Source: Epithemia pelagica (lineage: Eukaryota; Protista; Bacillariophyta). Taken from it: a stretch of 64,000 nt of DNA. Shown here piece after piece: positions 1 to 64,000 of this stretch; within the stretch, counting starts at the first letter, position 1, and each line of letters starts with the position of its first letter. Under the pieces are notes generated by a model that saw only the letters and a program-made list of their open reading frames with translations, was not told the DNA's origin and searched no databases. Location of the stretch: assembly GCA_946965045.2 (NCBI GenBank), contig OX337234.1, positions 124,001 through 188,000 of the forward strand, in the 5' to 3' direction. The translations under genes were made by a program, and so were the position numbers.

Positions 1-434
1 GGCACAAAACACTTCAACTTCGATAATACTCAAACTCCTATACTGAAAGAATTTCTCCGTTACCCACGAGGAGCGCCCTGCGACGAGGAGTCCCCCGGGG
101 CTATTAAAGTACTCGTATGTTAGCTTCCTGTGTCACGAGGAGTCGTGCCAGCGCACCGTAGGTAATCTTCGGTCTTCCTAAGTGATCGGTTCTCTCAATG
201 GATACTTAGTAGTCGTGATCCTAATTAGTGTTACACAATTAAGCTTGCCCTACTTTCGATGGGGCACTAGGTAATCTTTAAATGTTTGTAAATAACCCCG
301 TCACTTATACACACCACAACAAGATCTTCTCAGTTTTTTCTTTGCGGGAAAGAGGTTGAATAATCCAACCAAGATCTTCTTCTTCTTCTTCTGCAGTGAG
401 AGTGAACGATAAACAGCAGAGCAGTATCATCATC

Positions 435-2019
435 ATGAGCAAGGTTCAGTTTGATGCAGAAGCACCAGCGGAGGAAGTTCCGATTGTGGCTATGGACGAC
501 AACGACCATGAAGAGGAGGAGGACGAAGAACCAGAAAAGAATTCCAAGAGTTTTAAAGAAAGCATGGCCTCTTTTATCAATGCCGAAGGTCGTCCCATTC
601 AATGGATTTACGATCGATGCAATGGTCATGAACGGGTCATGGATCCGGATTCCAAACCCTGTTGTTGTCTCATGTTCCCCAATGGGTTTTTGAAATTGGC
701 ACCTGGTAAGAGAAAGAAAGTGACTGATGACTTGTGTGTGTGTGTGTGTGTTTGTTTGTCCTTGTTTGTTGTGTGTCGTCGAGCGAGGTTTGTGACATGC
801 TTTTGCATTGGTTTGTTGGACTACATCTTCTGATTCGTTATGGTCGTTCCACCATTGTTTGTGTTTGCTTTCACACAGGCTTGTTGGAGTCGAATCCCTT
901 TATGGAATGTTTTGGTCGCATTGGCTTTATTCATCCCGAATGGTTCCAGGTGCGCAAGGTGATTTTTTTGGTGGCCATGCTCATGAGTACCATTGGTTGG
1001 TCCTGCATCTTGTTGACCGACTTGAGTATTTCCAAGGATTTCAAAGTCTTGCAACATTTTCATTTTAGCAAGGGCGACGTCAAATACGGCTTTGTCGAAA
1101 GCGAAAATGGCAACTTGTCGGGCCTCGTCGAAGGCAGCACTCGCCTCTATGTGGGCTTGTCCGCCGTGGCCTGGGAACAAACCGTCATTAACGTGACCTT
1201 TGAAGATATTGACGCCATTGTCAATGCCAACCCCGGCATTACCGAAGAGGAATTTCGTCGCGATTTCGTGGATCAATTCAAGACCAAGAATCAGTTTGTC
1301 ACGGGCTTTGATGAATTTTGTGATGGAGATTCGCGGGTCTGGTTCGTCGAAGAAGACCAATGTGACAAGTGCGAAGAGGCTTCGACCAAAATGATTCGCA
1401 GGTACGTACGCGTGTGTTGTTGTTGTTGGAAAACAATCATGTGTATTGGAGTTACCCCTGTTCTTCTTTTTGTTCTCATCCTAATCGTTGCACCAATGCA
1501 AATAGTATCATCATGGCGACTGTCTTTTACTTTTTTACCTTCAAGAACGATTGGCTTCGCTTCTGGGTGAATTACGATGTCAATTGTCAAAAGTTCATGT
1601 CCGTCGCTGTCGCCTGCATTACGGTCGGATTGGCCCTCCGCACCTTTTTTACCTACCGGAACGAATGTTTTGATTCCTTTCACGACGGAGACAATTGCTT
1701 TTTCATCAATGGGACCCGTGTGGACTGTACCATTTATGATACCATTGCCGATGACGATACCGTACCACTCACGCCGGAAGAAGAAGAATTGTTGGCGAGT
1801 GTTTCCACAGCCAATTTGGATTGGGATGCTGGTCCGTGTTATATTTTGTTGGGCGGTGCCGTCTTTATTCGACTCTTTAGCATGTTGTGCAACTTGACCG
1901 TACCCACCCCGCCCATTACCCGCAATCGCGAAATGCAATGGGAATACGAACGCATCGCCCAAGAACAAGATGCCAAGGAACCGAATTTGCGTAAAAGCGA
2001 ATACTTTGCGCCGTGGTAA
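435..2019 (+). CDS. Multi-pass membrane protein of unknown function; exons 435-705, 879-1401, 1506-2019
   Basis: Three ORF-track segments join in frame through GT..AG introns (CCTG|gtaag..cacag|GC; CGCAG|gtacg..aatag|TATC). Four hydrophobic segments (FLVAMLMSTIGWSCILL, IIMATVFYFF, VAVACITVGLAL, YILLGGAVFIRLF). Family not recognised. Confidence 0.75.
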
Positions 2020-2871
2020 GCACACACCCCAAACATACAGATGGTGTGTGTGTGTATCACGCACAGGCCTCGACAGGACACGCTGCCGTGTCGTTCGAGT
2101 CGGAGATTCAGGAACAAAACAATCATAGTATTTGTAGTATGGTGTTTGGAGTGGCTACTAAGGAACAACATGTGTTGTTCGAGTAAAGGAGTGGTGTCTG
2201 TTTTGTTGGTCGTCATAAGGTAGTTTTCGGAGCTACAGTAGAGTATCCTTATTCTTTTGAATCACTGTCGATCTGTCTCTGGGTTCCGAAGCAAGAAGAA
2301 TTGTGTGGGTTATGATATGGTGTGGATATCAAACGTGTGGTTGACTTGGAGTGCTTGTTTCTTGATGTTCCATTCGGTAGTTGGATGGACTGTTCATTGG
2401 ACTTTAGCCTTGTTCTTCCACTCTCTATGGTCGTACTCTTCTCTCTCTCCCTCTATCTGGAGTGTCCCCTCTCATCCAGTATTGGTCGTTTGTGGCACAT
2501 TCATTGTGTGGAACGTCACCCACTCCGAGAAGGTTGAAGAGCAACCCCATTATAGTTTGTGGTAGCCGTCAAAAGAGACTTGGATGGGTGGCTCGTCGCG
2601 CGTCAGGGCCATGAGCACTGCCCACACTGCTCTCTGACGCACACCCATCACAACAGCGACCGCGAAAAGATCTTTCTCGTCGGGTCAGAAGTCAGATCTT
2701 GTGAAAGAGAGCAATCGGCCGTGCCCCAAGTGCCAAAGTGACAGAGAGAGACAGAGGCAGAACTGTGGGATTTGTGAAACAGAGCTATATACGAACGCTA
2801 TCCTCCGCCACCATCGTTAGGGTCATCCGCTTCTCGTTGCAATCATCACAAAGCAGCAGCCAGTCGATTGG

Positions 2872-3280
2872 ATGGATTCCACAACATCAACCATCATCCC
2901 ATCACCAGGGGATATTGACGATGGTGTAAAACATCCCCTCAACATTTCCGAACAGGTTCGTTCATGGTGTTATTGTGAGGTTTTGACAAGTGCGTCTTCT
3001 CTCTCATGATGTGTTGTTGGCCTTGTTGTTGTTTGGCTGTGTTTATCTATTTTAGAATGGGGACGTAACTCAATTGAATGTGAAATGGAGCATTCGCATG
3101 GCCAAAGTATTTGACACATTTGCCAAACTCAATAATTTGCAAGCCAGTAGCTATCGCTTTTGCCTGGATTGGGAACGGATGCAACCCACTGACACGCCCG
3201 AGTCCTTGCATCTCGAATACGATGCCAGGATGGATGTCTTTTTGGAACAAATTAGCGGTGGTGGTGGTGGTGGTGGATGA
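2872..3280 (+). CDS. Divergent SUMO-like protein; exons 2872-2955, 3056-3280; ends LEQISGGGGGGG*
   Basis: Exon 2 (NGDVTQLNVKWSIRMAKVFDTF..YRFCLDWERMQPTDTPESLHLEYDARMDVFLEQISGG) aligns colinearly with SUMO exon 2 at 5128-5340. The phase-0 intron follows ..ISEQ, the same position as ..VRDQ in SUMO. Confidence 0.7.
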
Positions 3281-3747
3281 TATGGATTCGACTTCGACTC
3301 TTGGAAGGGTCATCCGCCAGTTCCAGTGTGGGTTGCAACCAGTTCGAGTAGCAAAACGAGGTTTGGATTGGTCCATCGTTTACTGTTGGAACTGGTGTCG
3401 GGAGACACACATCAAAGGGAACCGTCCGTACCCTCGCGAATCGCTCTGAGTGATTGCGGCTCGAACTCGACTGCAGTGTCGCGTCAACACCGGAAACTCC
3501 TGTTCCAGCAAAAGGGACCACATCCGGAACGCACCATCCAGTGTTCTCTCATCCACAACCCTCCGTTCGATTCGGTATCGATCGAATGCTCCACGCAAGC
3601 TCTAGTAGGACGACAGGACTACCTTGTGTATTCTTTGGACACTGCTCCTCTTGTCCGGAGTATCTTCCTCCTCCTCCTTTTGAAAGATACTTAGCGATTC
3701 ATTCGTACTCCTAGCTCTTGCTTAGATAGTGCTAAGGGCTGGGGATA

Positions 3748-4336
3748 CCGATCCATGTACATCTAAGTAGGCTCAGTACATAAACCTACGTAGTACTATT
3801 TTCGTCTGTGTAAGAAGTGGGGCGGATGGACACACCGAGTCGCACGTCGTAAACTTGCCACCGATAGAAAAGGTGCAATCCGGAAGCCATCATTCGACAA
3901 TGATGGAAGTCATCACCCCCCTGGCAATAACTTCCTGAACAATTGAGCCTGCCTGAATCACTTTTACAATAAGAATCTTTACTACTAGAGCAACTTTGCT
4001 TTCACTTTGATTCAGGCACCCTTGAAAAATGAATGAGTTAGGGCCGTCGTTCGATTTCATCACTGCAGTAAAATGAGCGTACCTTTTCAGCCAACTTGGC
4101 AAATCTTCTGTAATTTCAGACAACAATTTCAAAGGTAAAGGCAAAGGACTTACGGTGGTTGGATGTTTATGCGATGCATGGGTGAATGCATACGGCGTCA
4201 CCGGATCTCGCCATCATTGTAGAGCGTTTTTGCATATTTTTGAAATTCCGACCATTTCCGATGTGACGTGTACTATCTGATTTTATGTACTCTACGTAGC
4301 TTTTGTACTGAGCCTACTTAGATGTACATGGATCGG
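3748..4336. mobile_element. Non-autonomous MITE-like DNA transposon, probably Tc1/mariner-pogo superfamily (TA TSD)
   Basis: Perfect inverted match 3744-3780 / 4304-4340 (GATACCGATCCATGTACATCTAAGTAGGCTCAGTACA). This parses as 33-bp TIRs starting CCGATCC, flanked by TA at 3746-3747 and 4337-4338, in a palindromic GATATC target. No recognisable transposase inside. Confidence 0.75.
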
Positions 4337-4662
4337 TATCAAGTTTCTCCTCTACCCTTTTGCTTCTCCTCCCGGAGGTCCAGATATTAGCTCCTGGCGA
4401 CGGAACGACTGTGAGAAAGAGCGGGAAAGAATATGCTGGCGTGACGAGGGCTCAGATCGAAACGCGCCTGACAGCCCGTAGCGCGCATCGTGTGCTGCTT
4501 CTCATTGATCTTCTCCAAGTCTTTGTCTTTGGGCTGTGTGTTCGTTGTTGCATCCAAGAAACACAATAGCAAACGAGAGGAAGGAAGAAGGAACCATTCA
4601 TCCATTCCGTATCATTCCACACTCTTGTGCAATCTATTCATACATTTGTCGTTATTAGTACC

Positions 4663-5340
4663 ATGTCGTCCGAAGAAGTTGATGATAAAAATGCCGTGAC
4701 TGGAGGTGACGGTGGCGAAGCGCCCGCCACGGACGGAGCCGGTGGTGGTGGTGGCTCGGAAACCATTACCCTCAATGTGCGAGATCAGGTAGGTTGTCGT
4801 CGAAGTGGCTACGTGTGAGCATAAGTGCCAGCCATCGTTCCTGGATGCCATCCATGATCGAACCGAAGGAGGAGGAGAATGGTCAAGGCACACACGGAAA
4901 CCAAGATTTCTCGCGAACCGGATTCGCGCAAAAATTCATGCCATTCGCGCCGTTTGTCCCTTGTGGCCGAAACGATGTACCCCGTTCTGTTATTGAATTC
5001 GATCCGATCCACGGTATTGGAATGTTCAAAAGGCTATGCGATTTCAATGCATACCATTGCGGGCCGGTTGGTGGCGGAAATCATGTTCCCATCAAAGTCT
5101 CACTTCTCACGTTCGTTTGCTGCTTAGACGGGGGAGGAAACCTTTTTTAAAATCAAGCGCACCACTAAAATGCAAAAGGTGTTTGAAACCTTTGCGACAC
5201 GTCGTGGCGTGCAAGTCCAGAGTTTGCGATTCATGCTCGATGGGGAACGAATTGATCCGGGGGCGACACCCAAAACGCTCGAACTGGACGATCAAGATCA
5301 AATTGATTGCATGTTGGAACAATCGGGTGGGTGTTTTTAG
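4663..5340 (+). CDS. SUMO: Small ubiquitin-like modifier SUMO (Smt3); exons 4663-4788, 5128-5340
   Basis: ETITLNVRDQ|TGEETFFKIKRTTKMQKVFETFATRRGVQVQSLRFMLDGERI..LELDDQDQIDCMLEQSGG-CF*. Canonical SUMO fold with di-Gly and a 2-residue propeptide; GT-AG intron. Confidence 0.95.
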
Positions 5341-7339
5341 AGAGAGAGATGGCGTATCCTTTTATTACTAGGATTGCGGAAATGCCAAACGATGAATGAA
5401 TGGATCAGGGCGACTGCTTGTAGTGGGCTGGAAGAAATGTCTGGAGGGAACCATTTTTTATACACGATCTATAGAAACAAGCCCGTGAATGAGTTGTAGT
5501 CGTATTTCATAACAACACTCGAATGCTTTCTTGTTTGTGTGTTTCTTGGAGTTGGTGTGCTGGTACCGCTCTAGAGTCTAGAGAGAACGTGTGTCTGGAA
5601 AATTTTGCACGTGACTGCCTCATGAGGAACGTTGGTATATCTCATGTCGCCTTGTCATTCGGTAGGTCGGCCTCTGGCCGGGACAGGGTCCATGGTTTGT
5701 TGCTGTTGTTGGGGCCGGAAACGAGTTGCGCATCCGTACCATTTTGCGCGTCACGGATTGAGTTACCTATTAGTTCTGATTGGAGTCCAAATCTGGACTC
5801 GATCTAGCAATAGAGAGAGTTGGATCCGATGGTTTTCGTGACGAGAGATGTTGTAAGGAGATCGAACGCTGACACGAGAATGAGTATCAGACTTGGAGAG
5901 CTATTCCCTCTTGGAGTATTGCTACGAATAGGACACTAGGAGTACATGGGTAGATTGCACAGAAGGACGCTCGTGATTCAATGAGTCACTATGGAACATG
6001 CGAATCCCTCCGATTGCGGGGGTACCTCCCGTCTGCTGTCCATACGGTTATTCCCAAATTTTCCTGAAAAATGTAAAAATTATTTCTGTCAAATTTCTTT
6101 TGATTTTGCACATTATTTAACGTCCAAGCCAACTGTAATAACTGGCTTCGTCCTATTGTGTAGCCGCTTGCGCTCATGCACGAACCGCGTGGGCCGTGAG
6201 ACGTGACGAGACATGCACAAAGAAATTTACAAGCCCATTTTGTACTCTATAGTCTATACTGTTTCCGAAGCCAGTACTCTTTACGCAGTAGTGGATCAAG
6301 CTTCACGGAATCATCACATACACACACCAAACCATGAAATACACACACATAGCACATGGTGCAATGCACCTCTAGGAGTATCAACACAAGCTCCTGGCAC
6401 TTTGTCTATGGGAAATATAAAAGCATAGTCCACTTCTAGTTTAGGCTTCCTGCTTCCTGGGCTTATATACCCCATGATGACGCTGTCAAACCTTGGCTTC
6501 ATCACTGCGCAGTGGTTGATTGTTCATTGCAGTGGTTGATTGTCATGTTTCATGTTGTCATCCTTCCTTTGATGCATTCCGCCTTCACCTGTGATCTACG
6601 TGGATGGTTTTGACCACAAAGTTGTCTCTGTGGTCGTTTGTTCGGCTGGATGGTTTTCTTTTGGTTTTTGGTGTGCTCATGGTCGTCTTTTGTGGTGTTA
6701 CACGAAAAGTGAGACGATTCTTGGCCCTTGTGCTAGCAATACAAGGCGTGACCGGCGCGTCGATTTCGAACGATCGAAGGGAGGCTGGCGATATCACCTG
6801 GCTGGCGCTTTGGGAAAAAATACGAGACAATTTTTTTCCTTTCGGATGACGGACGAACAATGGTACCCCCCCAATCGCCCCCATATTGATGATAGCTTTT
6901 TAACGAGACACGGCAATTGTATTGGTGTATAATATCATATTTTCATTGCTCGGAGCATGCAGACCGCAGCATGGGGGGACCATGGCGGACTCTCCAGTCA
7001 TCACATAATGAGTGGGCTCTCGTTCGTTGCACAAAAGGGTCATTGATTGTGAAGCTCAGGCTTTGGAAGTGTCGTTAATGATCCCAAATAATAATTCTCC
7101 CATCATGCAAGGGAAATCGCAAAGTCCTAACCAACTTTTGCTGCCTCGCTGCAGTCATTCAAAGGATAATGACTGTCGATTGGGTCAAGTGTTGTTGTCG
7201 AATGTGAAACGATGATGGCTGGTCCTCACAAATTTTGGGACCCCGACTTCGTCCCCAACACAAATTTGCGCTAGCAAACCAACTGCTCTCGCTCCTATTA
7301 TTTTTTTTATTACAACGAGACAGCACGAATTGATCGACC

Positions 7340-8400
7340 GTGAGTGGAGTTGCCATTGTGGGATGCAGTCTTTGGGCTCTTTTGGTGGCCTGGACTTTGA
7401 AACAAGGAGGGTATCAGGACTATACGGTACGTACGTTTGATGATGAGGAGGAGCATGATACTGCTCTTGTTTGTGCGTGGTACTCTCACACAGGCACACA
7501 CATGTCTTGCGCTCCGTTTTGGTTAGTGCTTCCCTATATACAATAGATGTTTGCTTTGACCGACGACAAGTGTGAGGTTTCATCCATGTCCAGGACCAAC
7601 CAGTGGAAGACGCTCGATGCCACAACGACAACCAACACGACCACCACCGTCCCAACGACGACGGGCCCTCCTACCTAGTAGTATTCACGACCTTTGGAAC
7701 AACAACCAGCCCCTGAAACTGGTCACGTTCCATTATGCCACGACGACAGATATATGTTCCATAAGATCACGAAGATGGTTCTCCATCAATCCCGTTGCAT
7801 TAAAAACGACACCGTTTTCCGTCACATTTTTGATGCAATCGGATTGGGGGCGGAACTTCTTCGTGATCTTATCGATCGTCTATCTGTCGTCGTGGCATAA
7901 TGGACCGCAGCCTACAACGTCGCGTTCAAACACTGGCCATGGCGCGCCTGTTTCTCGAGCAGCAGCAACGCATGGTTGCCCAAGGACGACGACGACATGT
8001 CGTTGTGGTTCGCAAGACTCCCATGGCCAAAATGGTTGACGAGAACCTCTTTGAAGCGGTATGGATTGCCGAACCAACCACCACGACGACAGCACTCCTC
8101 CCAGATGCCACAGGTTCCACCGACGACGACCAGGCCGACACGACGGAATCAAAGGAACCCACCCCAACGCAGAAACTCCAACAAGAAGAAACACGATTGG
8201 TTCAAGTGTACTTGGCCTTTGATTCCAACTTTGATCAAAATTATCAATTGTTTCAAACCAATGTGCAAGGAAGACAAACCACCTTTTTCATGGCGGTCAT
8301 TCAGGAACCGACGGACGACGCCCGTAGTCGCCATGTCTTGTCGGTGGACTATGTAGTACCCTGGAACCGCCACGACAACCATCCAGAAAAAGAAGAAGAT
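7340..8400 (+). pseudogene. Degenerate flavin amine-oxidase-like paralogue, copy 1 (3'-truncated)
   Basis: Exon 1 VSGVAIVGCSLWALLVAWTLKQGGYQDYT|gtacgt (7340-7426). Exon 2 from 7547 hits TAG at ~7676. Downstream blocks MDRSLQRRVQTLAMARL and VQVYLAFDSNF match the intact gene at 35907-37448. Confidence 0.75.
7729..7904. repeat. 176-bp imperfect fold-back (hairpin)
   Basis: Stems: 7729-7752/7881-7904 perfect 24 bp; 7761-7775/7858-7872 perfect 15 bp; 7787-7806/7827-7846 17 of 20. Confidence 0.9.
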
Positions 8401-8445
8401 TTTCACGTTTGTTTGCTGTTTAGACGGGGGAGGAAACCTTTTTCA
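8401..8445 (+). pseudogene. Stub of the SUMO intron end and exon 2 start at a duplication junction
   Basis: tttcacgtttgtttgctgtttagACGGGGGAGGAAACCTTTT matches 5103-5148, then switches to amine-oxidase-like exon 1 sequence. Confidence 0.8.
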
Positions 8446-8580
8446 CGAGTGGAGTTTCCCTTGTGGGATGCAGTCGTTCGGTTCTTTTGGCGGCCTGGAC
8501 TTTGGAACAAGGAGGAAATCAGGACTATACGGTACGTGTAGGTCGACGGGTCGTCGTGATGACGATGAGGAGGAGGAGGA

Positions 8581-8719
8581 GGATAGTTCTCGTGTTTGCG
8601 CGTGGTACTGTCACACAGGCACTCACATGCCATGTGCTCTTTATGGATGAGGATAGTTCTCGTGTTCGCGCGTGGTACTGTCACACAGGCACTCACATGC
8701 CATGTGCTCTTTATGGATG
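8581..8719 (+). repeat. Tandem 70-bp duplication in the intron of copy 2
   Basis: 8581-8650 and 8651-8719 differ at one internal position (ggatagttctcgtgtt[t/c]gcgcgtggtactg..). Confidence 0.95.
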
Positions 8720-8923
8720 GTGCTTCCCTACAATAGATGTTTGCTTCGACCGATGACAAGTGTGACGTTTCCTCCATGTCCAAGACCAACCAATGGAAGA
8801 CGCTCGACGCCACAACGACAACCAACACGACCACCACCATTCAAACAACGACAGGCCCTCCTAAGAGTATTCGCGACCTTTGGTACAACAACCAGCCCCT
8901 GAAACTGCTCACGTTCCATTGTA

Positions 8924-9031
8924 CCACGACGACAGATACATGATCGATCAGTTCACGAAAAAGTTTCTCCAATTGGAGAAACTTTTTGAAACTTTTTCGT
9001 GAACGGATCGATCATGTATCTGTCGTCGTGG
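8924..9031. repeat. Near-perfect 108-bp palindrome centred on CCAATTGG
   Basis: Outer arms CCACGACGACAGATACATGATCGATC are perfect (26 bp). Core AAAAAGTTTCTCCAATTGGAGAAACTTTTT is a perfect 30-bp palindrome. The right arm has an extra GAAACTTTTT. Confidence 0.95.
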
Positions 9032-9521
9032 CGGCATGGACCGCAGCCTGCAACGTCGCGTTCAAACACTGGCCATGGTGCGTCTGTTTCTCGAGCAGCA
9101 GCAACGCATGTTGCCCAAGGACGACGACGACGACATGTCGTTATCGTTCGCAAGACTCCCATTGCCACGATGGTGGACGAGAAACTCTTTGAAGCGGTAT
9201 GGATTGCCGAACCAACCACCATGATGACGAGGACACGACAACCACCCCAACGCAGAAACTCCAACAAGAAGAAACACGATTGGTTCAAGTGTACTTGGCC
9301 TTTGATTCCAACTTTTATCGGAATTCTCAATTGTTTCAAACCAATGTGCAAGGACGACAAACCACCTTTTTCAATGCCGCCATTCAGGAACCGACGGATG
9401 ACGCTAGTAGTCGCCATGTCTTGTCGGTGGACTATGTCGTGCCCTGGAACCGCAACGACAACCATCCAGAAAAAGAAGAAGAACAAACCATTCTCACTGT
9501 TAACGTTTGTTTGCGATTTAG

Positions 9522-9690
9522 ACGGGTGAGGAAACCTTTTTCAAAATCAAACGAACCACCAAAATGCAAAAGGTGTTTTAAACCTTTGCGACACGCCGCG
9601 GAGTGCAAGTGCAGAGTACCCAAAACGCTCGAGCTGGACGATCAAGATCAAATTGATTGCATGTTGGAAGAATCGGGTGGTTGTTTTTAG
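9522..9690 (+). pseudogene. SUMO exon 2 pseudogene copy
   Basis: TGEETFFKIKRTTKMQKVF then TAA (GAA>TAA), a 44-bp deletion relative to 5128-5340, then ..PKTLELDDQDQIDCMLEESGGCF*. Confidence 0.9.
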
Positions 9691-11385
9691 AGAGAAAGAT
9701 GGCGGGATCCTTTGACGATTGCTGCTTGGACAATGCCAAACGATGAATGGATCAGGGCGACTGCTCGTACTGGGCTGGAAGAAATGTCTGTAGGGAACCA
9801 TTTTTTTGCACGATCTCTAGGAACAAGCCCGTGAATGAGTTGTAGTCGTATTTCATAACGGCACTCAAATGCTTTCTTGTGTGTATGTGTCTTGGAGTTG
9901 GTGTGTTGCTGGGACCGCCAAGAGAGACGTGTGTCCGAAAAATTGGGGAACGTTGGCATTTGGTGTCGCCTTGTCGTTCGGTAGACTGACCTCTTGCCGG
10001 TCCATGGTTGGATCCTCTGTTGGACCGGAAAAGAGTTGCGCATTCGTACCATTTTTTTGCATTCGCGGTGCGTCATTTTGTCTAGAGGTAGAGGTAGTTC
10101 GGATGGAAGTCCATCTGGACACCAATGAGAGAGAGTTGAAGCCACTATTCGATTGTCTTTTGAGGGGAGCACATGTCAACATTGGACATCGCTGACATTC
10201 GTTTACACACAAGATGATGAGTCTTCATCCGACGTGTTGAAAGCTATTCCTCTGGAGTACGATAAGCTGGAGATAGAGGACACTATGTGTATCCATGAGA
10301 GGTCGTAGAGCACATAGCATCAATGGAGAAGGACGCTAGAGTCACTATGGAACCTTCCAATATGAGTATAGTACCGTGTTTTTTATGAATATACATAGAG
10401 GATGATATCTTTATCGAGAGAAGAAGAAAATCGTATTGGTCTATAATATCATATTTTCATGGAATCGGAGCATATGAGAGGTGCCACCATGGCGGAAGGA
10501 AAGAAACTCTCGAGACATCAGATACAATAAGCCCTACCATCTTGCCTCTCTCGTTCGTTTCACAAGGGAGATGGTGGATCCTCTTGTGGATTCGGAAGTG
10601 TCGTTAATGATCCCAAATCATAATTCTCTTCCAACCTTGTATCATCATGCAAGGGACACGCGGATTGGGATATCGGAAAGTCCTTTCAGACGCAATCAGG
10701 GACGGATGGCAAGAAGTCTTTCACCTTTTCAGGCGTTCTTGGGTAGTTTGTCTTTTTGGTAGGGGATACTATGAAATGTCCCTGAAATGATACCAGAGGA
10801 ATGACTCGTCCCTTCCCAGATCTTTCCATGGAATGAGAGACTGTCAAAGAGACACTTGTTACCTATTACTGTTGTTGCTTCCAGTCATTCTCCTAGAGTA
10901 GTTGGGGGAAATTATCTATCAGAAGCAAGCATAAGTCCCCAAACAGAAACAAAAGTTGCGCTCCAAAAGGAAAATAAGTGTCACGCCTCACCACACGGAA
11001 AGAAAGGCACGAGTCCTCATTTCCAAGAACCGCTCTTCTTCCTCTGCTGGAAACAGCAACAACATTATGATTGCCGTCTTGGCGCTGCTCTCCAACAAGA
11101 AAAATGGCAAGAAAGAAGAGTCCGAAATCAGAAACCAAACAGGGACATGCCACTATCCTTTGCTAGTATCCCATCTCGCTTTCGAAAGACTCTGAACGAG
11201 CTTTTGATGCCTTGCTCCAGTCATTCAGAGGATGAATGTCGATTGGGTATATGGTTGTGATTGTGGTTGTTTGTAAAACGGTGATGGCTGGTCCTCATAA
11301 ATTTTGGGAAGCATAGCAACGACTCTTGCTCCTATTATTACTACTACTACTTCGACATCAAACCCACACGAATTGATCAACCATC

Positions 11386-13370
11386 AGTGGAGTTGCCATT
11401 GTGGGATGCAGTCTTTCGGCTCTTTTGGCGGCCTGGACCTTGGAACAAGGAGGGTATCAGGACTATACGGTACGTTTCGGTCGACGGGTCGCCGTGATAA
11501 TGAGGAGGAGGACGATGATCGTGATCTTGTTCGTGCTTTGTACTCTCACACTGGCACACACACACATGTCATGTGCTCCGTTTTGATTGGTGCTTCCCTA
11601 TTACGATATGGATGTTTGCTTCGACCGACGATAAGTGTGACGTTTTCTCCATGACCAACCAGTGGAAGACGCTCGATGCCACGACGACGACCACCACCAC
11701 CATGCAAACGACGAGCCCTCCTCTTGTTTCTAGCGACCTTTGGAACAACGAGAAGCCCCTGAAACTGGTCGCATGTCACGGGACAACCTGTCGTCGTGGC
11801 ATAATGGACCGCAGCCTCCAACGTCGCGTTCAAACACTGGCCATGGTGCGTCTGTTTCTCGAGCAGCAGCAACGCATGGTGGCCCCAGGACGACGACGAC
11901 ATGTCGTTGTCGTTCGCAAGACTCACAGTGCCAAAATGGTCGACGAGAACCTCTTTGAAGCGGTATGGATTGCCGAACCAACCACCATGACAACGACGAC
12001 ACTCCTCCGAGACGACAAGGACACGACGGAATCGGAGGAACGTGTCACCGCCCCAACACCGAAACTCCACCAAGAAGAAACAACACGATTGGTTCAAGTG
12101 TACTTGGCTTTTGATTCCAACTTTTATCGGAATTATCAATTGTTTCAAACCAATGTGCAAGGACGACAAACCACCTTTTTCAATGCCGCCATTCACCAGG
12201 AACCGACGGACGACGCCCATGTCTTGTCGGTGGACTATGTGCTGCCCTGGAACCGCCGCGACACCAATAAAGAAGAAGAAAACGACGAACAAGCCGTGGC
12301 GTGGTTGGTACGACAAGTCTTGTCGGATTTGGATGCCACCTTTGACGGCCAAGCGAGTCGCTCCTTTGTCTCGTACCAAGACACAATGATATTGGATGGT
12401 GGCAGCCACAAGAGGAACAGCCGCACCAGCCCGACGACGACGATCCCATGGACGACCGTACCGGCCCAACGTACTTGACGTCTCTGGCATACGCCCACCA
12501 TGTGGCCCACAATTGGCTCTCGACGCATACTACCAACCCAAAGACGACGACGATTGTCCAGGACCAGAACGACAACAACGACCAAGAGCAAGAGGAACAG
12601 GACAAGACTTCCAACGAAGGTGTCGTGCCTCGTTTGCGTGGTTCTCGGTTGAAACAAGCCAACAATGCTCGAATCCGGCGTCGTCGTCATCGACGTCGTC
12701 ATCAGTATCGTCGCCGTCGTGCACAAGTGCCGGATGTGCCAGAGGATACGGATGTTGAAGACACTGACGTCGAAGAAGAAGAGGATACCGATGTCGAAGA
12801 CGAAATTGTCAGTGCAGCGGCAGTCAGTGCGGCCCAGGCGGAAAAGATACCGATGTCGAAGAAGAGGAGGAGGATTCCGATGTCGAAGACAATGCCGCAG
12901 TGGCATTGGCGCAAGACGACACGGACGTGGAAGAAGAGGAAGAAGTGGATTCTGATGTGGAAGACGAGGTTGTGAGTGCGGCAGCAGCCCTGGCGGCAGC
13001 AGCCCTGGCACAAGACGACTCGGACGTGGAAGAAGAAGAAGAGGATTCCGATGTGGAAGATGAAGTTGTGAGTGCGGCAGCCAGTGCGGCATTGGCGCAA
13101 GACGACACGGACGTTGAAGAGGAAGAGGATTCCGATGTGGAAGACGAAGTTGTGAGTGCGGCGGTTAGTGCGGCCTTGGTGGAAGACGACACGGACGTTG
13201 AAGAAGAGGATTCCGATGTAGAAGAACAAGACGCTGTGGCAGTCAGTCCGGCAGTCAGTGCGGCCGTCAGTGCAGCCGTTGCAGAAGAAGAAGAGGACGT
13301 GACGGATGTCGAAGAAGAGGAAGAGGTGGATACCAATGTGGAGGACCGCGATGTCTTTGGTCCCAACTGA
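11386..13370 (+). pseudogene. Amine-oxidase-like paralogue, copy 3, with Arg-rich segment and acidic repeat tail; two apparent frameshifts (~12405, ~12843)
   Basis: Exon 1 SGVAIVGCSLSALLAAWTLEQGGYQDYT|gt (to 11469). ORF 11612-12478, then 12448-12975 and 12900-13370 continue by frame switches and end DRDVFGPN*. The intron acceptor (caatag in copies 1-2) is altered and no in-frame ATG precedes exon 1. The frameshifts could be assembly errors. Confidence 0.6.
12760..13345 (+). repeat. Coding minisatellite of ~28-33-aa units (DDTDVEEEEDSDVEDEVVSAAASAALAQ)
   Basis: GACGAC[A/T]CGGAC unit starts at 12915, 13014, 13101, 13185 (spacings 99, 87, 84 nt), with further degenerate units on either side. 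Confidence 0.9.
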
Positions 13371-13516
13371 TTGTGAGACTGCGCCAAACAAGAGGCGCAA
13401 TTCCGTGGACATAGATTGGTCCCATCGAAACGAATACTACTAGTAGTAGTAACAGTAGAGTCTAGGAATCGTTTTCCTCCTTGTGTGTTTCAGATGCATA
13501 TTCTATTTGGGGGGAG

Positions 13517-14547
13517 TTAAAAGGGATCCTTTTCGACTTCTTCGACCAAGGCTTGTACTTCCTCGTCATCTAATTCTTCCAATCGTTTGGCAATGACGGC
13601 ATTTTCATAGTCCTTTAATTGTTGGGCCTGTATATTATACATAAAGGACAAGGAGAAGAGGACAAGAGAAAAAGAGCCATGGCAGCCGTGTCGTGGCCAA
13701 AGGGGTGAGTGAATTGAATGGATAGATCCAAACGAAAGAAAACGAACGAATCAGTTGGACACACACAAACCCAACGACACCCGTCCATGGATACGCTATA
13801 AACACACATATCCACAACGCGCTCATGCTCCGTTCCGATTCGTAGAGTCACAAACGCACACAGTATACTCCAATCAAGGCACCCACAAACGGTCCTTGTG
13901 TTTTTTTGGGGAGGGACACACACACAAGTCCACGCACTCCACAGCCAATTCGTATCGTGGAATGTTTCGAATTGGTACGCAATCCACAACAATGCCTTGT
14001 TTCTCTTTTTTGGCGTACATGGATTTTGATTTTTGATATATACATAGATTGATTGATTGGATATACGTACATAGGTCATGTCCTTGTTGGCGACTCGAAA
14101 AATATACGTGCTGACCCAGGCCACGGTACTCAAGACGGTAAAGCCCACACCAATGGATTGTCCGACCACGAGTGGATCAATGCTGGGATTGACGGCCACC
14201 ACGACATTGTACACGACCAAGGGCAAGGCAAACAAGAGAATGGACAAGACGACGGCACCACCCTTGGTACCCGGATCGACAAACCACGGCAACGAAGACG
14301 ACGAGGAAGAATCGTTCGAGTCGTTGTTGGACGATGACAAGGCCACCACCGACCCGCACGAGGGGGTCGGCAGTGGTGCTTGAGCGAATCCAAAGTTTCT
14401 GGCCGTCTTTCTTGCTGTTGCGGATATTGTGGAACTTGTCGGATGGAATGACACCGAAAAGGCCTCCACCGTGGAAATCATGCTGGTCGAGACGACGAGG
14501 AGCATCATCATCATCATCATCATGCTGATTGTACCGAACGCAGTCAT
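13517..14547 (-). CDS. DUF3007-family plastid-targeted membrane protein; exons 14547-14071, 13627-13517
   Basis: Signal peptide ending VEA-F plus Ser-rich transit peptide; two TM helices; spliced motif WVSTYIFRVANKDMTY|AQQLKDYENAVIAKRLEELDDEEVQAL, which I recognise as the DUF3007 signature. Confidence 0.85.
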
Positions 14548-15107
14548 TCGTTGCGTGCCGCACACTCCTTGGCCCATTCTTTTGTGTAGTATCTTGGTGT
14601 GGTTGTCGTTTTGTTTGGTACTGTGGTTCTCTTGTCTCTCGTTGCTCCGATGAACAAAAGAGTGACAATGGCGGAGATCGCAGATCGCTGAGTCGATGAC
14701 GAATGAGATTTGACACTTTGGATTGTGATTTTTCGTTTATATTGCTCCAATAATGCCTCTTTTTTCGTCTCAAACCCGGTGTGAGGAAAGACGTTGCTTT
14801 CCGTCTGTCGTCCGTCCGACCAAATCTATCCCTACTATGTGGCCTCTCTCCAGGGGCAAAAGCTATAATGTTGGAAAATCCCCCTAGAGTATAGGTCGCA
14901 GTATTCCAAGAAGACCATGTTCCAGACGACCTATAGAGATCCGGCCCAACAACAGGAATCACGGGACAGTCCATCTCTACAGGATGCGATTGTAGACGTT
15001 CTCTTTGGAATCCTGTTTGTTTCTAAATACTATAGCTGCCATACTGCTATATACTTTGGATTGGGTTCCTCCCAACACACAGCGCGCCGCGCGTGGTTCG
15101 TTACCAA

Positions 15108-18100
15108 TTAGGCAAACAAGAAGGACCCGGCTCCTTCGTGAATGGCATAGAGGAGTTTTTCCTTGAGTTCGTCTTCCGTCCCATAGACGGGCAAATCCAA
15201 GGAATTGAAGCAGGTATGGGCCGACATGAGCGAGCCCTTGGCTTGATTGGTCACCTTGTGCAAACTAAACTTTTGCACGCCCCGCATCCCCTGCAATTCG
15301 CCAAAGCCCGCCAAGGGCACTTTGGAACTGCCCGTGACAAATTGCAAAAAGGCCGCCTTTTGATTCCGCGACAATGATGTCAAGACGTTCCAAAACCATT
15401 GAATCTCCTCGTCCGTGGCCTTCCAACCCACATATTCGGTATTCTTTTTCAAATCGTCCACATCAATGTCTGGCAAACCCGAAATGACCAATTCCAATTC
15501 GCGGGGTGTGAAAATGGCAATCAAGTCCGGACTCACGAGTTCGTAAAAGCCGTCCAGATAGGCCTTGATCTGGTTTTGAATGGCCGTCGTCATGCGATGC
15601 TCGCAGACCAATTGTACATACTCTTCCTTGTTGGCCTCCGTGACGGGCACCTTGCGGCCATTCTCAATCAAGTCAATGACTTTGCGTCGGCCAAACGAGT
15701 TGTCGTCAATCGAAAAGAAGAGTTCCAGACCAATGTCTTCCAAATTGTAGTCGAGAATCGTTTTCAAGTTGCGGTAGTAATCCGGATCAATCGCCTCCAT
15801 GTCCTGATGGGAGGGCTTCATTCCCAACATGTGCTTGTACAAACTGCGTGTGAAATGCGCGTCCAGCAAGTACCCATCGGCCACCGCCTTGCCCACAATG
15901 CGACCGCAAAAGCGAAAGTAACTCAAGTGGTCCGGGTTAATGCTACTGTTGGGGTTGGGTTGGAATGTGCATCCGTCTTCGGTCGAAGTAAAGAGGGCAT
16001 AGTTGGGGTTGAACATTTCCTTGGCCAAAATGGCAAAAAACTCTCTCGACAAACCACCAGCGTCAATTCCTTCTTCGTCACGAAAGGTAATGTGCAGCCG
16101 CCCTCTCATTTCGTCCGCGTTTCGAAGACGCAGCTGGTGATAGGCCTCTTCAAAGACTGTTCTTCGATTAATGTGAAGCCGAATGTTGCCGTAACGTCGA
16201 CTGGCCTGCTGCCGCAACCGACGAACTTGTGTTTTGAACCACTGCCGCTTGACGTCAAAATCTAACACGACACGACATCGAGGAACATGGACTAGCGCAC
16301 GGAGGCCTCGGTCCAAGAGACTCGGATTGTTCCGAATGAGAGCGTTCAACAACACGCGGTTTTCACCCACAAAATCAATCAAGCGCGACGCCCCCACAAT
16401 GTTTTCGAGTGGAATTTCGCGATGACCACCTGCCAATTTCGTCTTGTCGTTGCTGTTAGTTTCCTTGGGCTTTGTGGCACTAGCCGTCGCCACAAAGAAG
16501 GCTTCAATCGAAGGAAGGAACCTGGTGAGAATGCCCGCAGAACTGTTTCGAAGTTTCTTGTTTCCATTAGCATCTCCCTCTGCACTTCCCTCGTCTTGTC
16601 CATCCGCATCGTCTGCGTTTTTGTCGGTACCCTCCGCGAGGGTAGCCACACCCTCCAGTACTTGGACAATCTTCAAGCAGGACGACAATTCGTCCCACAA
16701 TACGCCAAAGTCAAGTTGCCGTAGCAAATGAACCAATTCCTCGGTCACATAGATGCCTTCCCCCTTCTTTCCTTGCACTTCTTCGGGTGTATCACTACAC
16801 ATTGACTGCAGCGTTTGGAGGACTCGAAGCAGCTTCAATTCACTAGTGCTGGTTGAAAAGGTAACGGAGCTCGAGATCTTCCCGGTAGCATCCATCGGTT
16901 TTGCTTCGCCAGATGTTCCAGAAGGTATTTTTGATTGACTTGCAGTGGCAGGCGTCCCAACAGCTTGTGTTGCTTCTTCCATACGGATTTTCAGTGATTT
17001 TAGATCCTGTACAGCATCTTCGCCTAGGGAGTGCGCGACGGATGCAAGTTCCGCCAGTACATGTCTCCGGTTGCTGTCCACTCGGCAAAGACGTCGTAAA
17101 ACGATGTTGACCTTCATGAATGCCGTCTCACGGCACGATTCAATTCTCAGAATGGAACAAAATGCTTGAAGTCGCGAAGGAGAAACGACAAGAGATGGAA
17201 CATCCACCCACTCTTTTCCCGTGGCAGCGGCAGACTCAAGCTCTTTATTTGAGACTGAGTCTTCTTCCTCACCACCTCGAGGGAGCTGGGACAAAGGCGA
17301 CACTACCGTTTCTAGAAGAGACAACAGCTGATCAAGGCTTGTAGAACTTCGTAAATAACGCGGTCGTTGAATCAAATCCATCATGCTTTCCAGAAAGGTC
17401 GTAGCTTGTTCTTTGGTTTCATTCTCAACAAGAGCTACCGTCGAAGACAACGAGTGAGCACAGAATCGAGGCGAGGCTTTGGCGAGGTGATGCAACGTGT
17501 CGATGAGTCTTGCAGCAACCACAGGTGGAAGTTCAGCTGAGTCCTTTGAGCCAGCTGTGCTCTTTGGCATGTTTGACGCAACGGAAGCCGCCGCACCCGT
17601 ACCTTGCTTGAATTTGGTCATGGGAGCTGCGTAGTTATCCAGATCGTCGATTTGAGATATCTCGGGGGCAACTCCGAGAAGAGTTTCAGGTGGAAACCTG
17701 CCACCAGAGCGAAAGAGGCGATCCATTTCAACACGCCAGGAGGCAGTATCTTTCGAGTAAATGTCTGCATATGCCTCGACAGTGGCACAAGCCGACCCAC
17801 CTTCTTCATGAAGAAGCTTCAGAAGCGCCGAAGAAATCACCATGCGCAAGTCAGCCTTTCCACAAAGGTTCTGCAAGATCTTTTGGGGGAGACGGTAAGG
17901 GCGAATTGGAGACAAGAGGAAGAAAAGGCGTAGCATAACCATCAAATCACACATCGCAAACGGAGCCGACAAATTGTCTGGGGTGTAAATAATTTGCTCC
18001 CTTTCCACCTCGACTTTGAGCTTGCCTGTGCGTGGTTTCTTCCTTGTCGCAATAGCCTGGGATCCATCCGTGGGACCAGGAACAGCTGCTCTAGGCATTC

Positions 18101-21100
18101 CACGATGTCGAGGATCAGCGACCACCCCTCTCCCGTTTCCGTCGACGACGCGTTGTCTTTCTTGTGCTGCTCGTTCCCGCAGGACGTTTGCCTCAGCTAC
18201 CAAATTCGGGGGAAGACTACTCAGGGTTTCCTCATCCGCTGTAACGAGAATTTCAGCACGGAGCTCGGGTGCCAGAGAGGCGATGAAGCTTGCATTATCC
18301 ATCTCCTCGGCTCGCGAAGGGTCCGCAGGTGCTGCTTCCTGAACATCACGCATTCTTTCGCGTCTTTCCTGTTCAATAACCTCTTGTCGCATGTCCTCTG
18401 GTAGGGCCGCCAACACTTCAGGGTCCAGCGAAGTGCCGTCAAGTTGTGCGGCCAAGTCCCTTGAGCTCGCGTATTCGTTCACGACGTCACGCTGCATTTC
18501 TCTTGGAAGACTGTGGAATACATCTGGTTCAATGTTCGGTGGACAGACGAGAACTTCTTCCTGTTCATTTGATTCGTCCCCGTTGTGCTGTTCGGTGGTC
18601 TCATCGCTTTCTCCAGGTTCGTTTGTTTCCGCGCCAGGATCCTCCTCTGTTTCTTCCATTGCGGCCTCTTCTATCTGTTCCCCACTAGCCAGTGGCTCCT
18701 CAGTTTCATTCGCCACCGCGGCATTGTCGTTGCCTGTCGTGCTTGATGCTGCTTCTTCTACGGCAGCTTCATCATTGGTCGATGATAGACGGAGGCTGGC
18801 AGCCAAAGACGAAGCAACATGCTCACCTTCACTGCCCATGCTAGGAGAATCGTCTTCTCGGGGCGCCGTCTCTCCCTGTTCCACGTTTTCGACTGCCATT
18901 CCATTGTCCCCACCTTCGCCAATGTTCTCAGTGCCTCCTTCTTCTGTTTGCGCACCATCTTGAGCGGGTGCATCTTCATCTTCTTCTTCTTCGTCATCGT
19001 CGTCATTGTTATTCGAGGAGGAATGCTCGCGCAGAGAACGGGTAAGCTCAGCATGGAGAGCAGTTCCTAGCTGTTCAACTGTCGAATCAAACGGAAGGCC
19101 ATCATCCGTCCACCCAATTGGCCCCGAGATGGATCGTGACGGCAACCCTGATCCCAATGATGCACCAGAATGGGAACGGTTAGACCGTATTATGTTACCA
19201 GTTGCTGTCGAAACAAGATATCCACCATGTGAAAAGGATGTATTTGTCCAGTCCCCTGGTCGACGCGTATGCAGTTGACCTGTTCTCCGCGCACGAATGC
19301 CGTGTGGAAACAAATCCATCACGAGGGCATTTATGGGAGGTAAATCGACTCCGCAAAGAAGTGGATGCAACGAGTGCTGAGCTCGAGCAATTGTTGCGGA
19401 AGCAGGGCCACCGGGGAACAATTGAAGGTCCATTTGACTGATATAGGGAAGTTCATTTTCTTCGTTTTCGTCTTGTTCAGAGCGATTGGCATTGTAGTTT
19501 CTACTACCAGCAGTGACGGAGGGTCCACCAAACACAATCTCGATAGAACTCAAGTCTGCCAACCTTCCCGACGCCGAACCTCCAAAAGCCGAGTATCCTG
19601 CATCTGGTTGACTCCTCTGATGTACGTGTGGCAATGTGCCAACGACATCATTGTTCCGGCCTTGCTGCGTGGTCGATCTTCCTGTCAAAATACGGGTGGC
19701 AATGGACGTCTCACCGAGTGGATCACCACCGTTCCCTCCGACAGTCCCTACCCGGATTCGACGACCTCCTGGAGCCATTATTCGAAGGCCCAATTGTCCC
19801 TCAAGTTCCGCAATCGACTCTTGGTTAATCTCACCATTCCGCAGAAGTGTCCCGATCATTGCTTCTGCTGCGTCGACGAACCCTCGGGCACGGTCAGTCT
19901 CCATGTCACCACCAGGGGCCGCACGGTTGGTGACTCCAGAAAGGAGCATGCCCCCAAATCCTGTAGACTCAATTCGTGTCCATCCTTCGTCTATGGCGGG
20001 TTGAGGAATTCGTCCATCTTGCGCTGGATCATCGTTACCAGCCTCCTCACCATCATTGGGTTGAGCATTCTCCGACCCAAAAGCAAACTCGTAGTCCAAG
20101 TTCCAATCCCCTTCATCATCAACTTCCTCGCTCGTAACATCATCCGACTCTTCTTCCTCTTCTTCGTCATTGTCATCGAGCTCGTTCTCGGACTGCTCAT
20201 CTTCACTCATATCCTCCTCTTCGTCACCGTCCTCGTCAATTGACTCATCATCCTCCTCACTTTCATTGTCGTCATCCTCTTCTTCAAGTTCCATCACCGC
20301 ATCATCGTCAGCTGAATGTGTATCTTCTGAATCTACCCCCATGTAAAAAGCATCATCGACGTTGGTGTCGTCTGCTACAGGTGCGTGGAACAAATCAGAG
20401 GGCCCACTCACGGCCGACGTATCGATGCCATCCATTCTGGATTGTCCGGTTTCAAGATGTTCCGCTGTTCCCGTCACGCTTTTGTTCACATCGTCTGGAT
20501 CAGTGCCTTTTAAAGTGGCTTGTCCTTCTGCCTCTTTCTGAACCATTTCCGCAACAAAGTTGCAAACGTTTGGTCTGGTCAGAATTTCAAGGGGAAGTAA
20601 CACAGTTCCGAGTGTACTAGATGCCATCTCATCGTCGAATGGAATCAAATGAACTGCATACATAAGGGCATGAACCATACCACTTTCAAACATTATGCGA
20701 ACAATCTCGTAATTGATGGATATACCCATTTCCAAGTTCTTTCCTCCACCCCGTGGAACTGCCAATCCCAAGCACAGTTCGCCCCACGCATACAATGCGT
20801 GTTGCTCCTTGCCTGGTGTTCGAGATGTCATGGAAGGGATCTCGTGTTTGCTTTGCTTCATTGCATCTTGTCCCAAATGCCCTCCACTCAGCGCAAAAGC
20901 AAGGTCCGCGATGACTCGTCGACGCCCCTCGCCAGGTCTGGCACAGAGTGCCAAAAGTACTCTGCCCGCTGCTTGTGACGTTTTTAATACACGTGCTGCT
21001 ACCTTCTTTTTCACAACTAAAGATGGTTCGTCCGGTCCATCACGCTTTGCCCGAACCCAAATCTTCTCTTCGTTCCGGAGACTCCATCGGTCTTCTGCCA

Positions 21101-24100
21101 ACACAACATGCAGCAGAAAATTGACAAAACTTTTTGTTGGAGACGGAGCACCAGGTACGGCATGAACCAAGTGAGTCAAAATAATCGAAGTTCGCTTGTC
21201 CCTGTGTCGATGAGGCCTATAATTATGCACACTGGACGCGCAAGCGGGCACAGCGAGAATAAGATCTGAAAGAATACCGAGAAGTTCCCACTGTTCGAGA
21301 AAAGTACCAGTTTGACCATCCTGGCCTTCATACGAGTTTGGCTGGTCTATCACGCTCAGTATTTGCCCCACCAAATAATAGGTGATCAGTGTCGCAGGAG
21401 TACTCAAAGTACTAACTGACTCCTCTCGTTGTAACTCTGCCTTTTCTCGTTTGCCTCGTCGCGAACTGCTGTTTTGTCCCTTACCGGAACTCTTCAACGA
21501 GCTGGACCTGCGCCTCGAGCTACCGCCACTCAGAAGAGACCTACGTACTGGTTTCGAAGGTTGCTTTGGTGTACTCTCCATAGTCGTCGATTGAGCTGGT
21601 GGCTCCGGCGATGTCGTAGATGTGGTTGGAGGCTTCTTGATTCGCTCCTCGGGTGGGATTAATCCAATTCTTGGTTCGCTCGCTTGGAAATCACCTTCAA
21701 TCCGTATAGTAGAGGACATGGCTTTTAGGAAAACAGATGCGTCGCGGCAAATCAGAGGAGTAGCGGCCTCAACAAACGACCGTAATGACACAGTCTCTCG
21801 CCCTATGCTTTTGGATGAGCTAGCAGCGTCATTGCTTTTATTCTTGACGAGTTTCGCCATTGTTGTTCGGATCTCGGTCTCCATTGCAGCCAAAAGAGTT
21901 GACTCGTCTTCCAGCAAACGGCGAAAAATCAGAGTGATCAGGCCACTGTTACCTGTGAAGCGGCTCTGCCCACCCAATGATAGAATCGCTTCCACAACTC
22001 CTTCCTTTATACACTCAGTGGAAGCCGATGGCGTCCTCAACAAGTGTAAAAGCAACATCAGGCCTGCTTGGAGAATGCCAGGAGGGGGGAGAGAGACAAT
22101 CTTTCCCTTGACATCTTCACAACCAATTAATCGACGACATGTTTTCAGACACACTTCGGCATGTCTAAGTGGCAACAAAGGGACGTACGGTGGCATCGGT
22201 TTGGGTGAGTCAACCTCGTCGTCTGGACTCCTTGGAAGATTGTTTCCCTGCCCAAGGACGGTGAATGCATCAAACATTGCCATGGCAATCGAATCAGCGA
22301 GACCCTTGTGGTCCCCCAAAACGTCAAAGTAGTCGCTGCATATGTCAGTCGAGTCCTGATCTTCACCCGTCTTTCTGGATGTCAACAGAGAGTAATCTTC
22401 CTCCGAAAATGCGACAACTGGTTGAGCCATAATGTCCAAGAGGAGCAACGAATGGGGCAACCACATTGGCCATTCCGGAGCAGTGTTAGATGTCACGGCG
22501 GTGTCCATGAAGGCTTCAACACGGGCTATAATGGGCGTCACAAGACCTTTCTTCAGTACCATCAGACGAACTTTGGGAAGTGCCTTGATAAACAAAACAA
22601 CCGAGTGAGTCAACTTGGAAATTGCATGGTCGTCCGCCTGATCGCTAGCTTCAGCCAGCAATTTGGTCTTCAATTCCTCCAACAGTAGAGATACGATCTT
22701 GTCTTTTTCATCCGGATATCGATGGCACAAATCTAACATAAAGGACGTGACGACCACCGTCAAGGCTTCGTTCTCGGCATCTCCATCCATTTGCGTCGTC
22801 GTAATGGTCGAACCCTGTTTGGACTTGGCCAAAATATTGCAGCAGGTGGTGGGTGAAACCTCAATCCACGACTGCAACACGGTCGTGATCTCCTTGTCTT
22901 CGTCGTCTGAACTATCTGTTGGGGATTCTTTCTTTTTCGCTTCCTCATCCTTGGTGCTGTCAACTTCCATTGGAGCGGGGCCATTTTCATTTGCAGTTGC
23001 TTCATTCGATTGCTCCTCAGCCGGATTTGCAGTTGAGGAGGGTTCCGCGTTTGCATTGGAGGAATCCACAGCTGTTTCAACAGCCGTCTCATCACTGCCG
23101 CGGGGAGCTTCCTGTTCGGTAGTCGAGGCGTTGTTCGCCGATGCTTCAGTCTCCTGTGGTTGCTCGGGTTGTTGATCTTGCTGTTGTTGTTGTTCTTGCT
23201 GCTGTTGTTCCTGCTGCTGTTGTTGTTCCTGCTGTTGACGTTCTTGCCGTTCAGCTCGTCGTCGAGCGGCCGTGACTGGGTCCGGTGGCGGATGCGTCAG
23301 TGCATACTCCATGGCGACTTCAATTCGATTGGTCTCGGTGCGCTCCAAGGCGTCAATGGCGTGATCCCGACTGAATCCCATTTCCAGCATTCCGGCAATC
23401 GAGTCTTCACTAACTCGAAAGGGCTGTCGCGGTGGTGGTGGCGGCGATGGTGCTTGGTTCGTATCCGCTGGACCGTCGGCACTCGCATTCCGACTCCGAC
23501 GAATCCAATCCGAAAGAAACATACGCGACGACGATCCATCGCTCGTCCCGCGTGAGGACTTGGTTTTCCGCTTGTTCACCTCCTCTTCCAGTCCTACAAT
23601 GATATCGCCAACCAAGGAGAGCACAGGGTGCATTAAATGGGGCGGTGCCAGTGCGGATCGTTCATCGGCCCACGCCGTTCGCACCGTTTCGGAGATGCGC
23701 AATTGAACACACTTGACCAACCCTTCTGGCTGAAAAAACTCATCCTTCTTGTCCTCCTCCTTGCTAGTGTCGTCCTTCTCGGTGGCATCCGTGGTTTCCA
23801 GTTTCAACAATTCTCGGAAATACTTCCACTTGATCCGACTCATGACAGTGGCCACGGGAGACGAGGAAAGGGACGTCGACATGAGTCGTCGAAGAAATTT
23901 CACAACGGGAGGAAAACATGCCGCTGAACTGTGTCCCACACGCAGTGGCTGTCTCGAGTTGGATTCCTTGCTTGTTGCCAGGGTCTCCTCGCTACGAGTT
24001 CCAGGGGCACGCGCCGAAAAGTCGGTCAAGCAGTGATCCCAAATGTACTGGATGCATTCAAAGAGTGGAGCCGAAGTCAAGGGCATGAGGTCGATTGTCA

Positions 24101-27100
24101 AGCTCGTGTGTTTCAAACCAACCAATTTGGCCAGAAGCAAGACATTGACCATGCGTCGTTCACGTCGTTCTTCAAAAAACAAGCACGAAAGTAACTGATC
24201 CAACAGACATCCGTAGTACATGGCCGTACCGGCTCGGAAACATTCTTGGTCGTCTTGGTCACTCGGTTCAGGCCGAAATTGCAAGGCCTTGGTCAAGGGT
24301 TTGTACAGCATGGTGTGAAGCATTGTCATGACGTGTGCCCCTTGCGTACCCTCGTCCAAGACTGGATTGCGGGTCGTCATGGTTCGAAAGCCTTGTACTA
24401 CCAATCGAGACAAAGAGGTATAGAGTTCTCCGTGACTGCGCTGCAACCGTGCCAGAATGCCGACACCCACTTGCGCCAGGGTTGGAATTTCACATTCCAC
24501 CCGTTGAAAGGGTTCGTCCTTCTTCTTGTTGGTTTCTGTTGTTTTCTTTGTTTCGGCATTGCTCACGTTCCACACGTGAATCACTTCGGCAATGGGTTCT
24601 CGTCCATGTCCGCGCGTCATTTCCGACACCCACCCTCGTTTGGTCCGGTATCGTAGAATACCCGAGGAATTGATGCATCGATCGGTTCCTTCCACCACTT
24701 CTCCCATTTCCATACTTCCGACACTGGCACAGGAATCAATTTCAATCCCATTTCGTACGACAGCTCCTTCGGGACACACGATTCGCAACCGATACCGACA
24801 CGAAACCGATGCCGACGATTGGGATGCTCCTTCCTCTCGCTGCGCTTGTTGGGCCCGCGCCTGACACACATGCCAGAGAGCTTCTTGTTGGACCCTGGTC
24901 AAATCCTGTACGAGGCCCACAAAGGCGGGTGCCGTGATGTAGGTGCGCCATTGCGTCAAGAGCGTCGTTTGCGTGGTCGAACTGCCCATGGACAAATCGT
25001 CCATTCGACGTCCCACGGCCTTGAGGACCAAGGCCAGATTGCCACCCACCCACGAGAGTCGGGCGGCACTCTGCAAGACTCGAGCCATTGCGTGCATGTC
25101 GTCGTTCGAGGTCAATTCGTACAAACGCAAATCGGGCAAGACGCCCAATACACCACGGTCCGTCGGGTTGTTGTTGTTGCCACGTCGTTGCGCCATGAGC
25201 GACTGTTGGGCCGTGTCCCATTCGGTCAAGGCTTGTCGGGTTTCTTGGGCCATGACCTCAAGCAGGTCGTTTGGATTGAGTTTCAACAAGATACACTTGA
25301 GGGCCAAGGTTAAGGAATCTTCAATCGTGGAATGATGCAAATTAGATACGGCCAAGGAGGACAAGCAACTCACATGGACCAAAAAGTTCCAACCTGTAGG
25401 AAAGGTGGCGCGATACAAGTCCAAGAGGGCTGTCAGTCCACCCGCCTCACAAAAGGGTTCGACATGATCGTCATTGTGCAAGACTTGTTCCAACAATTGT
25501 CCCATATTCAACACGTATTGAATCAAACACGACCGTTTCGTTTCGAGTTCCACACTCCGTTCGTCTCGGCCCGATTCTTCTTGGGACGACAAGGCCCGGC
25601 CCAATTCCACGACATGATTCATGGCTTGGACAATGGCGGACAAGACGAGGGGTTTGACCCCTTCCACGTGGCGCATAATTTCTTCCAAGCCCGTGCCGAC
25701 AATGGCCGTCAATTCATTCAACAAACACTTGCTGGCCGGCATGGCATAGTGCGGATGGGTAAAGATGCGACACAGGGCTGGAAACGGATTGGCTTGTTTG
25801 ACCGCCTTGGCGCCCGCTTCCGTCAAGGACAGGGCCGCCAAGACATTGGGGATGGACATTAACAGTTCCGGAATGGGTGGGAGCGAGGGAGTCGACGAAG
25901 GCGACGACGACGTCATCATGTCAAAAAAGGCTTGGGCAATGCCGACTTCATGGACATGATGGACCAAATGGGGATCGTGATTCAAGACATCGCTCAACAT
26001 GGTGGAAATGAGCGAGGTGACATGCCCCCCATAGGCTGGTACATGACGGAGAATGTGGGTAATGGCATTGGCCAAGGTTGGCTGTTTCAATTGATTGGAT
26101 CCCTGCGTCGACGACGTCGTACCAGCTGCAGTGGTTTCCCGCGTTTCGTGTTCTTGATGAAACACGACCGTCAAACATGTAAGCAAGGAAAAGATCAAAA
26201 TGCGTTGCGCCGGAGACGGACCCTTCTTGTCGTTTACGTGAATGGGCAATAATTCGCGCGACAATCGTTCCGTCAAAATCACCACGCCTTGCAAATCGCC
26301 AAAGGCATGGACGGCATTCATTTGGGCGACAATCAAGGTTTCCAAAATTTGCACCGCTTGCGCCGTGACAAACTGCAACTGCGCGACAATCGAGGCATGG
26401 GGGGTCAGGGACGCTGTGGCCTCCAAGTGCAAGAGTCCTCGAACCGTCTCGTCGGTATCCAAAGCGATCAAGGACAAGAGCGCGGGGACCATGCCACTTT
26501 CCGTCAAGGCGGCGGCGCCCGCGGGTGTGGAGGTGACCACCAAGGTCAATTGCAACAAGGTATCCAACCAGACGAGCGCTTGTTGGACTTGGACTGAACG
26601 GGGTGGCCGTGGGGGTGCCGTGGCTTCCAAAAAGGCCAATCCCAAATCCATGGCCATGGCTTCGTCCTCGTCCATACGATGAGTGGGTGTTTGGTTGGTG
26701 CTCTGATTCTTGTCGTTGTCCGTTTCATTGTCCACGCCTTGCATGGTTTGGTCCTCCTTGACATTCCCTGTACTGTTGTTCGTGTGGTGGTTCCGTGTCG
26801 TCGACGTTGTTGTCGTGGTGGTAATGGCCGCGAGAGAATAGCGCACCAAGGTGGGCAAGACGCCCATGTACAAGCCCTTGCCAATGCCCAATTCCGTCAA
26901 AATGGTCGACAAGCGCAATTCGGCCACGACGGGTGTGGTCCCGGGATGCGCGGCATGATCGCGACGGGCCACCAAGGCCGTCAAGGCTTGCAGGGCCAAG
27001 ACGCGGACGGACCAGGGAATGGCTTGTCCGTGCGCCGCCAAATGCGACAAGGCATCGTGGGGATGCGGAGTGCCGTGTCTCCTGGTCGTCGTCGTCGTGC

Positions 27101-28949
27101 TGCTGCTACTAGTCGTGGGATGAATCGTGGCATCGGCCACGGTCGGTCGGACCAAATCAACCAATTCGGCAATGCATTCGGGTTGGGCTTGCACATAGCC
27201 CAAGACCAATTCTTGTTGTTGGGGCGATGTCACGGTTGGCGATGCCACTTGATGCAACATGGCCGTCCAGGCCTGCAAGCGCAATTCCACGGCTGCCACC
27301 ACGTGGTCGTGACACTCGTGATAGGACCGGGCCAACTGTAGGTCGGCCACCAAGCCAAACAAGCGATCCGGGTTCTTTTTCGTTGTGGTTGTCGTTGGGG
27401 CAGTGGGAGTTGGATTCTGGTCACGACTACTACCAGTCGCTGTCGGAAACTTAGGTCGATCCTCGGCGGGCACTTGCTCGAGTGCCAGATTCCAAATCTC
27501 CGTCATGGATAACAGGTGATGATGATGATGTCGACCACCCCCTCCCGCGGCCGTGACGCGTCGTCGTTTTTGGGTCGAACTGAGTGGTACTTCATCATGG
27601 TCGTCTTCTTCTTCTTCCTCCATGGCAGCCGCCGCGCTACTACTACTATTTGTGCTCCACAATTGCGCCGCATCCAAATGCACGACACAGTCGGGACTGT
27701 GCACATAATGCACGTGGCCCGGTTCCGTCGGCCAGGGTTGGGCCGCCACGAGCGTGCGTCCCAAAGCTTCTTCGGTAGAATTCGTCGTCATGCTACTGCT
27801 TTCGACAAAGGCGGCATCGGCCGTCACGACTTGGGCCAATCCCAAGGATTGCGCGCGGGTGCCCCATCCCCGGGCGAGGGCGAGACAGCGCAATTGACAG
27901 GGCACGGGCAAGGCCGGGGGCGCCATGCCTTGCAAGAGTGGGCCGCCGCCAGGAGCCGACGGTTCCAAACAGGCCGCCAATCCGACATGATGCGAGGCTT
28001 GACAGGGCGCACAATAGGCGCACACCACAGCGGCACTCGCTTGAATCCACACCGCGTGACCACTCGCCAACAGGTCCGTCACTTCCCACAGGACCGAACT
28101 GGCCACTAGTTTGGAATAGGAATTGCGCAAGAGACTGGCCAAAAAGTGCAACATACGAGCCACGTCCGTCACCACGACGGACGAGTCGACAGGTTCCGGA
28201 CCCAGTGCCAAGACCCACTGCTCCTCGTCGTCGTCGTCATTGTCGTCCGGACTGTGAATGGCGCGGGGATGGGGATGCGGTGCGGTGCGAGCTGTGGGCG
28301 CCGACGCATGAACCACCCGTGGCACGGGGGGCAGCAAGAGCCACGAGGGATACACCCTCACCACATGCTTCAAAATCGCTGAAATCACCTTCAAGGCGGG
28401 TTTCCACAATTGCAAATCCACCTGTATAAATAGATGTAGATAGATAGATAGATAGATAGATATGTATATATCGAGTAGAATAGAGAAACCACAAAAACAA
28501 GAGCAAGCAAGCAAGCAAGAAAAGAAAAAAGGGGCCAATGGAACAATCACAACAACAACAAGATACCAAAACAAAAGAGAGAGAAAAGTGAGACAGACTT
28601 GTGTTTTCGGAGAAGAACAGGCAGGTAGCTATCCAGAAAGCCACAGGGAGCCTCCGGAGTAACGCCACAGCGACCAGACCACCGTGCACTCCATCCATCC
28701 CTATCGTACCTGTTCTCCAAAGGGCCACAGCAATGTCGTCGTGGAAGCAGTCGTTGGCACAAACTCGTCGAGGAGCTGCATCACTTGCGACCGCACGTCA
28801 TGTCCATTCGTACTTGTCGTAGTGTTGTGCAGGGCATTCCAGGCCGTGCGCAAGGCAATCAAGTGCGGGTCATATTCGCGAAATTCCGTCGGAAGCGGCG
28901 AGGAATCATCCTCGTTCGACGAATGGTGGAGTGCGAATGGTTCGGACAT
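15108..28949 (-). CDS. HUWE1: HECT E3 ubiquitin ligase, HUWE1/Tom1/UPL1-2 type (~4,517 aa); exons 28949-28710, 28421-15108
   Basis: C-terminal HECT domain with catalytic Cys (MSAHTCFNSLDLP); UBA domain (SIAGMLEMGFSRDHAIDAL, ~23295-23425); UBM-type repeats (IEPDVFHSLPREMQ, LDPEVLAALPEDMRQEV); acidic tract. Intron GAACAG|gtacga..tatacag|GTG. Confidence 0.93.
28437..28460 (+). repeat. (TAGA)6 microsatellite in the HECT intron
   Basis: Read directly. Confidence 0.9.
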
Positions 28950-29597
28950 GGTATATATGCGTATAGAGAGTCGTGCGTGCGTGTGTTTGGCAGTTCAATT
29001 CAACGACAGTCCCTTCTGCAACAACTCAACAACGACGACGAGACTCCAGGAGAGAATGGCAGAATCAACGGGGCATGGGGGAATCGGAAAGCCGAGTTTT
29101 TGGTGTGAAGCAACGATGCGCGCGGTGCAGGTCTTCCCCGAAACTGTGGAATGTCGTGGACGACCCTGGAATCACTCCTTTCACCACGCAGTTGTTGGAA
29201 TGTGGAGAGAGACTATTTTCTGCAAGGATTTGCAAACAGAGAGATCTCTTCGTCTCTGACTGTGATCTCTCCCTCTCTCGCTCTCTCGTTGTTCGTTTCT
29301 CTCGTTCTTCCTCGTTTCCAATGAAGAGGATACAAAGATGTTTTTTTTTTGTGCGTGTCTGTGTGCCCTCTCGCTGCGGCCCGAGAAGAGAAGCAACGAA
29401 TGTATGTACTCTCTGTAGGAGTCTGCATCTTTGCTGTGCCGTTTTGAGTAGAGACGGGTCACCTTCCAGATCGGTCGCAGGCGGTCGCGTTACAGTCGCG
29501 TAATGTTATGATGGACGACGACCACGTCGATGTTTTGATCAGTGTGGGTGTATTGTATGTATGTGGTGCATGGTCCATTGCCACCATCTCTCGTGAG

Positions 29598-29637
29598 AGA
29601 AGAAGAAGAAGAAGAAGAAGAAGAAGAAGAAGAAGAA
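29598..29637 (+). repeat. (AGA)~13 microsatellite
   Basis: Read directly. Confidence 0.9.
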
Positions 29638-30367
29638 AACAACCACTACAAAACAACACCAAAAGCATGGACAGTTGGGTGGTGGGACAATTTGCCTTTT
29701 GGATCACCGTGCGAGAGGTACGTATAGTGCGTAGTACTACATCATACTTGGCGTGGAGAATGCTGTGTGGCGTTGTTGCGGGCCAACACACACACAAGTG
29801 TCGTGTCGTATACGAGGAGGAGACGCGGGTGGGCCCGAGCTGATACGACGATACTGCCAATGATATTCGCTACCGCACAACCTACAGAGGAGAACAACCA
29901 CAACCACAACCACAACACCAACCACCCCGTCCTGGTTCACCACCCACCACCAAAAAACGCATCCGTGGTCCACTGTGCTCCTACGGTATCCACGACACGA
30001 GCAGCAGCAAACCGCAACCGCCACATCTATATGCTACGAGACCCTACAATAAATTGGCGGTCGTGTGCAGTCGTTTGGTAGCCACCACCGGCCAACGACT
30101 TCACATTAACGCAACCAACACACACGCATTGGATCCAGTTTGGGTTGGTCGACCACAGCGTGCGCGAGTCGGTGTCCCTCGTCGCATGGTCCTGTCTGTC
30201 ATGTGCACATTCATGGAGCACAGAAATCCGTGTCTCACGTATAGTGTTCTCGTCGTTCGTTGTATTTTGGCGTTTGTTCTTCTTGTTGTCCTATTATGGA
30301 TTCGGTGGTTGGAATCGATATCCATTGGTATACACACCCTCGAATCGAATCGTCGACTCGGGAATGC

Positions 30368-30457
30368 CGTTTGGTTGGGAATCTCTCCATCCTTTTTTCT
30401 CTACATTGATAACGTTTGGTTGGGAATCTCTCCATCCTTTGTTCTCTACATTGATAA
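30368..30457 (+). repeat. Tandem 45-bp duplication
   Basis: CGTTTGGTTGGGAATCTCTCCATCCTTT[T/G]TTCTCTACATTGATAA twice (30368-30412, 30413-30457), one mismatch. Confidence 0.95.
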
Positions 30458-32009
30458 TAGGTCAATCCCACACAAATTGTGGACTATGTCATTCAAACCT
30501 GGTTGGATCTCATGACACCGGGACGGGGAGCGGGCGAATCGCAATGGTACGTAGTAGTACAGGAAGAGACAGCGCCGACCGAGAAATGTGTGATGTCGGG
30601 CGGTGAGGAAGAGTGTTTGTGTGGTTCCGCAGCATTCGGTGGTGGTAATGGTTCTGGATGCCGTGTCCACGGGGGAGCGACCCGTGAGACGCCGAATCTA
30701 CCCGACAAAACAATCGACGACGATTGGGTTCCATGCTTCTTGTTGGGAGGAGGATGTAGTTGGAGTGATTGGGTGATGCTGCTGGTGCAACGCTTTATAC
30801 TCACATGTGTTTGTGTGATCGTTCTGGTTGTTCTGCTCCTTGTGGCCGTTCTCATGGGGTGTCTCTACTACTACGACAACGACGACACTAAAGGTGGATG
30901 CGGGCGGTCCGGAATTTGGAACAATCGACGGAACGAGCCCGATTGGAATTGGACGTAAGAAGTGACTTGCGAAACTGGGACAGTGCCCATCCCGAATTGC
31001 ATCATGAACTCATGGTCCGTTACATTTGTGGAGCGGTCGTTTCCGTCGTGGCCACGTCCTTTTATCAAAGTTTGTGGAGGGCCCTGCGGACAACGAGTAG
31101 TGGTGCTTCGGATCGTCGATCGTCGCACAATCTCTAATAAAACACACACACACTGTCGGTGTATGTGTGACGCGCGACAAGTGTGTGTCCATGGGTCGCT
31201 TCTACAGATGTATACACAAGACCAACAGTTCTGTGGAGGAGGAGAGATAGAGGGAGAGGAGACTCTATGCTAGTAGAAACTGTGGCGGCAGACTCATCCT
31301 GTTGTGCTGGTAGTAGAGTCGAGGGCCCGTCCTCCTCCGGAACCAGGGTTTTGTGTATATGATCCTCCAAGACAAACCTTTTTTGGTAGACACCCTGCTT
31401 CTATCTAGAGTGTTTGTATTCTTCTTTTGGTTGTCGTTGTCCGGACTTTTACCACAAGAATGACTCTGTCGAGAGTCAACTCCAGTACCAATGGTACCCA
31501 AACCTCGTTTCATTTGTTCCTACTAACCTCTGGGGAAAGGAGAGAGAGCAAAGATTGAAAAAGCCCTTGTCCATGCCAAGACGTTGTCCCTCGAACTGCC
31601 TCGGAGACGAATCCAGCAGTCGCTGTCCGCTGAAACGGCAATCGGACCGTTCCACGAGCACATGTCACGCCTGACTGGGATCCAGTGCGAATCAGCACCT
31701 CTTGTGTGATCGGTCGAGATGCGTCCTCTCAACCATGGAAACCGCTCCGCTTCGTTCCCTTCGACACGGCGACGGACTCTCCCAACACACAGCATGTAGG
31801 ATGGATTTGGATCGGTCGACTTGTGTTCGATGGAGAACAAGCACGAATCAGTCGTACTCCACGCCAACACCTAGAACCTTCAACGAAAACGCAACAGTCA
31901 GTCCAAACACATCCATAACACATCTTGTTCCATGGAGTCTTGATGCCACAAAAAGAAAGCGCTTCTCGTAGAGTAACGACCTTTTTGATGTTCCACCAAA
32001 AAAAGTCCA

Positions 32010-33134
32010 ATGCCCGCAAGTATGAAGGTTCACGAACAAGCGTTATTGTCAGGATTGGTCTTTGCGGACAGCAAGGACAAATTAGAACCAAAGTGGAGGC
32101 CATCAAGTGAAAATTGGACTCCACTCATGGGACGGCATGTGTGGGGCCATGCGTCGGTTGTCGTTCATCATACACACACGAACCACGACAAGATGGTGGT
32201 TGTGTTGGGAGGTCGATTTAATGGTACAACAAATTCGGTTAGTCTCTGGATCGTTGGCGAGAAAAGGTGGCAAAATGGACCGCCTCTACAAGAAAAACGA
32301 GGAAATCTTGCTTCTGTGGTTTGCAGTGGCGCTGTTTACGCCATTGGCGGATTCAATGGCCACACTGCCTTGGATACTATTGAACGTATCCATGTCGGCG
32401 ATTTACTTCATTCATCATCTTCATCTTCCGGCAACAGCACCAAGGGATGGAAGATGTTGAAGTGTCGATTGACGAGTAAACGATATGGATGCGCCGCTGT
32501 TTCTGTTTCCGACAGATTTATTGTGATGGCGGGCGGACGCATTTCTAGTTACGCCGATTGCTTATCATCCGTTGATATCTTGGACACGGCATCTGGGAAC
32601 CCATATTCGGTCGCATCTGGGCCATCGTTGAAAAAAGGTCGAAGCTTTTTTGCAATGGCTGTGGTAGGTTCACGCATCTATGCTGTTGGTGGATGGGATG
32701 GAATTATGACGTACGGTGATTGCCGGAAATCGGTCGAATACCTTGAGTTTGATGACTGCTTGGATCCTGCCACCTCCACTGTGGCATTGTCGACAGAGTC
32801 TTGGACCATCCATGAGGAACTTGTTTTGAACATGCCGAGAGCTGGATTGTCTGCAGTCCAAGTGGGCTCCTGTCTTGTCGTGGCAGGAGGAGGCGATGAC
32901 AGCGGTCTATCCGTATATGCTGTGGAGGTTTTGGATACTGTGAGAAACATGGTTTGGGAGCTTCCGGACTTGACAGTGGGGAGGGGTATTTGTGACCTGG
33001 TGTCCTTGCCGAATACTCTTGCTGTGATTCGTCGCAGTAGTGGAGAAGAGTTTTCGTCTGAAACACTGTCACTTGTGGATAAGAAGAGTTGGCTCTTTGC
33101 ACGGTTGATGGAGATTGGCAAAGTTCCAACCTAG
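32010..33134 (+). CDS. Kelch-repeat (beta-propeller) protein, 374 aa, intronless
   Basis: Repeated GG-containing Kelch motifs (VVVLGG, VYAIGGFNG..DTIERI, IVMAGG, IYAVGG, LVVAGG..VEVLD). No BTB or F-box seen. Confidence 0.9.
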   Translation: MPASMKVHEQALLSGLVFADSKDKLEPKWRPSSENWTPLMGRHVWGHASVVVHHTHTNHDKMVVVLGGRFNGTTNSVSLWIVGEKRWQNGPPLQEKRGNLASVVCSGAVYAIGGFNGHTALDTIERIHVGDLLHSSSSSSGNSTKGWKMLKCRLTSKRYGCAAVSVSDRFIVMAGGRISSYADCLSSVDILDTASGNPYSVASGPSLKKGRSFFAMAVVGSRIYAVGGWDGIMTYGDCRKSVEYLEFDDCLDPATSTVALSTESWTIHEELVLNMPRAGLSAVQVGSCLVVAGGGDDSGLSVYAVEVLDTVRNMVWELPDLTVGRGICDLVSLPNTLAVIRRSSGEEFSSETLSLVDKKSWLFARLMEIGKVPT

Positions 33135-33477
33135 AAGCACACTACACTCCTGCTTTTCGTTCGGACTCTGTGTCAAGAGGTTCTGTGGAGACGGATCTTG
33201 ATGACCAGGAAATGAATACTTTGATTGTGATGACTGTCGTGTTTTGGTTTGACCGTGTCCCATCCTTGATATGGTCTCTTTGTACTAGCAGCAGAGAGCG
33301 AGTGTGGTGTCAGTCTGCGATTTGCCAGAGAGAAATAATAGGGGCCCACATTGGCCATTCGGTTTTCCGTTGGGGCCGGAAAAGTGTGATATCGTTCCCT
33401 CTCCCATAGTGGATAGAGATTCATCTTAGTGCTAGAGCTTAGCCGCCAGAGGAGGACGGAGTTGTTGTTGGTGGTGA

Positions 33478-33695
33478 CGACCATTGTGTTCTTTGGGGTC
33501 GATTGTATGAGGCTCCGGCTCCGTGTGTTGATGATGGTCCCCCGGCGCGCTCGAGACCGTTGAATCACGATCAAGACTAACAGTCGCGAACACTATTTAA
33601 ATCTAATTTAAGTAGAGTAACGTTCAGGACCGTTGAATTTGGAAGACAACGCGCTCCGACGATGGCGTCTTGCGCCTTTCACCACGAAAGCACAA
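33478..33695 (+). repeat. Direct repeat of the Kelch-2 upstream region (second copy ~35355-35597)
   Basis: Colinear similarity with an identical 51-bp core at 33609-33659 and 35509-35559. Confidence 0.85.
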
Positions 33696-33844
33696 ACCAA
33701 AGAACCATATCTAAGATGGGACACACTCAAACCAAAACACGACAGTCATGACAATCAAAGTATTCAGTTCCTGGTGACCAAGACCCGTCTCCACAGAAAC
33801 TGTTGACACAGGGTCCGAAAGAAAAGCATGAGTGTGCTGTGCTG

Positions 33845-34984
33845 TTAGGTTGGAACTTTGCCCATCTCCAACAAACGTGCAAAGAGCCAACTCTTCTTGT
33901 CCACAAGTGACAGTGTTTCACACGAAAATCTTTTTCCACTACTGCGAGTAATCATTACAAGAGTATTCGGCAAGGACACCAGGCCGCAAACATCCCTCCT
34001 CACTGTCACGTCCGGAAGCTCCCAAACCATGTTTCTCACAGTATCCAAAACCTCCACAGAATGAACGTCTGCATACATGTCGCCCCATCCTCCTGCAACA
34101 ACCAGACAGGAACCCACCTGGACTGCAGACAATTTAGCTCTCGACTTGTTCAAAATGAGTTTCTTGTGGACGGTCCAGGACTTTGTGGACAATGCGACAC
34201 TGGATGTGGCAGTGGGAGCATCCAACCAGTCATCAAACTCCAGGTATTCGACCGATTCCCGGCATTCCAACGGCAATACTCTCCCACACCCACCAACAGC
34301 ATAGATGCGTGAACCTAACACAGCCATTGCAAAATGGCTTCGAGCTTCTTTCAACGATGGTCCCGATATGACCGAATATGGGCTCCCAAGTGCGGTGTCC
34401 AAGATATCAAGGGATGATAAGCAATTGTCGTTGCTAGAAATGCTTCCGCCCGCCACCACAATAAATCTCTCGGAAACAGAAACAGCGGCGCATCCATATC
34501 GTTTACTCGTCAATCGACACTTCAACATCTTCCATCCCTTGGTGCTGTTGCCGGAAGATGAAGATGAGGAATGAAGTAAATCGCCGACATGGATACGTTC
34601 AATAGTATCCAAGGCAGTGTGGCCATTGAATCCGCCAATCGCGTAAACAGCGCCATTGCATACCACGGAAGCAAGATTTCTTCGTTTTTCTTGTAAAGGC
34701 GGTCCAGTTTGCCATCTTGAATCGCCAACGTTCCAGAGACTAACGAAATTTGTTGGACCATCATAAGTAGGCACCGGCCATCCTCCCAACAAAACCACCA
34801 TCTTGTCGCGGTTCATGGCTGGATGATGCACGACAACCGACGCGTGGTCCTGCATATGCCGCCCCATGAGTGGAGTCCAATTTTCACTAGATGGCCTCCA
34901 CTGCGGTTCTCTTTCGTCCTTTCTGTCGGCAAAGACCAATCCTGACAACAAAGCTTGTTCCTGGATCGTCATCTTTGTGGGCAT
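33845..34984 (-). CDS. Kelch-repeat protein, 379 aa, paralogue of 32010-33134
   Basis: Same Kelch motifs with long identical stretches (GGFNGHTALDTIERIHVGDLLHSSSSSSGNSTKGWKMLKCRLTSKRYGCAAVSVS). Confidence 0.9.
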   Translation of the reverse strand: MPTKMTIQEQALLSGLVFADRKDEREPQWRPSSENWTPLMGRHMQDHASVVVHHPAMNRDKMVVLLGGWPVPTYDGPTNFVSLWNVGDSRWQTGPPLQEKRRNLASVVCNGAVYAIGGFNGHTALDTIERIHVGDLLHSSSSSSGNSTKGWKMLKCRLTSKRYGCAAVSVSERFIVVAGGSISSNDNCLSSLDILDTALGSPYSVISGPSLKEARSHFAMAVLGSRIYAVGGCGRVLPLECRESVEYLEFDDWLDAPTATSSVALSTKSWTVHKKLILNKSRAKLSAVQVGSCLVVAGGWGDMYADVHSVEVLDTVRNMVWELPDVTVRRDVCGLVSLPNTLVMITRSSGKRFSCETLSLVDKKSWLFARLLEMGKVPT

Positions 34985-35906
34985 TGGACTTTTTTGTGGA
35001 ACCAGTCAAAAAGGCCGTTACTCTACGAGGGGCGCTTTCTTCTTGTGACATAAAGACTCCATGGAACAAGATGTGTTATGGATGTGTTTCGACTGACTGT
35101 TTCGTTTTCGTTGAAGGTTCTAGGTGTTGGCGGGGATTACGACTGATTCGTGCTTGTTCTCCATCGAACACAATTCGACCGATCCAAATCCATCCTACAT
35201 GCTGTGTTTGAAGAGTCAATTGCAAGGGAACGAAGCGGAGCGGTTTCGATGGTTGAGAGGACACATCTCTACAGATCACCAGAGGTGCTGATTCGCACTG
35301 GATCCCAGTTAGGCGTGACATGTGCTCGTTGAACTGTCCGAGCGGACAACGAGGTGACGACCATCGTTCTTGGGGGTCGATTGTATGGGGCTCCGACTCT
35401 GGCGCTGTCTCATGTGTGGATGATGATCCCCCGGCGCGCATGAGACCGTTGAAGCACGATCGGGACTACCAGTCGCGCACACTATTTATATCTAATATCG
35501 TTATTGTATAAGTAGAGTAACGTTCAGGACCGTTGAATTTGGAAGACAACGCGCTCCGAGGCGTTAGAATCTTTCCTTCCCTACCACAAAAGGCACTTGG
35601 TGCGTAACAGAGCCACAACACACAACAGCCAAAGATGCTCTCTCTCCACAACAGATACGACCACCAACACCACGACCAACGCCATAGGATGGTCCGGATT
35701 GATACTGTGAAGCGTGATTCGTACGTACCAAACAGACAGTTCGATTTGGATCGAGTCGAGTAGAAAGTACGAGCTCTACAACCGGAGCAGCCAAGTCTCT
35801 CGACAAACAAAGAGATGGAATGGATTCTCTGTTTCGACTACTACTAATTATATTCGTTCTTTTCCATGTATATAAAGATCTCTGACAAGCACTGGTTGCG
35901 GAGTTG

Positions 35907-37448
35907 TTACGGCTCATCCCCAAACACATCTTCTTCCTCCTCTTCTTCTTCCTCGCCGCATCCTCCTCCTCCCGGAATGTCGACATCCACTTCCAAACTC
36001 TCCAAGACTCGAAGGGCCGCTTCTTGACCCGACCTGGCCGTGGCTCCCAAGAGGATTTCACCGGCAAAAAAGACGGTCGGCGTGGGCATGCCCAAGGCCA
36101 CTTGTTCCAATTCCTCCACCATTTCTTGTTGGCGACGACGACGATTGCGATCCTGGCCCGCGGCACCCAAACGACGACGACGACGAACGTTTTCGTCGCC
36201 GTCCTCCATATCGTCGCGGAAGCCACCAATCGTGCCTACGAAACGGGAAAACCGTGGTCCGCAAGACGCCATTCAACAACAAGGACAACAAGAGGAACAA
36301 GAAGACTAGGTGAGTTTTGCAAACAGCAATCAAGTAATGAACCAATCAACCAATGAACCATATTCGTACCTCGAATAAAGGGTTCATTGACCCAATTTTG
36401 AACAATGGCCGACTCCAAGGCATTCGTGGCGGGTGTTTCGTCCTCGTCGGTTCCAAACGTGACATCCAAATCGTGCAACAATTGGTCGACAATGGCATCG
36501 TCACACAAGGCCGTACGAGGGACAATGGCATCATTTTCTTCCAAGGTCAAAATGAAGCGGGGACCTTGGAAATTGCCTTGACCGACCAAGACATTGTTCA
36601 AGAAAGTCGTACGGTCGTCGACGGTCAATTCCACAATATCGTAGCCCCGGTAAAAGTCATCCGTGGAAAATTCCAACCACACGCGCAAGCCTTGCGTCAA
36701 GGCCATGGCATCGGCCGTTTCTTGCAAGTCCTCCGGCAGCTCGGGCGTAAAGAACAAGCGTTCGTTGGACAAGGCTGTCGTTTGCAAGACGGTAATGCCC
36801 GTCGCCACAATGGCCCGCGCAAACTCCAACTCCTCCTCCTCCACCGTGGTGAGCGTCACCACTCCATCCTGGGAATAATTTATGTTACGAATTTGAGTTT
36901 CGAGTCGAATCTTTTCTTCGGGAATGCGTGGAAGGACAATGGTTTCCAAATAACTGTACAGGGATTGGTCCTGAAAGCGAAATCGATCCAAGAGGGGACC
37001 GTCCGGGACAAAGGTACAGGGATCTTGGGAGACTTGGACCACACAGGAATAAAAGTCGGCTTCCAAGTTAATGGGTGTAAAGTCTTCGTCGGCCACGGCC
37101 CGGTCCTCATCAAACAAGAGCAACTCGGCCAAACTTTCGGGGGTTTCAAAGGGAAATTGGGCTCCCAAATCCAAGGGCACACCCGGGACGACATCCTCAT
37201 CGTCCACAGTCAAGGGACGGACGCGACCGCCACACACGTCCTTGGCTTCAAAAATCTGGGTCCACCGAGAACACAAAACCATGCGCAGGACAACATACGG
37301 TGAGTCAATGGCGGGTTTCGTGCGTCCAACGTCAACGGAGTCTCAACAAACATTGTCGTACCGTGTAGTCTTCGAATTCGGCAAACTCAAAGGTATAGGC
37401 GGCAAACAAGGCCGAAATACCACATCCAATAATGGCCACTCCACTCAT
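35907..37448 (-). CDS. Flavin-containing amine oxidoreductase-like protein (Amino_oxidase fold, ~433 aa); exons 37448-37362, 37255-36370, 36235-35907
   Basis: N-terminal dinucleotide-binding motif VAIIGCGISALFAAY..|IFEAKDVCGGRV; LDLGAQ; FTPELP; NWVNEPFIRG; C-terminal VFFAGE..GATARSGQEAA. Introns are GT-AG and in frame. An extra upstream exon is possible. Confidence 0.8.
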
Positions 37449-38722
37449 GATGGTATCACCGTCGCTTTTTGTTGTTTCGTTGCGTTGTGGCAATCCTAGA
37501 AGGAGATAAATTGTGAGACCAACAAGGGTTACTACCTAGGTAGAATGAGTGCACCTCGAAGTTTCATGTGAAGGGGATAGAACTTTTGTGGAGTCGTGGT
37601 TCGGCATAAATTTTTCACTCCATCTCTTTTGTAAGCGAATTTTGTCAATCGTTACGAATCACCTTGTCGTAGGCGACACATTTGCTATTGCCCAGTCGGA
37701 CTCCTTGTCCCACTGACAAGTGATTCGGAACCAGAAAAGACTACTCTCCAGGAATGTATGCCAAACGTTTCGAAGGCTCGTGCATCCATCGACGGACGTG
37801 GTCGGTGTCAGTGGGCGGTTTGCGCCGCGCAACATGATGGTAGCTAGAGGGATTTGGATACTTACTCCTAGCTACTCCTAGATAGCTCCTCTTAGAGTAC
37901 TCCAAAAAATATCAACGAGAGGAATGATCAACTTGAGTAGGTCGCCCTCGTAGCATTAGCCTTCAGAAGTTCTTTATTGTTGGAACAAGCAAGCCATACA
38001 AATTACAAAACTACCTAGATCTGAAGCATCGCCCTAGACAAGCACTATCTACCTACTCCTAGTTTAGTGCTACAAGCGTCGGTGATCTTGAGCACATAGT
38101 TTATGAATGGGAACGAAGCGACGGACGGACCAGTACTGCCTCCGGACTCCGGATGCCGGATTCCGGAGGCACAACGCGAGTTGACAGCGCTCCAGTCTCC
38201 AGTGTCCAGTGCCACTTGCCACGTTAAAATTAAAATTTATCCGTCCGAGCACCAGCAACCAGCAAAGGGCGGCAGCAAGAGGGCAATACTTTATATCCAT
38301 CAGGCTTAGATATTGAAGACATACTACCATATCGATCCATAATTAATCGATAACCGCTTGCTACAATTGCGACCGATGTGGAGACATCTGTTACGAGTAT
38401 TTTCGAGTATGAAGAACCGGGATCGTGTGAAAAGCAACAAGCACACAAAAACAGAGAGCGCTTTCCGATATCTCAAATAATCGTGTCAAGTCGCAATGCC
38501 AAAGTCCTGAACTTTGGACAACACAACTACTAAAGAGTCCTTTCTTTGTGGACAAGAAACCATTTTCGGATAATATACGGAATACCGAAAAAACTAAGTC
38601 CGTCTCGAACAAGAGTCCGTCCAACCGGCACCTCGGAGGTATGTTTCGTTTCTCCGCTTGCCTCGCTACCTAGTTGATTGTCCATGTATGGCCGAGGATA
38701 TGGTCTTGCCCGAGTACGCGCA

Positions 38723-38872
38723 GGGGAATTGGAGCAGATCAACAGCTGCTCCGCCTGCTCAATGCTCAATCAATAGACTTTTCCAAGACAACCATGCGGG
38801 GAAATTGGAGGAAAGCGACAGCTGTTCCGCATGCTCAATGCTCAATCAATAGACTTTTCCAAGACAATCATG
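38723..38872 (+). repeat. Tandem ~75-bp duplication
   Basis: ACAGCTG[C/T]TCCGC[C/A]TGCTCAATGCTCAATCAATAGACTTTTCCAAGACAA[C/T]CATG occurs twice. Confidence 0.9.
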
Positions 38873-39393
38873 TAATTTGAAGTTGCTTTGCACATCGAGG
38901 GAAGCCTCTTGAGGCTACAAATATTAGGGCAACAGAGCAGCCATGATGTAAGGAGCCCATCGCCCGCAAAGACAGCTATGCGTCTAGAACGATACAACCT
39001 ACTCCTAATCCATAAACTTATAGCATTTGCTTGCCGTAGCATGCAGCTCGTATTTCCCTTCTCTTGGAAGAGTAGTTTACTGGCCATCGTCAGAGACTCA
39101 ATAGTTGTCGACATGCAACAACGGGCGATTGACGAAGTCAACTTTTGTCTCTACCATGCCGCGTATGGGAAAATAGTCATATCTGGAATATAGCAAGGTT
39201 CCTTTATGCACAATGGTCTTATGACTATATATAGACTACCCGACAGCACTTGAGAGGAGCAACTTGGTGGCGTGAACAAAGTAGACTAAGATTACAACAT
39301 GCTTCTTCTATAAACCCTGTACATAGTTTGTGGCCATATTCCCCTCATCTTGGGCGCCAAGATGAGTGCAAGTACCAGTGAGTACTCAGCACG

Positions 39394-40260
39394 TTATTGG
39401 AAGAAGGCATAGAATGCCTGTTTATCAGTGTGGCTGCTTCCCCACTGGGACGATCGATCGAATTGAGTGGAAGATGTTTGTGGTGGGTAGGAGGTAGCTT
39501 GATGGTCGCCACTGGGGCTTGCAGAACCACTTTTTGCCTTGTTCGTGTTTTTGTCATGCTTTCGTTTCGCCAAGGCACGTTGCGCTTTTTTGTACACCAA
39601 GTATTCGGCTTCAAAACGCTCCTTGTCCAGTTCCGAGCGACGCTCATACTCCATTTTGAGTTCCGGTGTGATCTTCTTCCAATTGGCGGCAACTGTTCGA
39701 GCCATTTCGGCGAAGCCAAGCTTGCCATGAGCCTTGCGCGACTTTGTTGCTTTGATGATGGGAAGAATCTTGAGCAGTCGTTCTCGTTCGTCCTTGAAGA
39801 ACAGATTGTAAGCAGTCAATGATCGCTTGGGCTTCTCGACCGTCTCTGGATCAGACATGGGAGAAATTTCTGGCTCTTTTTGTTCTTCGACATGATAGAT
39901 GGGGTCACTCGAAGTAGTTTCCAATGCCTTGAACAACAACTCTGTCAGCGAAAGATCAGAAGATGTTTTCTTTGAAAACTCCAAATCATCACATGCAGAC
40001 GACATGAGTGTATCAGACGGCTTCGAAATATCATTGACATCTTTTGTTTGGGGAGTCTCGCCATCTTGTAGTGGTTGTTCCTGAAGAAATGCATTGTCGA
40101 GATCAATATCTTTCAAGTTTGACTCGTCGAAACCTCCAAGAACTTGATGCAATTCGCTTTCGTCAAAGAGACTTCTGTCAGCATAGTTGATGCTTGCACA
40201 GAAAGGAACATGTCCCGAAAGCGAAGGAAAACTGTTGTTGTGGAAAGATAGGAAATTCAT
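39394..40260 (-). CDS. HMG-box DNA-binding protein (paralogue 1)
   Basis: HMG box KPKRSLTAYNLFFKDERERLL..GKLGFAEMARTVAANWKKITPELKMEYERRSELDKERFEAEY. Start taken at MNFLSF (40260). A 3' intron is not excluded. Confidence 0.85.
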   Translation of the reverse strand: MNFLSFHNNSFPSLSGHVPFCASINYADRSLFDESELHQVLGGFDESNLKDIDLDNAFLQEQPLQDGETPQTKDVNDISKPSDTLMSSACDDLEFSKKTSSDLSLTELLFKALETTSSDPIYHVEEQKEPEISPMSDPETVEKPKRSLTAYNLFFKDERERLLKILPIIKATKSRKAHGKLGFAEMARTVAANWKKITPELKMEYERRSELDKERFEAEYLVYKKAQRALAKRKHDKNTNKAKSGSASPSGDHQATSYPPQTSSTQFDRSSQWGSSHTDKQAFYAFFQ

Positions 40261-41744
40261 TTGTTTGTTTGTCTTGTGTCGATTTGTGGGTGCAAACCAA
40301 AATCCGAAGCCTCGGTATAGGTGACCACCTATTAGTCGTATGTACGTCGTCCGCAAACTGTCCCCCCAATGGAGATTTTTTTCTCGATTCAATTCCTATT
40401 TTCCATAAAAAATCAGAAAGGACACGCCGGCATATTCTTGTCACATTTCAAATCAGCTTGAGCGGCCCAGCGTGCATGACAGTTGCCGTTGGTGGTTGGT
40501 GCACCAATTCCGCATACACTCTATAAAAAAACAAACAAACCTCCATTACAGCGGCCATGTCCATGGCAATTCTTGCAATGGCATGATTTTTCAGCTTCCA
40601 TGCTACCCAGGTACGTCAAGAAAGACAGAGCTGCGATTGGGCTAAGGACAAGCATCTCAATAGTCCCTCCCTGTTGTTTTTGTTTGCATACACCCCTTGA
40701 GCCCCATTTTCTGGACTCGTTGCAACGTCTCACTTTTCACCAGTCCAATTTCGCTTGTAGTCTTTATGATTGATTCATTTGTAGCCCTTTTACTCTGATA
40801 CAAGTCTAGGTAGAATTCCTGTTCTATATTTTATCATAGGGGTAAATATCAAGGTCAATGGTGGTGTCCTGCTCTACCAGGGATTCTCTTGTCTTGTTAT
40901 TCTTCTCCTTCTCCTTGTCTTCACCTTGAAGAAGATACAGCAAACACTAAGAATTTGTCTCAGCGACCATTAAAGTGGTGACAATCAGCCTCATGATGTA
41001 GTTGCCATCTACAACTTGGATTACTACTCCTAAGAGTAAGAAGAAGAAACCAAATCGTCCCCTACCTAGTAGACAACTTGAACCATGGATGTGACATGCC
41101 CTACAATGAGAAAATGGGCGAAAACACTACCAATCTATCAATCAGGGTCTGGAATTCAAAAAGTGGGACTTTAATGACTTTAGGGAATGTAACTTAAATT
41201 TAGCTTGAATTAAGCCATTCAATTGAAATCCTCCTCCTTTACTTTCATTGAATTTCACACCACTCAACTCAATACCGATTTTTTCTTGGATTCACTGTTC
41301 CGATTCAAGTCTCATCATCTCAGACGGGGAATGTCAATTCCCTAATTCAATTCCCAATTCTCTAAAATAGACACTTCCCAATTCCATTCAATTCACTTTA
41401 TCAGACGATATCAATTCCCAATCCAATCCAATTCCTTCTTACTCACTATAAGAATTTGAGAATCCAATCAATTTTCTCCTACGCACAGATGGAATTACCA
41501 TTCTCCCCCCAATGTGTCATGTGAATTACGTTTCTATACAATATCACACAGTGACCCTACCTTCAACCGCCTCATCTTTGTGACTTGTGACACTCTCTTA
41601 CCTCTCACCTCTACCGTCCATCCACCAATCCTTCAACAGTTCATTGTCTGTTGCAGCTTGCAACACATGTTGTCTGGCTTGATTGTGCGTCTTAATCATC
41701 TTCAAAGCCCAGCATCCTTGTCCACCCTGTCTGGATCTACCATC

Positions 41745-44700
41745 ATGTCAACACAACCGACGATGGCAGAACAAGAGGAGACACCCCCGGCTCATCCCAC
41801 ACAAGCAGAGAACCCAGACCCTCCACCTGCACAGCAAGACGAGAACCCACCCGCTGCTTTAGCCCCCCAAGGGAACAACAATCAACAGAATAGGCAACAC
41901 CCTACCCAAGCCCAACGAACCGAAGCAATTCATCAAGAAATCAAGAAAGAGAAAGACTATGTCCCCTTCCTCAAAAGTCCACCGAGAGAGCATTTCAAGA
42001 ATCTGAATACCTACTGGGGAACAGTGAGACACTTGGACTTTTGCCAGTTAACAGAATTACAAGCAAGACTTGACACCAAAGAAGTTAGCAAAATGGAAGG
42101 TATTTCTCGATGCTTTGCTGTACTCAACCAAGCATCAAAAGAGGACCAAACAGCACCCAAAAAGTCATGGGGATCCATATGTAAGCGTCTTGTGGTGTGC
42201 CCGATTTGCTTTGAAGACCCAGAGAAGTCTTTTTTCGCCTCTACCATCCTCTGTGGTGTCAGCAAGCAGAAGAAAAGTGGCTCCTCTTCGAATGTTAGCC
42301 AACATATGGATTCTTTCCATCCGCATGTGAAAGAAGAAATGGAACGAAAAAAAAAATTGGACCGAAGTCCAATGTAGAAAGCAACCAACCACTTATGACA
42401 TCCTACAAGGGTTCCATGATGTCAAAGGACGAGGCTAGAATCAAGTTTCAACAATCAATCTACCAGTTTGTCAACGACAACGGCTTACCCACTTCAACAG
42501 TGGAAAAGAAGTCCTTCCGAGCTATGCTGGAATTCGCCATTCTTAACGCCCAGAAGCTGTCGACAAAAGATTGTGTCATGAGCAACAAAGACATCATACG
42601 CAAGCGACTTGATTCCTACAACAATTTTCTCCAAACTGTTTCCTCCCTATGCCTGAATGTCCGGCTGATTGACCCCAGGAATTGCGTGTTTTACACGATT
42701 CCCGTAGGTCTCTGCAAAACAGACGGCCACACAGCAGCCCAAGTGGCGACCCACACACTAAAAATCCTCACAACCGTTGGAATTATGCAGTCTGACCTCT
42801 CCTCTTCCGTAAACGACAATACAAATTCGGCAGTCCTTGCCGGAAAGTACATTGTGGGAAATCAGACTGGAGGAAAGTGCGATATGCATCGTGCGGAATT
42901 AATTCTTAAGCACGCCACCGGCTTGGCTGTACGACGAAGGGGGGGAAGGGTAATCGACCAGTTTCCCGGATTTGTGGACACATACAAGAAAGCCTTGAAG
43001 TTAGCTTCAATCCTGATGACGAAGAGAAAGAAGAGATTCCAGGCATTGAGGGACTACGCAACAAAAAATCACCAAGTTGTAGTGGAGATCCGTATGCCGA
43101 ACACAACCAGGGTTCTCGGATGCGCTCTCACATTCCATGATCTCCTACGTGATAAGTACGTCATGGATGACTACAATTCACAAGAGTTTTCTGTAGACAA
43201 AGACTTCCGCGAAAATTATCTGTCCAAGGAGGACTGGCAGGCCATAGCAGAATTCGAAGGAATTCTTTCTCCACTCAAGAAATGCGCCATGTCCTTACAA
43301 GCAGACGATCCTTCCTCTGCTGCAGGCTCTTTGCTGGAAATCTTTGGTTGCCATCATGGAATCAAATACCACAAAGACAACGGTGTCTCTGTTCTGCTTG
43401 TGAACCCCACAGAACTAGACACAGAGTTCCAAAGTTGGGATGCCAGGTTAACCATAGAGAAACTCCGTTCCAAAAGGAAAAATATCAAGTTTGCAGATTT
43501 ACTGCCCGCCTCACGGATGCTTATTAACCGGCTTCTACGTGAATTTTGCACCTACATGATGAATGGTGACGACGTCCATGCAGAGAATGCTATCTGCGGT
43601 CATCCGTTTCTCTGCTACATGGCACCGTACATCCTGAAAAAAATCAAGATCTACGACGACTACGACGTCTCCAGAATCCAAAAACAATTTGTTGATGACA
43701 TGGTAGCAAAGTTTTCCACTCCTGAAAGGTTGGCAATGAATGGACCAGCCCCAATGGCTGGGACAGCCAATGAGGAGGTTGTAGATATAGAAGACGACGA
43801 CTCGGATGATGACGATGTGTTCAATATTTTTCGGAATCATGGAGAGAATGAAGACAGCATGTGCGTGGAAAACAACAATCTTAACACGTTGGACGAGCAG
43901 AAGAAGAGCTTTAGAGAACAATGTAACAACGAATTCAAGGGGTTCAAGGATTACTGTCAGCGCATTATCCACAGTTCCTGGGAATCGTTGATTAGGGAGT
44001 ATCCCACCGTTCTTTTTTCTGAAAAGTCACCAAAATGGACGCCTCAAGAAAAGAAAAAGTTCAGACGGGCATGTAATGATCAAGATTTCAACAGTGTGGG
44101 CAAGTATTTTGATGTCTTACAGTGGTGGCAGGCGAACAAGAGTAATTTCAGGATGATTTTCCCAAGTGCCCTCGTGTGGCTCTCGAAGCCTTCTACAAAC
44201 GCTTTCCAAGAGAGGATATTTTCTTTCTCCTCATGGTTTGATAGCAATAGATTGATGAGGAACGAGCTCAAGAAACATTTCGAGATTCGCACCATGGAGA
44301 TGGTAACAAGAAAGGTTCGTGGAGAGATTGAGGTTAATGAAATGACCTGGAAAAGAAATCTCAACACACCACAGAGAACGAGGACGAAGCGCAAACCAGG
44401 GGTAAGGCCGAGGAGCAAGCTAGGAGTAATGCCACACAGCGCCAGATAAGTCAACAGGAGCAACTGCAGAACCAACAAAGAACAGCTTCAAGCCAAGAGA
44501 GAGACGAGGCCCAGGCCGAAATAGAGGCGGAAGTAATCTCCGTGGTTGATGACGATGACGATGAAGACAACAATGGAACTGACTACGGCAGTGGCGAAGA
44601 TAATGAAGAACAAAATGAAGCTGTTGAGGAACATGAGCAGGGAACCGATGAAGTCTCGGTATGGGATTCCATTGCTGAAGGGACCACTCAAGGTCATATG

Positions 44701-45408
44701 AAACGTCTGAAAACCATTTTGAAGGGTGTAAAAAATATGCAGAAGCACCACAAGGCCCGGGAACAAATTGAACTTGATGAAGACGAAGGGAACGATGGGA
44801 TTGTTGGTTCAGAATACGAATACAAATGCAGTGATTCTAATCTGGATTTGGTACAAAAATTCGATGACGTAGTGCTCATTGATATAGTGGACGAAGGGGA
44901 CAAGGAACAAATGGAATGCATGGGTCGTCTTGGGAAAGATAAGGACCCATTTCAGTCAGATAGTGATGCTTGCATCATTGAGGCGGTCAAACTACAACAA
45001 ATGAACTTGATGGCTGGTTCTAGTATTTCTGCATCTTCAAATCGAACAATGAATCCCACTACATCGACGACAGATCAAGGCAACAGTACCAGTGCAAGTG
45101 TTCAAGGAAGTGTGACAGGAATCGTTTCGACGACAACTCCTGCTACACACAGTACCACACCAACAACCCAAAGATCCACCACCTTATCAAAAAGGAAGGC
45201 AACAACTCAAACGAGTGCATCTTCCAAAAGAGTACGCCAACAATCCATTCAAGAATCGGCATCTCGAACAAAGTCCAAGTCCAAATCGTCGAGAGCAAAG
45301 AAACCACCTCCTGCAGAACACATCGGAGAGCAGCAAGAAGAACAACGACAACAACAACGATGGACAAGTCCGCGACGCCGCACCAATAACAGTAATGAAG
45401 ACCACTGA
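41745..45408 (+). pseudogene. hAT transposase, broken by frameshifts at the A10 run (42347-42356) and at ~44340
   Basis: BED-like Zn finger (CPIC..SSSNVSQHMDSFH); SVNDNT and CDMHRAEL motifs; hATC dimerisation domain (LQWWQ..PSTNAFQERIFS). The acidic/Ser-Thr tail ORF 44542-45408 continues in another frame from ~44340. I cannot find the first catalytic Asp (DxW) motif before CLNVRLIDP, so an internal deletion is possible. Confidence 0.85.
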
Positions 45409-45551
45409 TAAATACAGAACATGACGGAACAGAAAACAAAAAAGACTACATACGACTACATACAAGAACGACTACATACAAGATACATGCGAGAACCAAA
45501 AAGAAAAAGAACAAACAAGGAAAAACAGATAGTAACTAATAAGAAATTGAC

Positions 45552-47485
45552 TCATGAGGAACTGCAATAGGACCGATACAAATGAAGGAAATTGTTGTGT
45601 AGGTTGTAGATCTCTTTGCTGTCTAAGAGTTTCTTCTTATGGTCTTTGTCAAGACGACGGACTGTGAAATCCATCTGGATTTCTGAACATTGGTGACGTG
45701 TCTTTGGGTCTTGTATTAGTTGCCCGAGCGCTCCAAACATTGGGTTGACCCATTCCCAGTACTCCTTTGGAATCCAAGACTCCAACAAAGCCGAGCACAT
45801 GTCTGGGTCGTTGCATGATTTGGGGATCCATCCCAGGGCTCGAGAGCAGCGATGTACATGCACATCAGTTGGAATTCCGTCAATTCTTTGAAATGCAAAT
45901 GCCAAGACAATTGTGGCAGTCTTGTACCCAACCCCATGCAGACACATTAGTTCTTGCACCGTAATGGTTTCTGGTATAATTCCAGAATGCCGTTGGATGA
46001 AGTAGTCTGCTGCGTTGACGATAGCCTCAGCATTCTTATAATATAGACCAGTCTCTGCCAATAGGGAACATACAGCGTCCATCCCATAGTTGAGTGCAAT
46101 GTCACTGGTTGCCCGACTAGAGACAAACCCACATTGGAACAAAGTGGGTACCACTTTAGCTAATTGTTTGTCGCTTGTGTTGGAACTCATAAGAATCACA
46201 ACCAAGCACATGAAGGCTCGGTTGGATTCTGGTGAGAGATGGTCGTTAATCCAGTCTTCCCAACTGTCTCTTGGAGCTTCCAGACCTTTGGAAAGGAAAT
46301 GTTCATGAAGCTTTTTCAAATACTGCAAGTCAACAACCCTCTTTCTCAAAGTCTGTTCAGAGATTGTGGGGGGGGGGGGGAACTTTTTGTTTTGTTGTAC
46401 AAGGAGAGATCATTGGGTTTCAAACGAACAGGTTGACCAGGCATGTGTCGAATATTGTTCTTATCTTTGTAGCAGATTTGTCGCCTTGCTCTGGATGCTT
46501 TAATGAGGAGGTTGGCGGCGGTGGCATATTGTTTGCGGGTCATAATCTGAGAATATGGTGGGTTGCTGTGTTTGGCAACAGAAGATCGCTTTGTCGGAGT
46601 GTCAGGCTTTGGCTTTGCAACAGCGATTTCTTGTGATGATGAGTTGTGTTTTGCATTGACTGGAGATGGTTTTGTCGATTGAGATGGTGATATGGGTGGA
46701 GATGGTCCATCAATGGGGAAGGAATTAGCAGGTTCAATCGAATCTGGAGGAGTAGTTACTGGAGTAGACAGAATGGTTGGATCTCCTTGGGATATAATCT
46801 TGTTGGATATTTGGGACAACATTGATGTAGCAATGCATTGTAAGAGAGGATCGATAGAGACTGGGTGAATTGTTCTGTTGTGTGATGTAGAAACAGAAAT
46901 GAGTGCATCACAATGTATCATCCACTCCAGAGTATAGTCTTCCATCGATTGAACATTGAGGTCTTCTTGAGTATCAATTTGCCCATTCAACAATACATAT
47001 TCAATTGCTTCTTTGTATCCAATGTCTTCGGTGCCGACTTCATACATAGGTTGACAGCTGCAGTGGAGGTGCAATACTGGGAAATCATCTTTAGGCCGGC
47101 TCATTTTGAACTTGGGGTTGCTCAACAGGGAGTTGGTGGGAATTTCTTGCGAGGGATATAAACCATGGTGAACCAGTAATGAGATAAGGTAGATGGATTG
47201 GTCCATAGAAAGAGATGGCTTGATCTGACATGGATGGCTTGTCAGAATATCAAGAGAGCACGAAGTGTAGCAAATTGAAGCATCTTCTCGAATGAGCCAA
47301 ACAAGAATGGTGTCTTGTATTGCTTCCATTCTCAAATCAAAAGACATGGTTGACAAGTCTGGGAGTTCTTCTCGAATGAATTTGAAAAATGAGTGTGGAG
47401 CTTGAGAGAGAGAAACAACAGGAGAGCATATGCTTGACAAAGATATTGTTGGGCGACAACTACTTGGGTATTGTTGGGAGCTCAT
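45552..47485 (-). CDS. HhH-GPD / endonuclease III-like DNA glycosylase with a long unknown N-terminal region; frameshift in a C13 run (46368-46380)
   Basis: ORF 46349-45552: ILMSSNTSD, HhH motif LMCLHGVGYKTA (catalytic Lys) and GIPTDVHVHR (catalytic Asp); no C-terminal 4-Cys Fe-S motif. ORF 47485-46346 joins it if the C run is 11 or 14 nt (..SSPPP-TISEQTLRKRVVDLQY). Confidence 0.8.
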
Positions 47486-50400
47486 TGAGACAATAGGTAC
47501 GATAAAATGTGACGACTGAGAGTATACGATGTACAATGGTGTAAGATGGAAGACATCAGGAATATGGACAAGCTCCACAAAGAAGTGTGTTGCTGTTTGT
47601 CGATACTAAAACATACAGGCGTACCTAACATCTTCTTAGTTGTATGTTGTACGACTATAATGATGGAGAAAGGATAAGGAGTACAGTGTGTGACTGTGAG
47701 TCATAATTCAGAGAATGAATGGAATTTGTGAATGTGTAATTCATTTGTTCTGAATGGTGGTGTGAATTGGGAATGATTCATTCAATTCAAATTCGTTCGA
47801 AAAGGGAATTGGGATTGGAATTTAATTCCAATTGGTTCGAAAAGGGAATTGGGGATTGAATTCAATTCAAAGGGTATGAAATAGGGGAATAGTAAAGTTA
47901 AGAGAATTTATTGATTGTAAACATAATTGACTTTGGTAATTAAGTTCATTTACTATCCGTAAATTAGTACACTTTCAAGATTAATTCAATTGTGTATATG
48001 TCGTGAAGTGAATCGTTAATTCTTAATTTAAATCTTAACTGATTGGAAAAGTGAATAATCAATCTACATTCAAGTTTAGATGGCACATAAAATGACTTCC
48101 AGACCCTGCTATCAATCCTAAGAAGAAACAGAAGGCACAAACAACAACTGAAAGAAAGACGCGCTCTGTCTACAGTCTACAATGATTCGTCCGCGGTTCA
48201 TGTGCCATGGCCGATGGTCTTACCGGTACCGTGATAGGGCCCTTCTCACGGTTTTTATGAGCTGTCGCTCGCGAGCGTCTGGAATTTGAATCGTGTTGAT
48301 CAGAGGACGCCCGCCAACCTTCAACTGTCACTTGCACGCCGGCCACTCTATATGACGATTTGCTTTTGGGAGATTTTATGGGGGAGAAGGACAGAGTTCT
48401 GTGCGGACGACGTACGTACGGTTTTTAGGTGGTCACCGATACAGAGCCTTTGTGAGCATAATATGGCGCAATGATGAATTTATCTAATGCTCTGTCGTGG
48501 CATTACTCCATTTTGAATTTTGAAGGTGGCAGGTCCGATTGCCTATGTCCGCAAACGTGTCCGAAGAGCTGGCTCTACAACGGTATTGGTGTCCACGACC
48601 CCAAAAACAGTACTCGTGTACTCTTTGAGAGTATAGTGGGCCGAAGTTTCGGATGATTTCAAACTACCGTTCGGAAGGACTCTTGGCAGCAGTTTCCGCA
48701 CCTCATTTTCAAGCGTTCCATGAGATTAGGATCATAGTATGATTTTGAATAAAGTATCATTGGTATCGACTGGTTTTATGTTTATTCGTGACCCGATTCA
48801 AACCCGATCCGTCGTCTATAGCCTTGAATTGTAGACCACAAAATCATCATTGCAGGCTTCCCGCAGCGAATTTCGACTACAATACACGCTCGAAAACTTC
48901 AAACTTCTGCTCCTCCATGGTAGGCCTCGTTCGCGATTTTGGTCTTTATCCTCTTGGGTGTCCAATTCTGCTGTACATGGTCTGTACGTGGCCGGTGAGG
49001 GTCCCTACCAAGTATCTAAGAGTCACATCTCAGCGAATCGGAAATCCATAATTGATCGGGCCACTGCTGCTGCCGGATCTTCCGAGTCGAGACAAGGGCG
49101 AGAAGCCAGAGGACAGAATAGAGAACCGAGGACAACTCGCTCACTTTCTGACAAAAAGTGGGGTGTTGAGGAGTCTCTAGTCTCTCCTCGTTATCTACAA
49201 CTCACTCCATCAGGATCATTTATAGAAACAAATGCATGGGAGTGAGTAGGAGCACCCCAACCCTCCGACTAGGTGTCCGCTTCTTAGCCCCCCAGCCGCT
49301 CTCCGCGACCAACCATTTTAATTTTGGTTTTTTTGCGTTTTTGAAGAAAATTTCGGGTCAAAATGAAAATGATCACGCCGGCCTTCTGGATCACCGTTTT
49401 GAAATTTTGTGAGCAGGCGTGCGCACTTTGACCGTTGGTCTTCCCCATTCTTGATTGTCGTCCCAAGTTGCGACCCACATTATTTTCACTACGCACCTTT
49501 TGACATGGATAATGGACATGCACCATCACAATGCATTCTCCATCATCTGCACACCATGGACATTTGACATATAGACCATAGATAGTGTTTTGCTCTACCC
49601 CATCCTTTCTTTGTTTTTTCTAGGAGAAGTGTGGTTGTTTCTAGTGTTTGTGTCCGTTTAAAAGTGGACCCTCCTCCACAACACCGTGCCGTTGCCGTAG
49701 GCTTGTCTCTTTGCAACCACATACAGTCCTATTTTAGAATACGTCTCTTTCTAGTTGCGTTATGGAGCATATAGAGTGTAGAGTCCCCTGCACTGCTGGG
49801 AAAGACAAGTCATGCTCATGGCAACAAAAAAAGAACAACAGGAGCAGGTCGACATCACAATCCACTAAAGACCCAAACTGAGCGACAGCAGAGGAAAAAT
49901 GGATGGCTTCCTCCACTTATCCTACCTACTCCTAATTGAGGTCTATAGCTCTATTTTGTCCTATAAGAATCCTACAAATGATGCCAGCAGCCCCACATGG
50001 CATCGACCAAAATGGATGTTACATGGCACAAACAAATGACACACTATGGCAACTGGCAACGTAGTGAGAGCCTACAACTAAACATTGTCCATTCCAATGC
50101 AAGTATCTGCCATTCCAGAACTTACCATGATGGATGTGCAGTGACAAAGATGAGATGAGATGGCCAGGGACGAAGCATGCCGTTTTTGGTGTTGGTTTGG
50201 TCATTGCCTCGTTTTGTTGCCTGCATCGATTTTGTGATTTGTGACCCGTGAACTCACTGAGAACACTATTTTGAGTCTTGTTGAGCAGAACGCCTGCCAT
50301 CGTCCAACTGTCACATCACGCCAGCCTTTCCACCGATGGATGTGAAATTTCCATTCATTTTTTTGTCTGTGAGATTGGGTTTGTCTTGCCCGAACAGACG

Positions 50401-52016
50401 AGCTAAGAAGCGGACATCTAGTCGGAGGGTTTTCCATGAGTACACATCTCATTCAATATTGGAAACTGCACAGCGACAGCACAGCATTGTTGTCATTTTT
50501 TGTCGGTCCACTCTATCTTCTCTCCAGGGACTGTCGACTGCCGACATGTGATTTGCTTTGAACCGATGGGAACAGTTTGGTCAAGAATTACGTGCTACTC
50601 GCGAGACTTCGACACAGCGAAAGCACAAACTGTACTCGACGAAACGCATGGACAAACAATATGAAAATAATAATGTTGTTAGGAAGATAACTCCTACAAA
50701 TGAGAGGCTACTTGGATCTCTCTCTAGAGAAGCAATGAGATGATTCCACGCAAAAGGTCTTACTCCTAGAGGAGTAACGCATAATCTCCTTTGTTTCGCT
50801 AGCATCTTCCATCTTCCAACAGTGATAGAGGGGATTGATCGAGAAGTATAGGGCAACGGACAGACCTCGGGATCCCGAAAGGCGGGACTGAACTGCGAGA
50901 AGATTAGGAGAACGGACAGACCGACATCAGACATGCAGAACCGAAAGGCGGGATTGAACTGCGAACGCTCCAAGCTCGAAGAAATTGCCAGTAGTAGTAC
51001 AGATACGCGCCGGCCTTCTTCTCCACTTCCACTTCCGCGCTCTCCGCGATACTGGGGAACAAAGAAGCACTTCTTGCTTCCAATGCCTTTCCATCTCGGG
51101 ATTGGCTTCACCGAACTCTTCACAACAAAACACAAACAAAACCATAATCTTCGTTTATTCCACCAACGAAAGCAACATAACTCGTTCGACTCCTCTCTTG
51201 ATGAACCGAGATCATTAATGTATTACGAGAACAAAGCCGATGAAAGTGATGGGGGCAACGATGACCCAAAGGAATTCTACGATCCAAGGAATGCACTTTT
51301 GTGGAACCTTCGTCCACTCCAGTAATGTAACTTGGGAGAAAATTGTTGCTCCGCTTGACACTGACATGCGAAAAGATCTGTCTGCCCAAAGATTTTCGAT
51401 GATATCCTTGCTGCTGTTTCCAGCATGAATGAATGGAACGGAAACTCAAGACAACGACATGAGCGTTCATGACTTTTGCAACCACGGGCATTACGCTTGT
51501 GACTGACCATGCGAAACGATCTTTCAATTCAAAGTTGATAGATAATATCTTCGCTCATGGTAACATCATGGATGGATCGAACGGAAAAGCTCGAGTAAGT
51601 GCTGCTTCTGCGCGCGCATGATGGATTCGCGCATAAAGACTATACTCCATGTGAGCGACCTTGCAGACCTAGGCCTTTACCAAGACAAGAGACGATTGGC
51701 AGTCTCTAAAACGGGCTGTGCCGGCAAAGAGATAACACCATCATCTCTTGTATCTTCATGACCCTACGGATGCCAACAAGTGTGATGAGCAGACTGATAC
51801 ACATATGGCAACGGAAAAATTAAAAAAATTTAAAGTGTGGTGAATGTATACTATATTCTGGGCCTCAACCGAGTGAGTCTCCGGGGAAATGCAGGTGTTT
51901 GTACAAGTTCGAGTACAAGTTTGTATGTACATTATGTTCCTGGAGGCGGTTGTCCCAAAAGGGCTTGTTGTGGCGAGAGAGACAAAATTTGAAGCGAACT
52001 AAGAACGGTCTCTTGT

Positions 52017-52874
52017 CTAGACTGGCACCGGTGGAACGTTTTGAGGTTCCGTTGCCGCAGGGGCTGCGGTCCACAACGCTGTGGCTTGCGGAGTCTGCGT
52101 GCTTCTCTTGGGGGAAGAACCGTTGCCCTTCTGCTGCTTTTGAAGCTTTTTCCAGATGGCATATTCACGTTCAAAACGTTCCTTGTCAAGTTCTGATTGG
52201 TATTCATATTCCATCTTGCGCTCCAAAGTAATGGTTTTCCAATTCGCAGCCACGGTACGAGCCATTTCGGCAAAGCCAATCTTGCCATGGGCTCTTCTAG
52301 ATCGCTTCTTCTTGTTATCTGGGGCAGGCAGGATTCGCAAGAGTCGTTCTCGCTCATCCTTGAAAAAGAGATTGTATGCTGTGAGTGACCGTTTGGGCTT
52401 TTCCATTATGAAGGTATGATTGTCTCCTTCTTGATACGTGTCTGAAGACGGCGGAGGTGCACTTAAATGATCTTCACTATCGTTGCCCAGCTCTGCTCCG
52501 ACTTGCGATTTTGCTGTGTGGAAGGGTAATGGCTCTATAACTGGATCTGGTATGGATTCTTGTGAAATACTTCTGGCAGGATACGAAGGCAATTGGGTAC
52601 AGGCGATCGTGGTCTGGCGCATGGTGGTCGCACAGCTTGGAACTACAAAATTGCCCGTTAGCAGTTCTTGTTCTTCTCGGAGTAAGCACATAAGGAGTTG
52701 GTCGTGGTTCACATCAGAATCATCCCAATTCCCCATAACTTGTTCGATTTCCTCATCGTCAAAGAGATGAAATTCTTTCTCGTTCTGGTTTGACATGCTG
52801 TTGCGACTGCAGCAATCACTCGAGTCCATGTTGATTTTGTGACTCATCTGCCAATGTTTCTCGAACGAATGCAT
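52017..52874 (-). CDS. HMG-box DNA-binding protein (paralogue 2), 285 aa
   Basis: HMG box KPKRSLTAYNLFFKDERERLLRILP..GKIGFAEMARTVAANWKTI..DKERFEREY, near-identical to paralogue 1. Confidence 0.88.
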   Translation of the reverse strand: MHSFEKHWQMSHKINMDSSDCCSRNSMSNQNEKEFHLFDDEEIEQVMGNWDDSDVNHDQLLMCLLREEQELLTGNFVVPSCATTMRQTTIACTQLPSYPARSISQESIPDPVIEPLPFHTAKSQVGAELGNDSEDHLSAPPPSSDTYQEGDNHTFIMEKPKRSLTAYNLFFKDERERLLRILPAPDNKKKRSRRAHGKIGFAEMARTVAANWKTITLERKMEYEYQSELDKERFEREYAIWKKLQKQQKGNGSSPKRSTQTPQATALWTAAPAATEPQNVPPVPV

Positions 52875-52995
52875 GATTTCGTATTACCTGTTATCTTCGA
52901 CCTCTACAAAATCAGGACTTTTTTATTGTGAGTTGGTCGACTTGGTCGGAACAATAGAGGTTTTCCGAGGCAACTAGAAATGTCCCGTAAGTGTG

Positions 52996-53182
52996 AGCTC
53001 AAAACAGGCCCGGAAAAGTTGGGCTCGAGACAAGATCGTCGAAAGTCAACCCGGGGTACGTCGCTCGTCAAAGTTCCGAATTTTCGGACAATCTCGAAGT
53101 TTCACTGGACACGGATCTCTTAATTCTGAAAGAACTGATGTTGGATATTGATCGTACTCGTATTTCACTTGCAAACAATATT
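52996..53182 (+). repeat. 187-bp direct repeat, left copy (right copy 54473-54659)
   Basis: 184 of 187 identical by eye; the only difference is one 3-nt block, AGA vs CTG. Confidence 0.95.
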
Positions 53183-54472
53183 ATTCGCCATTATTTCCCC
53201 TCCATATTGGTGAGGCGGCCAGACCAAACTCGGTCGCGTTTCGTCGACACGTGCTAGGAAGAGCTTGCTCTCAAATGGGGTGGCTTTGCCAGCTCTCCAA
53301 CTGCCAGCAAGCGGCCCTGCGTGGATGACGGTTGGTTGTTTCATAATTCATAATGCCGGACAAGCACACAATCCTTTTCTCTTGCCAAAGCACATCGTAT
53401 CAATGACATTCCAGGTGAGCTTGATCCATTGAGGATTGCCATGACAATTACATTGCTCATGCTCACTCACACTTGTCACTTTTGCTTGCTCTGCTCATGG
53501 GACGAGAGTCTGCTCATCTGCTGTGTCTCTGGCTCAGCAGCTCATTACTTGCCATTGTTCATTTATGTCGAAATGATACCCATAACTTCCATTGCATTTA
53601 TCCACAGACTATAGACCTCCTTTTTTTTATTAACTAGAAATAGAACTCAAGTGCTAGCCATCCATAGAGTGTAGTGCCTTCTGTATTCGTGTAGTACATC
53701 AGTTTTCTGTTTTGAGCACGTCAATGACCCTCAGTTTCACCATGAACACACGACAGAGCAGCTCTTACACGCTTGTACAGCTACAAATTGAATCATTCGC
53801 TGTTTGACTCTAGCTCTAGGAGCTGATAATTGGAAAGTAGGGTGTGGCAAGTGGCAAGAGCAAAATGGAGCCATCTACTTGAAGCAAAAACAACAAAATG
53901 TTCGGTCGTTGAGAAATGATTGACAATGATACTATGAATAGTGAATCATTTATCCTACAGAAAACATGAAAGTAACCAACCAGCCAACAATCAAACGACA
54001 AAAGAATTACAAGAAGGGGAAAAGGAAGGATATTCCACTTGACCACAAGCAGCTTATACCCAGTCTACTCCTACAACATGAGACAAATCCAAAGGATCAT
54101 GCAAGAACAAAAGGAAAGATTGCAGCAGTGATGAGTAAGAAGAAAGAAAAGAAGACGACAAGATTAGAAATAAGCAGCAGTAGTAAGAAGTTAAATGCGA
54201 TTCAGCCCAGCATGATCCGTCCATGGTTCTTACCTCACGTCATGGTCAAGCATTTGCCTTGGTTTTGGGTTTTGTGACAGACGAGAACAAGAGGGTTGCC
54301 CAAATTTATGAGCATTCAGAAACCACTGGACGCAAGCCGACCTTGATGTAACGGTGTTGGCAATTAGAGATACTTAGAGCTACCTGGAGCAGTGGCGGGC
54401 GATATTCAAAAAAGATAGGGTTGGGGATATGTCTGGCCGCCTCACCAATATGGAGGGGAAATAATGGCGAAT
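53183..54472. mobile_element. Putative non-autonomous TIR element (1,290 bp) flanked by 187-bp direct repeats
   Basis: Perfect 42-bp inverted repeats at 53183-53224 and 54431-54472 (ATTCGCCATTATTTCCCCTCCATATTGGTGAGGCGGCCAGAC) abut the direct repeats exactly. No recognisable transposase inside. Confidence 0.65.
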
Positions 54473-54659
54473 AGCTCAAAACAGGCCCGGAAAAGTTGGG
54501 CTCGAGACACTGTCGTCGAAAGTCAACCCGGGGTACGTCGCTCGTCAAAGTTCCGAATTTTCGGACAATCTCGAAGTTTCACTGGACACGGATCTCTTAA
54601 TTCTGAAAGAACTGATGTTGGATATTGATCGTACTCGTATTTCACTTGCAAACAATATT
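54473..54659 (+). repeat. 187-bp direct repeat, right copy
   Basis: Matches 52996-53182. Confidence 0.95.
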
Positions 54660-54756
54660 CAACGAGATCAAATAATAGTAAACATAATATAACCATTTGA
54701 CAAAATAACTATTATGTAAATGATCTTTTTCGCGAACAAACCACATACGCATTCGT

Positions 54757-55668
54757 TAGAGCTGTGTCCTGCGTCAAGCGCTCAAGCGCTCCAGCGCTTA
54801 ACTTCTCAAGCGCTTGAGGAGCTCCAGCACAGATAGGGTGAACTCAAGCGCTCAAGCAACCAGACTACGGGAAAGTCCCAAAACGTAGCAAAACCCCTCA
54901 ATCATCTCTTTCCAAAATGACCGAGAACTCCAGTGATGATGAGAATGAGTCATCATACCATCTAGATGATGATAATGTTATGGCAGGAGCTGCTTCTCTG
55001 GAAGTTCCTTCTCCAACCAAGAGGGCAAGGACAGAAGTGGAGTTTGAAGTCAGTGACATGCTGGGAGAAATAATGATGGATGACGAAGAGGATGACAATG
55101 GAGAGTCCAGGAAGAGGTATAGTGGAGGGGTATCCTATGCTACAATCTGCTGTCTTGAAATTGACAAGTTCTGTAGGAGTACAACAGCAGGACTGAAAAT
55201 GTACAACGTGAACAAGGCTGGGAAGAAAGTTGCACAAGATCCTTTGCTCTCTTGGTGGAAAGGAAAGGCAAGTGAGTTTCCCAATATTTGGCGACTTGCT
55301 CTGAAGTATCTTGCCATGCCGGCAACAGCAGCCTCCTCTGAACGGGCATTCAGTATTGCTGGCCTGATAATCACGCCAAAACAATCATCCTTCGATCCTT
55401 CAACAGTTTCTAATCTCCATTTTTTGCGTGAGAACTGGGGAAGTATATTCTAACAGAGTTTCCATAGCATATCATTTACATAATAAGAGTAGTTCCCATT
55501 TCATTTCAGGTACTGCGATGAGTCTACTGCCATAGTTTCCCGTGTAAGCCCTTTTCGCTGCCGCTTGAGCGCTTGAGCGCTTGAATATGGTCTCGGCTCA
55601 AGCACTCAAGCGCTTGAGTTTTCCAGAGCAGAAAAAAGCTGTTGCTGGACACTGGACAAAGCTCTCTA
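54757..55668 (+). mobile_element. Internally deleted hAT element (912 bp)
   Basis: TSD GCATTCGT / GAATTCGT (7 of 8). Ends TAGAGCTGTGTCC vs TAGAGAGCTTTGTCC (reverse complement of the right end). Subterminal TCAAGCGC arrays with palindrome CTCAAGCGCTTGAG at 54805 and 55605. Confidence 0.85.
54917..55453 (+). CDS. hAT transposase C-terminal fragment (hATC dimerisation domain), 178 aa
   Basis: DPLLSWWK..FPNIWRLALKYLAMPATAASSERAFSIAG is the textbook hATC motif. No catalytic core upstream. Confidence 0.75.
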   Translation: MTENSSDDENESSYHLDDDNVMAGAASLEVPSPTKRARTEVEFEVSDMLGEIMMDDEEDDNGESRKRYSGGVSYATICCLEIDKFCRSTTAGLKMYNVNKAGKKVAQDPLLSWWKGKASEFPNIWRLALKYLAMPATAASSERAFSIAGLIITPKQSSFDPSTVSNLHFLRENWGSIF

Positions 55669-56894
55669 GAATTCGTCGTTCGTCAGGGTTGCCAGAGATC
55701 GTTCCAAATCACAGGGCTTAGGAGAAGTCAAAGATCTTTAATAGAAACACATGTTCCTTTTCCGTTTTGAGCTTTTTCGCAATGGAATATGGGATCTCTG
55801 AGTTCTGTCTCACTTAAAAGATGCTGTAAAACTCAGAAACACCAACAAAGTGGAACAGGAAATCCCTATCGTCTCGAATTCATTCGTTCTAAAACTGACC
55901 GAGCGTGTCTATTGTCTATGCGTGATCTAAACGATGATAGTGCGCCGAGAAGAAAAGCTACAGATTTTCTTTGATTGAGTCAGAGTCAACTCATCATAGG
56001 TGTAGTAGGTGGTGTGGCTAGCAAGTAGAGCACTAGCACCAATCCCTCCGAAAACTTCTGGAGTTTGTCCGATAATATGCAGAACACACACACACAGGAA
56101 AAGACAGTCATTTTTGTCACTTTATTGGGCCAGGTCGCAAGAGTATCTAGTATTGACTGATAAGTACTCCTGCTCACGACCGATCAACTACAATATACAA
56201 TATCCTATCACCTCTACTACTTTTATGAGAAATGAACAGATGGACGATGGTAGTTGGTAGCGGGTCGAGAGTCGAGATGGTTGTTCTGTCGACTGTCGAC
56301 TCTCACCTCTCTGTCAATGCTGAATGCTGACCATGACCAGATTATTGGAAGTGCGAAGGGTGAAGGGAAAGATTTCGGTTCTCTGTTCGTGGTTCTCTAC
56401 TCTCTACGGATACTCTCTACTCTCTACCTACCTCTAGTTCCAAGCTCCAAAGCTACTCGTTACTCGTCCCTCGTACTCCTATATCGATGTCCATGGCCCA
56501 TTACGACTTCTGCAAGTTACATGGATAAGTGATAATGATTGTCTTATTACCATGGATACACCATAGAGAATCGACTTTCGACCTTTGGGATTTGGGAAGT
56601 CTTTGAGTCTTGTCACGACTCAAGACATTCTTCCTACTCTAAGAGTAGGAGTAGAGGTCTCTTGGTCTTCTTGGCCCTTAGGAGTCTCTTGTTGGCACGG
56701 TCTTCTTGGCCCTTAGGATTCTCGTTGTTACGATTCCGCAGATGCTACATTCTAGAGTTTTGCTGCTTCTTTCGAATCCTCCTCTGGATGGAGTGCGACG
56801 CGACACGACCCATAGCGGGGAGACTGGTGCAACGGGAAACACGATCGAGTGATTGTGGCAGTTTCGTTGTTGGTCCTCCTCCTCGTTGCCTACC

Positions 56895-57037
56895 TAGGTA
56901 GGTAGGTAGGTAGGTAGGTAGGTAGGTAGGTAGGTAGGTAGGTAGGTAGGTAGGTAGGTAGGTAGGTAGGTAGGTAGGTAGGTAGGTAGGTAGGTAGGTA
57001 GGTAGGTAGGTAGGTAGGTAGGTAGGTAGGTAGGTAG
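56895..57037 (+). repeat. Perfect (TAGG)~36 microsatellite
   Basis: 143 uninterrupted bp. Confidence 0.98.
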
Positions 57038-57590
57038 AAGACATTGTCTGGTTCCACTCTCCAGAGCACACATCATGGCAATTACACTACCACCATCTCT
57101 TGTTGTCGTCCACACAAGGACAACAACAACATTCACCACGACGACGACGACGACGACGATGACGACACACGAGATGGGGTTGGCTGATCCTACCGGGTGT
57201 CCACCTCGTTTACCTCGAGTAGAGTAGAAGGACCTACCGAGAGGAACTATAGAATATATCCATGGTTCACACACAAGCACGACGACGACGACTACAAACT
57301 GTTGTGCAGTGGTTGTTTGTTTTGGTGTTATTCGGTTCGTTTACCTATAGAATGTTTCATGGGAACACCAAACGTGCTCTTCTTCTTCTTCTTCTTCTTT
57401 TCTTGTCGTTGTAGATGGATCTGGTGAAGTGATGGTGTCCGGATTTTTGGTTTTGGTTTTGTTCGGGTCGGGTCTTTTTGGGTGGGTATGGATAGGTTTG
57501 TACGAGAGAATGGTGGTGATGATGTGGTTGTGTGTGTCTGCTCCTCGTTGCAGCATCTTGAGCATGCAAACCATCTTGTGGTGGTGGTTT

Positions 57591-58766
57591 TTATCGTCGA
57601 CGACGTCGTCGCATGGATTCGGGTCGAATCAAAATGGAATCAATCAACCAACACACATCACTACTGGGAGTGGACGGTGAAAAAATGGAGGAGGACGCTG
57701 CCTCGTCGGTGGCATCGTCGTCATCATCATCCTGGTCCTCTGTTGGTGTCGCAGTAGGATTCGTCATTGTAGTCGTCGTCGAATGGGGATTGGGACAAGC
57801 GGACAAGATGAAATTGACATTGACAGGATCCTCTTGTTGGGTCGTGACGAGTCGGGCCGTCATGAAACATTTTTGACCATTGCTCGAATAATCCGCCTTT
57901 TCAATGGTAATGCTCGGCATGGCATCGTCGTCCGGCTGCAAATTGCCCAGTAAGACCTTGTATTCGGGCTGATCGGACCAATAGTCGGCATATTCGTCGG
58001 GCGTCAAACCGGGCGTCGTCCAAATGGGCGACTGGGGCGACGAAAAGCCAAAGAGAATTTCCACGCCCTTGTTGGGCGTCGGCACGGCATTGTGTTGCAA
58101 GGCTTGCAAGACGGTCAAGACGACTTCGCCCGCCGTCCATTCGGCATTGGGAATCACCGTCGGTGGTTGATAACGTTGTGGTTTGGTGGATGCATCGTCA
58201 TCGTCATCGTCATCGTCATAATCGTCCTCGTCGCGCGCTCCTTGCACATATTGAACAAAGCCACCGGCCGTATCCAAGACACGTTCCTTGACTTCACTGT
58301 ACAATTGATCATTGGTCAAACTGACATTGCCCGCCAACTTGTCCCCCACGCCGGGATTGGTATCGTAGCCCAAAAAGGCATTGACGGCGCCTTGTGGAAT
58401 ATTGTATTCTTCGTCTTCCTCGTCGTCGTCGTCCTCCAAATCGTCCTCCTCATCGTCTTCCTCATCGTCCAATTCCGAGGCATCCAGCCGCAACCCCTTT
58501 TGACTGGCCAATTGAAAAAATTCGGCCGCCAAATCGGCCCCTTCGGCCGTGGGATCATCTTCTTCGTCGTTCTGGTTGCTGCTGCTGTACAAGACCATTG
58601 GATGCAACGACTGTTGTGGGGTCGTTGTGGTGGTGGGTGTGCTTGTGATCCATCGACTGGTAGTTCTGGTGGGAAGTGTCGTCCACGCCATGGTCATGGT
58701 GGTCGTGGTAGTGAGGACCAGGAGTATCCAACTCGTCGTCGTCGTGAACTGCTGCGAGACTGTCAT
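57591..58766 (-). CDS. Probable plastid-targeted protein of unknown function (~391 aa) with acidic tracts
   Basis: Long open frame; hydrophobic N-terminus ending MA-W followed by a Thr/Arg-rich transit-like peptide; ordered-looking block EVVLTVLQALQHNAVPTPNKGVEILFGFSSP. Start at MTVSQQF is inferred. Confidence 0.75.
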   Translation of the reverse strand: MTVSQQFTTTTSWILLVLTTTTTMTMAWTTLPTRTTSRWITSTPTTTTTPQQSLHPMVLYSSSNQNDEEDDPTAEGADLAAEFFQLASQKGLRLDASELDDEEDDEEDDLEDDDDEEDEEYNIPQGAVNAFLGYDTNPGVGDKLAGNVSLTNDQLYSEVKERVLDTAGGFVQYVQGARDEDDYDDDDDDDDASTKPQRYQPPTVIPNAEWTAGEVVLTVLQALQHNAVPTPNKGVEILFGFSSPQSPIWTTPGLTPDEYADYWSDQPEYKVLLGNLQPDDDAMPSITIEKADYSSNGQKCFMTARLVTTQQEDPVNVNFILSACPNPHSTTTTMTNPTATPTEDQDDDDDDATDEAASSSIFSPSTPSSDVCWLIDSILIRPESMRRRRRR

Positions 58767-59631
58767 GATGGAGGAATGGATTGATTGACTTGATTGATTG
58801 ATTGATTCGTTCGTCGTCCGTGTGTTCTTGCTTGCTTTCTTGTTTGAGTTCTGGTTTGGGTCGTTGTGTGCTTTGGGGAATCCAGTTGCAACAAAGACTT
58901 TCGGTGCGTGTCGCAATGTTGTACGAGGATGGTTCTGTTTGTCTGGTGCTTTCCACAACCGTGTCGAACGCGAAGGATCAAGGCCACAAGGAATGTGTAT
59001 TACCAAGAACGAAAGATCCGCTCACCAACGTCGCGAAGCGAAGCGAACCAAAAAAGATCGGTCGCCTTTGTAACTTATGCGACTGACATATAAGACGGTC
59101 GCTCTTAAGGAGTCACATATATGAGTCGCACAACCAAGTCGCCTCTATGAGTCCCGGACTCGTGCGAGTCCCACGCCACGTTTCGTCACGTGGCTGGAGC
59201 TGTGACATGACACTGTCCAATCAAAGGTCCATGACAGGGGCTTGCTCAGTCGACGTCATAGTCCGACACACGCTTGGGACAACGCGAACTCCACAAACAA
59301 GGAGAGAGCCACAACGAGTGTGATGGATCTTGCAGTTTGGCATCGCTGGTGAGACCGTTTTGAATTCGTGTCCTTGTCATCATCCAGCACAGCATTGCTC
59401 TTTGGCGCTCTCTGGTTCAACTTTCTTCGGTCGTCGTCCTGATTCGTGAAAGTTGGATCCATCATCAGGTCACCAAGCAGGGGTGAGCAAGCAAACAAGC
59501 AAACAAAAAATCAACTACGAACTAGGACAACACAGAGACAAGCAAAGGAACCCCCCTCTCTTCTTTCTTGTGAACGTGCGTGAACTGGACTGGAACCAAC
59601 ACCAATTAATTACAAATCACACAAAAAAACA

Positions 59632-61106
59632 ATGAGCTCTCGAATTTCATCCTCCTGTTCCGTGGCGGCTGTGGTCCTTGCGGGCCTCTTCTTCTTGTCC
59701 AGGAGTAGTCAAGCCTTTGTACTGCAACCACCACCAGCATCCTCCTCCTCCTCTTCTTTGGTTGCCTTGTCCATGGTGGCCGTCGATCCGACGGTATTGA
59801 GCAAACAAGAATATCAAGATGTTTGTGGGTTGGACTTTGATCAAGAAACCATGGAACAACGATTGCAAGCCACCAACTACTTGTATCCGCAACATGTCCA
59901 AGTCATTTCCGAATTGGAACCGGTGGCGCAAGAAATGGTGGACGATGTGGTACGTTTTTGGATTACCAAACGTGTTTGGGGAGTTACTGCTGCTGTTTTG
60001 TTGTCCAAGGATGGATTCTAGCTCTTTTATATTCTCATGTGCATTCTTTTTGGTTGCATTGCGGTTTGCTTTCTTCTTTGCCTTCTCTATTTATGATTGT
60101 GAATCATGGCCCACAACTATTATGACGATTCGGTATATAGCTCTTGGAAACGGGCGAGGCGGCCTGGCAACCTCAAGATTTTTTGCCCGACTTGTCTCAA
60201 TCGAACGATTGGTTGCCCCAAGTCCAGGAATTGCGCGACATGGCGGCCGGCTTGTCCAAAGACTTGTGGGTTGTGTTGATTGGGGACATGGTGACGGAAG
60301 AAGCCTTGCCGACCTACCAAACCTTGCTCAATACCTTTGAAGGGTGCGACGATCCCACCGGTACCTCGTCCTCGGCCTGGGCCCAATGGAGTCGAGGCTG
60401 GACGTCGGAAGAAAATCGACACGGCGATTTGTTGCACAAATATATGTATTTGAGTGGCCAATGCGACATGCGGAGTGTCGAAGTCACCATTCAACACTTG
60501 ATTTCCAATGGCTTTAATCCCAATGCCCAAAAAGATCCCTACCGCGGCTTTGTCTATACCAGTTTTCAAGAACGGGCCACCAAACTCTCCCATGGCCGCG
60601 TCGGACAATTGGCCCGCCAACAAGGCGATGTCCGCTTGCAAAAAATTTGTGCCACGATTGCCGGCGACGAAGGTCGACACGAAAAGGCCTATCAACGATT
60701 TTGCAGTGAAATTCTAAAACGCGATCCCAATGGCTTTGTGTTGGAAATGGCCAATGTCTTGCGGGGCCAAATTGTCATGCCGGCCCAACAAATGTCGGAT
60801 GGCGTCAATCCCCACTTGTATCAAGACTTTGCGAACGTGGCCCAACGATTGGGCGTTTATACCGCCTTGGATTATGCCGATATTTTGCAACATTTGGTCA
60901 CCAAATGGGATTTGGAACACTTGCCCGACGATGGCAGTTTGACGGCTCAAGGGCAAAAGGAATTGGACTATCTCTGTCGCTTGCCGGAACGGTATCGCAA
61001 ATTGGCCGAACGGTCCATGAACAAACAATCCAAAAAATTACGAACCCAAGAACAAGAGGCCCAGGAAAAGGTGGCCTTTTCGTGGATCTTTGGACAAGCA
61101 GTGTAA
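59632..61106 (+). CDS. SAD: Plastid acyl-ACP delta-9 desaturase (stearoyl/palmitoyl-ACP); exons 59632-59949, 60141-61106
   Basis: Bipartite signal SQA-F; di-iron motifs WTSEENRHGDLL and DEGRHEKAY; YTSFQERAT; WQPQDFLPD. Intron GTG|gtacgt..tatag|CTC. Confidence 0.95.
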
Positions 61107-61728
61107 CGATTGTCGCGTTGGTGCGGATGGTGGTTTCGTCGTATCCAACCGTTCTTTGTTCCATTTGTTTGTTTGTGAACCGTTCCATGTTCTTCCATTT
61201 CACACACTGGAGAGGGAAAGCGAAAAAATATCCAATCCTTGCTCTCTCCCCTCTCTCTCCTTGTCATCCACACTCATTCCCAACCACAATGACCACACAT
61301 GGCGACGCCTCTCTTTTTCTGTCTCGCTCCATTGACAATCCCAGCTAAACTCCACTTCTTCTACGACTACTATTCCCTACGATTGGATGCATGCGCACAA
61401 GTGCTCTGTTTGTTTGCATTGCTAGTTTGCCTTCCAATTTCGTTCTCTCTTAGTAACTATAATATCATAGAACCTTCCTCCAGCCTTGTCTGTAAGGGAG
61501 ACGAATAGTCTTATCTTTTAGGGGGAGGGATAGCTTCGAGATTGGGGGAATAGAAGAAGGCCCGATAGTTATCGATGGGGGAATCGAATGTCCATCCGAC
61601 ATCCCATTCTTATGCCTTTCATGTCTCTCCGACATCAGAGAATGACATCCAGACATTCTCAGTTCTCAGTCCATTTTGCCGCGAAGATACTCTCACACAC
61701 AAAATTTGCCCATGAAAAAAGATGACAG

Positions 61729-63235
61729 ATGATGATGCGTTCGATAAAACAAACAGAAGCTTCGCTCTATGATAAGGTTCCGGTCAACGAGGAGAAAGTG
61801 GAGATGCCTGTGATGACCAGCGACAGTGCGGTCCTTGGAGATGGTGGTGATCGCACAACAAGCATAACTTGGACCGATTCATATTTTGACGATAAGGTGG
61901 AACCATCCGACTTGATTGCTGTCTTTGATTATGATCAAGATAGCATGATGAGATCTTTGACTCAAGCGGTCTGTTGTGGCCCTATTGTGATCTTTTCATT
62001 CATGATCATTGTTGATACCATGGCAATTGTACAAGGTGCTCCTGTTGTCGCCATTGTCGCCGTCACCTTATTCCCTGTGGCGATAATGGTTTTGTGCGGA
62101 GGAATTGGTTTCTGTGTTTCTCGAAGAAGCATGATGAGTGGTGATCATCCACACGTCGCACTTACTCGAAATGGTATTCGGATCGATACCAACAGCTCCA
62201 ATTTTGGCTATGAAACGGTAAGTCTATACCAACTTTCCTGCATTGTTGTTTATGTTTTTGGTTCCCATTCATGCCTGTGCCATTTGTCAACTTATGTACT
62301 TTCTTCGCGTTGGTGTTGCATGATACCATATGGGAGCATAGACAAGATACATGTTAATAAGGATTGTGACGCTGAAGTTATCATTATTTCGAACGACCAT
62401 TGGAACCTAGTGCGACATCTAGTGGACTCTTATGGTTTCGTCGCCATGGTACAACGCCAGATGGATTGTTATTTGAGTCAACAAAATGATTGTACCGACA
62501 AAGAAGAGGCAAGAACAGAGATCTGTGACACTGCCTCGGTTGGTGAAACTGGTCGTACCACCACCACTTCGACTTGGACTGATTCATATTTTGACGATAA
62601 GGTCGAGCCATCCGACATGATTGCTGTCTTCGATTATGATCGGGATAGCATGATACGATCTATGAATCGATTTATTTGCATCATCGCCATATTGTCTCCA
62701 TTTGTGTACTTGTCCGTGAATGGGTCGGAGCCGAGCATTGGAGACAATGTTTTTGTTGACATGACTCTAAGCTTTATTCTTCCCATGATTCTGGTTGGAG
62801 GATTTCTTTCATATCTCTACGTTTCTTCTCTACGACGTATTATGGGCGGCGATCATCCTCATGTCGCTCTTACACGGAAAGGGATTCGGATAGATTACAC
62901 AAGCTCCAATTTTGGCTATCGTACGGTATGTTTACTACATTTGAACTGTACATTGGTTGCTTCCTTCATGTTTACACCTAACCCTGCTTCGTGTTTCCTT
63001 TCCCGTGTCGCTACTGGTGGTCCTGACTACTGGTGGTCCTGACTACTGGTGGTCCTGAAAGATACCATATGAAAGTATAGACAAAGTTTACGTCAATCGA
63101 AATTGTGGCATACGGGAAACTATTGTTCGGAAAGACGACCATATCGTGGATCATGAAGGTTTTGTCGCCATGGTACAAAGCCAAGTGGATTGTCGACGAG
63201 AGACTGTATCGGATGAAGCATCAGAAACAGCATGA
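61729..63235 (+). CDS. Membrane protein of unknown function made of two tandem homologous modules; exons 61729-62925 (may contain an intron 62218-62322) and 63062-63235
   Basis: The module TWTDSYFDDKVEPSD[LM]IAVFDYD..2 TM..GDHPHVALTR.GIRID..SSNFGY.T|IPY.SIDK...GFVAMVQ occurs twice. Confidence 0.75.
63011..63058 (+). repeat. 16-bp unit x3 (CTACTGGTGGTCCTGA) at the 3' end of an intron
   Basis: Three perfect copies directly before the AG acceptor at 63060-63061. Confidence 0.95.
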
Positions 63236-64000
63236 GTAAGATATAAAGCGGAAAGGACACCCATGCTCAACAGGATTATGGTTCTGGTCACTGGCTGTAA
63301 GCCGCGAGAACAGCAACGTGCACTTGCCCCAGTCAACAAGCTGTGTACCGAATCTCGCAACATTTGGGAAATGCACAGTTCCATATTTACACTGGTCCAA
63401 CAAGGATTCGACATCTATACACCTCGGGACTATGGGCATGCTTTATCTGTTCTGGAGTCTTCCTTCTCTATGGTATCTTGTTGGTTCCACGTTCTTCGCC
63501 TAGTTTTCCGTTACGAAAACGAAGCACTTGCACAAACTTTTGGATGCGCGTTTGTGCGCTCCCTTTTTGTGTTGCCAGTCAGCCTTCCGACTCCTTCCTT
63601 GCAGTGTCCCAGTTCCATTTATCGTAGGATGATGAAAGCGTACCTTTGGAGAGGAAATAGTACAAGGTAGTTGTGGAAACCCCAGTGGTTGGTGATCCCA
63701 GTGTTCGTCGGAAAGGTTCCAACACACACGACACGATGTTTTGGTCACGTCCTGTGGAACCCCTGTAACTATAAACTGGAGCTACCAGGCCGGAAACCAC
63801 ATGCTCACATATGTTAGGCAAAGCTGTTCTCCAAAGTAGTAGTAGTAGTCGATAGTTCCACGAATCCCGGCAATGGTAGTTTGCTCCCATGTTGTTTCCG
63901 AAAGAAGAAGAAGAAGAACACAACTCCGTAACCAGTGAAAACCAGCAAGATGCCCGTGAGCACACCGCTGGCAAACCATTTTGCAGGACTCGTCGTGTCC

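What the first reader, a model, noticed from the sequence alone, without database searches (positions are those of the whole stretch)
41143..48108. hAT transposon carrying its own HhH-GPD (endonuclease III-type) DNA glycosylase
Seen: between intact TIRs and an identical 8-bp TSD lie two convergent genes, the transposase (+) and a ~640-aa ORF (-). The C-terminal ~265 aa of the latter is an HhH-GPD glycosylase retaining catalytic Lys (HGVGYK) and Asp (PTDVHVH) but lacking the Fe-S cysteines. Known: hAT elements normally encode only a transposase; the HhH-GPD superfamily includes the plant 5mC-removing DEMETER/ROS1 enzymes; diatoms methylate transposons; some transposons encode anti-silencing proteins (Arabidopsis VANC) or travel with base-modifying enzymes (fungal TET/JBP). 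Inference: a transposon-borne base-excision enzyme that could erase silencing marks, or process hairpin and gap intermediates of hAT transposition. I know of no described hAT family with this cargo, but could not search.
Basis: partly seen in the sequence, partly recalled or inferred. Interest (0 to 1): 0.9.

Follow-up and report, generated by a model that had tools for sequence, protein, structure and literature searches.

The report
Dead copy of glycosylase-carrying hAT transposon
This is a recently inserted but broken copy of a cut-and-paste (hAT) jumping-gene family, said to be from a diatom, whose intact members all carry a conserved DNA base-removal enzyme beside the transposase, a cargo I found in no paper.

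Summary
The ends are real: 16-nt terminal inverted repeats (1 mismatch) and an identical 8-bp target-site duplication, CTATCAAT. Contigs from public runs of the same organism also hold the empty site, so the insertion is polymorphic.

The two convergent genes are real, but both are broken in this copy.
- Transposase: it lacks 102 bp that encode the first catalytic Asp motif (CHDIWQG), and it is split into three ORFs by two 1-bp frameshifts.
- Glycosylase: it is frameshifted by a C8-to-C13 expansion, so there is no continuous ~640-aa ORF.

Two intact sister copies (L013, L014; 7074 bp, other TSDs) encode a 1281-aa transposase and a 596-685-aa glycosylase.

Five diverged subfamilies in the same assembly keep the pair; four have complete TIRs and perfect TSDs. 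The glycosylases form one clade (SH-aLRT 98) apart from 106 other Nth-like representatives. They keep the catalytic Lys and Asp, lack the Fe-S cysteines (0 of 28), and carry an N-terminal duplicated domain with no known relative. Between subfamilies synonymous sites are saturated while the glycosylase domain changes as slowly as the transposase core.

The function is untested; I favour countering methylation-based silencing or decay. This scan had already noted the family many times on other DNA of this genome.

The parts
41135..41142 (.). Left target-site duplication, CTATCAAT
   Evidence: Read directly. It is identical to 48109-48116. Empty-site contigs carry one copy of it.
41143..41158 (+). 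Left terminal inverted repeat, CAGGGTCTGGAATTCA
   Evidence: pair I17, 16 nt, 94%. Homology to copies at other loci starts exactly here.
41335..41419 (-). Left subterminal repeats: three copies of GGGAATTG, candidate transposase-binding sites
   Evidence: 5 of the 7 window matches lie in the two subterminal regions, in mirrored orientation.
41514..42377 (+). Transposase pseudogene, piece 1: N-terminal part with a CPxC...H....H zinc-finger-like motif (42198-42323). The Met used by the intact 1281-aa ORF is at 41667.
   Evidence: tblastn of intact transposases matches 41535-42344 in one frame. The Cys/His columns are invariant.
42347..42356 (+). Frameshift 1: A10 run where intact copies have A11. 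It separates piece 1 from the catalytic core. The same state is in copy L001.
   Evidence: Public-run contigs show both states (table 4).
42395..44449 (+). Transposase pseudogene, piece 2: catalytic core and hAT C-terminal dimerisation region. The QERIFS motif (catalytic Glu) is at 44198-44224.
   Evidence: Pfam PF05699. Match to Hermes transposase over the W..ER.FS motif. tblastn 42311-44371.
42663..42664 (+). Junction of a 102-bp in-frame deletion, private to this copy. It removes 34 codons including ICHDIWQGH, the first catalytic Asp motif.
   Evidence: The motif is present and its Asp invariant in all five intact transposases. Public-run contigs carry the 102 bp (records 1 and 8).
44345..44346 (+). 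Frameshift 2: a 1-bp deletion (ACCCTG to ACCTG), private to this copy. It causes a stop at 44449 and cuts off the ~320-aa tail.
   Evidence: Contigs of X1-X3 carry the extra C (table 4).
44542..45408 (+). Transposase pseudogene, piece 3: acidic and Ser/Thr-rich C-terminal tail, out of frame here and in frame in intact copies.
   Evidence: tblastn 44599-45249 in a third frame. The ORF is a single 1281-aa frame in L013 and L014.
45552..46349 (-). Glycosylase pseudogene, 3' piece: Nth-derived HhH-GPD domain (Pfam match 45768-46199). Lys codon 45921-45923, Asp codon 45864-45866. No Fe-S cysteines.
46368..46380 (-). C13 homopolymer (G13 on the + strand) where intact copies have 8 bases (C8, or C7 preceded by G). 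The +5 nt frameshift breaks the glycosylase gene.
   Evidence: Contigs of the public runs break here with long G runs (table 7).
46346..47485 (-). Glycosylase pseudogene, 5' piece. It holds the N-terminal duplicated domain (about 46775-47485), which has no detectable relatives, and a linker with the invariant TR...Y...RH.PG motif. The likely start is MSSQQ at 47485; the gene caller used MSFDL at 47347.
   Evidence: The model of the domain has pLDDT 89. No fold or family match.
47804..47851 (+). Right subterminal repeats: two copies of GGGAATTG
48093..48108 (-). Right terminal inverted repeat (CAGGGTCTGGAAGTCA on the - strand)
   Evidence: The T/G asymmetry at position 13 is shared by copy L001, so it is not private decay of this copy.
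48109..48116 (.). Right target-site duplication, CTATCAAT

Best explanation
Shown. Positions 41143-48108 are a non-autonomous, decayed copy of a high-copy hAT family. Intact members are 7074 bp long. They encode a 1281-aa transposase and, convergently, a 596-685-aa protein. That protein has a duplicated N-terminal domain of unknown kind, a conserved linker, and an endonuclease III/NTH1-derived HhH-GPD glycosylase. The glycosylase keeps the catalytic Lys and Asp but has lost the 4Fe-4S cluster. The gene was acquired once, has stayed inside the element through deep diversification, and is conserved as strongly as the transposase core. In this copy both genes are dead. The insertion is still polymorphic.

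Inferred. This copy descends from a lineage that was already defective and was moved in trans by intact relatives. The protein is a bifunctional glycosylase/AP-lyase that works for the element. Most likely it excises methylated cytosine, or its deaminated or oxidised products, from element DNA, and so counters methylation-based silencing or the mutational decay that follows it. The N-terminal domain would give targeting. No step of this mechanism has been tested.
For: - Boundaries: TIRs and TSD. Homology to copies at other loci stops exactly at the TIRs.
- Mobility: three other copies of this subfamily and four diverged elements each have their own perfect 8-bp TSD.
- Empty site: contigs in X1-X3 join 41105-41134 directly to 48109 onward with one CTATCAAT.
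- Defects in this copy.
- Shared ancestry with L001: 31 shared variant sites and the shared A10 frameshift, at a different locus.
- Pairing: the pair is kept in five diverged subfamilies with glycosylase-domain identity of about 42-66%.
- Co-divergence: glycosylase identity tracks transposase identity, 0.66/0.57/0.45 against 0.62/0.51/0.41.
- Constraint: between subfamilies pS is 0.79-0.90 (saturated). pN is 0.23-0.41 in the glycosylase domain and 0.26-0.45 in the transposase core.
- One clade: SH-aLRT 98 against 106 other Nth-like representatives.
- Catalytic residues: Lys and Asp are invariant in 22 representatives.
- Fold: NTHL1/EndoIII, TM by target 0.70-0.72.
- Fe-S motif: present in 0 of 28 clade members and 65 of 116 other representatives.
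- Methylation signature: 19 of 30 private C>T/G>A changes lie in CpG against 14% expected, p 6e-10. CpG observed/expected is 0.63-0.80 in elements and 0.81-0.96 in flanks.
- Context: Arabidopsis Spm TnpA needs the host glycosylases ROS1/DML2/DML3 for anti-silencing (bioRxiv 10.64898/2026.08.24.746577). Fungal DNA transposons, hAT7 among them, carry TET/JBP dioxygenases (PMC12730594).
Against: - No biochemical, methylome or clear expression data exist. The only RNA-library trace is one 141-nt contig in a marine sediment metatranscriptome, which could be DNA carry-over.
- The enzyme derives from Nth, whose known substrates are oxidised pyrimidines, not from DME/ROS1. Its match to ROS1 is far weaker (E 0.024 against 5e-20 for NTHL1).
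- CpG decay in the copies shows that the elements are not kept free of methylation damage.
- Linkage to a hAT transposase is shown only in one assembly (ERZ21939226). The environmental contigs with clade members are too short to show it.
- Part of the CpG depletion may be compositional, since GpC is also somewhat low in the elements.
Confidence: 0.5

Rival explanations
1. The glycosylase serves transposition itself. Its AP-lyase/dRP-lyase activity or its DNA binding would help process donor-site hairpins, fill the 8-bp gaps at the target, or nick DNA so that the excised donor is repaired from a sister copy. This would raise copy number rather than counter silencing.
For: The gene is as constrained as the transposase core and co-diverges with it. 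The catalytic Lys implies lyase chemistry. The conserved N-terminal domain and linker could mediate contact with the transposase or the element ends.
Against: hAT elements are generally described as encoding only a transposase and complete transposition with host repair (general knowledge; PMC8721813 abstract). Nothing here links the enzyme to the ends or to the transposase. An intact base-recognition fold is kept, which a pure lyase role would not need.
Confidence: 0.2
2. The enzyme protects the element's sequence rather than its expression. It would remove T or U opposite G, or oxidised bases, that arise in methylated or heterochromatic element DNA, or undo a host base-editing defence. That would slow mutational decay of the master copies.
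For: Private substitutions are dominated by C>T/G>A at CpG, so deamination is the main threat to these elements. A thermostable T:G thymine glycosylase of the same fold is among the structural matches (1kea).
Against: The Nth-family T:G glycosylases I recall are monofunctional and lack the Lys, whereas this clade keeps it (the comparison is from memory). A diffusible repair enzyme would benefit the whole genome, which gives weak selection for carriage by the element.
Confidence: 0.15
3. The glycosylase is a passenger: a captured host gene fragment that hitch-hikes without benefit to the element.
For: DNA transposons do capture host sequences. In this copy the gene is dead and the element still moved, since the insertion is polymorphic.
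Against: There is a single origin and retention across subfamilies whose synonymous sites are saturated. Full-length ORFs of about 600 aa are intact, the catalytic residues are invariant, and pN is as low as in the transposase core. No cellular relative is closer than about 35% identity among 1.84 billion representatives.
Confidence: 0.05
4. One reading: this particular element is an intact autonomous transposon with a working transposase and a ~640-aa glycosylase.
For: Both regions contain long open frames, and the ends and TSD are perfect.
Against: There are two frameshifts and a 34-codon deletion of the first catalytic Asp motif in the transposase, and a +5 frameshift in the glycosylase, all relative to two intact sister copies.
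Confidence: 0.03

Closest known systems
hAT superfamily DNA transposons (Ac, Hermes, Tol2)
   Same: 8-bp TSDs, short TIRs starting CAG, subterminal short repeats, and a transposase with the hAT C-terminal dimerisation region and the W..ER.FS motif that matches Hermes.
   Different: The transposase is about twice the usual size (1281-1345 aa) and has a long acidic, Ser/Thr-rich tail. The element carries a second, convergent, conserved gene. The sequence is very divergent: only the C-terminal motif is detectable by Pfam or PDB search.
Endonuclease III / NTH1 (Nth family of HhH-GPD glycosylases)
   Same: Best sequence and fold match (NTHL1 E 5e-20; EndoIII TM 0.70-0.72). The HhH motif, catalytic Lys and Asp are conserved.
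   Different: There is no 4Fe-4S cluster (0 of 28). The Gln of the Nth S-x-Q-T-x-D motif is Ser or Asn. A ~330-aa N-terminal extension holds a domain without relatives. The gene is transposon-borne and forms a separate clade.
Fungal DNA transposons carrying TET/JBP dioxygenase genes, including hAT7 (PMC12730594)
   Same: A DNA transposon, hAT among them, that carries a DNA-base-modifying enzyme as a second gene. The suspected purpose is countering cytosine-methylation silencing.
   Different: The enzyme class differs (oxidation against base excision), as do the host (fungi against the reported diatom) and the TSD length (7 bp in hAT7 against 8 bp here). The TET/JBP genes were passed among many superfamilies; here one clade stays with one hAT lineage.
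Plant DEMETER/ROS1 5mC glycosylases, and the transposon proteins that exploit them (Spm TnpA; VANC of VANDAL elements)
   Same: Bifunctional HhH-GPD chemistry (Lys and Asp). Spm TnpA anti-silencing needs ROS1/DML2/DML3 (bioRxiv 10.64898/2026.08.24.746577), so base-excision demethylation is a route that transposons are known to use.
   Different: Those glycosylases are host genes with an Fe-S cluster and DME-specific domains. The match here is weak (E 0.024). The plant elements recruit the host enzyme, whereas this family would carry its own. Activity on 5mC is untested.

Membership tests
hAT superfamily | 8-bp target-site duplication | tested here: met
   CTATCAAT on both sides. There are seven other perfect 8-bp TSDs at other copies and subfamilies. 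The empty site holds one copy.
hAT superfamily | Short terminal inverted repeats | tested here: met
   16 nt with 1 mismatch. CAGGGT..GAA termini are shared by all subfamilies.
hAT superfamily | Transposase with the hAT C-terminal dimerisation domain | tested here: met
   PF05699 scores 22.0 bits in the window and 21.4-30.9 bits in intact relatives, against a cut-off of 21.4. A profile of five transposases hits Hermes at E 1.7e-4.
hAT superfamily | Complete DDE catalytic triad in this copy | tested here: not met
   The CHDIW motif, whose Asp is invariant in intact relatives, is removed by the 102-bp deletion. The QERIFS Glu is present at 44198-44224. The family meets the feature; this copy does not.
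hAT superfamily | N-terminal BED-type zinc finger | tested here: inconclusive
   C178, C181, H213 and H218 are invariant in five transposases. No Pfam zf-BED hit appears at E up to 1.
Endonuclease III / Nth (HhH-GPD) | HhH-GPD fold with helix-hairpin-helix and catalytic Asp | tested here: met
   PF00730 E 4.7e-9. Fold match to NTHL1 and EndoIII. The Asp is invariant.
Endonuclease III / Nth (HhH-GPD) | Catalytic Lys of bifunctional glycosylase/AP-lyases | tested here: met
   The Lys of GYK aligns with the Lys of the NTHL1 GPK motif. K474 is invariant in 22 representatives. Activity is untested.
Endonuclease III / Nth (HhH-GPD) | C-terminal 4Fe-4S cluster (Cx6Cx2Cx5C) | tested here: not met
   0 of 28 clade members have the motif, against 65 of 116 other Nth-like representatives. 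The clade is therefore a derived offshoot, not a canonical Nth.
DEMETER/ROS1 5mC glycosylases | Closest similarity to DME/ROS1, with their Fe-S cluster and specific flanking domains | tested here: not met
   ROS1 chains match at E 0.024-0.12, far weaker than NTHL1. There is no Fe-S motif. The N-terminal domain has no match to anything.
DEMETER/ROS1 5mC glycosylases | Excision of 5-methylcytosine | not testable with these tools
   This needs an enzyme assay.

The most novel reading that the evidence does not exclude
The family's Fe-S-less Nth derivative is a transposon-borne 5-methylcytosine (or 5mC-derivative) glycosylase. That would be a second origin of base-excision DNA demethylation, independent of plant DME/ROS1. 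Its previously unseen duplicated N-terminal domain would direct it to the element's own subterminal repeats, so the element would switch itself back on.
Probability: 0.2. Interest if true: 0.9.

Novelty: new variant of a known kind. Interest (0 to 1): 0.7.

Why it matters
Cut-and-paste transposons are generally thought to rely on host repair and to escape silencing through DNA-binding proteins or by recruiting host enzymes. Here a whole hAT lineage has kept its own base-excision enzyme for a very long time. That makes a testable case of a mobile element that chemically edits DNA bases for its own benefit.

It would also give a compact Nth-type glycosylase without an Fe-S cluster, and an uncharacterised DNA-associated domain, for biochemistry.

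This copy adds two points. Members with both genes dead still insert, because the insertion is polymorphic. And the family's copies decay mainly at CpG, which ties the family to cytosine methylation.

Tried and rejected
- JGI metagenome scan with the clade alignment: only three ordinary EndoIII relatives at 28-35% identity.
- Viral contig scan: nothing.
- Environmental contigs with clade members (L010-L012): no recognisable TIR or transposase, and too short to judge.
- P0053/L006: an unrelated HhH-GPD protein with no hAT neighbour.
- P0050: a multi-exon host gene on a 49-Mb chromosome.
- P0045: a Logan contig with the same convergent layout, but no DNA was served.
- N-terminal domain: no Pfam hit and no significant Foldseek match in PDB or AFDB. 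The best VIA Z is 6.0, below the tool's stated noise level. The diatom-specific DUF6824 comes up weakly in two libraries but has no sequence support, so I do not claim it. The language-model search gave no lead.
- Programmed frameshift at the A run (42347-42356): rejected, because intact copies read straight through with A11.
- TIR-like match at 650-661: no other homology to any element, so it is treated as chance.
- dN/dS within the subfamily is about 1, as expected for neutral decay after insertion, so it says nothing about function.
Full report
**1. Observation**

The inverted-repeat scan finds arms at 41143-41158 and 48093-48108, 16 nt with one mismatch. The sequence shows CTATCAAT immediately outside both arms.

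Between the arms, the + strand ORF 42395-44449 carries the hAT C-terminal dimerisation domain just above Pfam's cut-off. The - strand ORF 45552-46349 carries an HhH-GPD domain. Its best solved relative is human NTHL1 at E 5e-20. The Lys of HGVGYK aligns with the Lys of the enzyme's GPK motif, and the Asp of PTDVHVH with the Asp of its DTHVH motif.

**2. This copy is broken**

The glycosylase gene is not one ORF. The 410-aa ORF 46346-47578 and the 265-aa ORF 45552-46349 are in different frames and meet at a run of 13 C. A word-based protein search with the 5' ORF returned a 596-aa protein (P0001, 97% identical) that reads straight through the junction.

I fetched its locus (L001) and two more (L013, L014) from the same ENA assembly, ERZ21939226. 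These are copies of the same subfamily at other sites. Homology to the window stops exactly at the TIRs, and each copy has its own perfect 8-bp TSD: GTTGGCAG, CTAACGCC and CTCTTGAT.

L013 and L014 are intact. They are 7074 bp long, with a single 1281-aa transposase ORF and a 596-aa glycosylase ORF. The glycosylase frame is open further upstream, to MSSQQ or MFQYRQ, which gives about 640-685 aa.

Against these two copies the window copy shows the following:
- A10 instead of A11 at 42347-42356. This frameshift is shared with L001.
- A private 102-bp deletion at 42663/42664.
- A private 1-bp deletion at 44345.
- A private +5 expansion of the C run at 46368-46380.
- A 2-bp deletion in the left non-coding part, at 41259.
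- 27 private substitutions.

tblastn with intact transposases from diverged subfamilies matches the window in three successive frames: 41535-42344, 42311-44371 and 44599-45249. This confirms that the three + strand ORFs are pieces of one gene.

The deleted 102 bp encode ...ICHDIWQGH.... The same motif is in the intact transposase of L002, and its Asp is invariant in five intact transposases. By my knowledge of hAT transposases this is the first Asp of the DDE triad. The third motif, QERIFS, survives at 44198-44224 and is the stretch that matches Hermes.

A 7-bp tandem duplication at 41656 is present in L013 and L014 and absent in the window and L001. I could not resolve its polarity.

**3. The insertion is young and polymorphic**

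I laid Logan contigs of three runs of the same (coded) organism on 42300-48150.
- The element sits at word depths of about 1000 and above, and the contigs carry the family consensus: the extra A (in X2 and X3, not in X1), the extra C, and the 102 bp (the last in X1 and X2).
- Many different flanks lie behind 48108.
- In X1, X2 and X3 there are contigs whose fitting part begins at 48109 and whose preceding letters are AATGAGAAAATGGGCGAAAACACTACCAAT. That string is window 41105-41134, the sequence just before the left TSD. These contigs are therefore the empty site with a single CTATCAAT.

An exact empty site points to a pre-insertion allele rather than an excision, because hAT excision usually leaves footprints (my knowledge).

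The window and L001 share 31 variant sites and the A10 frameshift, yet lie at different loci. The simplest reading is that a lineage that was already defective was mobilised in trans. This is inference.

**4. Family level**

An exhaustive HMMER search with the 265-aa domain against 1.84 billion representatives gave 34 hits at E below 1e-30. They are 39-66% identical (apart from a 98% identical near-copy, P0016); the full-length ones run about 415-715 aa with the domain at the C-terminus, and some hits are fragments. After them the scores drop to ordinary Nth-like proteins at about 1e-20 and 30-35% identity.

Three diverged representatives were located. In each, the glycosylase is convergent with a single-ORF hAT transposase of 1282-1345 aa. 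Each pair is enclosed by CAGGGT... TIRs and a perfect, different 8-bp TSD. A fifth subfamily lies next to one of them.

In the alignment of 22 representatives:
- The catalytic Lys and Asp are invariant, along with about 35 other glycosylase-domain positions.
- A linker motif, TR...Y...RH.PG, is invariant or nearly so.
- None of 28 clade members has the Cx6Cx2Cx5C Fe-S motif, against 65 of 116 other representatives.

A quick maximum-likelihood tree puts the 27 clade representatives on one side of a branch (SH-aLRT 98), with P0045 as sister (93), apart from 106 other Nth-like sequences.

Between subfamilies synonymous sites are saturated (pS 0.79-0.90). Non-synonymous divergence is 0.23-0.41 in the glycosylase domain and 0.26-0.45 in the transposase core. 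The two proteins' identities rank alike across pairs. This argues for one capture, co-divergence and purifying selection.

A transposase search returned 30 clusters at 90% identity, one with 205 member sequences. A few of them, and a few clade glycosylases, come from environmental JGI, ENA or Logan contigs. Those contigs are too short to show linkage. The pairing is therefore demonstrated in one genome only.

**5. Structure**

An AlphaFold2 model of P0001 (pLDDT 76) matches NTHL1 and EndoIII structures over the C-terminal domain, with TM by target 0.70-0.72.

The N-terminal 237 residues, modelled from the upstream start, fold confidently (pLDDT 89, pTM 0.77) into two similar beta-beta-alpha-alpha-beta-alpha units. 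The good model of the first strands supports the upstream start. No significant match was found in PDB, AFDB clusters, the ESM Atlas, Pfam or the language-model search.

The position of the Gln in the Nth S-x-Q-T-x-D motif is Ser or Asn in the clade.

**6. Link to methylation (indirect)**

Of the 30 private C>T/G>A changes in four copies, 19 lie in CpG against 14% expected (binomial p 6e-10). In the window copy it is 9 of 16. CpG observed/expected is 0.63-0.80 in seven elements and 0.81-0.96 in their flanks, although GpC is also a little low in the elements. The family thus carries the mark of CpG methylation and deamination.

**7. Mechanism**

Shown: an element-borne, constrained, catalytically complete-looking Nth derivative.

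Inferred: it is a bifunctional glycosylase/AP-lyase acting for the element.
- I rank countering methylation-based silencing or decay first, at about 0.5 with its variants.
- A direct role in transposition or repair comes second, at about 0.2.
- A mere passenger is unlikely.

The literature gives analogues but not this case:
- Fungal transposons, hAT7 among them, carry TET/JBP genes (PMC12730594).
- Spm TnpA needs host ROS1-type glycosylases for anti-silencing (bioRxiv 10.64898/2026.08.24.746577).
- Seven full-text searches found no hAT or other eukaryotic transposon with a glycosylase gene. Repbase and Dfam could not be consulted.

**8. Earlier notes of this scan**

The scan's index holds 83 notes with the words hAT and glycosylase for this genome. 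They include at least eight follow-up reports on other copies, which reached the same family-level reading. I used them as leads only and re-derived the claims above.

New here are the copy-level defects, the empty-site polymorphism, the evidence for mobilisation in trans, the CpG decay spectrum and the N-terminal domain model. A word search of earlier notes for an empty site found none.

**Verdict**

This copy is a dead but recently moved member. The function is untested.

Noticed in passing
window 44568-45342: Contigs of X1-X3 join 44568 to 45342, skipping 773 nt, which is most of the transposase tail. They make up about a tenth of the word depth. This looks like an internal-deletion derivative of the family.
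   Followed up: no
window 43652: One high-depth contig of run X3 lacks 23 nt here, inside the transposase core. A frameshifted variant seems common among copies.
   Followed up: no
window 41335-41419 and 47804-47851: The motif GGGAATTG occurs three times (- strand) near the left end and twice (+ strand) near the right end, with only two more in the other 57 kb. These are candidate transposase-binding subterminal repeats.
   Followed up: partly
L003:1-5427 and L003:6467-13392: Two elements of different subfamilies lie side by side. Each has a glycosylase convergent with a ~1280-aa transposase.
   Followed up: partly
window 45802-45942: A marine sediment metatranscriptome (X7) holds one 141-nt contig 100% identical to the glycosylase domain, flanked by adapter. 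This is weak evidence of expression in nature, or DNA carry-over.
   Followed up: no
window 41656: The intact copies L013 and L014 have a 7-bp tandem duplication (CTTGCAA) just upstream of the Met of their 1281-aa ORF. The window and L001 lack it and read open further upstream. Which state is ancestral is unresolved.
   Followed up: partly
window 650-661: A TIR-like CAGGGTTTGGAA on the - strand, the same 12 letters as the TIR of subfamily L002. There is no further homology to any element, so it is probably chance.
   Followed up: yes
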